A program made the position numbers and the translations under genes. From assembly GCA_965223265.1 (NCBI GenBank), contig OZ244999.1, forward strand, positions 3,840,001 through 3,904,000: a stretch of 64,000 nt of DNA. The letters run 5' to 3'. Source of the DNA: Planctomycetota bacterium (GTDB taxonomy: Bacteria > Planctomycetota > UBA8108 > SXIK01). Of the stretch, positions 1 through 64,000 are shown piece after piece. The first letter of the stretch is position 1; the number at the start of each line of letters is the position of its first letter. Below the pieces are notes generated by a model. The model was given only the letters and a program-made list of their open reading frames with translations. It was not told the DNA's origin and made no database searches.

Positions 1-595
1 CTGCCGTCTCTTCGGATCGATCGTGATGGTACTCACCTAGGACACGCAGAACTTCTTGTGTCTGATCGATCGTCGCGCAGTCTTCTCTCAGCGTCGCCGC
101 CATCTCGACGAGCAGTCGCTTCACCCCGGCGCGACCCGCGTCGACCATCCAGCGCTTCCAGACCTCCAGCGCGCGCTTGCGCGCGGCCTCGAATTCATGC
201 GCGTTCACCGCCGACTCCGCGTTCAACGTAAAAAACGATGCGCCGACGTGTGGCGCTCCGCAGCACGCCGCTTGTTCGATCAAGGATCGGCCAACAACAT
301 AGGCACTCTCTCGAATGGCGGAGTTCGCAGCGCCGATGGCACCACAGTCTCGATACACGGTGAACACACACGTGATGTTCATGCCGAGATCTGCAGCATC
401 CGCCGCAACCTGCCGATGGTGGGCACGGAACGCCTCCAGGTCGCTGCAAAAGAGGGCTGGGCCGAAGTCATTGTCGGCAACGAGTTCAACGTGGCGCAGT
501 CCGAACTCGTCGCGCGCGATCTCCATCGCACGCCGCGGACCATAGACGTATTTGGCGAAATTGCAGTTAACTCCGAGAAGAATTCTGGGAGGCAT
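1..595 (-). CDS. Sugar phosphate isomerase/epimerase-like TIM-barrel protein (xylose isomerase/AP endonuclease 2 family), truncated by the window edge
   Basis: Not in the ORF track because it has no stop in the window. Manual translation from ATG 595 reads MPPRILLGVNCNFAKYVYGPRRAMEIARDEFGLRHVELVAD...GVKRLLVEMAA and stays open to the window edge. Same strand, just downstream of dapL. Confidence 0.7.
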   Translation of the reverse strand, partial: MPPRILLGVNCNFAKYVYGPRRAMEIARDEFGLRHVELVADNDFGPALFCSDLEAFRAHHRQVAADAADLGMNITCVFTVYRDCGAIGAANSAIRESAYVVGRSLIEQAACCGAPHVGASFFTLNAESAVNAHEFEAARKRALEVWKRWMVDAGRAGVKRLLVEMAATLREDCATIDQTQEVLRVLGEYHHDRSEETA

Positions 596-682
596 GGAGA
601 AACAAACCTTGCTATGAACTGGGCGAAGCCGCCGTCGCAGCACAAACTGGGCACGGGCTCCGAGCCTCGATGGCTGCGCGCG

Positions 683-1918
683 CTACGACAATCGACTCTT
701 GATCCGCGCCACCGCCTCCTCAACGTTGTCGCGACTGCCAAAGGCGCTCAGGCGAAAGTACCCCTCGCCGCTGGCGCCGAATCCCGAACCGGGCGTGCCG
801 ACGACATGCACCTCGGAAAGGAGCTGATCGAAGAAATCCCAGGAGCTCTTCCCGTTCGGTGTCTTCAGCCAAATATATGGCGCGTTCTCGCCGCCGAAAA
901 CCTCGAGTCCGGCGCCGCGCAGGCCGTCCCTGATCATGCGTGCGTTTTCCATGTAGTAGGAAATCAACTCTCGAACCTGAGCCTTGCCTGCCTCGGAGTA
1001 TACGGCCGCGGCGCCGCGCTGAATTGGGTACGAAACGCCGTTGAACTTCGTGCAGTGACGCCGATTCCAGAGTGCGTGGAGGGGCACGCGCTCTCCGCGT
1101 TCGTCCGTTCCCATGAGCTCCTTCGGCACGACCGTGTACGCACATCGAATCCCAGTAAAACCGGCAGTCTTCGAATAACTGCGAAACTCGATCGCAACCT
1201 CTCGAGCCCCGTCGATCTCGTAGATCGAGTGGGGGATCGATGGGTCAGAGATGAAGGCTTCGTAGGCGGCATCAAAAAGAATGACGGCCTCATTCTCTTT
1301 CGCGTAGGCAACCCAGTCTGCCAACACTTCGCGGCTGGCAACCGCGCCAGTTGGATTGTTGGGGTAGCACAGATAAATCAGGTCGACGGGTTCGCGTGGC
1401 AACTTCGGAAGGAAAGCATTCTCGTCGACGCATGGCATGTAGACCAAACCAGCGTATCGCCCGTCCTTGTCGGCGGCGCCGGCCCTACCGGCCATGACGT
1501 TGGTGTCGACGTAGACCGGATAGACTGGGTCGGCCACGGCAACACGACAAGTCGCTGAAAAAACTTCCTGTATGTTCGAGCTATCGCACTTGGCCCCGTC
1601 TGAAACGAAGACTTCGTCTGGACTCAGTTTGACGCCGCGCGCAGCGAAATCGTGCTCGACGATCAAATCACGCAGGAATCCGTACCCCTGCTCGGGGCCG
1701 TAGCCGCGAAAGGTGGCTGGGTCACCCATTTCGTCCGTGGCACGGTGTATGGCTTCGATCACCGCCGCGGGCAGCGGTAAAACGACGTCACCGATGCCGA
1801 GACGAATCACGGGAGCGTCGGGGTTGGCGTCGGCAAACGCTTGCACCCGGCGGGCAATCTCAGGAAAAAGGTACCCGGCGGTTAGCTTTCGATAGTTGGA
1901 GTTGATGCGAACCATCAC
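683..1918 (-). CDS. dapL: LL-diaminopimelate aminotransferase
   Basis: N-terminal '[10 protein letters not shown]...VIRLGIGDV', '[10 protein letters not shown]', 'CYPNNPTG', PLP-lysine motif '[13 protein letters not shown]', 'TPGSGFG...[10 protein letters not shown]'. Confidence 0.96.
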
Positions 1919-1968
1919 ACCTCAGTTGACGCGAGTGGTCAATTCAAGCCACGGCTGCTGCGGCTTGA

Positions 1969-2144
1969 CAGCCTGTTGAAAAAGTGCTTCGAGCTGAAAC
2001 TGGTCGCTTCGCGTCCAGATCAACCGCGGCGAACGCAGGTAATCTCCGAGCCCTCTTCTATGAAAGATCACGGAGAGGTTCGCCGTGGCTGATCTGGACG
2101 CGAAGAGGCCGGTTTCTCAGCCGAATGACTTTTTCAACGGGCTG
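1969..2144. mobile_element. MITE copy 1 (176 bp), non-autonomous, IS5/IS1182-like ends
   Basis: Terminal IRs CAGCCTGTTGAAAAAGT / ACTTTTTCAACGGGCTG, flanked by direct repeat TTGA (1965-1968, 2145-2148). Homologous to copies at 21025, 27436 and 52752. Confidence 0.88.
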
Positions 2145-2278
2145 TTGAACGTAGTGAACTCGGTACGGCCCGAAGACAAGGGCTCTACAGAGTAACGAAA
2201 ACGCGTGGCAAAACGAAGGGCGTTTTGCCTCCGCCTTGCTCCAGGAGCGACGACTGGAGCGGACCAATTGGTCGCGGT

Positions 2279-5044
2279 CTACTCGGCTTCGGCCAAGCTG
2301 CTCGCCGCTTTCTTCGTGCTCTTCTTGGCGGATTTCTTCTTCGCCTTCGCCGTCTTTTTCGCGGCGGTCTTCTTAGAAGCCTTCTTGGCGGTCGTCTTCT
2401 TCGAAGTCGTCTTCTTTGTCGTCTTCTTTGTCGTCTTCTTCTTCGCGCTCTTCTTCTTTGCAGTCTTCTTAGCTGCCTTCTTGGCGCCGCGTCGTGGCTT
2501 CGCAGGCCCTGCGGACTCACGCGCGCGAATGAGGTCAATCGCGGCGTCGAGTGTCACCTTCTCCGGATCTTCGCCACGCGGAATCGAAGCATTCGTGGTG
2601 CCGTTCGTGACGTAGGGGCCATAGCGCCCGGAGAGAAGACGGAGCGGCTCCTTGGTGAGAGGATCCTCACCCAGCTCTTTAAGCACGCGCGGCGCGCGGC
2701 GTCCACGCGGCTTCTCCTCGGCGAGCTTTTTCAAAGCCTCTTCGAGCGTAATCGAGAAGACCTGGTCCGGCTGCTCAAGAGTTCGTGTGTCGGTGCCGCG
2801 CTTGATATAAGGGCCGAAGCGCCCGTAGTCAGCCATGACGTCGGTTGAAGTTTGCGGACACGTGCCGAGCTTGAGCGGCAACGATAACAACTTCAGAGCC
2901 TGCTCGAGTGTGGTCGTCTCGAGCGTCATACCAGGGAACAGCGATTTCATCTTCGGCTTCTCGTCGCCGTCGTTCTCGCCGAGCTGAACGTACGGGCCGA
3001 ATCGACCAGTCTTGGCGTAAACCTTCTTGCCGCTGTCGGAGTCAACGCCCAGTTCATTCGGCTGGGACCCTTGCGCCAGCAGTTCGAGCGCTCGCTCAAG
3101 TGATAGCTCGTCCGGTGCGGTACCGTCCGGGATGGTCGCGCGTTCGTCGCCGCGCTCGATGTAAGGACCATAGCGCCCGATTCGAATATTGACCACCTGC
3201 CCGTCTTCGTCTTCTCCAAGTGGAAGCGTGCACGAAGCACGCGCATCGATCTCCTGTTGAGTGAGCTTTTTGAGGCCTTCCTTGGATTCGTGGCCAAAGT
3301 AGAAACTGCGGAGGTAAGGCACGGACTCCTTCTCACCGAGGGAGATCGCGTCGAGATGATCCTCCATGCGAGCTGTGAACTCGACATCAACAAGGTCGGC
3401 AAAGTGCCGTTCGAGAAGCTGGACGACGGCGAACCCCGTAAAACTCGGCACCAGGGCGTTGCCCTGTTTGAAGACGTACTCCCGGCGCAACACCGTTTCG
3501 ATGATGCTCGCATAGGTGCTCGGCCTGCCAACGCCGCGCGCTTCGAGTTCCTTGACCAAAGAAGCTTCAGTGTATCTGGCCGGGGGTTGGGTGGTGTGCC
3601 CCTTCGGCTCGATCTCACTCGCGGTGAGTGGTTGCTCCGCGCTCACGTCGGGCAACAAGACTTCCTTATCGGCAAGCACTGCGTTTGGGTCGTCGGCGCC
3701 CTCGACGTATGCCCGCAAGAAACCTGGAAAGTCGATCGTCTTGCCGCTCGCCTGAAAGACGCTCTCGTTTCCAACGACTTGGACTGAGATCCGGTGCCCA
3801 CGGGCGTCGGCCATTTGCGTCGCCATCGTTCGCTTCCAGATCAGCTCATACAGTCGGGCCTCACGGCCACCGACCTGTCGATCGACTTCCTCGGGATGCT
3901 TGAACTCTCCCGACGGCCGAATCGCCTCGTGCGCTTCCTGGGCGTTCTTGACGTTCGTCTTGAACTGACGCGCCTCGCGTGACAGGTAGTCCGCGCCATA
4001 GAGTTCACCGATCAAACCGCGCACGCTCTCGACGGCACTCTCGGCGAGCGTCGTTGAGTCGGTTCGCATGTACGTGATGTACCCGTTTTCGTAGAGGCGC
4101 TGCGCTGCTTGCATCGTGTCACGTGCCGAAAAGCGCAATTTCCGGTTCGCCTCTTGCTGCAGCGTACTGGTCGTGAACGGCGCCGAAGGTCGCTCGGTGT
4201 ACGGTTTCTTCTCGACCTTCAAAACACGCCAATCGGCCGTCTCGAGGTCGCTCGCAAGTTGACTCGCTTCCTCTTCGCTCAGGAGGACCGGGGCTTCGCC
4301 TGACTTCCCCGCTTTGAGCTCGCCAGTTGAACTGTCGAAGTCCTTCCCAGTGGCAAGTCGCCGCCCGCCGACAGAAACCAGACCGGCGGCAAACTCCTCG
4401 CCGCCCTCAGTACGAAATCGCGCGATCAGGTCCCAGTACGAACTCCGAACGAACTTCAAGCGTTCCCGTTCCCGCTCGACGACAAAGCGTAAAGCGACCG
4501 ATTGAACGCGCCCGGCAGAAAGTCCCTTCTTAATCTTTCGCCAGAGAATCGGGGAGACCTCATAGCCATAAAGGCGATCAAGAATGCGCCGAGCCTCTTG
4601 GGCGCGCACGAGTCCATGGTCAAGGTCGCGCGGATTCTCCACGGCGCGGCCGATCGCTTCCCGGGTGATCTCATGAAAAACGAGGCGCCGGTGGGGGACC
4701 TTCGGCTTCAAGACCTGAACGAGGTGCCAACTGATGGACTCTCCCTCCCGATCCTCGTCCGTCGCCAGGAGGAGCTCGTCCACGCCTTTGAGAAGACTCT
4801 TCAGTCGAGCGATCTGTTTCTTCTTCTCGCTGGGAACGACGTAGAGCGGCTCAAAGTCGTTCTCGATGTCGATTCCAAGGGTGGCCCAGGACTCACCCTT
4901 CAACTTCGCGGGAACCTCTTTCGCAGACTGCGGCAAGTCGCGGACGTGTCCGATGCTGGCCTCGACGACGAAACTCTTCGGTAAAAACTCCGAGATGGTT
5001 CTCGCCTTGGCCGGGGATTCGACGATGACTAAGCTCTTGCCCAC
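2279..5044 (-). CDS. topA: DNA topoisomerase I (type IA) with Topo_C repeats and Lys-rich C-terminal tail
   Basis: 'LVIVESPAKA', 'ATDEDREGE', 'SAGRVQS', catalytic 'ITYMRTDS', 'QEAHEAIRP'; four 'GRYGPY/GRFGPY' repeats; KKAAKKTAKK tail. Confidence 0.97.
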   Translation of the reverse strand: MGKSLVIVESPAKARTISEFLPKSFVVEASIGHVRDLPQSAKEVPAKLKGESWATLGIDIENDFEPLYVVPSEKKKQIARLKSLLKGVDELLLATDEDREGESISWHLVQVLKPKVPHRRLVFHEITREAIGRAVENPRDLDHGLVRAQEARRILDRLYGYEVSPILWRKIKKGLSAGRVQSVALRFVVERERERLKFVRSSYWDLIARFRTEGGEEFAAGLVSVGGRRLATGKDFDSSTGELKAGKSGEAPVLLSEEEASQLASDLETADWRVLKVEKKPYTERPSAPFTTSTLQQEANRKLRFSARDTMQAAQRLYENGYITYMRTDSTTLAESAVESVRGLIGELYGADYLSREARQFKTNVKNAQEAHEAIRPSGEFKHPEEVDRQVGGREARLYELIWKRTMATQMADARGHRISVQVVGNESVFQASGKTIDFPGFLRAYVEGADDPNAVLADKEVLLPDVSAEQPLTASEIEPKGHTTQPPARYTEASLVKELEARGVGRPSTYASIIETVLRREYVFKQGNALVPSFTGFAVVQLLERHFADLVDVEFTARMEDHLDAISLGEKESVPYLRSFYFGHESKEGLKKLTQQEIDARASCTLPLGEDEDGQVVNIRIGRYGPYIERGDERATIPDGTAPDELSLERALELLAQGSQPNELGVDSDSGKKVYAKTGRFGPYVQLGENDGDEKPKMKSLFPGMTLETTTLEQALKLLSLPLKLGTCPQTSTDVMADYGRFGPYIKRGTDTRTLEQPDQVFSITLEEALKKLAEEKPRGRRAPRVLKELGEDPLTKEPLRLLSGRYGPYVTNGTTNASIPRGEDPEKVTLDAAIDLIRARESAGPAKPRRGAKKAAKKTAKKKSAKKKTTKKTTKKTTSKKTTAKKASKKTAAKKTAKAKKKSAKKSTKKAASSLAEAE

Positions 5045-5580
5045 CGCTTTAGGTCTCTTTCACATTCACTGCGGCTGCGACGGATCCGTCAACGCCTCGG
5101 GGGCGCTCGCCGTTGAGCGCCTGAACCTCGTGGGCGGGTTCAAGTAGAGGCGGTAACACTGAACTTTTTTTCGCCAGCACTCCGCCAAAGCTTTAGGGGA
5201 ACCCTCTGGCGTTCACCAATCGCTCTGCGGAGCGCACGCATCAGGCCGCTTTCAGCCTGCTTGAAAGTGCGCTTCGATCCAAAGACTAGGCTGGGGTCAG
5301 ACCGACCGCCGCCGACGTCGAACCACCGAGCCTTCGGATATCGCCGCGGTCGAATGTGCCGGGCAACCCTGGTTTCTCGGCCGGACTTCTCTCTGGCAGG
5401 CGAAAGCCCCGTGCTTTCTTGCCACACAAACAGGTGGATAGCAAGTCTGCGTTCGGGCCGTCGCGGCACCCGACGTCGCGGCGGCGGAGCACCTCTGCGC
5501 GCCACGCCAGGCACCGTTGGACGACCGCCTCGCCATCACCCAAGAAGGAGGTAACCACCACAATAAAAACGACTTACAAC

Positions 5581-8500
5581 TCATTCCTGTGCCGTCTCTG
5601 ACGTTGGCGTCGCCTGCCAGTAGAGCGGCAGATAGCGGTAGTACACCTCGAGCGAAAGCGTCGCGAAACAGGTCGCCAGCACCTGCCCTCCCGCTTCCGA
5701 CCACGGTCCCGTCGGGTCCCAACTGCCGCGCCGAGCGCCGGAACGGTTCTGTGATTTGACGAGGTAATCGCGCACTTCCGTGTTCCAGCGCTCCCAAATC
5801 CAGCCTTGGTACTGATAAAGAGCCAAGGTCCCGTAATAGACGAGGTACAAGTTGTCGAGGTAACCACGGCGACGCGTCTCCGTATGTATGTAGCGAGCCG
5901 CCTCCTCGATGTTGTCGTCGCCGCGGCGAGCACCAAGCAGCTGCCGCGCGAACATGCCTTCGGCAACCATCGCAACACGCGGCTCCTCTGGTTTGGAGTA
6001 ACCGTAAATCCCACGGTGCTGCCCGCTCGACACCTCGACATCAAACCAGTGGCGAGCACGGTCGAAGACGCCACCGGGAAGCTTGAGCGCGCTCCCATGG
6101 ATGCTCGTCAAGGCCATCACCTGCCAGCCGCTCACGGACGTGTCGCCGCGCAGCGGGACGACAGGCAAGTACCGCCACCCCCCAGTGTTCGGGTTCTGCG
6201 CCTCAACGATGATCCGGGCGGCCTTCTCGATCGCCGGCAGCAGACGTTCGTCGCGACTCAGGATATAAGCCTCACTGAGCGCCAACGTCGCAATGCCGTG
6301 ATTGTACATGATGTACTTCTGGTCTGACCCGCTGAGCAGACCGGACTCAGTCTGAATGCTCAAAAGCCAACGTAAAGCCCTCAAGACCGTCATACGGTAT
6401 GGACTGTCGGGCTTCACGTGGGTGTGATTCTGCCCCAGGAAAGAGAGCACCGCGAGCCCGGTGACAGCGGCGTCGCACTGGGTGTGAAACCCCGGGGCGC
6501 CGCTATCGGGAAGCCGCTGCAGAAAACCATCAACGTCCCAACGACCGTCCTCGGACTGGCACGCCGCAAGCCACTCGAGCGCCAAACGGACGGCCAGCTC
6601 AGACTCGGCGGTACCGCCCATCCGCGGCACGAGAACCTTACGGCTCTCTTCACTCCTTGCGTCGCTCAAGCTCATTCGCTTCTGCGGACGACGTTCCGGC
6701 AATCGCTTTCGCGCCGGCGCGTCGATTCCAGGAACCGGCTCGAGGGGTCGGAGGAATTCTGCGGTCGCCACCTCGGTCGGCGATGGCGTGGAGGCGTCGG
6801 CGGTGAGTGGAGCAGAGTCACCCGCGACTGGCTCCCGGCGCGCGTCCACGGCCGGCGGCGCCGGCGGAGCCCCTGATTGGCGAGACACCTCGAGTTTCGT
6901 TCTTGCCGCCGGCGACAACTCTGCTCCAATCAGATCGGCTGCGTTGTCGCTCCCTTCACCAGGCTTCTGGCTCCGCTCACCGTCGGGTAAATCGGTTTGT
7001 GGCGCGCGAAGCGGCCCGCTCGACGCGACGGCAGAGTCGACCAACGAGCCTGGCGCAGGCGACGTACTCAAAGTCGCGGGAGAAGCCTCTTGGACCGCGT
7101 TCAAACCGTCAGCCGGGGCAATCGCTGGTCGCGCCTGCGACACGTCACGCTGGCTGAGTAGCTCGGCGCGCGCGACCTCATCGCCTGCCGCGGGTTCCCA
7201 CCGACGCACCGCGTCAAGCTCGGCCGGCTCGACACGCAGGTTCTCATCGACGGCCTCTTGCCGCCGCTCGGCCAGCGCCGCAGTCTCGGGCATCTGGGGC
7301 TGAGTCGCAGCCTCAGATGGCTGCGCCCGTGGCGGCGGCAGCGGACTCCTCTGAAAACGCGCCTCGGGAGACGTCACCGCTTCGGTGCCCACCGCAGGGG
7401 CGTGCCAACGTCGCTGCGGTTGCACAGCCGCGATCAGCGGCGGCGCCGACGTTTCGAGCTGCGGTGGAGTCGGCCGCGCCGAGGCTTCACTCCTCGTCGC
7501 TTCAGCACGCGGCGCCAAACTCAGTTCCGCCTCTCGATCAGCCGACTGCGCCGGCACCGGAATGCTGCTCACGAGCTCCTCGGTTGGCGTCGTCGCCGCG
7601 TGGGTCAGCGGCGGTAGAACTTTCGGAGGTAGCGCCGGCGCCTGCACCTGTGTCCGCGCCTGCTGGACCTGCTCAGCCCGCACTTCGGTAGCGAGCGACG
7701 GAACGGTCTCGACGACAGTTCCTACCGGTCCTGGACGGGGAGTCTCCGCTGCAACTTTCAGACTCAGTCCGACGCCCACCGGCGTCGTGGCGTCGACCTC
7801 ATCGCTTGCGGGAGAAGATTCGGGCGCCGGCAGCGTGTCTGCTTCTGCGGCGACTGTGGCGAGCGCATCAGGACGCAACTGTTCGACGATCGGATCTTGG
7901 CGCCGCTCGAACGGTACCGGTGGAAGTGATGTATCGACGCGCGCGGTCGTCGCGTTCGAGAACGGTTGAACTTTCTCGAATTGAGGTACGGCGACCCTCT
8001 CCACGGCGACGTCCAGTGCAGATGGATCGGCGAGCATTGGGCTGTCGCGGAGTGTCGGTTGGGGCTCAACCGTCGCATCGAGAGGGTCCTGATCCGGCAG
8101 CTCGATTTTGATGCGTTGAGTCTCCTGTGTCAGCCGAGCCTGAAGAGTTTTCTCGATGGTCACTTCGGCGAGCACAGTCTTTGCGCGCACCTGCGCCAAT
8201 TGAGAACCGATCTGCCAGAAATAGAAGACGTAGAGGAGCCCGACATGGAGCAGCACTGCGACGACGGCACAGCGAGCGTAGAGGTTCATCGCCCAAAGCC
8301 GACGATACCGCATCAGAACCAACGTCAGGATAAACAAGACCACGGCGCCGAGGGCTAAGCCGCCGACTTGCAACAGATACTGCGTCACCGCGTCGATCGG
8401 GACGGCAGCGACGGAAAGCTCCGGCGCGACCTCGTGTGAGCGACTCTCGAAATGAAAGGACGCACCCGTCTTCGGGTCACGAACCTCATACGCCAAACCG

Positions 8501-9573
8501 AAGCCTTCGAGTAAGAGTTGCGGGGCCGAATCATCGAGCCGTGTGTTCACTGGCGGCCCGATATTCTCTGGAGAATCAACCTGGAGGGTGGTCACTTCGT
8601 TAGGATCAAGGCCGAGGAGGCGGCAGCGGCTTCGGTAGAGATCACGACTCCCAAAGCCGCCATCGCGACTCGAAGAAAAGTAGAGGAACGTGCCACTCGG
8701 ACTGAACGCGGGGCGTTCCTCATCCCTCTCGGTCACGAGGGAGGCGAGCGGCTGCGGCTCAGACCAACCGCGAAGCGATCCATCGGGTGGAGCGATGGCA
8801 TAGGCCAGCTCGAAGTCAGCTGCTTGCCAATTCTCAAGCGGCACGTCGTCCCATGAAGTGGGCGGGGCAAACAGAAACCCACGTGGCCGATTCGTCGCGA
8901 AGACAATCAGTCGCCTCGAGGGGTGTAACGTCGCGCCCACGTCATCAAACGGAGAATTGATCTGCGATCCAAGCGCGCGGGGGGGCGACCAAGCGCCGTC
9001 CGCGAAGCGGCTGGCATAGAGGTCGAAACCGCCAAAGCCTCCGGGGCGATTGCTCGCGAACAATAGAAGCGTGCCGTCGTGACTCAGCGTCGGCGCGATC
9101 TCATCGTGCGGCGAATGGAACGCGGCCTCCTCACCTCCGAGAAGAGTCGGGCCAGTCCATCCCTGCGGTGTCAAGTGACGTACAAAGATGTCACGCGTCC
9201 CGGCAGCGGTCTTCAGCGCGACGAGGAGGCGCGGGGCGCTCGACGGAATGGTTCCAACGACGGTTTCGTCCTGCCGTGCGCCTGGGCGATCGTGAATCTC
9301 TTCGGGCGGGGACCAGAGCACACTGCGCACGTTCAAGCGGTCCCGAGAATCCCAAATTGCATCGCCGTCTCGGTAGATCCACCTCACGTATCCAAACTTG
9401 AGGCCAACCCAGATGAGGACACCGAGCAGCAGACAGAGAAAGGCGACACTCCAGCCAGCAATCGTCCAGTACTGAAACCGACCCCACCTGCCTGCTGCGG
9501 CGACGGTGTGCTCCTCGTCACGTTTCTTTCTAGACCGCCCACGGTCTGGTCGGTGTCGTGCGCGCCGCCTCAT
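5581..9573 (-). CDS. Multidomain membrane protein: TM + PD40/TolB-like propeller + 2 TM + Pro/Ala-rich linker + prenyltransferase/squalene-cyclase-repeat alpha/alpha barrel
   Basis: PD40 repeats ('PTLSHDGTLLLFASNRPGGFGGFDLY', 'PAFSPSGTFLYFSSSRDGGFGSRDLY'); TM 'AVVAVLLHVGLLYVFYFW'; QW motifs 'QSEDGRW', 'QNPNTGGWRY'. ATG at 9573 overlaps the exbD stop (ATGA). Confidence 0.85.
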   Translation of the reverse strand: MRRRARHRPDRGRSRKKRDEEHTVAAAGRWGRFQYWTIAGWSVAFLCLLLGVLIWVGLKFGYVRWIYRDGDAIWDSRDRLNVRSVLWSPPEEIHDRPGARQDETVVGTIPSSAPRLLVALKTAAGTRDIFVRHLTPQGWTGPTLLGGEEAAFHSPHDEIAPTLSHDGTLLLFASNRPGGFGGFDLYASRFADGAWSPPRALGSQINSPFDDVGATLHPSRRLIVFATNRPRGFLFAPPTSWDDVPLENWQAADFELAYAIAPPDGSLRGWSEPQPLASLVTERDEERPAFSPSGTFLYFSSSRDGGFGSRDLYRSRCRLLGLDPNEVTTLQVDSPENIGPPVNTRLDDSAPQLLLEGFGLAYEVRDPKTGASFHFESRSHEVAPELSVAAVPIDAVTQYLLQVGGLALGAVVLFILTLVLMRYRRLWAMNLYARCAVVAVLLHVGLLYVFYFWQIGSQLAQVRAKTVLAEVTIEKTLQARLTQETQRIKIELPDQDPLDATVEPQPTLRDSPMLADPSALDVAVERVAVPQFEKVQPFSNATTARVDTSLPPVPFERRQDPIVEQLRPDALATVAAEADTLPAPESSPASDEVDATTPVGVGLSLKVAAETPRPGPVGTVVETVPSLATEVRAEQVQQARTQVQAPALPPKVLPPLTHAATTPTEELVSSIPVPAQSADREAELSLAPRAEATRSEASARPTPPQLETSAPPLIAAVQPQRRWHAPAVGTEAVTSPEARFQRSPLPPPRAQPSEAATQPQMPETAALAERRQEAVDENLRVEPAELDAVRRWEPAAGDEVARAELLSQRDVSQARPAIAPADGLNAVQEASPATLSTSPAPGSLVDSAVASSGPLRAPQTDLPDGERSQKPGEGSDNAADLIGAELSPAARTKLEVSRQSGAPPAPPAVDARREPVAGDSAPLTADASTPSPTEVATAEFLRPLEPVPGIDAPARKRLPERRPQKRMSLSDARSEESRKVLVPRMGGTAESELAVRLALEWLAACQSEDGRWDVDGFLQRLPDSGAPGFHTQCDAAVTGLAVLSFLGQNHTHVKPDSPYRMTVLRALRWLLSIQTESGLLSGSDQKYIMYNHGIATLALSEAYILSRDERLLPAIEKAARIIVEAQNPNTGGWRYLPVVPLRGDTSVSGWQVMALTSIHGSALKLPGGVFDRARHWFDVEVSSGQHRGIYGYSKPEEPRVAMVAEGMFARQLLGARRGDDNIEEAARYIHTETRRRGYLDNLYLVYYGTLALYQYQGWIWERWNTEVRDYLVKSQNRSGARRGSWDPTGPWSEAGGQVLATCFATLSLEVYYRYLPLYWQATPTSETAQE

Positions 9574-9986
9574 TCCGCCCCTTGAACGTAGGCAATGTTG
9601 GGATACTTGAACCCTACGCGCACGCAAATCTCGATCGTCTCGACGAGCGGACCGACGAGCCCTCTGACGTCCGGCCGCACGACGACATCACCGTCTGGTT
9701 TGGCGGCATGCCTCTCGCGTACGATCTGCTCAAGCTCATCGAGTGCACGCACACGACCGTCGACAATCTTTTGTCCGTCCTTGTCGATGTTGATCACCAG
9801 CAGCTCCGATACGGTACCGATGGGCATGTCGGAGCGGCTCTTCGCGAGTCGCACAGACTCATCGCGTTCCGCCTCGTGGAAACGACTCGTGGCGATAAAG
9901 AACACGACAAGGATGAACATCATGTCAATGAACGGCGTCATGTTTGGCATGACGCCGTTGGAACTTCTATCCCGTCGGACTCTCAT
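9570..9986 (-). CDS. exbD: Biopolymer transport protein, ExbD/TolR family
   Basis: 'PNMTPFIDMMFILVVFFI' with the conserved TM Asp; 'VVVRPD' periplasmic motif; translationally coupled to the ExbB gene. Confidence 0.9.
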   Translation of the reverse strand: MRVRRDRSSNGVMPNMTPFIDMMFILVVFFIATSRFHEAERDESVRLAKSRSDMPIGTVSELLVINIDKDGQKIVDGRVRALDELEQIVRERHAAKPDGDVVVRPDVRGLVGPLVETIEICVRVGFKYPNIAYVQGAE

Positions 9987-10783
9987 GCTCTGATCTGTTT
10001 CTCGTCGCGTTTCTTGCGGCGGTGAGCGGACTGACCTTCCGGCTCGGGCACCGCATCGTCGCCGTAGTAAAACTCGAGAAACCGTGACGAAGCCTCCTCG
10101 ACGCTATCGATGACGCGATCGCCGCGCCCCTTGAAATAGTAGTTCAGAACCATCGCAGGAATTGCCACGCTCAAGCCGGCCGCGGTCGTCACCAGGGCGC
10201 GGTAGATTCCGTCGGAGAGTTTCTGCGCTCTTTCGGTCGACTCTGCAGCACTCGCCTCGCCAAAGCAGAGGATCATCCCGAGAACCGTGCCCAGCAGTCC
10301 AAGCAGCGGCGCCAAGTTGGCGACGATCGAAAACGGCCTTAGACGCCGATCGAGGAGATGCATCTCTTTGGTCACGATCTCCTCGAGTGCGGCTTCCGCA
10401 TGCTCTTCGTTTCGATGAAGCCTTCCGACCCCGGCCTGCAGCACGCGACCGATGAGTGTATCGCCGACGTCGACCTCCTCACTAGTGGTCGCAGCGGCAG
10501 CGCGCGACGGCAAAGCCTGTTCGACATCGTCGACCAGATCCGGCGTACCAATACGGGAACGGCGCAGACTGATAAGGCGCTCAATTGCTGCCGTGGCAAT
10601 CACGAACGAGCAAAGAAAGATGGGATACATGAGCGGCCCGCCCTTCATCATCAGCGTGAATACCGTCTCCTGTGAGGCTGACTGAGGTGCTTCTGCCGCC
10701 GCGGCGTCCTGAGCGCACGCAAGTGACGTTGCAGCGAGCGCCCCGAGCGCGGTGACAACGTTTCTAAGACCCGTTCGGTCCAT
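9983..10783 (-). CDS. exbB: MotA/TolQ/ExbB proton channel family protein
   Basis: 'GGPLMYPI', 'APLLGLLGTVLGMI', 'ALVTTAAGLSVAIP'; N-terminal signal-like extension. Confidence 0.92.
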   Translation of the reverse strand: MDRTGLRNVVTALGALAATSLACAQDAAAAEAPQSASQETVFTLMMKGGPLMYPIFLCSFVIATAAIERLISLRRSRIGTPDLVDDVEQALPSRAAAATTSEEVDVGDTLIGRVLQAGVGRLHRNEEHAEAALEEIVTKEMHLLDRRLRPFSIVANLAPLLGLLGTVLGMILCFGEASAAESTERAQKLSDGIYRALVTTAAGLSVAIPAMVLNYYFKGRGDRVIDSVEEASSRFLEFYYGDDAVPEPEGQSAHRRKKRDEKQIRA

Positions 10784-10785
10784 AC

Positions 10786-13700
10786 TCAGTCGATCTCCAA
10801 TCTGCGCAAGCGTTCTCGGGCCAGTTTCGCCTCGTCACTCTTCGGGTACGACTTCACGACGTTGCGATAGTACTTTCCGGCATTTTCCGGATCTTTCAGC
10901 TCTTCGAAGCAGCCCGCCACTTGGAGCACGGCCTTCGACGTCCACTCTTCGTAAGCGAAGCTCGCCTCGACTTTGAGAAACTCAAGAATCGCTTTGCGGA
11001 ACTGTTTGCGGGCGACAAGGCACTGACCAACCTGAAACTGCGCCCGCGCCGCCGTTGGTGTCGAGTTTCCAGCGGCGGCCAGCGAGTATGCATCGATCGC
11101 CTTGTCCAAAGCCCCAAGGTTCTCGTGGGCCCAGCCCTCTCCGAAGTGAGCCCGGTACGTTGCGTCATGATCGGGATAACGCTCACGAAAAGCCGTGAAC
11201 ACCTTCAATGCCACATCGAAATGGCGATCTTCCAATTCGCTTTCACCGTGACCGAGCATGGCAAGTGGAGCCTCCCGGCTCTCCGGGAACGATTCGCTGA
11301 TGCGTTGAAACAGTTTTCCGGCCGACGTCACCTTGTCCTGATCAAGAAGGGTTTTGGCGGCGAGATAGGCCAGTTCCGGGAAGTGGTCGCTCTTGGCGTA
11401 GCGGGCGTGAAATCGCTTGAATGTAGCCAGGAGCTCCTCGTGTTCCTGAAGCTTGTAGTGAGCCCAGCAAAGCCGATACAAAGCACCTTCTTGGTGTTGA
11501 CTGCTTTCAAACCGCGGCGTCTCCATCAACTTCAACAGAAGCGCTCTCGCGTTCTCATAGTTCTTCTGTTCGAACTGCATCTCTGCAAGCTCGAGCTGAA
11601 CGACGAAACTGAACTCCGCGTGCCGTTTGTCGTCGGCAGACGCTTCCAAGATCGCCAACTGGTCTGCGAGTTCCTGATACGTCTCGACGGCCCTCTCAGG
11701 TCGGTCCATGCCGCGGTAGCACCATGCAATCTCGTACAAAATGCGACTCATTTCGCTCGGCGAATTCGGCGCTTCCTTTAGTTTCCAAAGCATCGCCAGA
11801 GCCTCTTCGTGCTGCCCTGTCTTGGAAAGCTGGCTCGCTTCCTCAAGCAGCACTAGGCTGAGGCGGGAGTCGTCGGGGTTCCGTTCGCGAAACTGAGCCA
11901 GCACCTCCTGTGCTTCGTCACCCCTGCCACTGGCTCGAAGACTCAACGCCAGTCGGTACTGAGCATCGGCGGCAACAGCGCTGTCCGGATAGCGATCAAC
12001 GATGCGACGAAAGTATTTTACGGCACGTTCATGCTCTTCCTGCTCGGAGCGATAGACGCCCACAAAAAAGAGCGCTCGCGGTAAGAACTTTGACTTGGGG
12101 TGGTTCTTGATCAGCCGGCGGAATCCTTTCTCGGCGAGGCTCTTCTTCCCCTCCTCGTGAGCGGTCTGACCAATTTCCAAGAGCACCTGATCACTGTATG
12201 GGTGGTCCGGATCAGTCTTCAGAATCTCCAGGTAAACGCTGCGCGCCGCCGACCAATTTTGCGCCAACTGGTGACTGTGTGCGATCTTGAAATGCGCGTC
12301 CCGTTTCTGCGCCAGAAGCTCACTTCGAACAGACTCTGGCGCGTTTTCGACGGCCTCGAGGAACGCGGACAACCGCTCGATAGCGACGTCATATTGTCCC
12401 AATTGGTAAGCCGCGTCGCCGCGATAATACGCGACCGAGAGCAGCTGAGGATCTGCACTGTTCACCGGCACTTCGACGCTGGTGAGATAGTCGGTCGCCT
12501 CCTGATACTTTTCCTGGAGGTGCAGGGCCTGCCCGACTCTCACTCGTGCGCGCGCGATCGCCGCGGCGTCGACGCTCGCAGTGGCGCTCGACACGAATCC
12601 CTCATAGGCCTGGATCGCGCCAGCCAAGTCACCGGCGGCGAATCGATTCTCTCCCGCCAACTGCTGAACGTCCGGCAAGTATGCGCTCTCTCCGTAGCGT
12701 GCAAGAAACTGAGAGCAGGCCTCGCCCGCCGCGGTGTAGTCTCCAGCGCGGTGCAGACAGAACGCCAGCAGATAGAGCGCATGATCGGCTTTCGACGTCG
12801 AGCCGAAATCCTGCAGAAAAGATCGAAAGGAACTCGCTGCGCCAGAGTAATCTTCAGCTGCAACAGCATTCAGACCGAATTGAAGCTCGAGATCGGCGCG
12901 CAGCGCGCTGCGGGGAAACTTCTGAACAGCAGCTTCAACAACCGCCGTCGCGGCCTCGATCTTGCCGTTCGACTTGAGCAGTCGTGAGAGGACGAGCGAG
13001 GCGTGATCACCGACACTCTCCGAGTCAACGAGCTCGCCCAAAAGATCCTCTGCCGCATCGCCTTTGCCGAGCTCGATGCGGGCTCGCGCGAGCAGAAGAA
13101 GCGCCTGATGTTGGTGCTCGCCGTTGCCCTTCGACCCTATGGTCTTCGCCAGAACCTGCTCGGCCTGTTCGAACTTCCCGGCCCGAAAAAGAGCGCTGCC
13201 AAGCCCGAAGCTTCCCAGCTCACGGAAGACACTATTTTCGGAGTCGGCCAGGCTCTCGAAGAGCTTGCTGGCACCAGCCTCATCACCCTGCTCGGCAAGC
13301 ATGAGGGCGACCATGTACCGGGCGTCTTCTGCATGGTGGCCGCTGGACTGTGCGACGTGGCGAAAGATCTTCAACGCGTCGGCAGCACCCTCTTCACCCT
13401 TCTGTGCAAGGTGGTAGAGACTCATGCCGAGATAAAACGTGGCGCGATCGTATTCGTCGCCCTGCGGCTTTGACGTCAAGAACTCCTTGTAGCGGTCGAC
13501 CGCGTCGTGGAACTCCTTCAGGTGATAGCGGCACTCCGCTAGGCCGAGCGTAGCGATCGCCACGTGTTTTTGTTTGGCACCGCTTCTCACGACCCATTCG
13601 AAGGCCTTCTCCGCGCCGCGGTAGTCTTGCAACCTGAGCAGAGCTTGCCCCAGAACCCGTGTCGCCTCGGCCTTCACTTTGAAGCGCTTCGATGAAAGAG

Positions 13701-14205
13701 CGCGACGCAGCGAGGCGACGGACGCCTCGAGATGCTTTCGCGGTGAGAACTCTTCGCCGTCTTGCGTCACAGACGGAGGCTTCGTGGCGACGTGGTAGTG
13801 ACTCAGCCCCAACGCATAGTGGACCAATCCCAAGTCACGGAATTCTGGGTGCTGAACGACGAACTCTTCATACTCAGGAATCGCGACGTGATAGAGTTGA
13901 CGATTGAAAGCGTAGTTAATCTTGAGGAATTTTTCTCTCACTGGATCTGCCTTACGCCGCTTCGAGCGCGACTCAGACTGCGCAAAAGAAGACGCAGTCA
14001 TGCAGACGCAGAACGCAGCCAGTGTGACGAGGGACAGCGACGAAAGCCCAGCTCGGAAGCAACGCACGCTGATACCGAACGAGCGCACATCCCGATCGCT
14101 GCAAATCGATGGCGACGAAATCACGCCCCGCGCAAAACGTAGCGCGCCGCTTTGGCTCGCTATTTCGCGGTCGTTGGGTCTGACGGCCATTCTGTGCTCC
14201 AACAT
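10786..14205 (-). CDS. Large exported tetratricopeptide-repeat protein (CpoB/YbgF/BamD-like repeats); true start probably downstream of 14205
   Basis: Many TPR units with '..YP.S..A..A.Y.LA' signature; C-terminal 'YRNVVKSYPKSDEAKLARERL' resembles the YbgF end; signal-like 'LVTLAAFCVCMTASSFAQ'. Ends 2 bp before exbB. Confidence 0.88.
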   Translation of the reverse strand: MLEHRMAVRPNDREIASQSGALRFARGVISSPSICSDRDVRSFGISVRCFRAGLSSLSLVTLAAFCVCMTASSFAQSESRSKRRKADPVREKFLKINYAFNRQLYHVAIPEYEEFVVQHPEFRDLGLVHYALGLSHYHVATKPPSVTQDGEEFSPRKHLEASVASLRRALSSKRFKVKAEATRVLGQALLRLQDYRGAEKAFEWVVRSGAKQKHVAIATLGLAECRYHLKEFHDAVDRYKEFLTSKPQGDEYDRATFYLGMSLYHLAQKGEEGAADALKIFRHVAQSSGHHAEDARYMVALMLAEQGDEAGASKLFESLADSENSVFRELGSFGLGSALFRAGKFEQAEQVLAKTIGSKGNGEHQHQALLLLARARIELGKGDAAEDLLGELVDSESVGDHASLVLSRLLKSNGKIEAATAVVEAAVQKFPRSALRADLELQFGLNAVAAEDYSGAASSFRSFLQDFGSTSKADHALYLLAFCLHRAGDYTAAGEACSQFLARYGESAYLPDVQQLAGENRFAAGDLAGAIQAYEGFVSSATASVDAAAIARARVRVGQALHLQEKYQEATDYLTSVEVPVNSADPQLLSVAYYRGDAAYQLGQYDVAIERLSAFLEAVENAPESVRSELLAQKRDAHFKIAHSHQLAQNWSAARSVYLEILKTDPDHPYSDQVLLEIGQTAHEEGKKSLAEKGFRRLIKNHPKSKFLPRALFFVGVYRSEQEEHERAVKYFRRIVDRYPDSAVAADAQYRLALSLRASGRGDEAQEVLAQFRERNPDDSRLSLVLLEEASQLSKTGQHEEALAMLWKLKEAPNSPSEMSRILYEIAWCYRGMDRPERAVETYQELADQLAILEASADDKRHAEFSFVVQLELAEMQFEQKNYENARALLLKLMETPRFESSQHQEGALYRLCWAHYKLQEHEELLATFKRFHARYAKSDHFPELAYLAAKTLLDQDKVTSAGKLFQRISESFPESREAPLAMLGHGESELEDRHFDVALKVFTAFRERYPDHDATYRAHFGEGWAHENLGALDKAIDAYSLAAAGNSTPTAARAQFQVGQCLVARKQFRKAILEFLKVEASFAYEEWTSKAVLQVAGCFEELKDPENAGKYYRNVVKSYPKSDEAKLARERLRRLEID

Positions 14206-14569
14206 CGATTGATCTATTTGCGCAGTGCCGCTCGAGAGCTCGAGCGGCAGACTCCACCGAAACCGGAGTCGAGACGGGTCGCGCGAACTCCTGCGATGCA
14301 GTCATGAAGGCAGGGGATGAGACGAGCCCGCACGTCTCGAATCAAGGCGAACTGCTGAAGCGGGAGCGTCCGAAGCCGCAGTTCTCGATGAGATATTGTC
14401 TTCCGGCAATTTCCGTCAGTATACGCGCCGGTGGGGTCGATGGTAGCCAATTCCCTTTGCGGCTTCGGACGGAAAAAGCAACCAGTTCGCGAACGCCGCG
14501 CAATGTCGTGTGGCGTCGTTCGGTGTTGTGCAGCAGATAGCGTCGCGGTCACTACGCTCGGAGATCGCT

Positions 14570-17386
14570 TCAACGGCAAAGACGAAACTCGCACATCGTG
14601 AACGGGTCATCTGCGGTCGGATCCGCACCACACGTCGCCGGAGGAGCCAGCGGCGTGTTGCCGCGAAATAGGTGATTGAGAACATTCACCATATCGGCGA
14701 GATCGAACACGGCGTCATCGTTGGTGTCGCATGCGTCACGACACGTGGGTTGATCGCCGCCCGCGAAGAGCGAGGTCAAACCGAAGATACCGTCTGATAT
14801 GTCGATGACGCCGTCGACATTGCAATCGCCACGTCGAAACGGATCGCTCCCGGTAGCGATCGCCGTGGCGCCGACGATCGCCCTCACGGTCGCTGGAGTT
14901 CCTCGCGAATTCCTCAGCGAGAATTCCACGCTCGTCTCCGATCGGCCGGGCAGCCCCATGCGAAAGTGCCGACCTGGCGCGAGCACCACGTCGCGATCGA
15001 AAATGGCGACGCTCGCTCCGTCTAGGCGAGCCCTAATCTCCAGCGGCAAAGCGCCGACGGTGTCGAGATTGACCAGCGTCAGATAGTAGTCGATGCTTCC
15101 GGCACCAAACGTTCGTCCAGCGACCACTCTTGGCACGGCCGTCGTGGCGTTGCCAGCCAGGGAAAGCTCTGTCTCCAGAAGCTGCTCCGTCAGCAAATTC
15201 GGGTGAGCGACGACGCTCTCTTGCACGATGAGTCCGTCTCCAAGAATCGACAAGCTCGCGCCCGTCGGGTGAGAGATCACGGGCAGCTCCGAAATCGGAT
15301 GGAATGTGGCGCCGATGCCGACGTCAGCGAAAAATGCCGTCGCAAGACCGAGAACCGACGCGCTGTCAGGGGACGGGCCAAGACCGACAAACTCGCTTCC
15401 TCGAAGAAGACTTTGAGAAAACCCCACGAACTTCGCCGCCGTCGCCGAGTCGCGACCAAACGGGGTCGACAGATAAGCATCCGTGAACACCGGCTTGAAC
15501 GTGTCCGACCCGCCCACCAAGAGGCTGCCACCAGGCAGCACGCACACCGCCCGTCCTGTCACCTGGAGAGCTTCGAACCCCGACAGAGCGCGATGCGGAA
15601 CCGGCACACGCGCCACGGCGGTCAGATCCTGTCCGCTAAGATCGAACCTCACCAAGACGTGCCGGTCCGCACCACCGACCCGCTCGCGCCCGTACGCAAC
15701 GAAGTACGTCTCGCCGTTTCCTTCGTGAACGTCCCAACTGTCGAAGACAACGCCAGAAGCGACGGCACCAGTGTCGACTGCATCGACGCGCATCAGCGCC
15801 GTTCCCTTCTGCTCACCGTCGACGGCAAAGAACGCAGCGCTCGGCTGTCCGCCATTGTCGAAACCATTTGAATCTAGAACCGCGAGTGCCCCGGCATCGT
15901 CCAAAGTCATGAAGGCGATGCCCACGCCGCCTCCCGCGATCGACGGCTCTCTCAACGTCAGTACATCCGTCGATTCCAAGGCGTGGTCAAAGACGCTGAC
16001 GAAGGCACTGGGAATCGCCGGAATGTATTGATAGAGCCGAAAGTCATCTACGCTGGCTGGCGTCTTGGTCGCAGCCAAGTCCCGATAGTCACCGTTAGGG
16101 AGCGGAATGCCGTCGAATTCGATCTCGGGCAACCCGACCGTCTGCGTGTTGCTGAATTCGCACGCTGGCGTCACGGCACCCCGGAGACCACCCCGCGACG
16201 TCGCTACGCTGACGAAGAGCTTTCCGACCAGGGGGCCCTCGGAGACATAGCTGGTGGCATTCGGCGGCAGAGTCGCGATCTCCACTCCGTTTTCGATCAC
16301 CACGACTTCATCGATCCCAGCCTGGGTGGGAGGCGACCAACTGAGCTCGTAGCGTCTGAGCTCGTCGTCAAAGTCGCACGTCAGTGCCACCGGCTCTAGG
16401 ACAGACTCAAACTCCAGATCATACGAGATCGCCGCTTCTGCCGGGAGATTCACTGAGAAGAGGGTCGGCTGCTCATTGACTGCACCGACCGCCAAATGAG
16501 CGAAAGTGAGTTCGTTGACTCCGGTCGCGACTGCACCTGAAAGATCGATCATGCGACCGGAATAGCCAGCGTCAGAGGCGCGATACTCCGCGACACGCGG
16601 TGTCCGCCATGCGTCGACGATCCCTGCAGTCGCCAAAAACGTGTCGTCGCTGTTGAAGGCAAGGCCGACTCCTGAGCCGCGAGGCTGGTTGCCAAGCAAC
16701 CACGGACCAATCGTGAAGTGAGGCACGCCAAGCAGCGGAAAGGGGCCATCCGTGACCGAGAAAAAGAAGTCGAGAAAATATACAGCATGCGTGTCTGAGT
16801 CGTAGACGACGATCTGCTCAGCGCTGGGATGAAACGCCATCGACGTCAATCGAGCGCCTTGGGTCCCTTCGACGAGAACGAATTCCGCGATCATGCTTCC
16901 GTCGTTATCAAAGACTCCGACGTGCGGATCAGGGCTCTGCTGCAGGAACGCGTTATCGATCAAAAGCGCGTTGTTGCCGCTGGCGCCGCCGATTGGAATC
17001 TCGGCGAGACCAAGCGCAACGCCGTTGGCAAACTCTTCCGGCAAACTGAATTCGACACGTCGCGGCGTCGCAAGATCGGCAGCGGGAAATGCCAAAACGA
17101 ACGGCGCCGCCGCGCTGTGAGCGTCAAGGACCCAAAACTCTTCGAGCTGAGTCTTGTACGTAGCGTCCACCGCGCTGAGATCCCACGCGAACTGTGTACC
17201 GGCCGCCGAGTTGGTCGCACTGCGACTTCGCACCTCGGCCGGCGCTGCCGCAGCCGGATTCGCGACAGCGAGCGAGCACGAGATCACCAGTAGAGCAACC
17301 ATCCCGGATCGACGCCGCGGCGTGGACACCCACGCCGGCGACGAATCGTGGCCGCACGAAACTGCGCTGCTTGCCCGACACCCCAT
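14570..17386 (-). CDS. Secreted beta-rich protein with C-terminal dockerin-like double EF-hand domain
   Basis: Signal-like 'MVALLVISCSLAVANPAAA' (start likely ~17302); Fn3-like 'ELSWSPP...VVIENGVEIATLP'; C-term 'FRRGDCNVDGVIDISD...ACDTNDDAVFDLAD'. Confidence 0.78.
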   Translation of the reverse strand: MGCRASSAVSCGHDSSPAWVSTPRRRSGMVALLVISCSLAVANPAAAAPAEVRSRSATNSAAGTQFAWDLSAVDATYKTQLEEFWVLDAHSAAAPFVLAFPAADLATPRRVEFSLPEEFANGVALGLAEIPIGGASGNNALLIDNAFLQQSPDPHVGVFDNDGSMIAEFVLVEGTQGARLTSMAFHPSAEQIVVYDSDTHAVYFLDFFFSVTDGPFPLLGVPHFTIGPWLLGNQPRGSGVGLAFNSDDTFLATAGIVDAWRTPRVAEYRASDAGYSGRMIDLSGAVATGVNELTFAHLAVGAVNEQPTLFSVNLPAEAAISYDLEFESVLEPVALTCDFDDELRRYELSWSPPTQAGIDEVVVIENGVEIATLPPNATSYVSEGPLVGKLFVSVATSRGGLRGAVTPACEFSNTQTVGLPEIEFDGIPLPNGDYRDLAATKTPASVDDFRLYQYIPAIPSAFVSVFDHALESTDVLTLREPSIAGGGVGIAFMTLDDAGALAVLDSNGFDNGGQPSAAFFAVDGEQKGTALMRVDAVDTGAVASGVVFDSWDVHEGNGETYFVAYGRERVGGADRHVLVRFDLSGQDLTAVARVPVPHRALSGFEALQVTGRAVCVLPGGSLLVGGSDTFKPVFTDAYLSTPFGRDSATAAKFVGFSQSLLRGSEFVGLGPSPDSASVLGLATAFFADVGIGATFHPISELPVISHPTGASLSILGDGLIVQESVVAHPNLLTEQLLETELSLAGNATTAVPRVVAGRTFGAGSIDYYLTLVNLDTVGALPLEIRARLDGASVAIFDRDVVLAPGRHFRMGLPGRSETSVEFSLRNSRGTPATVRAIVGATAIATGSDPFRRGDCNVDGVIDISDGIFGLTSLFAGGDQPTCRDACDTNDDAVFDLADMVNVLNHLFRGNTPLAPPATCGADPTADDPFTMCEFRLCR

Positions 17387-17797
17387 ACTTCTCGCCTCCC
17401 TTTTGACGCCGCTTCCGCCCCGGCTGCGTGGATTGGTCCTCGTGTGTCAGTCCCCACCTGCAGAGAATGTGACGGGACACTACCGCTCGCGCCAATGGTG
17501 CAGGCACTGTCCGACAGGCGGAGCAGAGCGATCCCAACGGGCGAGTGAAAGCGATCAACTGAACGATTCGTCCACGCGAACTCTTCGTGCTCCTGAGTGG
17601 ACATTCGTCGCCAGTCCTTGCGTCGGGCCACAGCGCCGACAGGCCTCAGGCAATCAATTTGGAGAACGTTTAGAGGGACTTCCGCGCGGAACAGTTGCGA
17701 TTGTACCACCCGCTGGACTGCCGTCAAAAGTTTCACAAACTTCGACGGTGATCAAGGTGCAGGCCGTCCGTCCGAGCGCGGGCGCGAGCGCCGCGAT

Positions 17798-17920
17798 GCC
17801 GCGGCGAGCCTCGCCGTTTATATCCTATCGAAGAGGGCTCGGAGATTACGACGTTCGCCGCGGCCGATCTGGACGCAGAGCGATCAATTCTCGACTCGAA
17901 GCACTTTTTCAGGCAGGCTG
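17798..17920. mobile_element. Degenerate MITE remnant (one end retained)
   Basis: 'gccgcggccgatctggacgc...tcgactcgaagcactttttcaggcaggctg' followed by CTAA matches the family's end; the other IR is not recognisable. Confidence 0.7.
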
Positions 17921-18020
17921 CTAACGCGAGCCGCCTCGTCCAGTTAGCGGTGGAATCGAAGAACGATCGCGGCGCTGTCCACATAAGGGAGGTACGGCGG
18001 GCGCTCGTCGGCAGAGGGGG

Positions 18021-18062
18021 TCACTGCACGGTCGTCACTGCACGGTCGTCACTGCACGGTCA
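18021..18062. repeat. 14-bp tandem repeat x3 (TCACTGCACGGTCG) spanning the stop codon of the lipoprotein gene
   Basis: tcactgcacggtcg tcactgcacggtcg tcactgcacggtca. Confidence 0.85.
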
Positions 18063-18771
18063 CCGCGCCGGGGTCGGTGTCACCGGCGCCGTCGAAACGC
18101 AGCGAGGTCTTGCTCCGATTCTTCTCTTTCAATCGCACCAGTCGGGATCGGACGATCGGAGCGTAACGCGAGTCGGCGTGCCGATCGAGGAAGTCCTCGT
18201 AGGCGGCAATGTTGTCATGGCCGGCAGCGTCGAGGTATTCGAGGCGAACGATCGCCAAACGCGCATCATCGGCATGCTCTCCGTCAGGGAACTGAACCAG
18301 ATAGCTCTCGAAGGCGAGAGCAGTGTTTTGTCTGGCTGCAGAACGAAAGGTCAGCTCCTCGAGGCGCGTTCGAGCATCGCGGGCAAGGCTGCCATCGGGA
18401 ACTTCCCGGAGGAACTTGCGGTATGCAGCTGTCGTGTCGTCATCGGCGGCGCGTTGGTAAAGAAACCGCGTACGAGCTTTGCGAGCCTTGTCTGCGAAGC
18501 GGCCGTTGGGATACTCCCTGAGATAGTCGTCCATCTCGTCCGGGTCGCCTGACTTCAACTTCTTTTCGAAGTAGAGCTCCTCGACCTTGTCGTAGGCTTC
18601 GTCGGCATACTTTCCGTCTGGGTACTGCTGCAAGTATTCCCTGAAACCGTGAATCGTGTTGTCAGCTAGAGCGTCGTGGTAGAGCTCCCGTTCGATGCAT
18701 GAGGTCAGCGTCATCAAGAGAAGTGACGCGACACCGACAGTCCGAAGCGGCGAATCAAAGCGCGAAGCCAT
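18049..18771 (-). CDS. Putative lipoprotein with ~32-aa helical repeats (Y..YL..YP.G..A..A)
   Basis: Lipobox 'LTSC'; five repeats such as 'FREYLQQYPDGKYADEA' and 'FESYLVQFPDGEHADDA'; SD AGGAGG upstream. Confidence 0.8.
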   Translation of the reverse strand: MASRFDSPLRTVGVASLLLMTLTSCIERELYHDALADNTIHGFREYLQQYPDGKYADEAYDKVEELYFEKKLKSGDPDEMDDYLREYPNGRFADKARKARTRFLYQRAADDDTTAAYRKFLREVPDGSLARDARTRLEELTFRSAARQNTALAFESYLVQFPDGEHADDARLAIVRLEYLDAAGHDNIAAYEDFLDRHADSRYAPIVRSRLVRLKEKNRSKTSLRFDGAGDTDPGAVTVQ

Positions 18772-19389
18772 AAGAACCTCCTAACAGAGGAAGTGATTCC
18801 GTTGGTGTAGCTCCCAAGTGCGGCGCAAAACCGTGACGAGTCGCTCCGACGAGTGGTTCTGACGAGTCACCGCCTCGGCCGACGGCGCGTAGCGCCGAGC
18901 TGCACGTACAGGCGCTCAGACGTCGCTCCCGGTACGCGAGAGACTCGAAAGTGTCTGTGGGCGTAGTCCGCACCTTCTGACTCGCCATGTTCGCAGGCAA
19001 TTGGGTGAGTTACGCACGCGCTCATTCCAAGCGATCCGTGCCTTCTGTCCGCGGGCGGCCCCTCAGCCGGTGGGAGGCCGGTGCGACGCGAATCAACGTC
19101 GGCCGCACACCGCACCGATGATTTCGGCACTTCAGCACCGGAAGTTGAGGTTTTTCGGGCTCTGGGTCTTCAATCTTTCCTCGAAGCGATGACGAGCCTT
19201 GGAAAGCGCGTGTTGCGCAAAATCGCGAGCTGGGCGGCGGCGCAGGCACACGGTGCTCATCGGCCGCGCCCGTGCCAAAGAGCCGCCGGCATGGTGACTC
19301 GGCGGCGGCCGACATTCCGAGAATGCCCAAACGAACCCACGCGGCACTTAGAAGGTCGGGAGGGCGCGTCACGGATCACGAGACCAGTC

Positions 19390-21006
19390 GGGTGACCGTC
19401 TCGTATTTCGAATTTGCGGCACATCTCACGCTGCTTGCGGTCGGTGTTGACGCTGGCCATCGACTCGGATCTCGGCTTTGTAGGAACGAGCGAGAACGTC
19501 CCAGGCATTGTCCCACCGAGTGCTTTGGAGAAGACTTCGAAGCGTCAGAATCGCCTGTCCGCCGCGTAGCGTCCAACGCATGCCGGACTGCTTGAGCCGC
19601 TCGCTCACGAGGGTCTTGCACGCGGCCTCTACCACGCCGCTTCCGATCGGCAAGCACGCTTCCTTGTAGGCGTGGTATTCCATTCCATTTCGCATCGAAC
19701 GGAAATATTTCAGTGCGGCTGTCAACGTCTTACGAGCTTTGCCGTCAGCCTTGTCCCGTCGATACCGCACAGCACGGATGATTTTGTCGGCCCCCTGGGG
19801 ATCCTCCTTCAGTGTGGTTCTCCACGACTGGAAGAATGCCCGGGCTTCCGGAGTTTCAGTCCCGTAGACCGCATCGGCGGCTTCCTTCAGATGCGCTGCA
19901 GCGTGATAGAAGTCGAGGATTTCGACTCCGCAACCGTCTCCAAGTTCCTGCAAGAACTCCCAATTGTCCGGAGCACCGTCGGCGATCTTCACCACGGTAA
20001 GGTCGGGACGTTGCTCCATCGCCCAGGTGAACTCCGCCTCCAACTGCGCCTTCAGAGTTCGCTTCTTGCTCTCTGGCATCCTCGCGAAGCGAACCGTCGA
20101 GATTCGCTTGCCGTCCTTGTCCAGGTACGTCACCGTCCCGCAGCTTGCCTCGCGATAACCGTTCTTGTTGTTCGGATCATGCTGCACCTCCTCCTTCTTC
20201 AGTGGCACGTGTACGCCGTCGAGGGAAACGGCGATGACGGAAGCTTCGGTCGGCACGCGGTCCTGGCTGCGAAGGGTTTCCTCCCAATCCAATCGGTGCG
20301 CCTCCCAATCCTCCGAGAGAAGTTTTGGTAGTCGATCCAAACTGCTGCTCGACGGAGCCATGCCACCAAATTCAGCAATGATGCTCGCGGCGTCACTCGG
20401 AGGAATTTCGGCCACCATGGTCGCCATGATCCGTGCCGCTCGCGGGGTCCACGCCCCCTCGACAATGCCGCTTCGCAATTCCAGGGGGCAGACCGAAGGG
20501 CCTCCGCCGATGGGTTGGTAGACGTTCCTTTCGACCTTCATCGATCCAGACTGCCCAACGTACGTCTGCTCGGCGCGAAACGCTTTGCGGTGGCGGACGC
20601 CGTCCACCCGGATGTACTTGGCCTCCACGTCGTGTCGAACGAGATCCTCGGCGAGCAACTCCGTCTCACACACGGACATCAGACGGTGAACTTCCCGCTC
20701 GTGCTCCTCGAAGTCCCCACACTCGCCGATCGGTTGCGACCGGTGCTCGCGAAGATAGTTCCGCAATGCTTCGAAGGCAGGGGTATCGAGCGCGTCGTCA
20801 TCGATGTAATCTCTCTTCATCTTGGGCATCCTTTCGTAGTCGAACACTTTTTTGCGAGCGTCCTTCTACCAAAGGCTCTGCCCATTTCATCGAAAATTCA
20901 TCGACACGCCCTGCTTCCGCGTTTCGCACTGCGACCAATTTGTCACGAAGCAGGGCGTTCGTCATCGTAAGTCCTTATGCGATCATCAAATGCGAGATGG
21001 CCACCC
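19390..21006 (-). mobile_element. Complete insertion sequence, ISKra4/ISLre2-type (prokaryotic Mutator-like), 1617 bp
   Basis: Imperfect 19-bp terminal IRs GGGTGACCGTCTCGTATTT / AAATGCGAGATGGCCACCC (16/19 match) and 8-bp target duplication GACCAGTC (19382-19389, 21007-21014). Confidence 0.92.
19426..20847 (-). CDS. DDE transposase, ISKra4/UPF0236-like
   Basis: Catalytic-type motifs 'VSLDGV', 'IADGA..NW', 'LDFYHA..HL', 'PIGSGVVEAACK..V..RLK..GMRW'. Confidence 0.92.
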   Translation of the reverse strand: MFDYERMPKMKRDYIDDDALDTPAFEALRNYLREHRSQPIGECGDFEEHEREVHRLMSVCETELLAEDLVRHDVEAKYIRVDGVRHRKAFRAEQTYVGQSGSMKVERNVYQPIGGGPSVCPLELRSGIVEGAWTPRAARIMATMVAEIPPSDAASIIAEFGGMAPSSSSLDRLPKLLSEDWEAHRLDWEETLRSQDRVPTEASVIAVSLDGVHVPLKKEEVQHDPNNKNGYREASCGTVTYLDKDGKRISTVRFARMPESKKRTLKAQLEAEFTWAMEQRPDLTVVKIADGAPDNWEFLQELGDGCGVEILDFYHAAAHLKEAADAVYGTETPEARAFFQSWRTTLKEDPQGADKIIRAVRYRRDKADGKARKTLTAALKYFRSMRNGMEYHAYKEACLPIGSGVVEAACKTLVSERLKQSGMRWTLRGGQAILTLRSLLQSTRWDNAWDVLARSYKAEIRVDGQRQHRPQAA

Positions 21007-21024
21007 GACCAGTCGGCCTCCTAA

Positions 21025-21183
21025 CAGCCCGTTGAAAAAGTCATTCGGCCGAGAAACTGGCCTCTTCACGCCCAGATCGACCGCGGCGAGCCTCGAAAAT
21101 CTCGGAGATTACCTACGTTCGCCGCGGCCGATCTGGACGCGAAGCGACCAGTTTTCGACTCGAAGCACTTTTTCAACAGGCTG
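21025..21183. mobile_element. MITE copy 2 (159 bp)
   Basis: IRs CAGCCCGTTGAAAAAGT / ACTTTTTCAACAGGCTG, TSD CTAA (21021-21024, 21184-21187). Confidence 0.9.
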
Positions 21184-21297
21184 CTAACCCAAACGCTAGG
21201 TTGAAGATTGACAGGGCCGTTCGACAGCGAGCCCACCGCCGTTTCACGCCATATCGGCCGAGACGAACTTCCCCAGCTGATCTCTCAAAAACGGGAT

Positions 21298-21376
21298 CGG
21301 AGATCGCTTCCGCTCGACGCGGCCGATCTGGACGCGACGCAACCATTCCAGCTCGGAGCACTTTTTCAGCGGGCCG
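21298..21376. mobile_element. Degenerate partial MITE remnant
   Basis: 'ggagat...cgcggccgatctggacgcga...ctcggagcactttttcagcgggc' resembles the right half of the family. Confidence 0.6.
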
Positions 21377-21601
21377 CCGGGACATGACAAGGCGACGCGC
21401 GATTTTCGCCGTCATTTCGCCCGCGGTGCGGTAAAGTATCGGATCGAGACGAAGACTTTCTCGACAGGGCGAATCCGCCAGGCGGGACAGCCGATGACTC
21501 GGGTGACCGCACACAGGTTTGGATGGCCCCGGCCTTCGAATCGGCCCCCATCCCGCACGCTGCGTGTCGTGGCTCATTCCCTCATCAACGGTCATCCTCT
21601 C

Positions 21602-23017
21602 ATGCCCCAGAATCTGCTCGAAAAAGTTTGGCAATCACACACCGTGCGTCGACTGGACAATGGTCAGACGCAGTTGTTCATCGGCCTTCATCTGATCCAC
21701 GAGGTCACGAGCCCACAAGCATTTCAGGATCTCCGGCAGCGCGGCCTGCGCGTCTTGAGGCCGGAACTCACGTTCGCCACCGTCGATCATATCGTGCCGA
21801 CCCATGACCAAGCTCGCCCCTTCGCCGACTCGCTCGCCGAAGAAATGATGGTGGCGATCGAGCAGAACTGTCGCGACTTCGACGTTTCCCTGTTCGGCCT
21901 CGACGATCAACGCCAAGGAATTGTCCATGTGGTCGGCCCGGAGCTCGGGCTGACTCAGCCGGGGATGACGATCGCCTGCGGCGACAGTCACACGTCGACG
22001 CACGGCGCCTTTGGGTCGATCGCGTTCGGCATCGGTACAAGCCAAGTGCGTGACGTTCTCGCTTCGCAGTGCCTGGCCATGGATCCACTGAAAGTGCGGC
22101 GCATCAACGTCAACGGATCGCTCGCTCCGGGCGTTTACGCTAAAGACGTCATCCTTTCGATCATTCACCGCCTCGGAGTTCAGGGAGGCGTCGGATACGC
22201 CTATGAATACGCCGGCGACGTGATTTCCGCCATGTCGATGGAAGAACGCATGTCCGTTTGCAACATGTCGATCGAAGGCGGCGCCCGGGTTGGTTACGTC
22301 AACCCAGACGAGACAACGTTCGAGTACCTCAAGGGACGCCCATTCGCGCCTCAGGGCGAGGCATGGCCACGCGCGCTTGAGTGGTGGAAAACCATCGCCT
22401 CCGATCCTGATGCCGCATTCGACGACGAGGTACACATCGACGGTAGCGCGCTGAGCCCCGTCGTCACATGGGGGATTCATCCGGGCCACTCCGTACCGGT
22501 GAACGCCGATCTGCCGAGCCCCGGCGACGCTGGAGACGGCGACCGTGCGTCACTCGCTGAAGCGTTCGAATTCATGCGCATGGAAGCGGGGCGTCCGATC
22601 GCTGGCACAAAGATCGATGTCGCCTTCATCGGCTCGTGCACTAACGGCCGCATCAGCGATCTCCGCGAAGCGGCCCGCGTTCTCCGAGGTCGTCGGGCGG
22701 CCTCGCACGTACGGGCGCTTGCGGTCCCGGGCTCTCAACAAGTTCGATCTCAGGCGGAGGCAGAGGGACTCGACGAGATCTTCCGCGACGCCGGGTTCGA
22801 GTGGCGTGAAGCGGGATGCTCGATGTGCCTAGCCATGAACCCGGACAAGTTACGCGGCAGCGAACTCTGCGCCAGCAGCTCCAACCGCAATTTCAAAGGA
22901 CGTCAAGGGAGCCCAACCGGACGAACGCTGTTGATGAGCCCAGCTATGGTGGCGGCTGCGGCGGTTGCCGGCGAAGTCACGGACGTGCGCGACCTCTTGG
23001 CTGTTGAAGTGAACTAA
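21602..23017 (+). CDS. leuC: 3-isopropylmalate dehydratase large subunit
   Basis: 'HEVTSPQAF', '[13 protein letters not shown]', 'IGSCTNGR', '[11 protein letters not shown]', '[10 protein letters not shown]'. Start at ATG 21602. Confidence 0.97.
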
Positions 23018-23037
23018 GATTGAATCGACTGAAGACC

Positions 23038-23700
23038 ATGAAAAACGGTGCAGCGAATTCCTCAACCCCTACGGACGACGCCCTCAAAGATAGCGCCCCA
23101 AAAGGCAGCGCCAGCATCGAAAAAATCGTCGGCAGCGCCATCCCGGTGCGCGGCGACGACATCGACACCGACCGCATCATCCCGGCGCGATTTCTGCGCT
23201 GCGTCACGTTTGAAGGGCTCGGAGAACACGCCTTCGAAGACGATCGTCTGCAAGCTGCTGGTGAACATCCGTTTGACCAAAAGCGTTTCGGCGCGGCTCA
23301 GATTCTCGTCGTGAACCGCAATTTCGGCTGCGGCTCGTCACGCGAACACGCCCCCCAAAGCCTCATGCGGTGGGGGATTCAGGCCGTTATCGGCGAGTCG
23401 TTTGCCGAGATTTTTTTTGGCAACTGCGTTGCTCTCGGCATTCCGTGTGCGCGATTAGACCCGCAAGATGTGGCAGCCCTTCAGAATGAAGTCGAGAAGG
23501 ATGCAAACCTCGTCGTGGAACTGAATCTTCGAGACGCGTCTGTTCGCGCTGCGGAAAAGACGTTCGCTGCGACACTGCCGGAGGGAGTCCGTGACAGCTT
23601 TCTTCGGGGGACGTGGGACGCAACGCGTCTCCTGCTCGCTGACCCCGGCGACATTGCCGCCGTCGCAGAACGTTTGCCGTACGTCACGGGTTTTCGCTGA
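23038..23700 (+). CDS. leuD: 3-isopropylmalate dehydratase small subunit
   Basis: 'DIDTDRIIPARFL', 'NFGCGSSREHAP', 'SFAEIFFGN'; directly follows leuC. Confidence 0.95.
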   Translation: MKNGAANSSTPTDDALKDSAPKGSASIEKIVGSAIPVRGDDIDTDRIIPARFLRCVTFEGLGEHAFEDDRLQAAGEHPFDQKRFGAAQILVVNRNFGCGSSREHAPQSLMRWGIQAVIGESFAEIFFGNCVALGIPCARLDPQDVAALQNEVEKDANLVVELNLRDASVRAAEKTFAATLPEGVRDSFLRGTWDATRLLLADPGDIAAVAERLPYVTGFR

Positions 23701-23714
23701 GGCTCGGCGTGGGG

Positions 23715-25598
23715 ATGAGCGCCAATCACCGGCGGGTGTTCGTCGTCTCTTCGCTGACGGCCGCTGCGATCTTCATCGGCATGACCCTGCTCCTTTTCTT
23801 GCCTCGCGACCCAGGCAGAATTGATGGGCTTGAGCCAGACCGTCCGTACACGTCAACGGGACAGGGATCGACGCCACCGAATGACACGATTTCGGAGTCG
23901 CCACCAACACCCGGAGTCACTCCCGAAAACGGCTCGACCGGCACCCCGATGCCGCCGACCGCCGACCCCAATCTGCAGCACCTCCCGCACGGCTCGTGCT
24001 ACGTTACTGTGCAATTGACCGACTCGGCCGGGGCACCTGTGGGCGACGCCCTGGTCTCGCTGCTGGCGGGACGGCGCCTCGGCGAATCACGAACCGACGC
24101 GCGTGGCGAAGCTCACTTTCCAGAAATCGCGGCCGGTACGTACACGATTCAGGTTGCATGGGCAAACACTCCCGATCTTGAGCTGTCGCAGGCACTCATT
24201 CTCGAGGAAGCGGAAGAGAGAGTCGTGCAACTGTCGCTGCCACGAGCTGATCTCTCCATCGCTGGGCGAGTTCTTGATCTGAGCGGCGGACCGCTGGAGG
24301 GCGTGGAGCTGAGAGCCGCCGCGTCTCGGCCGCCCTTGGCCGAGAGAACGGAGCTCCGCTTCGTCTCGCGCTCGCTGTCAACAGCCGTTTCGGGCGGCGA
24401 CGGATCCTACCGAATTGAGAACCTCGCCCCCGGCGATTATGTGGTTTCCACCGTGAAGACTTCTCAATTCCCTTCGGTACGACGCACTGTGCGGGCGGGG
24501 GTGCAGTCAGCTGACTTTCGCCTGGGTGGGGAGCACACCTACCGCCTGTTCGGCCGCGTGCTGAGCGCCGACGGTACTGCGGTACCGGGCGCGGTGGTCA
24601 CCGCACTCGGTTTGCGCGCCTCGGATGTCGCAGCCGACAGCGGCGAGTACGAGATCGAGGTCGCGGTGACCGAGCTGAGACGCACGCTGGTCATCAAGGT
24701 CACACGCGAGGAGTTTCACACTCTACAAATGCACGTGCAGCTGGACTCTTTCGACGACCTCGGCGAGCGCGAACTGGACCTGGTCGTCGACCCACTGGGG
24801 GCCACCGTTGTCGTCGAAGGGGTTGTGCTGGACGATGCTGACGTGCCAATTAGTGGAGAGACCGTGACGCTCTACTCACGGCGCGTCAATGCCCGCCTGT
24901 TCGCACGCACCGACCCCAGCGGGCACTTCGCCATCGAGAACGTGCCGCTGGCGGACGACTACAAGGTGTGGATCTATCCACGGTCCGAATACGGGGACTA
25001 CACCCGCCAGCCGGTGCGCATAGACGAAGCTTTCGAGCCGCTCGAAATCCGCCTCGAACGCCTGCGATCTGGGACCATCGAAGGCGTGATGCTGACCCCA
25101 AACGGAACTCCCGTTGAGGACTTCGAAGTGCTCCTACGCAGCACCAAAGCGCAAGGTAACTCGATCACCCTGCGCGGCGACGCCCACGGTGTGTTCGTCG
25201 CCACGGGGGTGCCGGCGGGTGTCCTCTTGTTTGAGACACGTTCGACGCCGCGCTTGAGCGTCCGCGGCTACACGCTCGAGCCCGATCAAACGCTTCCCGT
25301 GCGGTTGATTCTCGACTGGGGTGAAGACGAACTGAGCGGCGAGGTCCGCGGCCCGGATGGCCAGCCGGTGCGCGGCGCCAAAGTCAATCTGCTGTGGAAT
25401 CTCCGCCAGGAGGGAGTCGACTACGCGTCGTTTCGCAGCACCGTCACGGACGCACGCGGCATGTACGTCTTCACGGAGCTCGCTCCCGGCGACCACCGCA
25501 TCCACGTACTCAACGGAGAATTTCGAGGTAAACAGATTGCCGTGCAGGTGGGGGACGGACGTCCGGCGCCGGTGATCCAGCTTGAGGAATATCGGTAG
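23715..25598 (+). CDS. Membrane-anchored protein with tandem carboxypeptidase-regulatory-like (CarboxypepD_reg) beta-sandwich domains
   Basis: N-terminal TM, Pro/Thr linker, about six repeats of 'G.V.D..G.P..GA.V....TD..G.F....L.PG.Y'. Confidence 0.82.
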   Translation: MSANHRRVFVVSSLTAAAIFIGMTLLLFLPRDPGRIDGLEPDRPYTSTGQGSTPPNDTISESPPTPGVTPENGSTGTPMPPTADPNLQHLPHGSCYVTVQLTDSAGAPVGDALVSLLAGRRLGESRTDARGEAHFPEIAAGTYTIQVAWANTPDLELSQALILEEAEERVVQLSLPRADLSIAGRVLDLSGGPLEGVELRAAASRPPLAERTELRFVSRSLSTAVSGGDGSYRIENLAPGDYVVSTVKTSQFPSVRRTVRAGVQSADFRLGGEHTYRLFGRVLSADGTAVPGAVVTALGLRASDVAADSGEYEIEVAVTELRRTLVIKVTREEFHTLQMHVQLDSFDDLGERELDLVVDPLGATVVVEGVVLDDADVPISGETVTLYSRRVNARLFARTDPSGHFAIENVPLADDYKVWIYPRSEYGDYTRQPVRIDEAFEPLEIRLERLRSGTIEGVMLTPNGTPVEDFEVLLRSTKAQGNSITLRGDAHGVFVATGVPAGVLLFETRSTPRLSVRGYTLEPDQTLPVRLILDWGEDELSGEVRGPDGQPVRGAKVNLLWNLRQEGVDYASFRSTVTDARGMYVFTELAPGDHRIHVLNGEFRGKQIAVQVGDGRPAPVIQLEEYR

Positions 25599-25660
25599 CC
25601 GCTCTCCGAGATTCGGGAGGCGGCGGTTGGGCGTGGGCACCGAGAACACCTCGCCCTACG

Positions 25661-25685
25661 TACGCAGGTACGCAGGTACGCAGGT
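25661..25685. repeat. 8-bp tandem repeat TACGCAGG x3 between convergent genes
   Basis: tacgcagg tacgcagg tacgcagg t. Confidence 0.7.
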
Positions 25686-25801
25686 CCCGATTCCGAGCCG
25701 CATTGTCCGCGCGGGGAGATTCGCTGCGGCCCGGGTTCGGCGCGGCCATGCTGCCTCGAAGAAGTCGCCCTCTAAACAGCAGCTCACGCGCAGGCTCGCC
25801 A

Positions 25802-26503
25802 CTACCGATCGTGCTTCCGGTTGTGCCGCCGATATCGCTGCGCCTTGCGCTCGACGCGCCGCAGAAGGCGTCGCCGATTCCAGCGCCGCCGCGTCGCCTG
25901 GAGATAGGACCTGAAAAACGCACGCCAACTGACCATCGGAATGCTCTCGAAGCGCGCAGTGTCGAGGAGACTCGCGAGGTCCTTGACGATCCACCGGCGG
26001 CGCCGAAAGCGCGCGACGCGGCCGACATCGATCAGACGCGGCTGCTCGGAGTCGACGAAGACGTGATAGACATTGAGATCGCGGTGACAGAGGCGCGCGT
26101 CGTGGAGGCGAGCAACCAACCGGCCGGCACGGATCGCAACCCTCGTCAGGACGTCGACGCTCAAACCTCGCGCGCGCCACTCTGCCACTGGGAATCCAGG
26201 CGCGTCGAGCAGCACCACAAACGTCCCAGAGGGGTGGCGTCCCCAACCGAGCGGGGTCACCGCAGCGATTCCGTGCGTCGCGAGCAAATGGGCCCCACGC
26301 CACTCGGCACGGGCCGGGTTCGTCGGGAGACCGTGAAAGAACCACTTGAGGTGATACACAACGCCGCCTTCACGACGTCGCGCATTCCAGCGCGCCGGAC
26401 GCTTGCGGTCGATCTGCCAGCCAGCGAGATCTACCTGAAGAGTGGGGCGCGGCAGTCCCGCCGCAGCTTCCTCCCAGTTGACGTCTGTTGCGAAAGGCTT
26501 CAA
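25802..26503 (-). CDS. Lipopolysaccharide kinase (Kdo/WaaP/InaA family)
   Basis: 'ARLHDARLCHRDLNVYHVF', 'LIDVGR', 'RRWIVKDLASL'. Confidence 0.82.
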   Translation of the reverse strand: MKPFATDVNWEEAAAGLPRPTLQVDLAGWQIDRKRPARWNARRREGGVVYHLKWFFHGLPTNPARAEWRGAHLLATHGIAAVTPLGWGRHPSGTFVVLLDAPGFPVAEWRARGLSVDVLTRVAIRAGRLVARLHDARLCHRDLNVYHVFVDSEQPRLIDVGRVARFRRRRWIVKDLASLLDTARFESIPMVSWRAFFRSYLQATRRRWNRRRLLRRVERKAQRYRRHNRKHDR

Positions 26504-26530
26504 ACCAGCGCCTTCAATCGATCCCTTTTC

Positions 26531-27391
26531 TCACCCGCCCGCGCGCGTTGCTGCGGCGAGGCGAAAGACGATGAACGTGAGATCGTCTGGCTTTCCGGCC
26601 AACTCGTCGGAAGCGCCAGTCATGCGTGCCGTGCACTCGTCAACCAAGTCGGATGCGGCTTTCTGCATCGGCCCCTTGCGTACGCGATCGACAATCTCAC
26701 TGACGTGTAGATTATCAAACAGTCCGTCACTGCCGAGAACCAAAGTATCGAACGTCGCCAGGGGTAGTGGTGGACCAACCTCGATGCGCATCTGCGGATC
26801 ACCGACAAGGTTAGAGACCAGGTGGCGATCCTCGTGGTGAATCGCCTCCGACTCATCGAGAACGCCGGCTTCCACAGCGTAGCCGACTGGAGAGTGCGAC
26901 ACCGTCTGAAACTTGACCTTCCCTCTCTGCCCCGTGAGCACGATTTGCGAGTCGCCGACGTGATACGTTTGCACCACCGCATCGCAGATCTCAGCGACCG
27001 CGAGGGTCGTCCCGGCGCCGATCCCCAGATCTGCGACCGCTTCGTTGGCGCGGTCAAAGCCGACAAGGATTGACGCGCGCACGTCCTCTGCAGACGCGTG
27101 TCGTAGCGCGTCACCAACCGCGGTCAACGCCAACTGAGAGGCTCGAGCCCCCGCGCGCTGACCGCCGGCGCCGTCGGCGACCACGAGCACCCCGTGGCCT
27201 GGTCCGAGGCGGAAGAGCCCCGCGACGTCCTCGTTCACCGCGCCGTCGCCGGGGCGAGGAGCCGAAAAGATCACGGCTGTGCCGCCGGCAACCTCGTGGG
27301 ACACCCCGTGCTGCATTTGCTGTTCGACGACGAGGACGTTTTGAGCGCGTGCTTCGTCCACAGGCGACCTCGGTGACGACCTGACACTCAC
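26531..27391 (-). CDS. PP2C-family (PPM) Ser/Thr protein phosphatase
   Basis: 'NED', 'VVADGAGG', 'HVGDS', 'LGSDGLFDNL', 'KPDDLT'. Confidence 0.9.
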   Translation of the reverse strand: MSVRSSPRSPVDEARAQNVLVVEQQMQHGVSHEVAGGTAVIFSAPRPGDGAVNEDVAGLFRLGPGHGVLVVADGAGGQRAGARASQLALTAVGDALRHASAEDVRASILVGFDRANEAVADLGIGAGTTLAVAEICDAVVQTYHVGDSQIVLTGQRGKVKFQTVSHSPVGYAVEAGVLDESEAIHHEDRHLVSNLVGDPQMRIEVGPPLPLATFDTLVLGSDGLFDNLHVSEIVDRVRKGPMQKAASDLVDECTARMTGASDELAGKPDDLTFIVFRLAAATRAGG

Positions 27392-27435
27392 TTGGCGCCG
27401 GCAACAAGGCGGTGGGACACTGTCTCCACACTCAA

Positions 27436-27522
27436 CAGCCTGTTGAAACTTCGAGTCGAAAACTGGTCGATCTGGGCGTGAAGAGGCCAGTTTCTCGACC
27501 GAATGACTTTTTCAACAGGCTG
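27436..27522. mobile_element. MITE copy 3, internally deleted (87 bp)
   Basis: IRs CAGCCTGTTGAAA / TTTCAACAGGCTG, TSD TCAA (27432-27435, 27523-27526). Confidence 0.85.
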
Positions 27523-27547
27523 TCAAACCCGCGACGCCTGGCGCAAG

Positions 27548-27588
27548 AAAAAAGGCGCCGATCTCGTGCATGACGATACCGGCGCCTT
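27548..27588 (-). terminator. Rho-independent terminator of the histone-like gene
   Basis: Hairpin AAGGCGCCG...CGGCGCCTT with an adjacent A6 run (U-tract on the minus strand). Confidence 0.7.
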
Positions 27589-27684
27589 CGAGGCTGATAT
27601 TAGGCTGCGCGTCGCACCTTCGAAGAGACGCGTCCATCTTGGCGACGGAGCGAGCGAAGTACTCTCAGCCCGGATTCGCGTCTC

Positions 27685-28017
27685 TTAGCGACGACGCGCC
27701 TTCTTTCTGGCTTTCTTCTTGGCGGTCTTCTTCTTGGCCGTTTTCCTTTTAGCCTTCTTCGCTGTTCGCTTCTTGGCTGTTTTCTTCTTAGCCTTCTTCT
27801 TGGCTGTTTTCTTCTTAGCGGCTTTCTTCTTAGCCTTCTTCTTAGCTGTTTTCTTGCGAGCCGTTTTCTTCTTAGCTTTCTTGGCCGTCCGCTTCTTCGC
27901 GGTTCGTTTCTTGGCCGTTTTCTTCTTCGCGGCTTTCTTCTTAGCCTTCTTCGCGGTTTTCCTGCGAGCGGTCTTCTTCTTAGCCGCTTTCTTTTTGGCT
28001 CTCTTCTTCTTCGCCAT
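27685..28017 (-). CDS. Histone H1/Hc2-like ultra-basic nucleoid protein
   Basis: 110 aa composed only of M/A/K/R/T, 70 of them K or R, in (T)AKKK repeats; SD AAAGGAG upstream; downstream terminator. Confidence 0.85.
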   Translation of the reverse strand: MAKKKRAKKKAAKKKTARRKTAKKAKKKAAKKKTAKKRTAKKRTAKKAKKKTARKKTAKKKAKKKAAKKKTAKKKAKKKTAKKRTAKKAKRKTAKKKTAKKKARKKARRR

Positions 28018-29560
28018 GATCCGTTCTCCTTTAAAAGGAACAACAAACTGAACCCACCTCCTACGCCCGGGAGATCCACACCCGGAAAATGCGTATTTGG
28101 TTAGGTCAACACGTTCGCAGCAGACTCAAAGGCATGGAGGAAGTCGTTGCCTCCTTCAGCCAATGCTTCCGACTGCTGCGCCTACAACGCGGAGCGCACG
28201 TTACGACTCGAACTCACCAGGACGTCTCATGCCAGACGTTACTGGCGGCCGCGAATCAAGCGAACACTGCACAGGACGCGTCAGTGCAGCGTCACGCGTG
28301 TTTCTGCGACACACTCACCGTATCGTGTCTCCTCACTGCGATTCTCTTTCATGTAGCTGTTATGGCCGGAGGCAAACCGCCGACCGCCAACAACGCCCGC
28401 CCCATCCCTTCGATTTCGAGGCCTCGCTCGGGGCTCTCCAAGGACCGCAAAAGTCGCTCAGACGCACCACTCCAAGACCGCTTCCCACCAAACGGCATCT
28501 CACCGAGCGGCGCAGCGACATCCCGGGGACACCAGGACGCTGAAACCTCACTTCGTGACACGGTTGCTAAAGCGACGCCCACTGGAGGCGCGATAAGGCC
28601 CCGTCGTGTCCATGCGTCGCTGACGTGCTTGCTGGTTTCCGTTGGGTCTTCGATCAGAGTTGCTCTCCTCCAGCGTGTCGGATCACGGCGTGCTTGAGTC
28701 GTTTCGATCTGCCGTGCGCCAACCGCGTTCTCTTCATCAAACGCGAGTGAAAGCTCGCGTTGACACCGATCGATGCGGTTTTATTTGTACAAGGTCGTCA
28801 AAAAAGTAAAGAACATTTTGCTAAAATTGCCACAAAAAAAACAAACGCGCCGTCACTCTGCGCGTGTCTTCACGCGCCACGAAAGAGTGCATGTGTCCAA
28901 CGTAGCAAAGCGTCACCGTTTCACGTGCAACACGAAACCGCTGCAATAGCAGTGCAGAATCGCATCGCATCAACGGCAGGCGCGGCGGAGGCTCAACGCG
29001 AATAGGTGAAGTCTCCTCGCGTTAAGAAGATCTTCGCGCCGATTTGATCAAGTTTTTTTCTGTTCCGAGAAGTGCGTGATGGCAACTGCGAGCGGAACAA
29101 TATCAGGCGCGCAGTTCGATCGTCAACTCGGTGCTTGTTCGGGTTCCAGACGAACGTTTCCCCGACACGTGACAAGGTGTGAACGGCGCCGCAACACGCG
29201 ACGAGGATTCCGATTGCAAAGCCTCAAAACGACCCCTACAATGGCTCGCGACTCTCGAGTCTGCCAGGTCAAGAGCGGGTGTTGGGCTCCATTCTGTCGC
29301 CGAAATGCGGCAGGCGGGGCGTCAGCTCGTTCGTAGCGGGCATCTCGACGTTGAACGAGGAATTAACATCTGACCAAGAGACGTCTGGCTTTGCCGGACG
29401 CTGAGCCCGCTCTAACGAGGTGAATCTTGCCGGGCTCAAATCGCATCGTCGCTGTGGCTGGATCATCCACTCCGTAGAGGTTCGCACCCTCGGTTCAGCA
29501 CCTCGACAGGCTTTTGGACCATACTTGAGATTTTAGGTTGTTTTTGCAGGGAAAGCTGTG

Positions 29561-30964
29561 ATGAACATGCTCCGACGTGAATCGATCTTCGCCTGGCTTG
29601 CTGTCGCTTGCCTCGGCTTCTTGCCGCTCGCCCACGGCAACACTCTCACCATTGGAAGCGGCAGTGCGAATCAAGGCCAAACGGTCGATATACCGCTGCA
29701 CGCCAGCGGCAACGAAGATGTCCAAGGTCTCGTGATGACGTTCGAGTGGGCTGCTGGCAGCGGCACGGGTGTCGAGCTTGTCGCACGCGACGGCGCGGGC
29801 GAACCGCTCGAAGGTGCCGACCTCATCGTCGGCCGGGTCGAGGACAGCTACATGGTCTTCTCGGTCGTTCTAGATACCGACGGCCAGGACAACGAAACGA
29901 TTCCCGCAGGCCCCGAAGTTCAAGTGGCAACGGCACGGATCCAGTGCCCCGCAAGCGTTGCTGGCACGGTCGTCACGCCGATTCGATTCGTCGAGAACAA
30001 ATACGCCACGGTTGACGGCGGTCCAACGCTCGAGAACCTGATCGTGAGCAACCGCCGCTCGATCCTGGCCCCGCAACTTGCGCTCACGGACGGCTCGTTC
30101 ACTTGCATTGGTGACGGCGGCCCCGGCGGACCGACGGCTTTCGCATGCGGCGCCAGCCTCGGCGGCGACGGCAACCCAGTAGACGCTTCAGGTAAGCACG
30201 AGGAAAGCCCGGTCGTGACGTTCTACTACAGCTCTGCAGAACTGATTCAGGGTCTTTCGATGGCCGTCACCTACGACTGCGCCCTGACCGCCCTGGCTGA
30301 CTCGCTCGACACGAGCGGCGGCGCGCTCGAAGAAGCCAACGCCGAGTTTCACAACATTGACATCGACAACGAGAGCCGAGGCGTCAACGGCGACGGCTGC
30401 GAGTTCACCTTTGGTATGCTGGTCGACTCGAGCGAACCGTTTGACGGCCGCACCCTACCGGCGACCGGCGGTGCGTTCCGTAAACTCTTCTCCCTGGCCT
30501 TCATGATTGAAGATGACGCCATGTGCGATCATTGCTTGTGGCTCAAGTTCGAGGACGGACTGGACGGCAACGGAACTCCTCCTGTCAAGAACCTCGCGTC
30601 GGTCGACTTCCAGTCGAGGAACGTCGAGACGAACGATTGCCGCGTCTGCGTTGACGGCGAAGCCCAGTTCATTCGCGGCGACTGTAACTTCTCCGGCGAG
30701 ATCATGATGGGAGTCAACATCGCAGACGCTGCGGCAGCCGTTGGCTTCATCTTCCTCGACGGCGCCCAGAAGTTTAACGCTCCGTGCGAAGACGCTTGCG
30801 ACGCCAACGACGACGGCCGTCTCGATGCCGCCGACGTGGTGTTCATTCTCGAGTACCTCTTTGTTCCGAACATGCCTGAGCCGCCCGCCCCGGGAGCGAT
30901 CTTTCCGGGATCGGACGAGACCGCCGACGACCTCGGCTGTGAAGGCGCCCCAACGCGCTGCTGA
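29561..30964 (+). CDS. Secreted protein with two cohesin-like domains and a C-terminal dockerin-like domain
   Basis: Signal peptide; 'TLTIGSGSANQGQTVDIPL...VQGLVMTFEW' and 'IQGLSMAVTYD' cohesin-like strands; 'FIRGDCN...NIADA...CDANDDGRLDAAD'. Confidence 0.75.
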   Translation: MNMLRRESIFAWLAVACLGFLPLAHGNTLTIGSGSANQGQTVDIPLHASGNEDVQGLVMTFEWAAGSGTGVELVARDGAGEPLEGADLIVGRVEDSYMVFSVVLDTDGQDNETIPAGPEVQVATARIQCPASVAGTVVTPIRFVENKYATVDGGPTLENLIVSNRRSILAPQLALTDGSFTCIGDGGPGGPTAFACGASLGGDGNPVDASGKHEESPVVTFYYSSAELIQGLSMAVTYDCALTALADSLDTSGGALEEANAEFHNIDIDNESRGVNGDGCEFTFGMLVDSSEPFDGRTLPATGGAFRKLFSLAFMIEDDAMCDHCLWLKFEDGLDGNGTPPVKNLASVDFQSRNVETNDCRVCVDGEAQFIRGDCNFSGEIMMGVNIADAAAAVGFIFLDGAQKFNAPCEDACDANDDGRLDAADVVFILEYLFVPNMPEPPAPGAIFPGSDETADDLGCEGAPTRC

Positions 30965-30981
30965 GATTCCGCGGCCGCGAG

Positions 30982-31019
30982 AAAAGCCCTGCTACGACTC
31001 CCGTGGCAGGGCTTTTTTT
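30982..31019. terminator. Intrinsic (probably bidirectional) terminator
   Basis: AAAAGCCCTGC...GCAGGGCTTTTTTT between convergent genes. Confidence 0.85.
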
Positions 31020-31086
31020 CTGCGCAGTCGGAGAGCGGCGCTCGTTGGCCGTGCGACCAAGACGGAATCGCTCCCGTTTGGCAATC

Positions 31087-32043
31087 TCAGTTGCACTCGG
31101 GATCGAGCGCCTCGGAGAGCTCTTCAAGATAGAAGAGCCGTCCCGGAATCGTCGGCATGAAGCTCGACGTCACCCACGGATCGGGACCGTACTGCAGCGT
31201 CACCTTGAGCGACAGCCCCTGCCAACACATGCCGCGCCCGAGAACGCCGTCCGCGCCGCCGATAGCGTAGTCAGCATTGAGAAACAAACCCGGCCCGACG
31301 GTGTTCGCGTACGCCGAGACGAGCGTGGTGCGGCTTTTGAAGCTGGTGATCGCGTTCTGTTCGATTGTCAGAGGATGGAGCTTCGCCGCTATGCGATGAG
31401 TCTCCGCACGCCATGCGTCGGTGGTCTCATACTCGGCGGCAAAATTCGGTTCCCAAAACGCTATGTGCATCGCACGGCCAATCCCGTACACGACAACGAA
31501 CATGGCCCCCGCTCGCCGCAGCGCCTCGATCCGCGCGGCGTACTCCGGCAAGACATCCAAACTGGCGTAATACCTCTGCGCCACAGGGACCGTCAGGTCT
31601 CCGAGCGGTTCGTAAAACGCCGCCTCCATGGCACCTTGAAATGATCCAGGCGCACTTCCGGGAAGCGTGTTTCCGTCGGCGTCGGACCACTCGTCCATGG
31701 TGAATGCGTGGACATGGTCGCAACGAGTGCCTGAAATCTGCAGTGCCCGAATTGCCCAGCGATACATGCCCATTGGGCCGACGGGAACGATCATGGCAAT
31801 CTGCCGCCCGCTGGACTTCGCGTCGTGGATGACGCGGGCGATTTCGAGCCCCATCTCGACCTCGAAATCGTTCAAGCTCGCCGTCGCAATCGGCGAAAAC
31901 CCTGGATGCCAGTGCGGCGCACGTCGCGTCGCCTGCTCGCGCGGCAGACCCGCGATGTCATCCATCCGCTTCAGATCCCATCCTGCCGGAAAGAATCCCT
32001 CGAGATGTGAGCCCTTGATCGTGCTGAGGAGATCAATCTTCAT
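31087..32043 (-). CDS. Glucosamine-6-phosphate isomerase/deaminase-like (NagB fold) protein
   Basis: '[10 protein letters not shown]', 'FTMDEW', '[13 protein letters not shown]'; overlaps the stop of the PIG-L gene. Confidence 0.78.
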
Positions 32044-32818
32044 GCGCCCTCCCATCGGTGGTGATGCGTCGAACAAGCGGTTGAAGCTCTGCTGCCAGTA
32101 GATCGTCGTCCGGGTAAGCGTGGCCGCGGTGTTGCCGGAACCCCTCTGCATAGCCGCATGCCACCAAAGCGCCTCGGGCGCGCGCCCACCGCCTCGTCAT
32201 GTCGAGGTACTCGTCCACTCCGTGGTGCTCCCTGAGCCAGTCACGCTGCGAGGCATGCAGCGCCAGCATCGAGAGCTTGCGGTCGATGACGTCTGTCGTA
32301 TCGACACAGTAGGACGGAGTGACCGGGGCACCGAAACGATCGACCGCCTCGACCGGGTCCGCGTAGTAGAGGTGAGGGATGCGTTCAAGCGGACGCGTGC
32401 TCGGCGGCGCCGGGGCGTTGGGAATCGGTGCATTGAAGGCCGCGGCACGCGCGACGAGAGACGTTTGTTCGTGGTCGAGCATGTAGTCGCTCGGGGAATG
32501 TGTGATCAGGATGTCGGGGCGCACAAGCCGCAGCAAGCCACACGCCGCGACGAGCGTGTCGTCGTCGTAGTGGACGCGAAGGTCCCGGCGCTCGAGGCAG
32601 TGGTAACTACCGCCGAGGTAGGCCGCGGCGTCGGCCGCTTCGCGCCGGCGTATGGACGCGATCTCTTCGGGGGGAAGCGTCGCGGACCCACAGTCGCCCG
32701 GTGTCGCTGTCGCGATGTGGATCGACCAGCCTTTATCGGCAAGCAGGACAAGCACACCGCCGCAAAGAATCTCCGCGTCGTCAGGATGCGCCATCAGCGT
32801 AAGAACCGTTCGCGACAT
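32033..32818 (-). CDS. PIG-L/LmbE family N-acetylhexosamine deacetylase
   Basis: 'AHPDDAE', 'RRREA..AA', 'ITHSP.DYMLDH', 'HASQ'. Confidence 0.9.
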
Positions 32819-33005
32819 GGCGCTATTGTCGATAAGGCACGCACATCGTCAACTGTTGCCTTTCCCATCCCGACGTGTTTCCATTGGGACGCACAGCCCG
32901 AGACTCCGGCGCGGATGCACGACGTCGCCCTACGATGCACGCGTTATGCACGCGTCATGCACGCGGATGGAAGACGATCAACGATCTGTAGAAAGGCGAC
33001 GGCGA

Positions 33006-34316
33006 ATGAAAGCGGCTGCGGGGCCGGCAACGAAGCGTGAGATTTTCGCGTGGATGATGTTCGACTTCGCCAACTCCAGCTACACGACGGTCATCATCAC
33101 GGCGGTCTACGCGCCCTATTTCGTCAACGCCATCGCCGCAGGAAGTGGTCTGTCGCGCGAAGACGGCGAATGGTACTGGGGAGCATCGGTCGCCGTGTCG
33201 CAGTTCTTCGTCCTCATCAGCGCTCCAGTCGTCGGGGCGATCTGCGATTTCTCCAGTAGCAAGAAGCGTTTTCTTTTCGCCACCTACGTCGGCTGCGTCG
33301 CCGCCACGTTCGCGCTCGGCTGGGTCGGACCCGGCGATCTGGCTGCGGGCATCGCGCTGCTCGTGGTTTCGAACTTTTTCTTTTCGAGCGGCGAAAACCT
33401 CATCGCTGCCTTCTTGCCGGAGATCACAACGCCGCAGCGTATGGGTCTCGTCAGCGGACTGGGGTGGGGGATCGGCTACATCGGCGGGCTCCTGTCGCTC
33501 GTGGCATGTTACGCGTTCGTGAGCTCGGGGATCGACTCCGAGCACGCCGAGACGGTCCAGTGGGCGTTCATCATGACGGCCCTCTTCTTCCTCGCGGGTG
33601 GCCTACCGACGATCCTTTTTTTGAAGGAGCGGGCCCACCCCATGCCACTCGCGGCGGGCGACAACTACGTCAAGGCCGGGTTCCGGCGAGTCGCCACGAC
33701 CCTGCGTGAGGTCCGACGCCATCGCCAGCTGTTCCGTTTTCTCGCGATCTTCTTCGTCTACAATATAGGCATCTTTATCGTCATCGCGTTTTCGTCGATC
33801 TACGCCATCAACGAGCTCGGCTTCTCGGCCAACGAAGTCATCACGTTCTTTGTCGTCGTCCAGCTGTCGGCATCTCTCGGCGCGCTCGGATTCGGCGCTC
33901 TCCAGGACCGTCTAAGCGCGCGCTGGGCGCTCTCGCTGTCGCTCGTGTGCTGGCTCATCGTCTGTGTTGGAGCCTACTTCACGTCGACTTCCGCCCAGTT
34001 TTACGTCGTCGGCAACATCGCGGGGATCGCCATGGGTTCGTCGCAGAGCGGCGCTCGAGCGCTCGTCGGCACGTTTTCTCCTCCGGAGCGCAGCGGCGAG
34101 TTCTTCGGCTTTTGGGGCTTAGTGTGGAAACTGAGTACCTGCGTCGGTCCATTGGCGTTCAGCACCACGACAAAACTCGTTGGGATGCGGACTGCCGTAC
34201 TCCTCACGGGCGTGACGTTTCTCGTCGGCCTGATCGGGATGTGCTTCGTCGATGAGGCCGCGGGACGACGCGAAGCACTTGAAACGCCGGTGGATTCACC
34301 TGTGAGGCGCGCGTGA
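33006..34316 (+). CDS. MFS transporter (UMF1/ATG22-like)
   Basis: 'WMMFDFANSSYTTVI', about 12 TM helices, 'GEFFGFWG'. Start at ATG 33006. Confidence 0.9.
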   Translation: MKAAAGPATKREIFAWMMFDFANSSYTTVIITAVYAPYFVNAIAAGSGLSREDGEWYWGASVAVSQFFVLISAPVVGAICDFSSSKKRFLFATYVGCVAATFALGWVGPGDLAAGIALLVVSNFFFSSGENLIAAFLPEITTPQRMGLVSGLGWGIGYIGGLLSLVACYAFVSSGIDSEHAETVQWAFIMTALFFLAGGLPTILFLKERAHPMPLAAGDNYVKAGFRRVATTLREVRRHRQLFRFLAIFFVYNIGIFIVIAFSSIYAINELGFSANEVITFFVVVQLSASLGALGFGALQDRLSARWALSLSLVCWLIVCVGAYFTSTSAQFYVVGNIAGIAMGSSQSGARALVGTFSPPERSGEFFGFWGLVWKLSTCVGPLAFSTTTKLVGMRTAVLLTGVTFLVGLIGMCFVDEAAGRREALETPVDSPVRRA

Positions 34317-35353
34317 GCGACGGCACTTCGGCAGCTCAAAATCTTCTCGGCAAGATTCGACGCGTCCACGAACGAATCCGCGCCTCCGTACTGAACGCCT
34401 GCGAGGCGGCAACAGCGAAAGAGCTGACGGAAATCGTCAGCGACGCCGACGGCGACACGATCTATGCCATCGATCGCATCAGCGAAAGCACGCTCGTCGA
34501 GGCCATCGAGCTTGAGCTCGCACCCGCAGAGCCCGTCGTCTTGATCGCCGAAGGCATTGCGTCGGAGTCCGTGGTGCTGCCGCGCGGTTCCCGCGCACGC
34601 GACGCCGCCTGGAGGGTGATCGTTGACCCGATCGATGGCACTCGCCATCTCATGTATCAGAAGCGGAGCGGCTGGATTCTCACCGGGGTCGCACCCAATC
34701 GAGGCGACCAAACGTCGCTTTCAGACATCGAGCTCGCCGTGCAAACCGAGATTCCGACACTGAAACAGCACCTCGCCGACACACTGTGGGCCGTGCGAGG
34801 CCACGCGGCCCAAGGCGAGCGCTGGAACCGACTTTCCGGCGAGCGCACGCCTCTGAACCTCGTGCCGTCGCGTGCCGAAACGGTCGAGCATGGCTTCGCG
34901 ACCGTGTGCCGATATTTTCCCGGCGCGCGCGACGTGCTGGCCGCGATCGACGACGAGATCGTCACAGCGATCGCCGGCCCTGTGCGGCCGGGAAAGGCTC
35001 TCTGCTTCGAAGACCAGTACGCCTCAACAGCGGGACAGCTCTACGAGCTGACCGTCGGGCACGACCGCTTCGTAGCGGACCTGAGGCCACTGCTGCTTCA
35101 GCGCCGACGTGAACGCCCCAGCGATGGGGTCGGAATCTGTTGCCATCCTTATGACCTTTGCACGGAGCTCATCGCCCGCCAAGCCGGAGTTGTCGTCACT
35201 GGGGTGGACGGCCGCGCGCTCAACGCACCGTTAAACGTGTCCGAAAACGTTGGCTGGATCGGCTATGCTAACCCAAACCTTCGGGCCAAAGTGGAGCCCG
35301 TGCTGCAGCGCGCGCTCAGAACCCGCGGACTTCTTGACGGCAGCGCCGGCTAG
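34313..35353 (+). CDS. Inositol monophosphatase/FBPase superfamily protein
   Basis: 'IVDPIDGTR' metal-binding motif, 'HPYDL...LIARQAGVVVT'; GTGA overlap with the MFS gene. Confidence 0.85.
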   Translation: MSDGTSAAQNLLGKIRRVHERIRASVLNACEAATAKELTEIVSDADGDTIYAIDRISESTLVEAIELELAPAEPVVLIAEGIASESVVLPRGSRARDAAWRVIVDPIDGTRHLMYQKRSGWILTGVAPNRGDQTSLSDIELAVQTEIPTLKQHLADTLWAVRGHAAQGERWNRLSGERTPLNLVPSRAETVEHGFATVCRYFPGARDVLAAIDDEIVTAIAGPVRPGKALCFEDQYASTAGQLYELTVGHDRFVADLRPLLLQRRRERPSDGVGICCHPYDLCTELIARQAGVVVTGVDGRALNAPLNVSENVGWIGYANPNLRAKVEPVLQRALRTRGLLDGSAG

Positions 35354-35416
35354 GTTCAACAACGTCTCGACCATAACCAAGAACTTGTTGCTTCTGCGAC
35401 ACCGGGAGTAGCCCCT

Positions 35417-35854
35417 TTGCGCGCACTTGGGATTCTCATTGCAGCTCTCTCGATCGGCTTCGGAATTGTCGCGGGGCGTGTTGAACACGATCGATCGCAC
35501 GCTCCACAGATTCGCCAGCCGGTCTCGCCTGCTCCCTCACTGCCGCCGCCGGCTCCGGCTGCAGCCACCGGCGTCCCTGAGACTCCACCTGTCAACGATT
35601 CATCACCCCAGTCGGCCGAGACCGCGAGTCACGATGCGATCGTTTCCCAACTCGACGAACTGGTGAGGCGCGCGCACGTGGCATACACTGCGGCGGCCGC
35701 GGAGCGCGACAACGCTCGGCTCGACGCCATACTCAACGATCTGGAGACGGTGTTGAAACGCCTCAGCGCGCTACCGGAAAGTGACGTCACGATCGAACTC
35801 CTAGGCCGGGTGAACCAGCTGCGATCCGACATCGTGCGGATGAAAGGGTTTTGA
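35417..35854 (+). CDS. Hypothetical exported/membrane-anchored protein (TM, Pro-rich linker, helical domain)
   Basis: Hydrophobic N-terminus, PAPSLPPPAP linker, amphipathic helices; GGGAG upstream of TTG. Confidence 0.55.
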   Translation: MRALGILIAALSIGFGIVAGRVEHDRSHAPQIRQPVSPAPSLPPPAPAAATGVPETPPVNDSSPQSAETASHDAIVSQLDELVRRAHVAYTAAAAERDNARLDAILNDLETVLKRLSALPESDVTIELLGRVNQLRSDIVRMKGF

Positions 35855-36079
35855 CTGGTCACAACCCACCGCTCGCCGGAGATCGCGGCGGTTAGTGAAA
35901 GAATTGGCTCTGCCAGCAGGGCAGGGAAAGGCAGGGGATTCGGCCAGAATTGCTTTCTTCACGCGACTGACGAGTGATATCCTGAGGCGTGTAGAGGTTT
36001 TCGGGTCGCATACGGTTCACGCGATGGCTGCGGGGGGAGAGCCCCCTCGTGAGCTGCGTACGCGGATCGGTTTGGGTCC

Positions 36080-36115
36080 GTTACCGTGACGTTTGAAGTT
36101 ACCGTGACGATCGAA
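36080..36115. promoter_or_regulatory. 18-bp direct repeat upstream of the cohesin-dockerin gene; possible regulator site
   Basis: GTTACCGTGACGTTTGAA GTTACCGTGACGATCGAA. Confidence 0.45.
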
Positions 36116-36228
36116 GTCGCGAGTTTTCCTCGGGACTTCCGACGCAGAGAACCAAAAATGAGAGAAGAGATGATCGACTCGCCGCTCGGGCCGCGGTGCC
36201 ACTACCGACTCAGCGTGAGGGTTTCGAA

Positions 36229-37065
36229 ATGAGTAGACGCCTGCTTTGGATCACCGTCCTGACTTCAGCATGGATGAGCTCAAGCTCGGTCCAAGCTGTC
36301 AATCGTCTCCTCGTCGAGGACGGACAGCTCTCGATCAGTCCCAACCAGCAACAAATCATCGTGCGTGTCGATAACGATGTGACGCTTTTCGGGGCCTCGT
36401 TTGGCATCGGGTTCGACCCCGCGGTTCTCCGCGTTGACAGCGTCACCTGGGAAGGCGCGCTCGCTACCGAACCCGAGTGGTTCGACGGACTCATTGACAA
36501 CGGCTCGGGAATGCTCGGCTACGGAATGGTCTTCGACTTCGGTCCGTTCGACAACGCCCTTCCCCCAGGAACCAATCAGCCGGTTGCCGTCTTGAACGTG
36601 ACGGTCCTCGCCAGTGAGGAGACGACCACCGAGATCACGTTCGCTGATCAGCCAATCAACGAGAGCCGGCCGGTGCAAAACCGTCTCACCAGCGATCTCG
36701 GTGAGACACAGATCCCGGAGCTGGTCAACGCGACCATCCAGATCGGTGGTGCGGGCGCCCTGATCCAACCATACGACGTTAACCTCGATGGCGGCGTCGA
36801 CATCTCCGACCCGATTTCGGACCTCAATTTTCAGTTCGCCGGCGTCTCGATTGACGCTTGTCTCATCGAGGAAGGCGGCGGTCCAGTGGTCACACTGAAC
36901 GCCACGGGGTTGGCACTGTTCGACTGGAATGGCGACGGCACTCACGACATTTCAGACCCGGTAGGCTCCCTCAACTTTCAGTTCGCCGGCGGCAACAACC
37001 CGCCGCATGCTCTCGGGTCCGACTGTCTCGCGTTCGTTGGGACTTGTCCGAGCGTCTGCAACTAG
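36229..37065 (+). CDS. Secreted protein with one cohesin-like and one dockerin-like domain
   Basis: Signal peptide '...SSVQA'; 'LFGASFGIGFDPAVLRV'; duplicated 'DVNLDGGVDISDP...LNFQFAG' / 'DWNGDGTHDISDP...LNFQFAG'. Confidence 0.75.
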   Translation: MSRRLLWITVLTSAWMSSSSVQAVNRLLVEDGQLSISPNQQQIIVRVDNDVTLFGASFGIGFDPAVLRVDSVTWEGALATEPEWFDGLIDNGSGMLGYGMVFDFGPFDNALPPGTNQPVAVLNVTVLASEETTTEITFADQPINESRPVQNRLTSDLGETQIPELVNATIQIGGAGALIQPYDVNLDGGVDISDPISDLNFQFAGVSIDACLIEEGGGPVVTLNATGLALFDWNGDGTHDISDPVGSLNFQFAGGNNPPHALGSDCLAFVGTCPSVCN

Positions 37066-37131
37066 AAGCGATCCAAGACAGGCCGCGCGCACAAGCGAAG
37101 CGCCGTGGTCTATTTCACGCGCCGGGGCGCT

Positions 37132-39024
37132 ATGATTGAGGGCTCATCCGTGAGACCACTCGCAGCAGCCATCCCGCCAGACGCGAACCGTGGTCGCCGC
37201 TCGCGGAGCTTACCGCGTGCCGTGAGTCTCGTCGCCCTACTATGTGGTACGCTCTCGACACCGCTGGCGCGAGCTGAAGATGGCCCGAGCGACCCCGCGC
37301 CGCTGCAGGTCGTCTCAAGCAGTCCAACTCCCGCCGCCGAGTTCAAAAGACTCCACGAAGTCTTCCTGGACGAGAAAGACAAGGACCCTTTCGAACGCGT
37401 CGTGACGCTTGAAAAGTTCGTCACGGCGCCCTGCACCGAGACGGTCGATTTCTTGATCGGGCTGTTCGAATCAGAGTCAGCGACTGTTCTCCATGCCACG
37501 GCTGCCGGCGTATTGGCTGAGCTTGGCACCGTGGAGGCAGTCAAAGCGGTGTTCCTCAAGGGCATTCCGCTCGTCGTCAAAGCCGAAGGCGACAAGTCGT
37601 TCAGCGTGCCGTTCATTGCGGGGCGTCTGGAAGGAAACCTTGAGACAAAGGCGGAGGAATGGCTGGTCAAGAAAGGCCTTAGACTCCCTGTTGTCAAGAG
37701 AATCAGCAGACTACGCTCGCTGGTGATGAATGCGATCGCGAGTGGCAACAGCGAAGCGCGTATGCCGCTCCTAGCACGCGAGCTCAAACGCACCGATTCA
37801 GACACTCTGCGAGTAAAGATCCTTGACAGCTTCGTGGACCGACCATCTCGAAAGGCTGCAGACGCGGCACTCGCGTTAGTGAAGTCGAGGAATGCAGAAG
37901 TCGCAGCGATCGCAACCTACGTTCTCGTGGCCGCTGAACACAAGCGCTACAGGAAACATTTCAAGACAGCGCTCAAGCATCGTGACTGGCGAGTTCGAGC
38001 CGCCGGGATCGACGGACTCAGCAAGCTCAAAGACCCGGACGATGTCGAAGTCCTCGCTCGCTCTCTTGAGGACGTGTCGCTCGAAGTGAGAATCGCGGCC
38101 ATTGGCGCACTGCGCGATATTGGCGGCACCGCAGTGATCCCCCCCCTGATCGATGCCCTCGGAAGGAATCGCGGCAGGGTCCTCGACGACGCGCTGGACG
38201 CCCTCGCACGTCTGACGAAACGCAGCGGTGGGGTGAACGTAGCGAACTGGCGCTCGTGGTGGAACGTCAATGAGGCCCGGCTCTCGGACGAGGATCTTCA
38301 AGCCATGAGCGCGCAGGAGTACAGCGACTTCAAGGCACGACAGACCCAAGGGAGCACCGCGGTGTACTATGGGCTCAGAGTGCTCTCAGAGAGAATCGCA
38401 TTCCTGATCGACACCTCCGAAAGCATGGAGCGGAAAGTAGCGGATCAAGACACGAAGAAGACGCGCAAGAAGCGAAAAAAACCGACCACGTCGGCCGCAG
38501 GCACGAACGAAAAAGATAAAGGACGCAAGAAGAGCAAAAAGCGCAAGGAAAAGAGTGAGGCCACCGGCGTCAGACGCCTCGTACTGGCAAAAAGAGAACT
38601 CCAAGAAGTGATCGGTGCTCTCGAAGATGGCATTCGTCTCAACGTGCTACGGTTCAACACGTTCATCGTTGACTTCGCGTCAACACTTCACGGTGACGGC
38701 AGCGCGAAACTCGCGTCCCTCGATGCGAAGTTACGCTCCAAGATCGGTAGGTTCGTGCGCAGTGCACGGGCGGAAGGGTTGACCAACGTGTCCGGGGCGC
38801 TCGCGGCCGTGTTTCGCTACGAGGTCGACACGATCTATCTGCTGTCGGATGGGGCGCCGACTGTTGGCATCGTCGATCACGCGACACTTCTCGCGCAGGT
38901 GCGCCGGTGGAACCGCTTTCGAAAAGTGAAGATCAACGTCATCGGCTTCGCGCTCGAAGGGGTCGATCGAGAGCTCATGCAGCGCCTGGCGGCCGAGAAC
39001 TTCGGGGTGTACGTGGAGCGTTGA
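37132..39024 (+). CDS. Exported HEAT-repeat protein with C-terminal vWA domain
   Basis: HEAT repeats 'DWRVRAAGIDGL', 'LEVRIAAIGAL'; MIDAS 'LIDTSESM', 'GLTN', 'LLSDGAP'; Lys-rich insertion inside the vWA domain. Confidence 0.85.
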   Translation: MIEGSSVRPLAAAIPPDANRGRRSRSLPRAVSLVALLCGTLSTPLARAEDGPSDPAPLQVVSSSPTPAAEFKRLHEVFLDEKDKDPFERVVTLEKFVTAPCTETVDFLIGLFESESATVLHATAAGVLAELGTVEAVKAVFLKGIPLVVKAEGDKSFSVPFIAGRLEGNLETKAEEWLVKKGLRLPVVKRISRLRSLVMNAIASGNSEARMPLLARELKRTDSDTLRVKILDSFVDRPSRKAADAALALVKSRNAEVAAIATYVLVAAEHKRYRKHFKTALKHRDWRVRAAGIDGLSKLKDPDDVEVLARSLEDVSLEVRIAAIGALRDIGGTAVIPPLIDALGRNRGRVLDDALDALARLTKRSGGVNVANWRSWWNVNEARLSDEDLQAMSAQEYSDFKARQTQGSTAVYYGLRVLSERIAFLIDTSESMERKVADQDTKKTRKKRKKPTTSAAGTNEKDKGRKKSKKRKEKSEATGVRRLVLAKRELQEVIGALEDGIRLNVLRFNTFIVDFASTLHGDGSAKLASLDAKLRSKIGRFVRSARAEGLTNVSGALAAVFRYEVDTIYLLSDGAPTVGIVDHATLLAQVRRWNRFRKVKINVIGFALEGVDRELMQRLAAENFGVYVER

Positions 39025-39487
39025 TTGGGCGCGGAGGCACTCCCGGCGGCGCAGGTAAACCCGTCCCCAAGGAGTGCCAGGCGAGTTCACTCGACGACGA
39101 TTGAGCCTGCGGCGTCTTCGCTGACTCGCTCGCTAACAGCCGGCGCTGCGTTAGCCGTCCGTTCGGCACCGCTGGAAACTCTACAGCTTCGAGATCGGTC
39201 GTTCCGCCGCGGCGGGAACTGTGCTAACATCAGTGGCGTCTCGGCCTAGCGCCGACCGGTTCCGTAAGATGATCAGAAGATCACAATCCCGTAAAGATTT
39301 GAGATGCCTCCGGACGGCAATCCGCGGCATCAGAAGCAAGTCCACAGATTGACTCAATCAGAAAACTCATGCCTTCTGACTGAGTCCGGATCGCCGCCGC
39401 CACCGCAACTTGGCCGTCAGGCTCGACGGCGAAGATAGAGGCGTTTTGGCGTCCGAGAGATCGAGACCAACCTTCCGAGGGAGTTCG

Positions 39488-39940
39488 ATGAAAAAGAAGG
39501 CTCGCAGCAAAAAAGCAAAAGCTGCCGCACCAAAGAAAACCAGAGCACCCGCTCCAGCCCGCGCCCCGACTTCAGGCGCTTGCCGTTTCGTCTGCAGCGA
39601 GTGCTACGCCGAATTCCTCCTGCCGGCGAACTTCTCGAAGGACACACTCACGTGCCCTGAGTGCCTACACGTAGGCAAGCGTCCAAAAGATGATTTCTTG
39701 CGCACGGTGCTGATCCACAAAGGCCAAGAGAAGAAATCGTTCGCTCTGACGGCGTTTTGCGGTGTCCTCTTTTTCGCCGTGTCGCTCTTCCTGGTGTGGA
39801 AGGTTTCACCCTACGCTGGCGAACAGGGCGCAGCCGATAACTTGCCCACGATTCTACTCGGCGTCTCCGCGGCGCTCCTCGTCGTCTTCCTCATCCTCCT
39901 GGCACGCTACGAAGGCAACCGCTGGGAGGTCTACTTCTGA
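39488..39940 (+). CDS. Small zinc-ribbon membrane protein
   Basis: Basic N-terminus, 'CSEC...CPEC', two C-terminal TM helices; SD GAGGGAG. Confidence 0.75.
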   Translation: MKKKARSKKAKAAAPKKTRAPAPARAPTSGACRFVCSECYAEFLLPANFSKDTLTCPECLHVGKRPKDDFLRTVLIHKGQEKKSFALTAFCGVLFFAVSLFLVWKVSPYAGEQGAADNLPTILLGVSAALLVVFLILLARYEGNRWEVYF

Positions 39941-39974
39941 GGTTGTCGAGTGGCCGCCGCCCGATCGGACGCGG

Positions 39975-41006
39975 TCAGCGCGCTGACGGCTTAAACGGCG
40001 GTCCGCTCCTGCCACGGCGAGGGGGACGCTCCCCTCGCCGACGGTGATGACCAGCGCGCCGCTCGCCATGCACCAGGTGACGGCACGCGCGCCGACGCTC
40101 ATGCGGCTTGAGCTCGGTCCATTTCTGCCACGCCGCTGGCGACAAAAACTCTGGCCTGTCGACACCGCCGGGTTCGACCAGCGACCAAATTCGTCGCGGC
40201 GCAAGCTGCTTCATACCTGCGAGCTCAGCGTCTGAGAACGTCCCTTCCAGCACCTGCATGGCCATATAACGCCGGATCCAGCGTCGCTGCTCATCTCGCG
40301 ACAAGCCGCGCACTTCCGCCGCCTTCTCCGGCGACAACGTGGCGAGGAGTCGCTCACGTCGCTCCTCGAGAAATTTCCGGATTTCGCCGCGCCGCTGACT
40401 TGGCGGCAGTCGTTCCACTCGGTCGCGCACTTCCGCCGGCAAACGGCGCCAAAGTCGGTGGCGGCGGGCGCCCTTGAGCACCTCACACCGACGCGGACGA
40501 TCGAAACGACGCAGGTGACGAAAGAGTTTTCGCCGCTCCTCCGGACCGAGCGACTGCAACCTTGCGAACAGCTGGCGGAGCCGCTGCCGCTTCGCTTCCG
40601 GCAGGCCTTTCCAACGCTGCCGCAGCTTGAGGAGCCGTTCCTCGTCGAGCGGCGCCGTGGGCTCGGAGTCGGCGCCCTCCGCTCCAGGGCGGTCAACGCG
40701 CTTCCGATCCGTATCGCCAGGCGGCGCCTTCCGCCGCCATCGCCCTTCTCGATCCCGAGCGCCACGCCCCGCCCGTCGATCGGAGCGCCCACGAGCCCTA
40801 CCTCGAGCGGTGTCCTCGCCCTCTGCTAAGTCGACCGCACGCTCAGGCTGCGAGGGCGACCGTGTCTCGTCGTCCGCCGTCGCCGGTCGCACGACCAGAA
40901 GCAGCACCAACGTGACGGCACACACCCCACAGCCGTGCCGCCGCCGAAACGGCAGCGCGAGCGCCGCATGCCAGCCCAGGTGAGTGAAACGGAGCGTCAA
41001 CTTCAT
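39975..41006 (-). CDS. Exported Arg-rich helical protein (DUF3106-like), third gene of the ECF operon
   Basis: Repeated 'W..LP.E.R..L' units; ATGA-coupled to the anti-sigma gene. Confidence 0.65.
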   Translation of the reverse strand: MKLTLRFTHLGWHAALALPFRRRHGCGVCAVTLVLLLVVRPATADDETRSPSQPERAVDLAEGEDTARGRARGRSDRRAGRGARDREGRWRRKAPPGDTDRKRVDRPGAEGADSEPTAPLDEERLLKLRQRWKGLPEAKRQRLRQLFARLQSLGPEERRKLFRHLRRFDRPRRCEVLKGARRHRLWRRLPAEVRDRVERLPPSQRRGEIRKFLEERRERLLATLSPEKAAEVRGLSRDEQRRWIRRYMAMQVLEGTFSDAELAGMKQLAPRRIWSLVEPGGVDRPEFLSPAAWQKWTELKPHERRRACRHLVHGERRAGHHRRRGERPPRRGRSGPPFKPSAR

Positions 41007-41539
41007 AGCTGCTCCAGAAGCTCCTCCTCCAGTGCCTCCTCCGGAACACTATCCTCCCAGCCGCCGTCCAAAAGTAGCTGCACAAGATCGCTGTCGAGCT
41101 CAACACCAACCGCGTCGATGTCCTCAAGAAGATCCAAATGGGAAAGTAGCTCGGTGTCGACCTTCTCGGAGTCGTCTCCCTTTGGCAGCACCACGTCTTG
41201 ACCCGCATCTTCCTTACTGAAGAAAAACCACGCCGTCACAGCGACGAGCGTCGCTGCCGCCAGTGCCAACACCCATCGGTGTGAGGTGACATCCGACGCC
41301 GCGGCTCGCTCTCGCACGCGCGCCGCGAGCGACCCGTCGAACGGGCGCGGCTCGACGTCGAGAACCTGAGCCAACCGCAGCGTGAGTGCCCGCTCGTGCT
41401 CCAGCTCGGCGCGGCAGGCTGGGCACGAGTCAATATGGCTGACGACGAGCTGCTGCTCCTGCACCGGAAGCTCTCCATCGACAAACGCAACCAAGTTCTC
41501 ACGAACGTCGTCGCATTGCATTCGACTCGCATCTACCAT
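41003..41539 (-). CDS. Zinc-binding anti-sigma factor (zf-HC2/ZAS)
   Basis: 'C.DVRENLVAFVDGEL...HIDSCPAC', single TM. Confidence 0.88.
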   Translation of the reverse strand: MVDASRMQCDDVRENLVAFVDGELPVQEQQLVVSHIDSCPACRAELEHERALTLRLAQVLDVEPRPFDGSLAARVRERAAASDVTSHRWVLALAAATLVAVTAWFFFSKEDAGQDVVLPKGDDSEKVDTELLSHLDLLEDIDAVGVELDSDLVQLLLDGGWEDSVPEEALEEELLEQL

Positions 41540-41612
41540 TCGACTCGCTCACCTTTCTTCAACGTCGCAACTTCCAGGTCAAGAGATGCCATCAAGGCGA
41601 CAGCAGAACGCT

Positions 41613-42275
41613 TCATGGACGTGGGCTCCTCTCAGCACCGCCGTGGCTCACCAACGTCGCTCGAAGCTTCTCGCGTGCACGAACGAGGAGCGACTTCACT
41701 GCTGACGGGGTTGTTTCCAGCACTTCCGCAATCTCGGCATAGGAGAGGTGCTCAGAGAACTGCAGCTCCAAGGCCGCACGCTGATTCGTCGGCAGCTCGG
41801 CAACCGCGCTTCGCAGCACTGCATTCAACTCATGACGCTCCAGCGCTTCGTGTGGCAGCTCTGCGCTGCGATCGGCGACGTTGCTTAAGAAGTCATTCGC
41901 CTCGTCGGGCGCCGAGTTTTGAGCGGGCACGTCCCGAATCACCCGGCGTCGGCGACGCTGGGAGCGCAGCTCGTTGAGAGCCAGGCGTCGTGCTATCGTC
42001 AAGAGCCACGTCGTGAACCTCGCCGTTGGCGTGTAGCTCTGCCGCGCGCGGTAGACTCGCAGAAACGTCTCCTGGACGAGATCGTCGGCACGGTCCGCGT
42101 CGCCGACGGTGCGCAGAACGAACTGAAAGACACTCGATTGGTAGGCTGCCACAATTTCGTCAAAGGCTCTTTCATCGCCATGCTGGAGCGCCTTCATCCA
42201 CGCGACGCCGGCGTCGGCCGGAGCCAGCTCTGCTGCGTCACCGCAGCTTGGACTCTCCGGATCAGATCGATTCAC
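41613..42275 (-). CDS. ECF RNA polymerase sigma-70 factor
   Basis: 'ADDLVQETFLRVY', 'FTTWLLTIARRLALN', 'LSYAEIAEVL...VKSLLVRAR'. Start uncertain (GTG 42275). Confidence 0.92.
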   Translation of the reverse strand: MNRSDPESPSCGDAAELAPADAGVAWMKALQHGDERAFDEIVAAYQSSVFQFVLRTVGDADRADDLVQETFLRVYRARQSYTPTARFTTWLLTIARRLALNELRSQRRRRRVIRDVPAQNSAPDEANDFLSNVADRSAELPHEALERHELNAVLRSAVAELPTNQRAALELQFSEHLSYAEIAEVLETTPSAVKSLLVRAREKLRATLVSHGGAERSPRP

Positions 42276-42543
42276 AGCGGTTCCTGAACGTGGCGCGATG
42301 TCTCTTGCATTGCCAATTCCTTGAACCCCGGTTCGCGGCGAGAGTTGCGGTCGTCCTGTCGGGCTGCACCTCTGCGCGCACAGTTTAAACAAAACTCTGA
42401 CATGGTGTTACAACATTCAACCAGCCTTCACTGGCACCGATATAGCGGTGCCGGTCGCTCCGTGGTAAGGTGCGGCAGCCATCGTTCGCTGCGTACGCTG
42501 CGGTCGCCGCCGCGAGACGCCGCACGCCACGGGAGGGCCCAAA

Positions 42544-44610
42544 GTGAGGTGGCTCAAGAGTCTCATCATTTGTACGCTTTTCTGCGCCGTGCTCGTAGCC
42601 GCCGCGGTGTGGCACTATTACTCGCCCGGACAGGCGCACAAACGCCTCCAGGCACACGCCAGCAGCCTCCTCGGCGTCCCGGTGCGCCTCCAGGGTTGCG
42701 AGAGCGGATTCCTACGCGGCGGAGTGAGGGTCGCTCGGCTCGACGTGCCAGCGTTCCCGATCGTCCGAAGCGGTACGCTCTTGACCTTGGAGAAACTTGC
42801 CCAGCGACACCCAGCTGATCTTTCGGCTCCGGCTGTGCGCCTGCGAATGGTCCTCGCTCCGACCGACGTGGAGCCACGGCGCTTCGACATTGCCCGCGCG
42901 GTGTTGCGTCTGGAGTATCAACCCCACCTGACGCACTCCAGCAGCGCTCGCGGGAGCTGGAATACCGTGCCGCTGGCCCACGCTGCCGCCGACCCCGTCG
43001 CCCTCGAGCGGAGCGGGTATTTTTCTGCCTTCGTCGACGAATGCTCGGTGAGTGTCGAGCGCTACGACGCCGATGGGTCTGTTGACTCTCTCGCCGTGCG
43101 TTTCGAAGATGTCGAAGTGAGCCGGACCAGCAATGGGCAAGTGTTGGCTGTGGGCGATCTCACCGAGGGGCCGCACTGGGTCGGTGGGGCACTCACTGTA
43201 CGCGTCGCCGCCGACGAATCGGTCGCCGTCTCCGGGCGGATCGATGATCTGCGGCTCGGTGACGAGCGTTGGGAACGCCTCGTGCCGATCTGGAGCGCGC
43301 TGACACACGGTCTGTCGCTCGACGGTACGGTGGATGTCGACCTCGACTCGCTGCGCCTGTCCGTCTCTGGCATCGAACAACTGGAGGCGACCCTGCGAAG
43401 CTACGGGGCGCACGTCACCCTTGGGCACGGCGATTTGCAGCTGCGAAACGTCCGCGGCTCTCTTAGTGTGACCGATCAAGGCGTCCGGAGCTTGGACGTA
43501 ACCACAAATGGGGTGACGGAACGTCAGGCACCGCTCGAGGCGGATCTCTGGGGTGTTCCGGTGCGCGTGAGCGGCGTCAGCGACGCGGGCTCGGCGCGTT
43601 GGGACATTGACCTTCCCGCCACGTCGCTGCAGGAAGCCACCCAGGCGACCCGGCCGACCTGGTCGACAACGCTCGCAGACGTCGAGAAAACCACCCGCGT
43701 CCTCGAACAGGCTCGAGCCGAGGGCGAGATCGCAGGGGGCATCAAGGCGGAGATTCGAGACGGCGCGGTCGACCGTTGGATCGCCGACTTTCTCGTCACG
43801 GTCAAGTCGTTCGGTGCCTGGCCTTGGCTCGAGAACGGACGCGCCATTGTGCAGTTGAAGTCGGTGCGTGGACACACGGAAGGCAGCCTCGACGTTCACT
43901 CGCTGACGTGGCGTGGGGTGGGGAGGCTGAGTGGCCAAGCGAGCGTCCAGGCAACGAAGGAACAGCTCACCTTGTCGATGCCGGAACTTCGCGTCTCAGA
44001 CGCGTCTGCCGAGCCACTGGTCGTCGGGCCGCGGGAGGCTACCGAACAGGACACGAGCGGTGGCAAGATTTTCGGTAGCGTGTCGTGGAACTGGGGGACA
44101 GGCATCAGTGCAGTGGATCTACGCTGGGTCAAGCTCGCGCTCGACAGCCCAGACGTTGCCATAGGTCGCTTGGATGGCGCGGTGTCGTCTGGGGCGAACG
44201 ACGCGATCACCGGACGTTTCGACCTCGCGGACGTGTCACTATCGACGCGGCTCTTTTCTTCGGCAGACGAGTCCGCCCCCGACAACACCCCGTGGGAGTT
44301 CGAGCGCGGCAGTGGTCAAGTGCGACTGCAAGAAGGTGAGATTCACCTGCTTGGACTCAAGATTCTGGGCGAGCGGCGCACCGTGAGACTGCGCGGCAAG
44401 CGCCACGTCTCCGGAGACCTCGACTGCGTCGTCGTTTTGTCGCCGGACGGCGGCGCAGCGTATCGCGACGACCGTCTGGACGCTGCCGCCGTCACCGAAT
44501 GGTGGAGGGCCGCCGGAGAGGGACGCCGTGCCTACCGGCTGACGGGCCGCATCGGCAGCTTGAAGACGCGCCAACTGGGGCCGGGCGAGCTCGCGTTCAT
44601 CAAACTGTAA
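42544..44610 (+). CDS. AsmA-like membrane-anchored beta-rich protein
   Basis: N-terminal TM followed by continuous amphipathic beta-strands; C-term 'YRLTGRIGSLK' resembles the AsmA-like end. Confidence 0.6.
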   Translation: MRWLKSLIICTLFCAVLVAAAVWHYYSPGQAHKRLQAHASSLLGVPVRLQGCESGFLRGGVRVARLDVPAFPIVRSGTLLTLEKLAQRHPADLSAPAVRLRMVLAPTDVEPRRFDIARAVLRLEYQPHLTHSSSARGSWNTVPLAHAAADPVALERSGYFSAFVDECSVSVERYDADGSVDSLAVRFEDVEVSRTSNGQVLAVGDLTEGPHWVGGALTVRVAADESVAVSGRIDDLRLGDERWERLVPIWSALTHGLSLDGTVDVDLDSLRLSVSGIEQLEATLRSYGAHVTLGHGDLQLRNVRGSLSVTDQGVRSLDVTTNGVTERQAPLEADLWGVPVRVSGVSDAGSARWDIDLPATSLQEATQATRPTWSTTLADVEKTTRVLEQARAEGEIAGGIKAEIRDGAVDRWIADFLVTVKSFGAWPWLENGRAIVQLKSVRGHTEGSLDVHSLTWRGVGRLSGQASVQATKEQLTLSMPELRVSDASAEPLVVGPREATEQDTSGGKIFGSVSWNWGTGISAVDLRWVKLALDSPDVAIGRLDGAVSSGANDAITGRFDLADVSLSTRLFSSADESAPDNTPWEFERGSGQVRLQEGEIHLLGLKILGERRTVRLRGKRHVSGDLDCVVVLSPDGGAAYRDDRLDAAAVTEWWRAAGEGRRAYRLTGRIGSLKTRQLGPGELAFIKL

Positions 44611-44637
44611 TCCCTGGCCGCAAGCGCCAGCGTGAAG

Positions 44638-44666
44638 TTGTCAATGCGGAGGGGCCTGGCTATAAT
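44638..44666 (+). promoter_or_regulatory. Sigma-70 promoter with GC-rich discriminator for the tRNA
   Basis: TTGTCA-17 bp-TATAAT-GCGCCC. Confidence 0.8.
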
Positions 44667-44843
44667 GCGCCCCCTCGCTTCAAGCCAGCGCTCGGATCAA
44701 CCGACAAAGGAGCTGGCGTTCGCACCTGGTGCTGTCGCAGCCAAGTGAAGACGCGAGCGCAAAAGAGAAAACCACGAGGCGGAAAGCACTCGGGAAACCA
44801 TTCGGATCGTCCCGAAGACTCTGAACAATACGGGGAACAATAC

Positions 44844-44919
44844 GGGCCTATAGCTCAGTTGGGAGAGCGCTGCGTTCGCAATGCAGAGGTCAAGGGTTCG
44901 AATCCCTTTAGGTCCACCA
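44844..44919 (+). tRNA. tRNA-Ala (anticodon CGC)
   Basis: 76-nt cloverleaf GGGCCTA...TAGGTCC-ACCA, G3:U70 pair, anticodon arm CTGCG-TTCGCAA-TGCAG, GGTTCGAATCC T-arm, encoded CCA. Confidence 0.97.
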
Positions 44920-44926
44920 AAAAACA

Positions 44927-44964
44927 CCCTCCGTGGCGTCCTCTGCGTCGCGGAGGGTTTTTTT
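44927..44964 (+). terminator. Intrinsic terminator after the tRNA
   Basis: ACCCTCCG...CGGAGGGT followed by a T-run. Confidence 0.85.
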
Positions 44965-45103
44965 ACGGCCTTTTGCTTCCTCGCCTGGCGTCCCGAGGGG
45001 CCAGACAGAGTTTTGGAGCAGGCGCCCAAGGGGCTTGGAACCTGGGCAAGTCCATACGGCGCGGCTGGCGCGAGATGAACACACTCGAGGCTAAGGTCGG
45101 AGC

Positions 45104-45469
45104 TCATTTGATGCGCACGACGCGCGCTCCATGAGTGAGTCGTTCGATGCTGACGCGGTAGCCATTCGCCACGAGAATCTCTCTGACGGTGTCACCGTCG
45201 GCAGCGTCGATCTTGACCGCGACTTCGATAACACGGTCGGCAAGACGAGAATCGATGATCACCTCGAGCCCAGTCCAGTGCTTCAGAAAGACACCGAAGT
45301 CTCTGAGCGGAATGCGCGCCGCCTCGATCACCACTTTTTCTGCAGTCCCGTTCTCTGGTAGCCGGGCTAGGGTCTCGGAGGACAGCCACTTGTGCGCCAA
45401 CGCAACGAGGGTGCCCGCAAGAAGCAACAACGCCAGAACGCCAAACGCGGTGGCCAAGTTTCGTTGCAT
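45104..45469 (-). CDS. Small membrane-anchored protein with secretin-N0/STN-like domain
   Basis: TM, then 'IPLRDFGVFLKHWTGLEVIID...VREILVANGY'; SD GAGGAG. Confidence 0.6.
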   Translation of the reverse strand: MQRNLATAFGVLALLLLAGTLVALAHKWLSSETLARLPENGTAEKVVIEAARIPLRDFGVFLKHWTGLEVIIDSRLADRVIEVAVKIDAADGDTVREILVANGYRVSIERLTHGARVVRIK

Positions 45470-45696
45470 TGTCTCCTCGTCGTCGAACTCGTTGACGTCG
45501 ATCGAACCGCCACGCCGCGACGCCAGCATGCTCTCGAGATCCTTGTCCCAGCGACCGAAGTGAACTGGGCCCCTTCGGCTCGACCGATAGAATGCCGTTT
45601 TTTGGCTGGCGTTGAGGTCTCACCGAGGCCCGTCGCCGATCACAGTGAAAGTCCGGCCAGTGCCACTCCCCACGAAGCTTCGAAAAACAGTGTACA

Positions 45697-46776
45697 ATGA
45701 AAGGTGCCTTGCGTCTCGGACTTGACACCGAGCGTCAGTCGAAACGCTCAACTGAAAGCCGCGAGGATTCCGTGCACGAGCTTCGCGCCATCCCCTCCGA
45801 ACCAAGCTCGAAGCCCTCCGCTGGCATGGGCCGGTGGGAGTTCGGCTTCGGTTGCCTCCTCGCCCCACTCGGCGCTGGCGTGTTTTTGCTGCTTCTCGCT
45901 CTTGCCCTTAAGAACGACTGGCCTTTGCCTCCACCGCTTCTGATCGGTGCGCTCTTCTTCGCTTGGATTTGGCTTCATCAATACAGCGGCATGCGGATCG
46001 GCCAAAGTTTCGACCGCATGCTTTCCGAGCCGCTCCGGGGTCACCACCCCCTTCGTCCCTCGAAATCGCTTGCCCGTCGGACGCCATGGCTGGAGCTCAT
46101 TGGCCTCTGCTTGGCGACGCTCTTCATGGTTTCCCTTCCCTTTCGGGAAGCAAACGGCTTCCTGATCGTCGCGTTTGCGGCGATCGCCACAGCCATCGTA
46201 CTGCACAGCAAGTCACGACGCAGCGACAACGAATCACAGCAAGAGTCGACGACGCCAAGACACCGAATGGCCGTGTTCTGCAAGGCCATCACAATCTGCA
46301 CATCGGTAGGACTCGCCACCGCATGCGGGCTGTTAGCGATCAGCGCGAGTATGAACGAGTCGCTTTCCGATGCGCTGGAGTCGCGTAACGGCGATCTGAC
46401 GCTTGCGCTTCGGAGCGTGGGACGCGGGATCGTGCGAACTTCGGGTTCAGAGGTCTACTTCGTCGACATCGGAATGTCTGCTCCGCTGCGATCGAAAGTC
46501 AGGGACGACGATTTGGCGGATATAGCCAAGCTTGAATCCCTCGAATTCCTACGGCTCGACCGATCGTACGTGACAGACGCTGGATTGCGTACCATCACTA
46601 TGTTTCCGGCGTTGAGGTTTCTTGACGTCAGCAGTACCGCGATCACCGATGACGGCCTCATCCACCTCAGGCAAATGAACCAACTCGAGCAACTCAATCT
46701 GACGAACACGCGAGTGACCGCACCGGGAATCCAAGAGCTGCGCAGCGCGCTACCGGATTGTCTGATCGTCTGGTAA
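45697..46776 (+). CDS. Multi-pass membrane protein with C-terminal leucine-rich repeats
   Basis: About five TM helices, then 'LEFLRLDRSYVTDAGL', 'LRFLDVSSTAITDDGL', 'LEQLNLTNTRVT..GI.EL..ALP.C.I'. Confidence 0.8.
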   Translation: MKGALRLGLDTERQSKRSTESREDSVHELRAIPSEPSSKPSAGMGRWEFGFGCLLAPLGAGVFLLLLALALKNDWPLPPPLLIGALFFAWIWLHQYSGMRIGQSFDRMLSEPLRGHHPLRPSKSLARRTPWLELIGLCLATLFMVSLPFREANGFLIVAFAAIATAIVLHSKSRRSDNESQQESTTPRHRMAVFCKAITICTSVGLATACGLLAISASMNESLSDALESRNGDLTLALRSVGRGIVRTSGSEVYFVDIGMSAPLRSKVRDDDLADIAKLESLEFLRLDRSYVTDAGLRTITMFPALRFLDVSSTAITDDGLIHLRQMNQLEQLNLTNTRVTAPGIQELRSALPDCLIVW

Positions 46777-46828
46777 CGCCTCAACTCATATGCTGGAACT
46801 CTCGCGGCGCCGATGTTGATCGCGCGGA

Positions 46829-48352
46829 TCACCCAGCAGCCTCGAACGCCGCCACAACTGCACGCTTCTGGATCTTCCCCAGCGCGGTGCGTGGGAGCGC
46901 GGCGACGACTCTAAGGCGCGTCGGGATCTTGTAGGGCGCCAAGTGAGCCTTGGCCCAAGCGCGCAGCGACTCAAGGTCGATGGCCTGCCCGGGCGCCAGC
47001 ACGATCGCCGCCGCAACGCGCTCACCCCACTCCTCGTCCTCGAGTCCGACCACGGCGCACTCGGCGATCGCCGCGTGACTCAAAAGCACCTCCTCGACCT
47101 CAAGCGCCGAGATTTTGTAGCCACCACTCTTGAGCATGTCTGTCGAACGACGGCCGAGGATGCGATAAGAACCGCTCTCGAGCAAGGCTTCGTCTCCGGT
47201 CTTGAACCAGCCGTCCGCGGTATAGGACGCCGCCGTCTCCGATGGTCGCTCCCAGTACTCGAGAAACATCGCTTGCCCGCGCACCTGAAGCTCGCCCGAT
47301 GCGCCGGCGCCGAGCGCACGCCCGCTGTCGTCGGCAACGCGCACGTCCATGCCCGGAAACGGCGCCCCCACACAGCCGCGCCGACGCTCGCCGTCGAGAG
47401 GGTTGGTGAGCGCCATGCCGATCTCCGTCATGCCGTAGCGCTCGAGGATCGTTTCGCCGGTGATCTCGCGCCAGCGCTCGAAGAGATTCGGTGAAAGCGC
47501 CGCCGAGCCCGAGACGACGAGACGCAGCCGAGCGGCCGCGGCGCTCATCCTGCGCTGGGCGTCTTCTGTGGATTCATCCCACACCTTGACGAGACGCGCG
47601 TAAACCGTTGGAACCGCCATGAACAGTGTCAACCCTGGCGGCGATTGCGTGAATCGACTCCAAATCCGCTCGGCAGTGGCGCCGGGAAGAAACTCGCACA
47701 GCGCGCCGCACGAAAGCGGTGTCAGCAGTAGGTTGAAAATGCCGTGGACGTGATGGAGCGGCAGCGTGTGCAGCACGTGGTCATCGCGCGTCCAGCCCCA
47801 GCTATCGATCATCGCCTGCACTTCTGCGGCCAACGCTTCGTGGGTCCACACGGCTCCCTTTGGTCTGCCGGTAGAACCGCTGGTGTAAACGAGAATAGCT
47901 CGCCGCCCCGGATCAACATCGGGCAGCGTCGCGTGAGCGCCGACGCCCAGGTCCGTACCAAGACGGACGCAGCGCAGCGGGCGCTCATCCGTGGCAAGTG
48001 ACACGACCCGCCCTTCGAACTCACTGTCGACGACGATCGTTCTCGCACCGGCGTCGTCAATGACGTGGGCCATTTCAGCTGCCGGGTGAGACGTCGCTAG
48101 CGGTACCGCAATCCCACCAGCTCGCCAGATTCCCCACTGAGCGACAACGTAGGCAGCGCCGGGCGCCACCAGCAGTGCCACGCGCTCCTCGCGGAGATCT
48201 TGACGCCCATCGAGGAGCCGAGCGGCCAGACTGGCCGAGGCATCTAGGAGCTCCGAGTAACGAACGTCGCAACTTCCTTCGGCCTTGATCTGCCGCAACG
48301 CCGGGCGCTCACCGAACGCGGCGGCTTTTTCGATGATCGCAATGGCACACAC
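46829..48352 (-). CDS. Acyl-CoA synthetase (malonyl-CoA synthetase MatB/ACSF3-like)
   Basis: 'YTSGSTGRPKG', 'LPLHHVHG', 'ERYGMTE', 'WFKTGD', 'KSGGYKISALEVE', 'LPRTALGKIQK'. Confidence 0.9.
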   Translation of the reverse strand: MCAIAIIEKAAAFGERPALRQIKAEGSCDVRYSELLDASASLAARLLDGRQDLREERVALLVAPGAAYVVAQWGIWRAGGIAVPLATSHPAAEMAHVIDDAGARTIVVDSEFEGRVVSLATDERPLRCVRLGTDLGVGAHATLPDVDPGRRAILVYTSGSTGRPKGAVWTHEALAAEVQAMIDSWGWTRDDHVLHTLPLHHVHGIFNLLLTPLSCGALCEFLPGATAERIWSRFTQSPPGLTLFMAVPTVYARLVKVWDESTEDAQRRMSAAAARLRLVVSGSAALSPNLFERWREITGETILERYGMTEIGMALTNPLDGERRRGCVGAPFPGMDVRVADDSGRALGAGASGELQVRGQAMFLEYWERPSETAASYTADGWFKTGDEALLESGSYRILGRRSTDMLKSGGYKISALEVEEVLLSHAAIAECAVVGLEDEEWGERVAAAIVLAPGQAIDLESLRAWAKAHLAPYKIPTRLRVVAALPRTALGKIQKRAVVAAFEAAG

Positions 48353-48437
48353 GGCTTCTCGACTCGTTCACCTCAGCAAGCGGGCAGACGGCAGATGTCC
48401 GAAGACGTCTCCGAATAGTGCCGCGATACAGTCGGTC

Positions 48438-48929
48438 TCAAGACCCGTGCGCGATCAAGGCGTAAAGCTGACGCGTCGTCGTGCCGTACGCCGTTTCGTA
48501 TTCGAGCCGCAGGTGGACAGGCAGCATCCGGTACGTCATCGAGCAATCATCGTTGTCCAAACCGCCGCGACCGTCAAGATCGAGAACCGGACCGAACCCG
48601 GCAGGGATCGCCAGTTCATTCACAAACGTCGCAATGCGGATGCGTGCGTCCTGGCCGTCGGCTCCTTGTAGCTGCGACACCAACACCTCGACCCCGTTGT
48701 AATTCTGATGCAGCGTGCGAAAGTCTTCGCGCTTCAGCAGCTCCAACACGTCCTCAAAAGCGACGCGCGCGGTATCGATTTCGCTCGACGCATTGGCACC
48801 GGCGGAATTGGTGTGCGCTAGAGCGAACACGCTCATGACACCGACAACGTACACGGCAACCGCAACAGCGAACTCGAGCAGAAGCGCGCCGGAGCGATTG
48901 TGGAGCGCGTCTCGTCTTATGGAGCGCAT
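48438..48929 (-). CDS. Minor pilin / pseudopilin (PilV-like)
   Basis: Class III signal 'RSG|ALLLE' followed by a hydrophobic helix. Confidence 0.72.
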   Translation of the reverse strand: MRSIRRDALHNRSGALLLEFAVAVAVYVVGVMSVFALAHTNSAGANASSEIDTARVAFEDVLELLKREDFRTLHQNYNGVEVLVSQLQGADGQDARIRIATFVNELAIPAGFGPVLDLDGRGGLDNDDCSMTYRMLPVHLRLEYETAYGTTTRQLYALIAHGS

Positions 48930-48931
48930 CG

Positions 48932-50347
48932 TCAAAACTCCCGGTAGTGGAGTGGGCTATAGCTGCGCACGTTGCCGCGAAACCACTCGAGGGTCTGCGA
49001 TGAGTACCTGATCTCGGTGACGCCGGCGACGGCTTGGATCAAGCTGCCATCGACCATGAGGCCACCGACCATTTGAATGTCGCCCGCGGCAGCGTCGAAC
49101 GCCACGTCGCCGCGCACGATGAGGACTCCTTCAAACTGAAACGGACCGCTGAGCGACACCGAGCCGTTGACAACCAAAATGCCCTTGCCGCCTTCCCCGG
49201 AAAGCTGGAGATCGCCGTCGGAGTAGATGATCGGCACGGCGATCTGCTCGAGCGTATCGGTGGTGCCGCCCATGAGAGTGCCGTCGGTCTCCTCGTAGAC
49301 TCCGGATGTGTCGGTACTCGTGGTGAAGAGGGAGCTCGAACGGAGCGTAGAGTCAGTCGTTGACTGCGTCGAGGTCGAAGTCGACGTCGAGTCGGTGCTT
49401 GATCTCGTGGTCGACATTGATAGGAAACCACTCGAGTCCGATGTCGTCGTATCGTGGGAGCCGCCCGACCAAGATGAAATCATTCCCGAAAGAAGAAGGC
49501 TGTAGTCTTGAGAGATGTTGAGATCGGTGTAGGAACCGGGAACCAGATGTCGCGTCGCCTTACCGCGAAAGGTGTCGAAGACCGGACCAAAAACATCGCC
49601 GTCGATTTCACCCACCGAAGGTGTTCCGTCGGCTCCCTCGATCGTCAGCTGACCGGCCTGCGACGTCTGCGACAGAAGCGCCAGCAGATGATCTCCTGGA
49701 GACTCGCCGGCGTTCGTCGTCAAACCGGGTAACGTTTCGCCGCCGCCCGACGTCGAGCTGTCGTTGCCGCTCAGGAGCAAGTTGGCACCGGCGAGCACCT
49801 CAAGCTGCATCTCCGGGTTGACGTACGTTGCTGACGGCAGCGCGAATCGCTCCAGCTCATTGCCGTAGACGCGCTCGAGAGTCACGGTCTCGGTTGCGGT
49901 GAAGCACGTCGAGACGATCCGAAACACGCCGCTGTACGGCGTCGGGTAGACACTGACGAGAAGACGCGCGCCGATCTCCGGCGGTCCGATCGGCACCGGA
50001 GCCAGGTTTGGCTCGCCCGGAGTCGGGATTCCATCGCCCTCGCCGGAGTCGAGCGATCCCGCGATACGGTCGGCGCCGATGTCGTCGTCGCTCGTCCAGT
50101 CGATCGTGCCGACGTTGCCTTGATTGCCGGAGACGTAGTTGTCGAAGTCGTGCGCCGCGAGGGTGAAGCCGGACTCCGCGTACATTCTCAGGTCGAATCG
50201 CGTCGCGTAGGCGTGCGCTTGGCGCAGTCCGTCGTGCATGAGTGATGCCTGCAAAGTCACGAGAGTGACCATCGCCATGACGACGACAAGCGTCAGGGCT
50301 AAAACGCTGCCGCGTTCACCGGTGGTCTCTCGAATGACGCTCCGCAC
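48932..50347 (-). CDS. PilX/GspK-like minor pilin with Ser/Thr-rich insertion
   Basis: 'ERG|SVLALTLVVV' without Glu5, 'YAESG', C-terminal 'GILVVNG...FEGVLIVRG' beta-helix. Confidence 0.75.
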   Translation of the reverse strand: MRSVIRETTGERGSVLALTLVVVMAMVTLVTLQASLMHDGLRQAHAYATRFDLRMYAESGFTLAAHDFDNYVSGNQGNVGTIDWTSDDDIGADRIAGSLDSGEGDGIPTPGEPNLAPVPIGPPEIGARLLVSVYPTPYSGVFRIVSTCFTATETVTLERVYGNELERFALPSATYVNPEMQLEVLAGANLLLSGNDSSTSGGGETLPGLTTNAGESPGDHLLALLSQTSQAGQLTIEGADGTPSVGEIDGDVFGPVFDTFRGKATRHLVPGSYTDLNISQDYSLLLSGMISSWSGGSHDTTTSDSSGFLSMSTTRSSTDSTSTSTSTQSTTDSTLRSSSLFTTSTDTSGVYEETDGTLMGGTTDTLEQIAVPIIYSDGDLQLSGEGGKGILVVNGSVSLSGPFQFEGVLIVRGDVAFDAAAGDIQMVGGLMVDGSLIQAVAGVTEIRYSSQTLEWFRGNVRSYSPLHYREF

Positions 50348-50363
50348 GACTCGTCTGTTCCTT

Positions 50364-50942
50364 TCAATTACGAAAATTCACGGTCACCGTTGAAGACACA
50401 CTGAGCTGGGTCTCCGTGCCCTTCTTGGCAGCGACGTTTGTCACCGACAGCTGTACGGCGTCCGAACCGACGGCGGCGAACGCCGAACGATCCACCGCGA
50501 CCCCAGCGCAGACGACCGCGAATTCTCCGGTCATCAAGTTTCGGCGTACGATCCGGCCGTCGTCGACAATGCCATCGCCATTGTCGTCGGCGCCGTTTAC
50601 AGTTTCGCCCGAGTTCAACCGAATCTCGTAGCTCACCTGGTCCCCAGCAACGGAACCGGTTTCGTCGTACCCGGCTGGGAGCGTCAGCGTCAGCACGCGC
50701 CCTGCATTCTCCACGATGGCGCTGCCGCGCATAGCCCGCCGCACGTCGCTGCTGACACGATCAACCACAATGCGGTTGCGCTCGGCGAGGCGGTTGTGAA
50801 GATCGTTCTCGAGCGATGAGCTCGTCGCCGTCAAAAACGTCGCCACGAGCGGGGCACCCAGCGCAGCGGTCAGCGCCGTATAGAGAGCCACCTCAAATAG
50901 TGTGTGCCCTCTCGACCTGACGCTCATCCGACGCTGTTTCAA
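50364..50942 (-). CDS. Prepilin-type protein (PilW/GspJ-like)
   Basis: 'RG|HTLFEV', 'SSDVRRA', C-terminal 'TVNFRN'. Confidence 0.78.
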   Translation of the reverse strand: MKQRRMSVRSRGHTLFEVALYTALTAALGAPLVATFLTATSSSLENDLHNRLAERNRIVVDRVSSDVRRAMRGSAIVENAGRVLTLTLPAGYDETGSVAGDQVSYEIRLNSGETVNGADDNGDGIVDDGRIVRRNLMTGEFAVVCAGVAVDRSAFAAVGSDAVQLSVTNVAAKKGTETQLSVSSTVTVNFRN

Positions 50943-51020
50943 TGGCGGCGCTCTCTATTCTTGACGAATACCTCGACGAGTTCGAAACCATCAATTGTCC
51001 AGTTTTGGGGCAGTTTCCCG

Positions 51021-51761
51021 CTACCGACGGACCTTTGACGTCGAAGAGTACGATGGATTATCGATGTCGTCAAATCGACTACGTTCTCGCACCCTTTGAC
51101 GCAGCACATTCTCCCAAGCGGTGACGTCTTTCCCGCAGCGCGCGCCCGTGGCACGCTCAAGCGACCTGATGAGGGCACGCTGCGTGGTCTCGTCCTTTTC
51201 CGTTGCGAGGAGCGCGACGAGCGCCTCGAGTCTGACCTTCCAATCGCCCAGAGTCTTGATCGCGAGTTGACGATTCCTCGCGTCGCGTTCGCTCCGCAAG
51301 TAGCGTACGAGCTCAGAAGCCCCAGCGTCGCCGAGCGAGCGTACAGCGCCGACGGCGCTGCGTCGAACGAGTGGTGAGGCGTCCCAAAGGCCCTCAGCAA
51401 CGACCGCGAGATCGTCTTCGACGTTACCCAAATCGCCGAGCACCCTGAGGGCGAAAACCTTTGCGCGAACCCTGCCGCGCCGACTCTCGCGGACAAGAAC
51501 AGTTCGCGATTCAGGATAGGAACGTCTGAGAGTCTCCATCGCACTATGCAGCGTCGCTGCGTCCGACGACGTGTTGAGGACTTCGACTGCCGCGCGGAAA
51601 CGCTTCTCGGCATCTGCCTTGCGCTTCGCGTCCGCGAACGAATCGGCGGCGGTCGCACCGCTCGTCAGAACGCCGATGAGAAAACAACCCATCAAAAAAG
51701 AGCCGATCAATCGGCAGCTGATCGGAGACGATTTTCTGAGTCGGAGGTGCTTCGTTGGCAT
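51021..51761 (-). CDS. Exported HEAT-repeat protein
   Basis: Signal-like 'FLIGVLTSGATAA', 'LWDASPLVRRSAVGAV', 'LERATG...GKD..AW'. Start uncertain. Confidence 0.7.
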   Translation of the reverse strand: MPTKHLRLRKSSPISCRLIGSFLMGCFLIGVLTSGATAADSFADAKRKADAEKRFRAAVEVLNTSSDAATLHSAMETLRRSYPESRTVLVRESRRGRVRAKVFALRVLGDLGNVEDDLAVVAEGLWDASPLVRRSAVGAVRSLGDAGASELVRYLRSERDARNRQLAIKTLGDWKVRLEALVALLATEKDETTQRALIRSLERATGARCGKDVTAWENVLRQRVRERSRFDDIDNPSYSSTSKVRR

Positions 51762-52174
51762 CGACACAAGTTCCAAGGGTTCGAGTCGGAACGGTGGCGC
51801 ATTCCGAAAAAGAGGGCCATTCAAGAATAGGATGGCACGCGCAATGGCGTCAAATCGCGGTGGGAGTGTCTTGCGGGGTGGGGGAATGTGAGAGGAGGAG
51901 GGGGAGGAAACAGAGACAGACCCTACAGTTGCATAAACTTCTCGCCCGAAGACCTCAGAAGCCCTTGTTCTACGGCTCGATCGGCAGTTGGGGGACGTCG
52001 CGGCGAACGTCACGCTTGGTGAGGTTTGTCGATGTGCCGTGTTCTACCAATTCGGACCATCGACCGAACTGGCGTCCGTTGGTGACCCGCGTCCTCCACG
52101 CACGCGCACACGGAGAGGCTGTGAAGGTTTAACACGTGCCGTCAAAACTTGCGCTCCGCACGGTCACCTCCGGA

Positions 52175-52313
52175 ACGGCACACGGCGTGTGCCTGCTACT
52201 ATAAAGACGGCGCCGATACGCTCTTCAAAGTAGCAGGCACACGCCGTGTGCCGTTGCGGAGAGTTGCGATGGCAAGTTTCGAAAAATTCACAGCCTCGGA
52301 GTGTGCCTGCTAC
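52175..52313. repeat. GTAG-type REP doublet (REPIN) plus a partial third REP
   Basis: ACGGCACACGGCGTGTGCCTGCTAC (52175-52199) and its inverted copy GTAGCAGGCACACGCCGTGTGCCGT (52230-52254); partial CGGAGTGTGCCTGCTAC (52297-52313). Confidence 0.85.
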
Positions 52314-52751
52314 TTGAGCACTCGCACTCGCTCACGGTCTTGAAGTGTCTCTCTTTTGCAACATTGGGGACAGATACAGAGGACGAAGGCGGAGGCAGCG
52401 GGCGGAGGCGGAGACAGACCCCATTGTTGCAAAAGAGAAACACTCTTAGGCCATGCGCGTTTGCGTTTACATGGGCGTGGGCGTGGATCCTCGAGCGCCT
52501 GCCGCTTCTCTGCTTGATCTTCGCTTGCTTCTGTTCAAAATTCAAGAGATCAGAACAAGAGTTGAACAGAAGGAAGCCAAGTCAGCGAAGGACGACCGTC
52601 CAAAGGAACAGGCAACGTCGTGTGTCGTCTGGTCTGGCACACTACGAACAGATACAGAGGATGGAGGCGGAGGTAGAGGCAGAGGCCGAGGCACGCCGCT
52701 TTCGCGCGCACACGCGGTCACACACGAACTCGCACTCGCGCATCGGCCTAT

Positions 52752-52911
52752 CAGCCCGTTGAAAAAGTCATTCGGCCGAGAAACTGGCCTCTTCACGCCC
52801 AGCTCGACCGACGTCAATACTCGATAATCCCGAAGATTGCCTGCGTTTGCCGCGGCCGATCTGGAAGCGAAGCGACCAGTTTTCGACTCGAAGCACTATT
52901 TCAACAGGCTG
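52752..52911. mobile_element. MITE copy 4 (160 bp)
   Basis: IRs CAGCCCGTTGAAA / TTTCAACAGGCTG, TSD CTAT (52748-52751, 52912-52915). Confidence 0.9.
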
Positions 52912-53064
52912 CTATGGCACGAGACACCCGCGCGACGAACGCGATGAGGTCATCGCAACGAAACACCCGCTCGACGAGCGCGACGAAGTCGTCGTCAGAG
53001 GCGGAGGGCGAAGCGCGGAGACGGTGCGGGTACGCGCTCCCTCACCGAGATGAATGGCGGTCGA

Positions 53065-54633
53065 TCACTCGACTCCCCGCGTCTTCAGAAAAGCCTTCAC
53101 CTGGCCGTCAACAACTAGCTTCTTGACGCCGATCTTTCGCGCCACCTTTGCCGTTTCGTCGACCGAGACACCGTGTTCGTCGCCCATGTAGAGAGACCAA
53201 AGCCCCCAGACGCGATTGCCGTTTGAGCCGTGAATCAACACGGGTTTCGGTGCCTGCCGCAGCGTTTCGAGGAAGAGCTTCATGCGCGCGTCGTCGAGAT
53301 TCGCGGGCGCGACCGGAATGTGAAAGTACTTAAAGCCGATCGATTCTGCCGCCACGTCTTCATCGAATCCCAGCCCACCAAGCTCGCGTTTCATACGGAC
53401 GTTGATCACACTCTTGATCCCCAAACCCCACGCGTCTTCAAGGTCTGGCTGAGCCGGCTGTCCAGTGAGGTGAAAATCTCCGAGGCGATGCGACACGCCT
53501 CGCAGGACACCGACTTCAGATTTGACCGGCATCAACGCCTGCGGCCAAACGCCGGGCTTCGCGCTCTTTTTCGTCGCTGGTTTCTTCGCGTCCGAGACGA
53601 CCGCTGGAGCGGGAGCGACGGGGCGCGCGGCGGCTACGCGCGCGGCGGCGCTACTCGCATACGGCACGCCACGCCCCGCTTCCTTGACGGCTGCGTTCCA
53701 TGTTCGTATTCCGAGGTCACGCAGAACCAGCGCCTGCGCCCACCGATCGGAGAGCTCTTCTCCTGACTCATTCACGATGCTATACGGCGGCGGCCCCAGC
53801 TCGCTCTTGAACACGAAGACATCACCGGGACCGGCGCCCCGCAGCCAGCTCACCATGGCCGTTTTCCACCAGCGCGCAAAGCGTGCCGCATGTTCGTTGT
53901 CGCCACTTGGTCCGACGTCAATCTGTACCTGTTGACCGTTCCCAACGCGGCCGTCTAACATGCCCGTGCGTGCCAAAACCGCATCGAACACCTCAGCGAT
54001 GCGGCCGCGTGCCACGCCACCGACACTGTACGACACGACGAAATGCGACAGGTCGGCATGAAATTGAATCGAGTCGATGGTGCGGGCCCACTCACCGGTA
54101 AGGAGGAGATCCTGAGTGATTGAGCCGCGGTGCGTCTCGACGTAAAACGGCATCTTCGCCTCGCGCGCCAGCACCATCATGGCGCGAATCTTAGCGGCTC
54201 CCTCGTCATAGGTCACGAAAGTGGGGCGAATCATCGCAACGAGGGCTCGAGCGTCCATCCGCTTCGCAGCGCTGAGAGCGACATGTAGATCCTCGCCGCT
54301 ACTCGGGGCACACTGCAGTGTCAGCGCCAGGTTGTGTTTCTGTGCGAGGGCTCGGTATTCGTCCTGATCAGACTCTGCGCTGGGAAGAAAAACCATAAAG
54401 CCGTCGAACGGAGCACCGGCGATGCGAGCCACTTGTTGTTCGCGGTTCCAAGCTGGAGCGCCGCGCGGCAGCCCGCCCATGGCCCAGATCGCCTGCTCGA
54501 CCTCAAGTCGCGGCGGCGATTCACTGCCATCGTTGATCCACTGCGGTGCGGCGGTGAGCTCGCCTCGCGGCGAGATCCAAAGGGCAAACACAAGAAACGT
54601 CAGAGCAGCGCGGAAGAGGGATAGGTAGTACAT
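53065..54633 (-). CDS. Exported fusion: xylose-isomerase-like TIM barrel + DUF442/BLH phosphatase-like domain
   Basis: 'VETHRG..TQD', 'ADLSHF', 'GRVG', 'ELGPPPY'; C-term 'GQP...D...GIKSVINVR...KPVLIHGSNGNRV'. Confidence 0.75.
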   Translation of the reverse strand: MYYLSLFRAALTFLVFALWISPRGELTAAPQWINDGSESPPRLEVEQAIWAMGGLPRGAPAWNREQQVARIAGAPFDGFMVFLPSAESDQDEYRALAQKHNLALTLQCAPSSGEDLHVALSAAKRMDARALVAMIRPTFVTYDEGAAKIRAMMVLAREAKMPFYVETHRGSITQDLLLTGEWARTIDSIQFHADLSHFVVSYSVGGVARGRIAEVFDAVLARTGMLDGRVGNGQQVQIDVGPSGDNEHAARFARWWKTAMVSWLRGAGPGDVFVFKSELGPPPYSIVNESGEELSDRWAQALVLRDLGIRTWNAAVKEAGRGVPYASSAAARVAAARPVAPAPAVVSDAKKPATKKSAKPGVWPQALMPVKSEVGVLRGVSHRLGDFHLTGQPAQPDLEDAWGLGIKSVINVRMKRELGGLGFDEDVAAESIGFKYFHIPVAPANLDDARMKLFLETLRQAPKPVLIHGSNGNRVWGLWSLYMGDEHGVSVDETAKVARKIGVKKLVVDGQVKAFLKTRGVE

Positions 54634-55023
54634 GGAAGTTCGCGAGTTTGAGCGGATTGATTCGAGAGCAGCGACCGTGAACGACAAGGTGGGATCGGCA
54701 GGCCAGGCGTCTGCGCACGGCAGCCATTGCTAAAGGCTGCCGGTCGGTTCCCGTCTGGAGCGACCGCGGCGTGCGCGCTTTTCCTGGTGGTCGAGAACGA
54801 CGCTGGCTGGCCGGGCATGAAGAGGCTCGGCCTTCGGCCGAATGACGATTGATCAACAGCAATAGCCTACCATGGCGCCATCAGGGTTGCAGCGGCGTGG
54901 ACTGGCGATTTCGCGGCGCAAACCCCTTGAGCCTGCCGCGTGGGTCGCGGATCATGCTACAAAGTCTCAGACCCGGCAAGCTGAACGTGACGTCCCTTCG
55001 CCGTGGACCTGCAAAGGAGAATC

Positions 55024-55605
55024 ATGGGCGCCAAAAAGATCCTACTGCTCGCCGGCGACTTCGTGGAAGACTACGAAATCATGGTTCCGTTTCAGACCCT
55101 GCAGACGGTGGGGCACACGGTGCACGCGGTGTGCCCTGGCAAGCGGGCCGGCGAGTCGGTCCGCACTGCGATTCATGACTTTGAAGGTGACCAGACATAT
55201 AGCGAAAAACCTGGCCATAACTTCTCGCTGAATTCCGACTTCGACGCGGTCGAACCGAGTGATTTCGACGCGCTGGTGATTCCGGGTGGTCGTGCGCCCG
55301 AGTACCTTCGATTGGATGCCAAAGTCCTGGAGGTCGTCCGCCACTTCGTGACCGGCAACAAGCCCGTCGCGGCGATCTGTCACGCCGCCCAGCTCCTCGC
55401 AGCCGCCGGCGTGCTGGAAGGACGACGATGCGCGTCGTACCCCGCATGCGCACCGGAAGTTCGGGCGGCTGGTGGCGAGTATGTGGAACTGGCGATGGAC
55501 CAAGCTCACGTCGACGGCCAACTGGTCACCGCGCCGGCGTGGCCGGCGCATCCTGCTTGGCTGCAAAAGTTCTTGGCGGTGTTGGGGACGAATATCCAGC
55601 CATGA
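55024..55605 (+). CDS. DJ-1/PfpI family protease/deglycase
   Basis: 'GDFVEDYE', '[11 protein letters not shown]', 'AAICHAAQ', 'TAPAWPAHP'; SD AAGGAG. Confidence 0.93.
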
Positions 55606-55648
55606 TCTTGTATCAGTCCGTAGATCTTCATCGAAACAGAGGAGAGAC

Positions 55649-56806
55649 ATGATGCGTCATGCGCACACGACTGCACGCCGCCCGTGGCACGCAGCAGCGA
55701 CGATCGGCTGGTTGGTGCTAGGATCGGTCTGCCTTCCTGCCTGCAGGTCCATCAACATAACGATTTCCGAAGCGACGTTCGGAGAAACTGGCGATGGCGA
55801 GATCGTCAAGTCGTTCACGATCGTTAACTCAAACGGCGTCAAAGCGAAGCTCATCACCTACGGCGCACTCCTCACAGAGCTACATGTGCCGGATAAGACA
55901 GGTGCTCATGGCGACGTCGTGCTCGGCTTCCACGACCTGTCCAGCTATCTCAAGGGACATCCGTTCTTCGGTTGCACTACTGGTCGATTCGCCAACCGCA
56001 TAGCGAAAGGGCGGTTCACACTGGACGGCGTCGAGTACGCCCTCGCAACGAACAACAACACGAACCACCTCCACGGCGGCGACAAGGGGCTCGACAAACG
56101 CATCTGGACGGCGGAGATCGTCGCGTCTGGCCGTTACCCAGGGATACGCTTCCGTTACTTAAGCCCCGACGGCGAAGAAGGCTATCCGGGCAACCTGGAC
56201 GTCAGCGTCACCTATACCCTGACCGACGACGATGAGATACGAATCGACTACACCGCAACGACCGATCGACCGACTCCTGTCAACCTAACGCACCATTCGT
56301 ACTTCAACCTTGCCGGCGCGCTCAGCGGTCGTGACGTCCTCGGGCACCGCATGATGGTGGCGGCCAGCCATTTTACCCCAGTCGACGCGGAGAGCATCCC
56401 GACCGGCGAGATCCGTCCGGTGACGGCTTCGGCGATGGATTTCACAGACCCCGTCGCGATCGGAGCTCGCATCGAAGAAGTCTCTGGGGGCTACGACCAC
56501 AACTACGTCCTCGACGGCGACATCGGCGACCTCAAACTCGCGGCACGCGTCGAAGAGCCAGAGAGCGGTCGCGTCATGGAGGTTTTCACAACAGAGCCGG
56601 GGCTGCAAATCTATACCGGCAACTATTTGGATGGTTCGATTCAGGGCAAAGGGGGCGTCGCCTACCAGCGCCACGCCGGACTCTGCTTGGAGGCCCAGCA
56701 CTTTCCCGATTCCGTCAACCACAAAAACTTCCCATCAACCATCCTCCGCCCCGGAGAAACCTACAAGCAAACAACGGTTTACAAGTTTTCGGCAAACAAC
56801 GATTGA
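55649..56806 (+). CDS. galM: Aldose 1-epimerase (mutarotase) with predicted lipoprotein signal
   Basis: 'GRFANRIAKG', 'HLHGG', 'EEGYPG', 'NLTHHSYFNL', 'GYDHNY', 'CLEAQHFPD'; N-term 'LPAC'. Confidence 0.93.
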   Translation: MMRHAHTTARRPWHAAATIGWLVLGSVCLPACRSINITISEATFGETGDGEIVKSFTIVNSNGVKAKLITYGALLTELHVPDKTGAHGDVVLGFHDLSSYLKGHPFFGCTTGRFANRIAKGRFTLDGVEYALATNNNTNHLHGGDKGLDKRIWTAEIVASGRYPGIRFRYLSPDGEEGYPGNLDVSVTYTLTDDDEIRIDYTATTDRPTPVNLTHHSYFNLAGALSGRDVLGHRMMVAASHFTPVDAESIPTGEIRPVTASAMDFTDPVAIGARIEEVSGGYDHNYVLDGDIGDLKLAARVEEPESGRVMEVFTTEPGLQIYTGNYLDGSIQGKGGVAYQRHAGLCLEAQHFPDSVNHKNFPSTILRPGETYKQTTVYKFSANND

Positions 56807-57027
56807 TCGTCTGTGGAAACAGCGCGAGGTCGCCTCGGCAGGCTTCGAGACGAAAACGCGGCAGCCACATTCACCGCATTCCGTCGCTGAAAGGAGCGGG
56901 CGCCCCGCAGCGTGCCAGCGCGTGGATCCTCAGCACGGCAATAGTGCGAATCGGCTCGAACGATCGAACGGACTGATCACACCCAAAATCCAGCACATCA
57001 AAGCTACAGACGAGCGAAAGGCGAACG

Positions 57028-58398
57028 ATGGATAGAATCACGCGCAGGAGCTTCCTGAACCGCTCGGCGAGCGCTGCCGTCACGCTCGGCGCCACGACAG
57101 TCGCGGGTCGCGCTCTCAGTGGCGTCGGAGCCAACGAAAAGGTACGACTCGCGGCGATTGGCGTCGGTGGTCGCTGCTCATCTCTCATTCGAGGTTTTCT
57201 CGAACGCGGCGATTGCGAGTTCGTGACATTCTGTGACGTCAATCCCAAGCGCGATCGTCTGCTCAGGTCCCTCGAACACGTAAAGAAAACGCAAGCGGCT
57301 GCGGCGCGTTACGACCAAGACTACCGGAGAGTCCTCGACGACCGCTCCATCGATGCCGTGGTCGTAGCAACACCTGATCACTGGCACGGACCGATGACGA
57401 TCTTCGCATGCCAGGCTGGCAAAGACGTCTACGTCGAGAAACCGCCTTCTCACAACGTGTGGGAGGGACGCAAGATGGTGGAGGCGGCGAGACGCTACGG
57501 ACGGGTCGTGCAAGCAGGGACGCAGAACCGCAGCGCCCCGTACCTGCGCCGTGCTCTCGAGTTGATCCGCGGCGGCGCACTCGGCGACATTCGAATTTGC
57601 AAAGTGTTCAACATGAAGCCAGGGTCTGCGTACCGCAAAGGTCCCAACGGCACGCCGCCCACCGGAATGGACTACGACACTTGGCTCGGCCCTGCATCGG
57701 CGCGTCCCTACAACGAAAGTGTTGTCTATGGTGGTCGCGGACACGGGGTCAAGGGCTGGCACCACGAGTGGGACTTCTCTGGCGGGGACATGGCTGACGA
57801 TGGAGTCCACCAGCTCGACATCGCTCGGTGGCTCACCGGCCAGGAGTTTCCCAAGAGTGTCTATGCCACCGGCGGAAACCTGGCATTCGACGACGACCGC
57901 GAAGTCCCAGACACGCAGATCGTCAACTACGATTTCAACGGCATGGTGATGACGTTCGAGTTGTCACAATTCACCCCGTACATGCGCAAAACAAACGGTG
58001 CCACACGCGGCGGTGATCTGTTTCCTCACTGGACCACGAATGCAACTCGGATCGAACTCTACGGAACCAAAAACCTCATGCTCGTCGGTCGCCACGGGGG
58101 TGGCTGGCAAATCCTGAGTCAGAGCGGCGAGGTCATCGATCAGCAGTTCGGCCGCATTCCGGATGCGCCTCACAAGGAGAACTTCATCAGCTGCGTGAAA
58201 AGCCGCTGTCGGCCGAACGCCGACATTGAGGAAGGACACAGAAGCGCGGCACTGGTGCATCTCGCAAACATCGCCTACCGGGTGGGGCGCAAGCTGGAGT
58301 TCGACCGCGAGAGCGAGACTTGCCGTGGAGATTCTGCAGCAAACGGCCTCATCAAGCGCGACTATCGCCGGGAGTTTTCCGTCCCCAGCGTCGTATAG
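57028..58398 (+). CDS. Tat-exported Gfo/Idh/MocA oxidoreductase
   Basis: 'TRRSFL' Tat motif, 'IGVGGR', 'ATPDHWH', 'VYVEKP', 'GVHQLD'. Confidence 0.93.
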   Translation: MDRITRRSFLNRSASAAVTLGATTVAGRALSGVGANEKVRLAAIGVGGRCSSLIRGFLERGDCEFVTFCDVNPKRDRLLRSLEHVKKTQAAAARYDQDYRRVLDDRSIDAVVVATPDHWHGPMTIFACQAGKDVYVEKPPSHNVWEGRKMVEAARRYGRVVQAGTQNRSAPYLRRALELIRGGALGDIRICKVFNMKPGSAYRKGPNGTPPTGMDYDTWLGPASARPYNESVVYGGRGHGVKGWHHEWDFSGGDMADDGVHQLDIARWLTGQEFPKSVYATGGNLAFDDDREVPDTQIVNYDFNGMVMTFELSQFTPYMRKTNGATRGGDLFPHWTTNATRIELYGTKNLMLVGRHGGGWQILSQSGEVIDQQFGRIPDAPHKENFISCVKSRCRPNADIEEGHRSAALVHLANIAYRVGRKLEFDRESETCRGDSAANGLIKRDYRREFSVPSVV

Positions 58399-58885
58399 CC
58401 TCGAGTTTGGCGCGGCGAACGAGACACGATTTCAGGGCGGCGCAGACTTGGAGCGACCAGAGACTCGGGCGAACCGGGTCCCTTCGGCAGATCAATCGTA
58501 CGCAAGCAATCCTCGAGTGTCGAAGATCGACGCCTCCTCTCGGCTCAATGCGATTTCCAATCACTGCTGAGGAAGCGATTCCCGTGCGCCGGCTAGCGGT
58601 GCGGAAAAGTCCGCAATCGACGCGCCCGACGCTTCAAAACGACTGGGTTGGCGCTGAGTCAGCTCAGTGTTTGGGAGGTCACGCTGCAGGTCGACTGCCC
58701 TGCCCACGCCGCGACACGGCCGACAATCCAGCTCGCCCGCCGTTGCAGAGGACGCTGGAAGTCTATATGTTATGAGGTGCCTCTCGGCGCCACCACGCCG
58801 CGTCTGCATCAGAAGCTCCATAGAGGCTTTACGTGTCGCAGGCACAGCTCTCGAACGTCGACCTAGAGTAGGAGAAACCTTTCGC

Positions 58886-60205
58886 ATGACACAGAAGACT
58901 CAACGTACCAACCGCCGGAACTTCCTGAAGGCCACGGCGGCCACTGGTGTCGGTTTCTGGATGGGAACCTCCTCTTCTCTATACGCCGCTCCCAAGTCTG
59001 CCAACGAAAAGCTCAACATCGGCGTGATCGGCGCAGGCGGCAAGGGGTACGGCGACATGCGAGGGGTCAGCAGCGAGAACATCGTCGCGCTTTGCGACGT
59101 CGATGAGAGTCGCGCCGCGAAGTCGTTCGCTGACAATCCGAAAGCCAACAAGTACCACGACTACCGCAAGATGCTCGACATGGAGAAGCTCGACGCAGTC
59201 ACCGTGTCGACTCCCGATCATAGCCACGCGCCGGCGAGCGTCCGCGCGATGCAGCTTGGTCTCCATGTCTTCTGCCAGAAGCCGCTGACCTACTCTGTGT
59301 ACGAGGCTCGCTTACTGCGCGATCTAGCACGCAAGTACAACGTCGCGACCCAAATGGGAAATCAAGGCACCTCGAGCAAGGGACTTCGAGAAGGCGTGGA
59401 GGTGATTCAATCCGGAGCCATCGGAAACGTCACGCAGATCCACGTCTGGACAAACCGACCGGTGTGGCCGCAGGGAATTCCGCGTCCGGCCCCGGAGCAA
59501 GTGCCTCCACACCTCAAGTGGAATCTTTGGCTTGGGCCGGCCGAGGAGCGCCTCTACAACAAAGCCTACTGCCCATTCAGCTGGAGAGGTTGGGTGGACT
59601 TCGGCACTGGCGCCCTCGGCGACATGGCGTGCCACACCGCAAACCTGCCGTTCATGGCCTTGCAGCTCGAGCACCCGACGCGCGTCGAGGTGCTGGATCT
59701 CAAGGGCAACTTGGGCGACAGCTATCCGACGGGCTCCAAGATCCAGTACGACTTCCCGGCGCGCGGTAATCTGCCAGCCCTGAAGTACTACTGGTACGAT
59801 GGCGGCATGCGCCCGCCGGCCGAGCTGACCGAACCGTTCGGTGAAATCACTTCGAGTGGATCACTGATGGTGGGGGACGGCGGCAGCATGTACTCGCCGG
59901 GCGACTACGGCACGGAATACGTCCTGGCGCCAACCGAGAAGTTCGCTGAGTACAAGCCACCGACCCCGACACTACCGCGTTCTCCCGGCCACTACAAAGA
60001 GTGGCTCATTGCCTGTAAAGGCGGCGAGCGCGCCATGTCGAACTTCGACTACGCGGCCCTGCTCACCGAGACGATTCTGCTCGGCAACGTCGCTATGCGG
60101 GCTGGCCGCCCGATCGAATGGGACGGCCCGCGACTGCGCGTCAAGAACGATCCCCGCGCGGATCAGTTCATCACTCGGACATACCGCAAGGGCTTCGAAG
60201 TGTGA
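58886..60205 (+). CDS. Tat-exported Gfo/Idh/MocA oxidoreductase
   Basis: 'NRRNFLK', 'IGAGGKG', 'STPDHSH', 'FCQKPL', 'GALGDMACH'; SD AGGAG before ATG 58886. Confidence 0.93.
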   Translation: MTQKTQRTNRRNFLKATAATGVGFWMGTSSSLYAAPKSANEKLNIGVIGAGGKGYGDMRGVSSENIVALCDVDESRAAKSFADNPKANKYHDYRKMLDMEKLDAVTVSTPDHSHAPASVRAMQLGLHVFCQKPLTYSVYEARLLRDLARKYNVATQMGNQGTSSKGLREGVEVIQSGAIGNVTQIHVWTNRPVWPQGIPRPAPEQVPPHLKWNLWLGPAEERLYNKAYCPFSWRGWVDFGTGALGDMACHTANLPFMALQLEHPTRVEVLDLKGNLGDSYPTGSKIQYDFPARGNLPALKYYWYDGGMRPPAELTEPFGEITSSGSLMVGDGGSMYSPGDYGTEYVLAPTEKFAEYKPPTPTLPRSPGHYKEWLIACKGGERAMSNFDYAALLTETILLGNVAMRAGRPIEWDGPRLRVKNDPRADQFITRTYRKGFEV

Positions 60206-60236
60206 TACCGCGCTGTTGAGACTGAAATTCTGAAAC

Positions 60237-60280
60237 AAAAAAGGACGGAGTCATCCCTCGTAGGTGACTCCGTCCTTTTT
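60237..60280. terminator. Bidirectional intrinsic terminator
   Basis: AAAAAAGGACGGAGTCA...TGACTCCGTCCTTTTT between convergent genes. Confidence 0.88.
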
Positions 60281-60327
60281 CGTTTGCGCGTCCGCGTTAG
60301 AATGCTCCGCGATGCGCCGAATCGGCG

Positions 60328-61398
60328 TCAGACCGACGGCTGGCCCTCGCGCGCCTTCGCCTCGATCTCGTCGGCCGTGGAGAACTCGTTCCAGTACTCC
60401 TCGGGCATATCGAGTGCAATCTTCAGGGCACCGTTCGAACCCGCATACTGAGGCTCCTCGACGGTCGTGACCTTGCCACCGCCGTACTCCTTGAGAGCCT
60501 CCTCGATCGCCAAACCAAGGCCCTTGAGCTGACTGCCTCCTCCACCGAGGAGGATGTTGTCGCGCATTTTCGCCTGGAACTCAGGGTCGTACGTGGCAAC
60601 AAGATCTTGCAGCTTCTCGACCGTCGGCGGCACGATGGTGTAGCACGCTTCGTAGATCAAATCGGTGACGTCGAATTCCTGCGGCTTACCAGCCACCGGC
60701 ATCGTTACCGTCGCCCGATCCATGTTGCGACTCACGGAGGAGTATTTCTCTTTGAAAGTCCGCGCCATGTTGATCGTGAGCTGGGCGTCGGGATGCTTCT
60801 CTTGGATCAGCTTCAGTAGCGTCTCGTCGACCTTGTCGCCTGCGACTTCATGGCTGCGCTGATCATCTGGACCAGGCATTGTGCCGTGGACACGGCAGAG
60901 GTCAGTAGTACCGGCACCCAGATCGATAACCAGGGTGTCGTCGAGGAAGTCAAGACCGTAAGCGACGGCGAACGGCTCCGAGCAAATGATCACGCTGTCT
61001 GTGCAGTTCGAGGAGACTTCGAGGATCGTCGACTTACCTTCTACGCTCGCCTCAGCGGGCGCGCCGATGACCGCAAAGAGTGTGCTCCCCGCGGGAGCCT
61101 GCGCGAGGCCAATCGCGTGCTCGAGCAGGTCCTTGAGCGCGCGCTTGCGCTCGGATGAGTCCGTCGCACCTTTCACCTTGATGGATCCGCCGGCGAGCGG
61201 GCGCACCAGGTTCAGAGACATCCGGTTCTCGACGGCTTCCTTGCCGTAGATGACGTCTCGACCACCGAACTTCTTCTTGGCGACGTGATCCTTCGGGTAG
61301 CCGACGTACGACCACACGGTCTCACGTACGCCAGTCGACGTCGTAATCGACGTTCGACTCGTACCAAGATCAATTCCCAAGTAAATCGTCTCTGACAT
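60328..61398 (-). CDS. mamK: Actin-like ATPase, MamK family
   Basis: 'LGIDLGTS', 'VGYPKD', 'VIGAPAEAS', 'SEPFAVAYGLD', 'DLGAGTTDLC..HGTMP..DDQ', 'AGKP..FDVT', 'GGGSQLKGL', 'GALKIA.DMPEEYW'. These match MamK rather than MreB signatures. SD GGAGG. Confidence 0.82.
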   Translation of the reverse strand: MSETIYLGIDLGTSRTSITTSTGVRETVWSYVGYPKDHVAKKKFGGRDVIYGKEAVENRMSLNLVRPLAGGSIKVKGATDSSERKRALKDLLEHAIGLAQAPAGSTLFAVIGAPAEASVEGKSTILEVSSNCTDSVIICSEPFAVAYGLDFLDDTLVIDLGAGTTDLCRVHGTMPGPDDQRSHEVAGDKVDETLLKLIQEKHPDAQLTINMARTFKEKYSSVSRNMDRATVTMPVAGKPQEFDVTDLIYEACYTIVPPTVEKLQDLVATYDPEFQAKMRDNILLGGGGSQLKGLGLAIEEALKEYGGGKVTTVEEPQYAGSNGALKIALDMPEEYWNEFSTADEIEAKAREGQPSV

Positions 61399-61609
61399 AA
61401 ACCGGTCCTCCAGCGGGGTTGAACTACGCGTCGACGGTGATTGCGCGAGACGTTGCGCTTTCCCTCTACGGAGAAGAATGCCATCAAACCCCAGACTGTC
61501 ACCCCGACCTGGCGATAATCTCGCCCTTCATGCCCGATCCGGAGTTAGCTCGTGCCGACGCGGGCGTACCGAAGATCGAAAGTGGAAGCAGCTTACGCTT
61601 GACCTTCAC

Positions 61610-63553
61610 TCACTCGGCGTTGGTCATCTCGCGGCTGGATTGCTTCTGCTCTTCGCCAGACAATTGCGAGGAGGTGTCTGCATCTTGGACATCCTCTGCG
61701 GCGGGGGTGTCGTCGGTAGGAGCATCCGACGCAGTCGCCGACTCAGCGTCCGCCTGAGGCGCTGGCTTGGCGTCCGATCCGGGATCGGCGTCGTGGCCAC
61801 GAGCTTCGATCTGCGTGCGAATCTCTTTATTCTGTTGAAAGATATCCTTGAGAAGAGCCAGCTTGCGCTCACGGTTGGCGTCGCTGTCGAGAGTGCTTGC
61901 CACCACGTTGCGCACCTGAGCGCCGGCTTGCTCCAGTGCTTGGGCGCGCTGCTTCGCAACGTCCCGCTCGCGCTGTGCATCTTCAAGCGTTTTCGACAGT
62001 CGGCCGACTTTGCGCTCGAGCAAGGCGATTTGATCCGACTGCGCATCCTGCGCTTTGGCGCTGATCTTGTCGCGTTCCTCGTCGAGCAAGGTCGACACGA
62101 CCCGGCGCATCTCGTCGGCAAGCTCCGCGCTGATCCCGTTCTCTACAACGGCCCGCCGCATCAGACGCTGTAGGCGCGTCTCGATTTCTATCATTCCGGC
62201 GTCTGAAACGGTGAACTGATCGGCGCTGACGACTCGCTGCCGTTCCTCTTCGAGAAGCGCCTGAGCTCGTTCGAGCTGACTCTTCAGCACGTTCGACTGC
62301 TCTTCCAGCCCACGTTTCTCTGCCTGGAAGGCCTCGAGTCTGTCCTTGAAGCCGACTTCGGCCTCTTCAAGAAGCCGTTTTCGTTCCTTGTCATCGAGTG
62401 AGCGGCTCAACCCCTCAACAGCCTCTGAAACGGCATCATCGATGAACGACTTCACGGTCGACTCGTTGAGGACCCGCACTTTGTCGTGCCGCGCGGCGAG
62501 CTCCGAAGCGCGCACCATCTTGGCCTTGAGGCGCAGCGACTTGGTCACATCGCTCCCCTTCAACGCCTGCTGCAGGTTCGCACGATCGCTGCGTGGAGCA
62601 TCCCCCTTGACCATGTGCGAAAACCGGAAGCTCTTCGTCGGAGTCGCGACGATGCTGTCGGCGATCGGCGCCGATGACACTTGGTCCGGCATCACCAGTA
62701 CGCTAAAACCATCGCTCTCAGGCTCAGGCGTCGCGGCTGGTACGGCAGACGACGCTGTCGGACCTGGGGCAACCGGCGTCGCGAAGTCCTCTTCAGACAA
62801 CTGCGGAACCGTGATCGGAAGAAGCGCCTCGGGAGACTCTACGGAAAACTCAGACGTCGACGGCGCCGCGGCGTCCCCGCTGCTAGCGCTACCTTCAAGG
62901 ATCGGCACTACGAATCGCTGCAACCAGTCGTTGAGGCGATCCTCTCCCAGTGGGTCTGAGTGAATCCACTCAAGCCGAACTTGAGTCGCGACGCTTTCCT
63001 CATGTTCGTCGCTGTTCGTGTCTGAAGATAGCGCGCCCGCCGAAGTGATCGTGGCACCTTTCGGGGCGATCGTTTCGTCGACGACGTCCTCTGGAGACGC
63101 GTCGCCTGTCGCGGCAGAGATTTCAGCGTCACCGACAGCACGACCCTCCGGCGCCGTTGCAACGGAGGACGGTTCACTCGAAACGGTCGACTCATCGTTC
63201 GACTCTGGATCGACGGCGTCTTTCTCGACCTCCTCCTCCGCGAGCGCTTCGACTTTGTCTTGCTCGACGAGATCGAGGCTATCGTGCTCAACAGCGGAGG
63301 CGCCCGCGGCTTCAGAAACTCCGTCGCGAGCGATCGCCTCGACGACCGTCTTTGCGTAGAGCGACACTCGACGGCCGGACGCCAGCTCGACCACCACATC
63401 GAGGTAGACCTTTTCCGGCAGAACCTCCGGTTCGAAGAGTCGCGCGCCGGAGACACTTAGCTCCTTGACATCGAGCCGAACGTCGCCGTTCTCCGCGTGC
63501 TCGAGCAGACACCAGCACGCGCCGGGACTCAAGGTGTAGCAAGGATCTTTCAA
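61610..63553 (-). CDS. Acidic low-complexity and coiled-coil protein with split PilZ-like N-terminal domain
   Basis: 'VKELSVSGARL' and later 'VRLEW......DRLNDWL' separated by an E/D/S/A-rich insert; long heptad-rich C-terminal region; acidic tail. Confidence 0.7.
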   Translation of the reverse strand: MKDPCYTLSPGACWCLLEHAENGDVRLDVKELSVSGARLFEPEVLPEKVYLDVVVELASGRRVSLYAKTVVEAIARDGVSEAAGASAVEHDSLDLVEQDKVEALAEEEVEKDAVDPESNDESTVSSEPSSVATAPEGRAVGDAEISAATGDASPEDVVDETIAPKGATITSAGALSSDTNSDEHEESVATQVRLEWIHSDPLGEDRLNDWLQRFVVPILEGSASSGDAAAPSTSEFSVESPEALLPITVPQLSEEDFATPVAPGPTASSAVPAATPEPESDGFSVLVMPDQVSSAPIADSIVATPTKSFRFSHMVKGDAPRSDRANLQQALKGSDVTKSLRLKAKMVRASELAARHDKVRVLNESTVKSFIDDAVSEAVEGLSRSLDDKERKRLLEEAEVGFKDRLEAFQAEKRGLEEQSNVLKSQLERAQALLEEERQRVVSADQFTVSDAGMIEIETRLQRLMRRAVVENGISAELADEMRRVVSTLLDEERDKISAKAQDAQSDQIALLERKVGRLSKTLEDAQRERDVAKQRAQALEQAGAQVRNVVASTLDSDANRERKLALLKDIFQQNKEIRTQIEARGHDADPGSDAKPAPQADAESATASDAPTDDTPAAEDVQDADTSSQLSGEEQKQSSREMTNAE

Positions 63554-63648
63554 TGCAATCCTCTTGACGCATTCTTTTCACCGCTCAGCCGCTCGACGCT
63601 TCGAACGTGGCGGACAGGCGGCAACGACTGACGCTTTGACGGCATCAA

Positions 63649-63677
63649 AATATAGAATGGTGGAGTGCTCGTCGCAA
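63649..63677 (-). promoter_or_regulatory. Putative sigma-70 promoter for the coiled-coil/mamK-like unit
   Basis: Minus strand TTGCGA-17 bp-TATATT about 95 bp upstream of the start. Confidence 0.55.
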
Positions 63678-63890
63678 ATTGAGCCCCGACCCGCCTGCCG
63701 CGCCAAACTTTGTCGGAACGACGCGCCCCCGGGCACGATCTCTGCGTGGTAGAGAGACGCTGCGGTGCGCGGGATCGACCCCGGAGCGCAACACCGTCGC
63801 CGAGATGCTGGCGCTTTCCGGAACGTCCGCCCAAGCCTCGCACAACGTCACACCAAAGTGGGTGTGGAGCGCCGCGAAGTGTCGGCGATG

Positions 63891-64000
63891 TCAGCCCGAT
63901 AGGCTGCCGAGGAGTTCGGTCATCTCACTGACAGCTCTCTCGTCTCCGACCGCGCGCGCCACCACGACGCCGCGCTCGAGAACTTCTCGGGCGGCGTCGA
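63891..64000 (-). CDS. C-terminal end of a probable TPR-like helical protein (partial)
   Basis: Manual translation ...DAAREVLERGVVVARAVGDERAVSEMTELLGSLSG*; stop at 63891-63893. Confidence 0.55.
   Translation of the reverse strand, partial: DAAREVLERGVVVARAVGDERAVSEMTELLGSLSG

Follow-up and report, generated by a model that had tools for sequence, protein, structure and literature searches.

In the window, that is, the whole 64,000-nucleotide stretch of Planctomycetota DNA analysed here, four coupled open reading frames lie on the minus strand in the order TPR gene, exbB, exbD and a gene for a 1330-aa protein:

10786..14205, minus strand: TPR protein, 1139 aa (ORF call)
9983..10783, minus strand: ExbB/TolQ-type proton channel subunit, 266 aa (Pfam MotA_ExbB)
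9570..9986, minus strand: ExbD/TolR-type subunit, 138 aa (Pfam ExbD)
9926..9924, minus strand: ExbD Asp21 codon (codon checked in sequence)
5581..9573, minus strand: 1330-aa transducer-like protein, full CDS including the stop and counted from the ATG (translation)

Read from the sequence, a 2-bp gap separates the stop of the TPR gene from the exbB ATG, and ATGA overlaps join the exbB stop to the exbD start and the exbD stop to the start of the 1330-aa gene. These reading frames and junctions bear out the tightly coupled four-gene motor operon of the original prediction.

The 266-aa protein matched MotA_ExbB (1.2e-27) and the 138-aa protein matched ExbD (2.4e-19), both above the Pfam cut-offs. 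The ExbB/TolQ-type protein carries a signal-like N-terminal extension; in NCBIfam it scored 64.9 bits for tolQ and 44.5 bits for exbB, both far below cut-off, and the NCBIfam scores fail to separate TolQR from ExbBD for the motor subunits. The membrane Asp of ExbD, which had been predicted to be intact, is D21 and was invariant in 19/19 aligned ExbD sequences. The pair resembles known ExbB/TolQ-ExbD/TolR motors both in family membership and in the presence of this Asp. Only two MotA_ExbB genes were found in the 9.18-Mb genome, the exbB of the operon being one of them.

For the 1139-aa protein, TPR_6 (9e-56) and TPR_16 (1.4e-52) were among many TPR families matched in Pfam, and tol_pal_ybgF (TIGR02795) was matched in NCBIfam at 6.7e-85 (281.6 bits against a cut-off of 90.1) over 10 stretches. 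Since the TIGR02795 score is a sum over these 10 stretches, the protein consists of concatenated YbgF-type modules. Its N-terminal stretch is hydrophobic and signal-like, and the whole appears to be an exported TPR protein of about ten YbgF/CpoB-type modules, in agreement with the giant CpoB/YbgF-like protein first proposed. CpoB shares the YbgF-type TPR domain, but is about 260 aa long and has an N-terminal coiled-coil domain, listed as PF16331 in the methods of PMC12204202; PF16331 was absent from the 22 Pfam families found in the 1139-aa protein at E <= 0.01. A TPR C-terminal end was detectable upstream of exbB in 14/27 homologous loci, with flanks of only 1.5 kb.

The 1330-aa protein combines the following features:

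9400..9468, minus strand: TM1, residues 36-58, signal-anchor helix (hydropathy; model helix 16-59)
8422..9324, minus strand: five-bladed PD40 beta-propeller, residues 84-384 (Pfam and AF2 model)
8308..8376, minus strand: TM2, residues 400-422, first hairpin helix (hydropathy and model)
8215..8283, minus strand: TM3, residues 431-453, second hairpin helix, with His443 (hydropathy and model)
8247..8245, minus strand: His443 codon (codon checked in sequence)
8149..8169, minus strand: strand-like motif past TM3 (conserved columns)
6694..8130, minus strand: Ala/Pro/Glu-rich low-complexity linker, 479 aa, residues 482-960 (composition)
5626..6621, minus strand: C-terminal (alpha/alpha)6 toroid with QW-type repeats, residues 985-1316 (AF2 model)

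The hydropathy scan gave three membrane helices. TM1 is preceded by a cytoplasmic N-tail rich in Arg/Lys, i.e. it is an N-in anchor, and the loop after TM2 (RYRR..W) is cytoplasmic, with W427 conserved in 90% or more of alignment A3. By topology logic, the tail and the loop would place the propeller, the linker and the barrel in the periplasm, and the earlier assumption that the latter two are not cytoplasmic passed this check.

In TM3, the protein has Ala439-x3-His443-x6-Phe450, and the family consensus is [R/K]-C-x3-[S/A]-x3-H-x6-[F/L]. The membrane His had been singled out at the start, and its conservation was confirmed: the column is H in 48/49 sequences of alignment A1, and the motif occurs in 27/27 genome loci of full-length homologs. 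In the same alignment, position -4 is S in 37, A in 11 and G in 1, position -8 is C in 42/49, and position +7 is F in 25 and L in 15 of the 49. In its spacing, TM3 agrees with the SHLS motif, whose core is published as Ser-3X-His-6X-Leu (PMC12905483); this motif of transducer anchor helices is also defined in PMC12204202. The first SHLS position is Ala in the 1330-aa protein, versus Ser in the published motif, and the last Ser (His+11) is not kept, position 454 being variable in A1 with R/Y/E/Q/V commonest. A conserved strand-like motif, phi-[R/E]-[V/I]-x-[L/V/I], lies 16 residues past TM3 (471 hydrophobic in 48/49, 473 hydrophobic in 46/49, 470 R/E/Q/K in 45/49); the region has pLDDT <50 in the model. 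The published D-box or R-box ('motor box') is a strand, located 10-15 residues past the helix, to which the ExbD/TolR dimer binds (PMC12905483).

The propeller lies between TM1 and TM2, with an inner-membrane tie at either end. PD40 (PF07676) was matched at 4.2e-17 (62.1 bits against a cut-off of 20.9), and the AF2 model contains blocks at pLDDT of about 90-96 in five strand groups. Its best structural matches were five-bladed GH43/GH130/GH32 domains (Z 19-20), and TolB 1c5k aligned with Z 16.7 over 217 aa. TolB is six-bladed and carries TolB_N, whereas the domain here is five-bladed; TolB_N was not among the Pfam matches of the protein, and TolB_N (PF04052) had no match at E <= 0.01 in the genome, whose completeness is 91.65%. 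The five blades and the missing TolB_N led us to reject a TolB/TolA chimera. Of the TolB-like propeller that had been predicted, the PD40 repeats stand well above cut-off, while the blade number, the absence of TolB_N and the tie to the inner membrane speak against TolB. In NCBIfam, the region also aligned to CHU_0125 (2.5e-23) and PorE (3.6e-16) over their propeller parts, far below the full-length cut-offs. The propeller of PorE has five blades.

The several-hundred-residue Pro/Ala/Glu linker was found as predicted, at 479 aa. It contains 16.7% A, 14.6% P, 9.0% E and 1.5% F/W/Y, its columns align poorly in A1, and GC climbs to 0.68 across 7001-8000 in the linker region. This composition is typical of TonB/TolA domain II, and the linker is presumed to span the periplasm.

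The C-terminal 371 aa were modelled by AF2 as an (alpha/alpha)6 toroid with mean pLDDT 88.8 and pTM 0.91, ending in a conserved LEVYYRYLP motif. Structural comparison (VIA-align) gave squalene-hopene cyclase 1gsz at Z 27.2 (rmsd 2.9, 287 aa, 21% identity) and oxidosqualene cyclase at Z 25.0; the best Foldseek E was 1e-5, with TM 0.58-0.60. When profile A2 was run against PDB sequences, squalene-hopene cyclase 2sqc was matched at 3.3e-17, and squalene-hopene and oxidosqualene cyclases were the only significant sequence relatives. In Pfam, SQHop_cyclase_C reached 0.002 (17.7 bits, below the 26.1 cut-off), and none of the TonB_C, TonB_2 and TolA families was matched in the 1330-aa protein at E <= 0.01. 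Model, structural matches and Pfam together uphold the claim that a terpene-cyclase-like toroid takes the place of TonB_C/TolA_C. The toroid is also near glycan-active enzymes (GH76, epimerases; Z 22-25), and some of its relatives bear weak Pec_lyase marks. Similarity to the thioester domain of alpha-2-macroglobulin and complement was only Z about 19.

The catalytic motif of class II terpene cyclases is DxDD, and the thioester motif of alpha-2-macroglobulin and complement is of the CGEQ type. DxDD is not in the toroid of the 1330-aa protein and was seen in 5/35 aligned rows, all from other proteins; CGEQ was seen in 0/35 aligned toroid rows. The absence of both motifs makes binding more likely than catalysis, and we read the toroid as a probably non-catalytic domain closest to squalene-hopene cyclase, with binding the more likely role. 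A head of about 330 aa that is all-helical is unlikely to bind by beta-strand addition. Public records name the family 'terpene cyclase/mutase family protein' and 'prenyltransferase/squalene oxidase repeat-containing protein', names that are probably misleading as to function. The cyclase matches, the many conserved aromatic residues of the toroid and the very long flexible tether would suit a motor-driven shuttle, in which the central cavity of the toroid, inherited from squalene-binding cyclases, holds either an isoprenoid lipid (hopanoid, squalene-type) or a chain of glycan and the motor drives extraction or delivery between membranes. We give this proposal very little credence: much of the toroid-cyclase sequence similarity falls in the QW repeats, which are structural, and none of the operon genes seen is a lipid-synthesis gene.

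We then turn to homologs. In 27/27 full-length homologous loci, which come from 14 GTDB families, the genes immediately upstream are exbB and exbD (two ExbD genes missed by tblastn were recovered by Pfam), so the synteny with exbBD that had been expected is borne out by the survey. Several homologs also bear CarboxypepD_reg (PF13620). The PD40-bearing form was found in about 27/151 sampled genomes, and it is therefore not a universal envelope system of the phylum. Simpler forms were sampled in 10 other, hand-picked Planctomycetota genomes: in 9/10 a hairpin-linker-toroid protein of 716-770 aa stands directly behind exbD, S-x3-H is present in 9/10, and one of the 10 loci has the order TPR-exbB-exbD-X. 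The genome analysed here encodes two toroid paralogs (L002, L003) with a single N-terminal S-x3-H helix, a Pro-rich linker and a toroid, and four more that are simple exported proteins without the His helix. The family of plain His-helix toroid paralogs has at least 2457 members, and [S/A]-x3-H occurs in the N-terminal hydrophobic helix of 118/120 among the family members listed. Judged from these sequences, His-helix proteins across the phylum carry the toroid as their head, and the PD40 module is an addition. The idea of a one-off chimera is weakened accordingly.

These data also bear on whether the protein works with the motor at all. It could instead be a periplasmic binding protein or enzyme that is anchored in the inner membrane, acts on a glycan, a wall component or an isoprenoid lipid and does no more than share its operon with exbBD, with the membrane His serving hairpin packing or something else; the His helix sits in a hairpin rather than being a lone N-terminal helix, both SHLS Ser positions deviate as described, and the four exported paralogs show that the toroid exists outside transducers. 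This account seems improbable to us, because the adjacency to exbB-exbD (27/27 loci, 14 families) and to ExbD in 9/10 simpler forms, together with the overlapping stop and start codons, is difficult to account for unless protein and motor are physically linked. The S/A-x3-H-x6-L/F spacing is moreover that of TonB/TolA, and the catalytic motifs of cyclases and thioester proteins are absent.

The exbBD synteny and the toroid head on simpler His-helix proteins behind ExbD are among the reasons why we consider it probable that the operon encodes a proton-driven motor with its own non-canonical, motor-coupled force transducer. A proton-driven motor of the ExbB5-ExbD2 type would be paired with the 1330-aa protein, whose [S/A]-x3-His-x6-[L/F] face on TM3 may dock on the ExbB pentamer at its rim. 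Since the His lies in the last of three helices, which forms a hairpin with TM2, access of this helix to the rim is an assumption. Outside the membrane, the short strand-like motif may touch the periplasmic dimer of ExbD. The 479-aa linker would cross the periplasm, and the toroid, related to terpene cyclases but catalytically dead, would act as a binding head that grips a partner in the outer envelope, on which rotation of the motor would pull. Flanked by TM1 and TM2, the PD40 propeller would be kept at the face of the inner membrane, and the secreted ten-module YbgF-type TPR protein would be an accessory scaffold.

As to the task of this transducer, the organism lacks TolA and TolB_N and has only two motors, its one canonical TonB_C gene adjoins one of only two Plug-domain receptors, and Tol-Pal in Planctomycetes is described as 'largely reduced' in a passage of PMC8871954. 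Because canonical Tol parts are absent and the TPR and PD40 components resemble them, the role may be Tol-Pal-like, the system holding outer membrane and wall to the inner membrane and keeping them coordinated with it. The whole statement, motor coupling plus this role, is tentative and falls a little short of an even call. Instead of tethering the envelope, the same transducer could do a Ton-like job: the toroid would engage a surface structure or a channel of the outer membrane, and large substrates, e.g. polysaccharides, would be taken up or exported with power from the motor. A His helix, a long Pro-rich linker and a globular head fit TonB equally, and several toroid-headed His-helix proteins share two motors, as in organisms with several TonBs. 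With only two classical Plug receptors in the genome, other import routes would be needed; the closeness of the toroid fold to glycan-binding and glycan-processing enzymes and the Pec_lyase marks of its relatives point the same way. We nevertheless regard a Ton-like job as unlikely, since the operon has no conserved candidate gene for an outer-membrane partner, the flanks seen being TPR upstream and the unrelated topA downstream, and YbgF-type TPR and PD40 partners are of the Tol type rather than the Ton type. If the transducer reading is true, the operon would represent a version, not yet studied, of the machines by which energy from the inner membrane reaches the outer envelope.

Compared with known systems, the toroid shares the (alpha/alpha)6 fold and QW-type repeats with squalene-hopene cyclase and other class II terpene cyclases; the cyclases have two toroids and DxDD, whereas the head here is single, lacks DxDD and is exported on a tether. 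The 1330-aa protein resembles TonB and TolA in the Ser/Ala-x3-His-x6-Leu/Phe membrane face, in a gene position directly after exbB-exbD or tolQ-tolR, and in a Pro/Ala-rich periplasm-spanning domain followed by a C-terminal globular head, and the operon shares a YbgF/CpoB-type TPR partner with tol-pal operons. The family differs in not keeping the last SHLS Ser, in an all-helical toroid of about 330 aa instead of TonB_C/TolA_C, and in three helices with the His in the third instead of a single N-terminal helix (bitopic, N-in); the plain paralogs L002 and L003 agree with TonB/TolA in the single N-terminal His helix.

The lipoproteins of the PorE/CHU_0125 type (TPR, propeller, carboxypeptidase-regulatory domain, OmpA_C) are read in PMC12204202 as a CpoB-TolB-Pal fusion. 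Shared with them are the aligned propeller region, CarboxypepD_reg in several homologs and TPR modules, which are encoded by a separate gene here. The 1330-aa protein differs in having neither OmpA_C nor a lipoprotein signal, and its propeller is anchored at the inner membrane instead of the outer one.

The nearest published kind is the 'motor-driven force transducers' with vWA heads that were proposed in 2025 for PVC bacteria, among others (Williams-Jones et al., Mol Biol Evol, PMC12204202), so that non-TonB (vWA) heads on SHLS anchors near TPR-tolQ-tolR genes were already published. The terms 'toroid', 'cyclase', 'prenyl' and 'PD40' were not found in the main text of that paper. As described there, these transducers share with the 1330-aa protein the SHLS-type His helix, a disordered or Pro-rich linker, a head unrelated to TonB_C/TolA_C and, in PVC genomes, a location behind a TPR gene and tolQ/tolR-like genes; their linker holds a strand-like 'motor box', of which the strand-like motif here is a candidate counterpart. 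They differ in the head, which is vWA there and an (alpha/alpha)6 toroid here (vWA was absent from the Pfam matches), in a heterologous exbD/tolR pair as against one exbD, and in a linker of about 100 aa as against about 480 aa. In the 1330-aa protein, moreover, the His helix is the second of a hairpin and follows a TM anchor and a five-bladed PD40 propeller. The protein is best read as a TonB/TolA-like, motor-coupled force transducer whose head is new.

The four genes of the operon all lie on the minus strand of the window:
14205..10786, minus strand, gene of a 1139-aa TPR protein (ORF)
10783..9983, minus strand, MotA_ExbB gene, 266 aa (ORF)
9986..9570, minus strand, ExbD gene, 138 aa (ORF)
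9573..5581, minus strand, gene of the 1330-aa transducer-like protein, ATG at 9573 and frame end at 5581 (long frame and translation)
The junctions, read from the sequence, comprised one 2-bp gap and two ATGA stop/start overlaps. Pfam identified the second protein as MotA_ExbB (1.2e-27) and the third as ExbD (2.4e-19), whose membrane Asp, D21, was invariant in 19/19 aligned sequences. The 1139-aa protein matched many TPR families in Pfam and, in NCBIfam, tol_pal_ybgF (6.7e-85) over ten separate stretches, and thus forms a chain of about ten YbgF-type modules; a plain CpoB or CpoB orthologue was rejected on its length, its ten modules and the lack of a PF16331 match. The 1330-aa protein carried PD40 (4.2e-17) and a sub-threshold SQHop_cyclase_C match (0.002), with no TonB_C or TolA family in Pfam. 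The ORFs, junctions, family assignments and invariant Asp confirmed the tightly coupled four-gene motor operon that the original prediction had described. Promoter and terminator scans at both operon ends gave nothing above shuffles. A gap of 365 bp separates the TPR gene from a 938-aa ORF on its upstream side (14570..17386, minus strand); neither Pfam nor NCBIfam matched this ORF at E <= 0.01, and it shows a signal-like N-terminal stretch and a Cys/Asp-rich C-terminal end that is dockerin- or EF-hand-like by eye. Downstream, a 921-aa ORF (2279..5044, minus strand) resembles DNA topoisomerase I by its sequence and has a long basic tail rich in Lys/Ala/Thr.

We then considered the layout of the 1330-aa protein. 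A hydropathy scan revealed three hydrophobic helices (36-58, 400-422 and 431-453). Under the positive-inside rule, an N-in topology is indicated by an N-tail rich in Arg/Lys and by the RYRR loop that joins helices 2 and 3; this would place the propeller, linker and C-terminal domain on the periplasmic side. The linker (482-960, 479 aa) consists of 16.7% A, 14.6% P and 9.0% E, with aromatic residues at only 1.5%, and its Ala/Pro-rich coding region coincides with a GC content of 0.68 at 7001..8000 of the window, compared with about 0.60 around it.

Homology searches returned 95 proteins at E <= 0.001, twelve of them spanning at least 94% of the query. They came from Planctomycetota, Phycisphaerae and one Kiritimatiellaeota record, and were unnamed, hypothetical, or called PD40-domain or carboxypeptidase-regulatory-domain proteins. 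For the family alignment (49 sequences), the query was combined with 48 of the 77 rows P0002-P0078, chosen for spread; the 29 omitted included five 749-840-aa proteins of other layout (P0039, P0042-P0044, P0046; one from the Kiritimatiellaeota record). These five matched about a quarter of the query and have one helix at each end as against the three-helix layout, the same parts in a different arrangement. Many longer homologs (1400-1630 aa; P0011-P0036 and others) combine PD40 and the toroid with CarboxypepD_reg (PF13620, PF13715); PorE-type proteins likewise join a propeller to a carboxypeptidase-regulatory domain.

The original prediction had pointed to a histidine in a TM helix by analogy with TonB/TolA and required this His to be conserved and the homologs to be syntenic with exbBD; both expectations held. 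His443 was kept in 48/49 sequences (one Asn). Position -4 was S in 37, A in 11 and G in 1; position -8 was C in 42 and position -9 R or K in 42; position +7 was F in 25 and L in 15. In TonB and TolA, the SHLS motif is described as Ser-3X-His-6X-Leu-3X-Ser, with the Ser and His forming a contact hub with ExbB/TolQ TM1 (PMC12905483, PMC12204202). The family reproduces the spacing of that motif with Ser/Ala, His and Leu/Phe; the last Ser is not retained, and the first position is Ala in the window's protein. For synteny, we used the 27 non-self loci with a full-length homolog (27 genomes, 14 GTDB families) among 30 returned by a family-alignment profile search of Planctomycetota genomes, searched by tblastn with the window's proteins. 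The exbB gene stood directly upstream in 27/27 loci and exbD was found in 25; at the two misses (L016, L023), ORFs of 141 and 136 aa at the exbD position were ExbD by Pfam (2.3e-25 and 6.6e-30). The C-terminal end of the TPR protein lay upstream in at least 14/27 loci, a floor because the flanks extended only 1.5 kb. The S/A-x3-H helix was present in all 27, 26 by pattern and one (L036) by reading its sequence. The feature is real and strongly conserved.

Sixteen residues past the His helix, in a region disordered in the model, we found a short motif, phi-[R/E]-[V/I]-x-[L/V/I], with position 471 hydrophobic in 48/49 sequences and position 473 in 46/49. The D-box of TonB and R-box of TolA are placed 10-15 residues after the helix (PMC12905483), and by position the motif is a candidate counterpart of these boxes. 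A complex prediction of two ExbD chains (40-138) with residues 452-520 of the 1330-aa protein scored 0.29 against a mark of 0.32 in a control-free run, a value that speaks neither for nor against contact with ExbD. From the conserved histidine and the exbBD synteny, we consider the 1330-aa protein probably a motor-coupled transducer, and a protein that works without coupling to the adjacent motor improbable.

The N-terminal part was modelled with AlphaFold2 (residues 1-480, built on 27 sequences; mean pLDDT 79.1, propeller blocks about 90-96). The model consisted of a long helix (16-59), five strand groups (84-384), a helical hairpin (395-422 / 431-452) and a disordered tail. In a VIA-align ranking against 48,161 chains, the top matches of the propeller were the five-bladed GH43, GH130, GH32 and GH62 (Z 19-20), while TolB reached Z 16.7 (1c5k, 217 aa, 15% identity) and Z 16.0 (2ojh). 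The domain thus consists of PD40 repeats by sequence and is predicted to be five-bladed by shape, unlike the six-bladed propeller of TolB. TolB_N was absent from the protein and from its genome (91.65% complete). With five blades and no TolB_N, a TolB orthologue was rejected, and the 'TolB/TolA chimera' label of the original prediction should be dropped. A more fitting description is a TonB/TolA-like transducer that has a toroid head and, as an insert, a PD40 propeller tethered to the inner membrane.

In a model built from 35 sequences (pLDDT 88.8, pTM 0.91), the C-terminal 371 aa folded as an (alpha/alpha)6 toroid. The best structural match by VIA-align was squalene-hopene cyclase 1gsz (Z 27.2, rmsd 2.9, 287 aa, 21% identity), followed by the small cyclase 8paj (Z 26.1), oxidosqualene cyclase (Z 25.0) and drimenyl diphosphate synthase (Z 25.0), with sugar epimerases and GH76 mannanases close behind (Z 22-25) and the thioester domains of CD109, C5 and C3 at about Z 19. 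Foldseek against the PDB gave weak matches (best E 1e-5, TM 0.58-0.60), and the VIA-align ranking was clearer. By sequence, the family profile reached squalene-hopene cyclase at 3.3e-17, mainly via QW-type repeats. The D-x-D-D motif was absent from the window's toroid and present in only 5 of the 35 aligned rows, and a CGEQ-type motif occurred in none of the 35. An active squalene cyclase (no DxDD) and a thioester protease trap (no CGEQ) were both rejected. Lacking both motifs, the toroid is best read as a non-catalytic member of the terpene-cyclase/prenyltransferase-repeat superfamily, and its simplest role would be binding. As a function of the 1330-aa protein, we regard a lipid or glycan shuttle as very improbable.

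We further assessed the distribution of the family. A profile search of 401 Planctomycetota genomes gave matches at E <= 1e-20 in at least 358, many of them the toroid alone; the first look was stricter than usual, so these counts are a floor. Searched for in 151 genomes that were at least 90% complete, the N-terminal module appeared at E <= 1e-30 in 36, and in near-complete form (profile <= 32 to >= 375 of 405; counted from listed rows) in 27, including the window's own. The PD40 form is therefore a minority variant, in about a fifth of sampled genomes, while the toroid family itself is nearly phylum-wide.

The window's genome holds six further toroid copies. Two paralogs, L002 (536 aa) and L003 (592 aa), begin with a hydrophobic helix bearing S-x3-H, continue through a Pro-rich linker and end in a toroid, which is a plain TonB layout with a different head; no motor lay next to either within the 1.5-kb flanks. 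The other four (L004-L007) consist of a signal peptide and a toroid. Relatives of the L002 type numbered at least 2457 at E <= 0.001, under the public names 'terpene cyclase/mutase family protein' or 'prenyltransferase/squalene oxidase repeat-containing protein', and 118 of the 120 listed had [S/A]-x3-H in the N-terminal hydrophobic helix (S in 110 of those 118).

Ten toroid matches (L041-L050) were taken from genomes of the 401-genome search without the PD40 form. Nine were 716-770-aa proteins starting right behind an exbD gene (L041: Pfam ExbD 3.2e-27), with a hairpin whose two helices are joined by a short loop bearing a conserved Arg-Trp, the second helix carrying S-x3-H; the tenth, L046, had neither exbD adjacency nor such a hairpin. 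The gene order at L049 was TPR-exbB-exbD-X, as in the window's operon. At L041, the exbD-X pair had no adjacent exbB, and the upstream gene was a glgC-like nucleotidyl transferase. In eight of the nine (not L049), the first helix also carried a conserved His, [A/S]-x-x-H-L-[L/V/I]-[T/S]-M, giving these proteins two His helices. The loop Trp was nearly invariant in the PD40 forms as well (W427), so the PD40 form resembles a hairpin form in which a propeller has taken the place of the short periplasmic N-tail; export of the inserted propeller would need a new N-terminal signal-anchor helix.

The 9.18-Mb genome has only two MotA_ExbB genes and four OmpA_C domains. The second motor (L039, G000:C1:2158000-2176000), outside the window, belongs to a cluster in the order TPR-secretin (1054 aa), 958-aa ORF without family, 385-aa YbgF-like TPR protein, exbB, exbD, exbD and TPR/STN-secretin (924 aa). 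A look for an S-x3-H helix in the cluster's two unknown ORFs gave none, and a motor between two secretins is unusual. The genome has just two Plug-domain receptors, and its one TonB_C gene is located about 2.4 kb downstream of one of them; the TonB_C frame (L040, G000:C1:1754000-1764000; 316 codons) is far from both motors, and its product contains an S-x3-H helix as well. With two MotA_ExbB genes for one canonical TonB and three toroid-headed His-helix proteins, the motors appear to serve all four. In NCBIfam, both motors scored slightly higher on tolQ/tolR, far below cut-offs, giving no Tol-/Ton-type distinction. A Ton-like uptake role for the 1330-aa protein is possible and rather unlikely. 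A Tol-like role is favoured because the partners are of YbgF and PD40 type, because TolA and TolB are lacking, and because Tol-Pal is described as 'largely reduced' in Planctomycetes (PMC8871954); the full statement, a motor-coupled transducer with a Tol-like envelope function, comes slightly short of an even chance.

In such a Tol-like transducer, the third helix would dock on the ExbB rim and the strand-like motif past it would meet ExbD. The 479-aa linker could span the periplasm, the toroid would hold a partner in the outer envelope for the motor to pull on, and the propeller and TPR protein may act as scaffolds close to the inner membrane and within the periplasm. A broader proposal, which we consider a long shot, is that Planctomycetota and their PVC relatives largely replaced TolA/TonB heads by a terpene-cyclase-derived toroid, that the motors pull or shuttle a ligand of the toroid cavity (isoprenoid lipid or envelope glycan), and that the PD40 form is a self-contained 'TolA plus periplasmic hub' organising outer-membrane and wall remodelling. 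If true, there would be a whole class of proton-driven machines with a cavity-held ligand, and a hub for bacteria whose division does without the usual Tol-Pal and often without FtsZ too.

Planctomycetota have peptidoglycan and an outer membrane, with an unusual cell plan and division. The results bear on how energy reaches their outer envelope, and the operon and the larger family offer a motor, a transducer whose docking His is conserved and a distinct head as concrete candidates. Thousands of public 'terpene cyclase/mutase family protein' and 'prenyltransferase repeat protein' entries in the phylum are probably envelope force transducers, not lipid enzymes.

Our literature search, including term look-ups in PMC12204202 and PMC12905483, turned up no transducer described with a toroid head or with PD40, and the main text of PMC12204202 does not mention toroid, cyclase, prenyl or PD40; the PD40-bearing toroid-headed form is apparently unpublished. 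Among published systems, the vWA-headed force transducers of Williams-Jones et al. 2025 (PMC12204202) come closest; they are described as combining an SHLS helix and a non-TonB head with a disordered linker that contains a motor box, and as lying, in PVC bacteria, downstream of TPR, tolQ-like and two tolR-like genes. The operon presents a new form of this recently proposed kind and is not a categorically new machine, and it extends the 2025 proposal by which 5:2 motors power far more heads than TonB_C and TolA_C.

What the first reader, a model, noticed from the sequence alone, without database searches (positions are those of the whole stretch)
60328..63553. MamK-family actin paired with an acidic coiled-coil protein, outside any visible magnetosome cluster
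Seen: the 356-aa ATPase carries MamK-type segments (VGYPKD, SEPF.V.YGLD, GTMP..DDQ, AGKP...DVT, MP.EYW). The co-oriented upstream gene is acidic and low-complexity with a long coiled coil. A promoter and a strong terminator bracket the pair. No mamB/M/E/O/Q/I/P or feoB-like genes are recognisable in the window. Known: MamK filaments position magnetosomes through acidic MamJ/LimJ adaptors, or alongside coiled-coil Mad proteins in deep-branching magnetotactic bacteria. Inference: this is either an orphan cytoskeletal module positioning a different organelle or cargo in a planctomycete, or the edge of a magnetosome island continuing beyond 64 kb.
Basis: partly seen in the sequence, partly recalled or inferred. 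Interest (0 to 1): 0.85.

Follow-up and report, generated by a model that had tools for sequence, protein, structure and literature searches.

The report
MamK-like actin with PilZ adaptor
This planctomycete gene pair encodes a relative of the magnetosome actin MamK and an undescribed partner protein predicted to dock onto it, forming a conserved cytoskeletal module that has nothing to do with magnetosomes.

Summary
The 356-aa ATPase belongs to the broad MamK family: NCBIfam MamK 392 bits against a cut-off of 400, true MamKs 521-549, and 38-40% identity to Magnetospirillum-type MamK. It is not MreB; the genome has its own mreBCD cluster.

It is not the edge of a magnetosome island. Both flanks are housekeeping genes. 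MamI, MamP and MamQ models find nothing above cut-off in the 9.18-Mb genome, while MamI and MamP score in 5 of 5 magnetotactic controls.

The upstream protein is not MamJ-like. It has a PilZ-fold head, a disordered linker, a conserved coiled coil and a short terminal helix.

The pair is strictly syntenic. In 25 of 41 relatives, and for 18 of 18 close orthologues in a phylum-wide sample, the partner lies directly upstream on the same strand. Remote homologues of the partner also precede a second MamK-like group and volactin-like genes.

A complex prediction passed (0.74 against 0.01 for the best control). It places the terminal helix in the cleft that ParR uses on ParM.

Best reading: a conserved actin-plus-adaptor machine in an FtsZ-less phylum, cargo unknown. 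No tree could be built because the script machine was lost.

The parts
63649..63677 (-). Sigma-70-like promoter candidate upstream of the partner gene
   Evidence: TTGCGA, 17-nt spacer, TATATT, 9 of 12 matches; 1 site found in 60000-64000 against 0.4 expected. This is a consensus match only.
61610..63553 (-). Partner gene (647 aa, TTG start): PilZ-fold head, disordered linker, coiled coil, terminal helix
   Evidence: an in-frame stop lies 9 codons before the start; alignments; fold; homologues named only 'hypothetical protein'.
63323..63553 (-). PilZ-fold head, first part (residues 1-77, beta strands)
   Evidence: pLDDT 86-97. YcgR PilZ 5y6g_A, Z 13.4, rmsd 4.6, 122 residues aligned. Foldseek top hits are all PilZ domains.
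62999..63322 (-). Lineage-specific acidic disordered insert inside the PilZ head (residues 78-185)
   Evidence: pLDDT under 50; absent from the other 12 orthologues aligned.
62882..62998 (-). PilZ-fold head, last strand and closing helix (residues 186-224)
   Evidence: strand 190-197 and helix 201-223, pLDDT about 95; the model ranges of the PilZ matches run to about residue 220.
62570..62881 (-). Disordered, non-conserved linker (residues 225-328)
   Evidence: pLDDT under 50; no conserved columns.
61793..62566 (-). Conserved C-terminal domain (residues 330-587): a head of about 70 aa, long coiled-coil helices and a terminal helix
   Evidence: the only part conserved in all orthologues; all helical; homologous to the genes upstream of paralogous actins (97.4% probability); residues 331-401 are shared with the neighbour of the volactin-like gene.
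61799..61915 (-). Predicted actin-binding element (residues 547-585, helix 559-584)
   Evidence: interface residues 547-585. K564, N575 and R579 invariant; L565, L567 and K569 at 90% or more in 60 homologues.
61399..61609 (-). 211-nt spacer between the two genes, with GGAGGA at 61406-61411, 7 nt before the actin ATG
   Evidence: sequence read directly. One search found no promoter-like site in the spacer.
60328..61398 (-). MamK-family actin-like ATPase (356 aa)
   Evidence: ATPase motifs intact (GIDLGTS 8-14, E141-P142, DLGAGTTD 159-166, GGGGS 285-289).
60233..60280 (-). Intrinsic terminator: A-run, stem GGACGGAGTCA, 11-nt loop, stem TGACTCCGTCC, then TTTTTTGTTT. It is probably bidirectional, because it lies between convergent genes.
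   Evidence: sequence read directly. One search reports a terminator-like site at 60259-60240.

Best explanation
The locus is a two-gene operon for a cytoskeletal machine that is not related to magnetosomes. The downstream gene encodes an ATP-dependent, filament-forming actin of the broad MamK family. The upstream gene encodes its dedicated adaptor. The adaptor has a PilZ-fold head that lacks the canonical c-di-GMP motif, a disordered linker, a long coiled coil that probably dimerises, and a short amphipathic terminal helix. That helix is predicted to sit in the hydrophobic cleft between actin subdomains IA and IIA. This is the face used for subunit-subunit contacts along a strand, and the face where ParR holds ParM. 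The adaptor would therefore bind monomers or the barbed-type filament end. It would couple filament growth or anchoring to whatever the PilZ head and the conserved 70-aa head of the C-terminal domain bind. Shown here: family membership, intact ATPase motifs, strict synteny and co-occurrence, the PilZ fold, absence of magnetosome genes, and a passed complex prediction. Inferred: polymerisation, dimerisation, end-binding and the adaptor role. Unknown: the cargo.
For: Actin family: MamK model 392.2 bits, BeeR 199.8, MreB 60.3; best solved relatives E 1.8e-76; ATPase motifs invariant.

Synteny among relatives: the partner was found in 25 of 41 genomes. In all 25 its best match lies directly upstream of, and co-oriented with, an actin match of 62-100% identity (coordinates compared by me). 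The other 16 genomes have no actin match of 62% or more, apart from a 46-aa fragment in G032.

Synteny across the phylum: among 151 genomes, 18 of 18 actin matches at 62% identity or more have an adjacent upstream partner match.

Ancient pairing: the genes upstream of a second MamK-like group and of the Phycisphaerae actins are homologous to the partner (hhalign 97.4%, E 9.7e-12, 182 columns).

Predicted binding: ipSAE 0.74 (runs 0.75, 0.74, 0.74) against 0.01 for the best of 3 controls. That mark was reached by 58 of 80 solved complexes and by 2 of 110 mismatched pairs; these counts hold only roughly because my own alignments were used. The runs agree in at least 51% of contacts and the partner pLDDT is at least 68. 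The interface falls on the most conserved partner residues and on conserved actin residues Y147, D330, P332, W336 and F339.

PilZ fold: Z 13.4, 12.8, 11.9 and 11.8 to YcgR, MrkH and Alg44. Pfam PilZ hits 9 of 60 homologues.

Not magnetosomal.

Against: Nothing here is experimental. The complex score is a model's own confidence, obtained with unpaired alignments. A ParM-ParR peptide complex has been solved (recalled), so a pass could partly reflect a learned way of binding this cleft.

I assigned the interface to the IA/IIA cleft by homology of the SEPF helix and the C-terminal helix. I did not superpose structures.

The PilZ head is missing from 5 of the 13 orthologue ORFs as I called them, so it may not be essential. 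The window protein lacks the 'PDDxPWE...GVKxI...PPPL' tail found in the consensus of 60 homologues.

Of the 52 paralogue-type actin matches (45-57% identity), 31 had no detectable partner match with my profile, although that profile is weak for this group.

No cargo, membrane anchor or DNA-binding element was identified. The maximum-likelihood tree that would place the actin relative to deep-branching MamK, Mad28 and saltatorellin could not be built.
Confidence: 0.7

Rival explanations
1. The partner is a regulator rather than a cargo adaptor. By occupying the IA/IIA cleft it would sequester monomers, cap an end or nucleate filaments, as WH2-type or capping proteins do on eukaryotic actin. The PilZ head would serve as a signal input.
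For: The predicted interface covers the surface used for intra-strand contacts in actin-like filaments (PMC6599009 and PMC12270681, passages). A chromosomal ParR was reported to act as a depolymerisation factor (PMC12270681 abstract). PilZ domains are typical signal-input modules (fold matches).
Against: A helical domain of about 200 aa and a long linker are more than a sequestering peptide needs. The RxxxR c-di-GMP motif is absent from the window protein. The two roles are not exclusive.
Confidence: 0.2
2. The pair is a chromosomal ParMRC-like DNA segregation system. The partner would bind DNA through the conserved 70-aa head of its C-terminal domain and ride growing filament ends.
For: The predicted binding mode resembles that of ParR. 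JGI names 2 of the 120 listed homologues 'AcrR family transcriptional regulator'. There are weak sub-threshold hits to the MerR-type NmlR model in 4 of 13 orthologues and to KfrA_N in 1 of 60 homologues. The genome has no FtsZ.
Against: No HTH or RHH family was detected even at E up to 10 in the two 'AcrR'-named members, and the KfrA_N hit falls on the coiled-coil part of that profile. The fold search found only generic coiled coils, best Z 10.5, with the first 46 residues barely tested. I did not look for centromere-like repeats, so that part is untested. ParM Pfam domains are below cut-off for the actin.
Confidence: 0.1
3. The locus is the edge, or a remnant, of a magnetosome gene cluster, and the actin is a true MamK.
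For: The MamK model score is only 8 bits below cut-off. Metagenomic magnetosome clusters have been reported in Planctomycetes (PMC12748827 introduction).
Against: The flanks are housekeeping genes for tens of kilobases. In the whole 9.18-Mb single-contig genome MamI has no match, MamP scores 22 bits against a cut-off of 300, and MamQ scores 69.7 against 250. MamI and MamP are over cut-off in 5 of 5 magnetotactic genomes. True MamKs score 521-549 bits. The same pair occurs in 25 of 41 relatives. Caveat: the Mam models may be tuned to Alphaproteobacteria, and the genome is 91.65% complete by marker genes.
Confidence: 0.02
4. The actin is a second MreB-type cell-shape protein, as public annotation says ('rod shape-determining protein MreB'), and the upstream gene is an unrelated neighbour.
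For: Sources name close homologues MreB. Pfam MreB_Mbl is the top Pfam hit at 67.8 bits.
Against: NCBIfam MreB models score 60.3 against a cut-off of 293 and 50.5 against 365.75. The genome has a separate MreB (433 bits, cut-off 293) next to ORFs sized and placed like mreC, mreD, PBP2 and rodA (those four were not scanned). Strict synteny and the complex prediction argue against an unrelated neighbour.
Confidence: 0.03

Closest known systems
MamK with MamJ (Magnetospirillum magnetosome chain)
   Same: Same broad actin family. The MamK model is the best match and MamK structures are the best solved relatives. As with mamJ-mamK, a gene directly upstream encodes a non-enzymatic partner (L044 layout).
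   Different: Only 38-40% identity to ten Magnetospirillum-type MamKs. The score is 392 bits against 521-549. There are no magnetosome genes in the genome. The partner is not homologous to the ORF at the MamJ position, and the partner profile is absent from 5 of 5 magnetotactic genomes.
ParM with ParR (type II plasmid partition)
   Same: An actin-like filament plus a dedicated adaptor encoded beside it. The adaptor's terminal helix is predicted to bind the barbed-end cleft, as reported for R1 ParR (PMC6599009).
   Different: No ParM-specific domain is above cut-off. The adaptor lies upstream, is far larger, has a PilZ head and a coiled coil, and shows no detected ribbon-helix-helix. The locus is chromosomal and conserved across a phylum.
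BeeR (Verrucomicrobiota, three-stranded tubular actin)
   Same: A MamK-related actin in non-magnetotactic PVC bacteria (PMC11929497, passages).
   Different: The BeeR model scores 199.8 against a cut-off of 530. The window actin has no disordered N-terminal domain: GIDLGTS starts at residue 8. The genome has a separate BeeR-like gene (377 bits). The passages I read do not mention a partner; the terms operon, neighbor and coiled each occur 0 times.
Saltatorellin (Saltatorellota MamK-like actin)
   Same: A MamK-like actin in a planctomycete-related lineage without magnetosomes. It forms filaments when expressed in other hosts (bioRxiv 10.1101/817700, passages).
   Different: I had no sequence to compare. 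The passages I read describe no partner gene.
MamK/Mad28 with coiled-coil Mad proteins (Desulfovibrio magneticus RS-1)
   Same: Actin-like proteins that work with coiled-coil proteins (PMC12748827).
   Different: Those proteins are encoded inside a magnetosome cluster and act on magnetosome chains. Homology to the partner was not tested because no Mad sequences were available.
PilZ-domain adaptors (YcgR, MrkH, Alg44)
   Same: The head has the same fold (Z 11.8-13.4).
   Different: The RxxxR motif is absent and the second motif reads ExSxxG instead of D/NxSxxG. The head is fused to a coiled coil and paired with an actin. The one paper holding PilZ, actin-like and Planctomycet together was seen only as a listing and concerns a magnetotactic bacterium's genome.

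Membership tests
MamK family (NCBIfam NF040964) | Whole-protein score at or above the curated cut-off of 400 bits | tested here: not met
   392.2 bits. Orthologues and paralogues straddle the line at 381.5-423.4 bits, while true MamKs score 508-549. Borderline: it belongs to the broad family, not the magnetosome tier.
MamK in the strict sense (magnetosome actin) | Encoded in a genome or cluster with magnetosome genes (mamI, mamP, mamQ and others) | tested here: not met
   MamI none; MamP 22 bits against 300; MamQ 69.7 against 250. Positive controls for MamI and MamP: 5 of 5 genomes. Flanks are housekeeping genes.
MamK / actin-like ATPases | Actin-fold nucleotide-binding motifs intact | tested here: met
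   G8, D10, G12, T13, E141, P142, D159, G161, G163, T164, D166 and G286-288 are invariant across nine diverse actins.
MamK / actin-like ATPases | ATP-dependent polymerisation into filaments | not testable with these tools
   Needs purified protein or imaging.
MreB | Score above the NCBIfam MreB cut-offs and linkage to mreCD | tested here: not met
   60.3 against 293 and 50.5 against 365.75. The true MreB lies at G000:C1:3936990-3938162 (433 bits), beside ORFs placed like mreC/D, PBP2 and rodA.
BeeR | Score at or above 530 bits and a disordered N-terminal domain | tested here: not met
   199.8 bits. There is no N-terminal extension. The hallmark is described in PMC11929497.
ParM/ParR type II partition | ParM-specific domains, and a ParR with a DNA-binding ribbon-helix-helix and a centromere | tested here: inconclusive
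   ParM_N scores 21.8 against 27.4 and Alp7A_like_C 21.1 against 22. No RHH or HTH family was detected in the partner. The first 46 residues of the conserved domain were barely tested by fold search. Centromere repeats were not sought.
PilZ domain (partner head) | PilZ beta-barrel fold | tested here: met
   VIA-align Z 13.4 (5y6g_A, rmsd 4.6, 122 aligned), 12.8, 11.9 and 11.8. The Foldseek top hits are PilZ domains, best E 7.6e-4. Model pLDDT 86-97.
PilZ domain (partner head) | Pfam PF07238 sequence match | tested here: not met
   No hit for the window protein even at E up to 1. PF07238 hits 9 of 60 homologues, best E 1.9e-5.
PilZ domain (partner head) | c-di-GMP binding motifs RxxxR and D/NxSxxG (motifs recalled) | tested here: not met
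   The ORF starts 9 codons after a stop and the first strand begins at residue 5, which leaves no room for RxxxR. The second motif reads E-L-S-V-S-G. Binding itself was not assayed.
MamJ/LimJ | Sequence homology to MamJ and conserved acidic repeats | tested here: not met
   hhalign probability 0.06% against L044:1421-2887. I took that ORF as MamJ from its position only. The acidity is not conserved among orthologues.
Mad coiled-coil proteins (Mad20, 23, 25, 26) | Sequence homology | not tested
   No Mad sequences could be obtained with the tools left.

The most novel reading that the evidence does not exclude
Planctomycetota, which lack FtsZ, carry a phylum-wide family of coiled-coil 'actin companion' proteins. 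These proteins share a head of about 70 aa and have diversified together with at least three actin-like families: two MamK-like groups and volactin-like proteins. Each pair would form a ParMR-like cytomotive machine in which the companion's terminal helix grips the filament end. The machines would position cell contents or drive budding division. In the MamK-like branch a PilZ head would connect the machine to second-messenger or envelope signalling. Magnetosome MamK would then be one specialised offshoot of this older system.
Probability: 0.3. Interest if true: 0.85.

Novelty: new variant of a known kind. Interest (0 to 1): 0.68.

Why it matters
How Planctomycetota divide and organise their cells without FtsZ is an open question. 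G000 itself has no FtsZ match, while 13 of 14 control genomes do. Canonical division genes were reported to be dispensable in one model species (PMC6952346, abstract start only).

A strictly conserved actin-plus-adaptor operon is a concrete candidate for part of that machinery, and it can be tested. The predicted interface names the residues to mutate.

The result also changes how MamK-like genes should be read. Public records label this family 'rod shape-determining protein MreB', and mamK is used as a marker gene for magnetotactic bacteria (bioRxiv 10.1101/682252, abstract start). Planctomycete homologues straddle the NCBIfam MamK cut-off, so they can be mislabelled either way.

The link between a PilZ fold and an actin-like filament was not found in print in my searches. 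A 2025 review of the phylum has 0 mentions of MamK, cytoskeleton, PilZ or c-di-GMP.

Tried and rejected
Phylogeny. I assembled the window actin, 13 orthologues, 7 paralogues, 2 Phycisphaerae actins, 10 magnetotactic MamKs, the genome's other actins and the full-length representatives for a tree. The script machine did not answer and was then lost. I used MAFFT identities and HMM score tiers instead. These show relatedness, not branching order.

Gene-fusion evidence. Twenty of the 150 listed representatives are 450 aa or longer, and most of these carry the actin domain at the C-terminus (up to 1232 aa). Their N-terminal extensions do not match the partner profiles (hmmsearch) and carry no Pfam domain in the 6 I scanned.

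DNA-binding head. No HTH, TetR or RHH family was found. The fold search of residues 330-605 gave only generic coiled coils, best Z 10.5.

ESM Atlas. The best score was 0.83, below the level that counts as a lead.

ORFs upstream of the genome's other actins. The one beside L003 looked PilZ-like by eye but is not by Pfam, and the one beside L002 has no family.

Expression. No RNA holder is listed; there are four DNA holders from one study.

Guessed accessions. NCBIfam NF040962, NF040967, NF040968 and NF040969 turned out to be unrelated families.

Pattern scan. Three of the 16 loci (L033, L043, L045) hold no actin and are chance matches.

Supplementary files of papers were closed. The actin trees and tables of 10.1101/817700 and PMC10653835 may bear on where planctomycete MamK-like proteins branch.

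Full report
OBSERVATION. The window is G000:C1:3840001-3904000 of a 9.18-Mb single-contig genome that is 91.65% complete by marker genes. All five quoted motifs are in the 356-aa protein. One promoter-like site lies upstream of the first gene, at 63677-63649. A GGAGGA lies 7 nt before the actin ATG. A perfect 11-bp hairpin followed by a T-run lies between the actin stop and the convergent oxidoreductase gene.

THE ACTIN. NCBIfam places it nearest MamK: 392.2 bits against a cut-off of 400. BeeR scores 199.8 against 530, and the MreB models score 60.3 and 50.5, far below their cut-offs. The best solved relatives are 5jyg, 5ljv and 5ljw (E about 1e-76), which I recall to be MamK. Next is 8r2n (8.9e-37), which I recall to be BeeR. 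MreB structures come much later (4.6e-8).

I obtained named reference MamKs by scanning genome contigs with a back-translated MamK motif. Ten Magnetospirillum-type, Terasakiella and related MamKs are 38.1-39.7% identical to the window actin. Against the same model they score 521-549 bits. Planctomycete actins score 381-423, so they straddle the cut-off. In an alignment headed by a Magnetospirillum MamK, every planctomycete group is about equally distant from it, at 36-41%. The nucleotide-binding motifs are invariant.

The genome also holds a true MreB (433 bits), a BeeR-like gene (377 bits) and two divergent actins. The MreB lies beside ORFs placed like mreC, mreD, PBP2 and rodA.

NOT A MAGNETOSOME ISLAND. 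The two genes downstream of the pair are Gfo/Idh/MocA oxidoreductases. Beyond the window end lie an FHA-Ser/Thr kinase, RsmG, a Clp-type AAA protein, a queuosine mannosyltransferase, LpxD, a TPR protein and an FG-GAP protein. The ORFs out to 56 kb past the window end show no cluster.

Across the whole genome, MamI finds nothing, MamP reaches 22 bits (cut-off 300) and MamQ reaches 69.7 bits (cut-off 250), a level the control genomes also give. The MamI and MamP models find their targets above cut-off in 5 of 5 magnetotactic genomes. One caveat is that these models may be tuned to Alphaproteobacteria.

THE PARTNER. No Pfam or NCBIfam family covers it. Sources call its homologues 'hypothetical protein'.

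AlphaFold2, run with 60 homologues, gives these parts:
- a confident beta-barrel (residues 1-77 and 186-224, pLDDT 86-97), interrupted by a disordered acidic insert (78-185);
- a disordered linker (225-328);
- long helices (364-542);
- a separate terminal helix (559-584);
- a disordered tail.

The barrel has a PilZ fold. VIA-align gives Z 13.4 to the YcgR PilZ domain (rmsd 4.6, 122 aligned), and 12.8, 11.9 and 11.8 to YcgR, MrkH and Alg44. The Foldseek top hits are all PilZ domains. Pfam PilZ is detected in 9 of 60 homologues. The window protein has no room for the RxxxR motif, and its second motif reads ExSxxG, so canonical c-di-GMP binding is unlikely.

The acidic insert is found only in the window protein among the 13 orthologues. 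Some orthologues have basic linkers rich in Lys and Pro. The partner is not homologous to the ORF at the MamJ position in a Magnetospirillum operon (0.06%). Its profile finds nothing in 5 of 5 magnetotactic genomes.

CONSERVATION OF THE PAIR. Among 41 relatives (G000 included), 25 have the partner. In all 25 it lies directly upstream of, and co-oriented with, an actin of 62-100% identity. The other 16 have neither, apart from a 46-aa fragment in G032. Three genomes have two such pairs.

In an even sample of 151 genomes of the phylum, each at least 85% complete, the partner profile matches in 47 and the actin matches at E of 1e-30 or better in 54. All 18 actin matches at 62% identity or more, in 16 genomes, have the partner next to them. 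These include a family (f17, 7 of 7 genomes) outside the window's class. Related genomes are not independent, so these counts describe the pattern and are not a statistical test.

A second MamK-like group (45-57% identity) and two Phycisphaerae actins each have a co-oriented upstream gene of 220-340 aa. An alignment of eight of these genes is homologous to the partner's conserved domain (hhalign 97.4%, E 9.7e-12). Of the 52 actin matches in that group, 21 have an adjacent match to my orthologue-derived profile.

A further 27 weak profile matches are not beside a MamK-like actin. Of these, 18 lie within 2 kb upstream of, and on the same strand as, a Volactin-family gene. In G000 itself this is the pair L058:2191-3279 and L058:1118-2194. 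The latter scores 287.7 bits on Volactin against a cut-off of 35, and the former shares partner residues 331-401 at 88% probability. A coiled-coil protein with this head therefore precedes three different families of actin-like genes in the phylum.

PREDICTED CONTACT. One complex job was run with the actin (39-row alignment) and partner residues 330-605 (60 rows). It scored 0.74 in the median of three runs, against 0.01 for the best of three controls. That mark was reached by 58 of 80 solved complexes and by 2 of 110 mismatched pairs, counts that hold only roughly with my own alignments. The runs share at least 51% of contacts, and the partner pLDDT is at least 68.

The interface on the partner is residues 547-585, the terminal helix. 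This stretch holds the invariant K564, N575 and R579, and its motif recurs in the paralogues' partners. On the actin the interface is 119-127, 137-153, 172-174 and 322-339, that is, the SEPF helix region and the C-terminal helix.

By homology I read this as the hydrophobic cleft between subdomains IA and IIA. This is an inference; I did not superpose structures. In ParM filaments that pocket receives the next subunit along the strand, and R1 ParR binds the barbed end of monomers and filaments (PMC6599009, passages; PMC12270681, passages). The model supports binding but does not show it.

WHAT IS KNOWN. MamK-like actins outside magnetotactic bacteria are in print:
- saltatorellin in Saltatorellota (bioRxiv 10.1101/817700, passages);
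- BeeR in Verrucomicrobiota (PMC11929497, passages);
- a passing mention of planctobacterial 'MamK actin-ancestors' (PMC7203096, abstract passage).

Coiled-coil Mad proteins work with MamK and Mad28 in RS-1 (PMC12748827, passages). I found no description of this partner family, of a PilZ-actin pairing, or of the pair's conservation (searches; review PMC12673574, term counts).

VERDICT. The locus is a conserved, non-magnetosome module made of a MamK-family actin and its adaptor. It is a new variant of the known theme of a bacterial actin with a dedicated adaptor. The partner family is undescribed and the contact is predicted to resemble that of ParR on ParM. The cargo and cellular role are unknown. 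The branching order relative to magnetosome MamK remains open because the tree could not be built.

Noticed in passing
G000:C1:6316617-6318779 (L058:1118-3279, minus strand; outside the window): A Volactin-family actin-like gene (PF25216, 287.7 bits) lies directly downstream of a 362-aa coiled-coil gene that shares the partner's 70-aa head (hhalign 88%). Volactin-family genes occur in 63 of 151 sampled Planctomycetota genomes. The family is named after a Haloferax volcanii cell-shape protein (PMC10869688, listing only).
   Followed up: partly
G000:C1:5231375-5232409, 3174409-3175389 and 8738008-8738862 (L002, L003, L004): The genome has three more actin-like genes: one BeeR-like (377 bits, cut-off 530) and two divergent ones (BeeR 142-155 bits, MamK 121-123 bits). 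With MreB, the window actin and the volactin-like gene, that makes six actin-like genes in one genome.
   Followed up: partly
Proteins P0257, P0260, P0262, P0269, P0274, P0278: Metagenomic MamK-like actins of 707-1232 aa carry the actin domain at the C-terminus. Their N-terminal extensions of 375-900 aa have no Pfam domain and no similarity to the partner.
   Followed up: partly
Partner homologues (alignment A2): Most homologues end with a conserved tail, 'PDDxPWE ... GVKxI ... PPPL'. The window protein and its closest relative in G001 lack it. Its role is unknown.
   Followed up: no
L005:2672-3283, minus strand (G000:C1, about 3938227-3938838): A 203-aa ORF with 50% Asp+Glu lies just upstream of mreB.
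   Followed up: no
L058:404-1104 (G000:C1, about 6315900-6316600): A long simple-sequence repeat reads as His-Ala, Thr-Pro, Arg-Leu or Cys-Val runs in different frames. It lies just downstream of the volactin-like gene.
   Followed up: no
window 48438-52013, minus strand: A run of four co-oriented ORFs. Three have hydrophobic N-termini of a prepilin-like kind (for example 'GHTLFEVAL'). This may be a pseudopilin cluster.
   Followed up: no
G012:C125:10799-11938: The orthologous actin matches in two pieces in different frames (10799-11485 and 11492-11938). This is either a frameshift or an assembly error.
   Followed up: no
L034 and L039 (Phycisphaera and Phycisphaeraceae MAGs): These actins carry the exact MamK motif GTVPGPEDQ and pass the NCBIfam MamK cut-off (408.5 and 414.9 bits). 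Each lies behind a partner-type gene rather than an ORF at the MamJ position. Their other neighbours were not scanned for magnetosome genes.
   Followed up: partly
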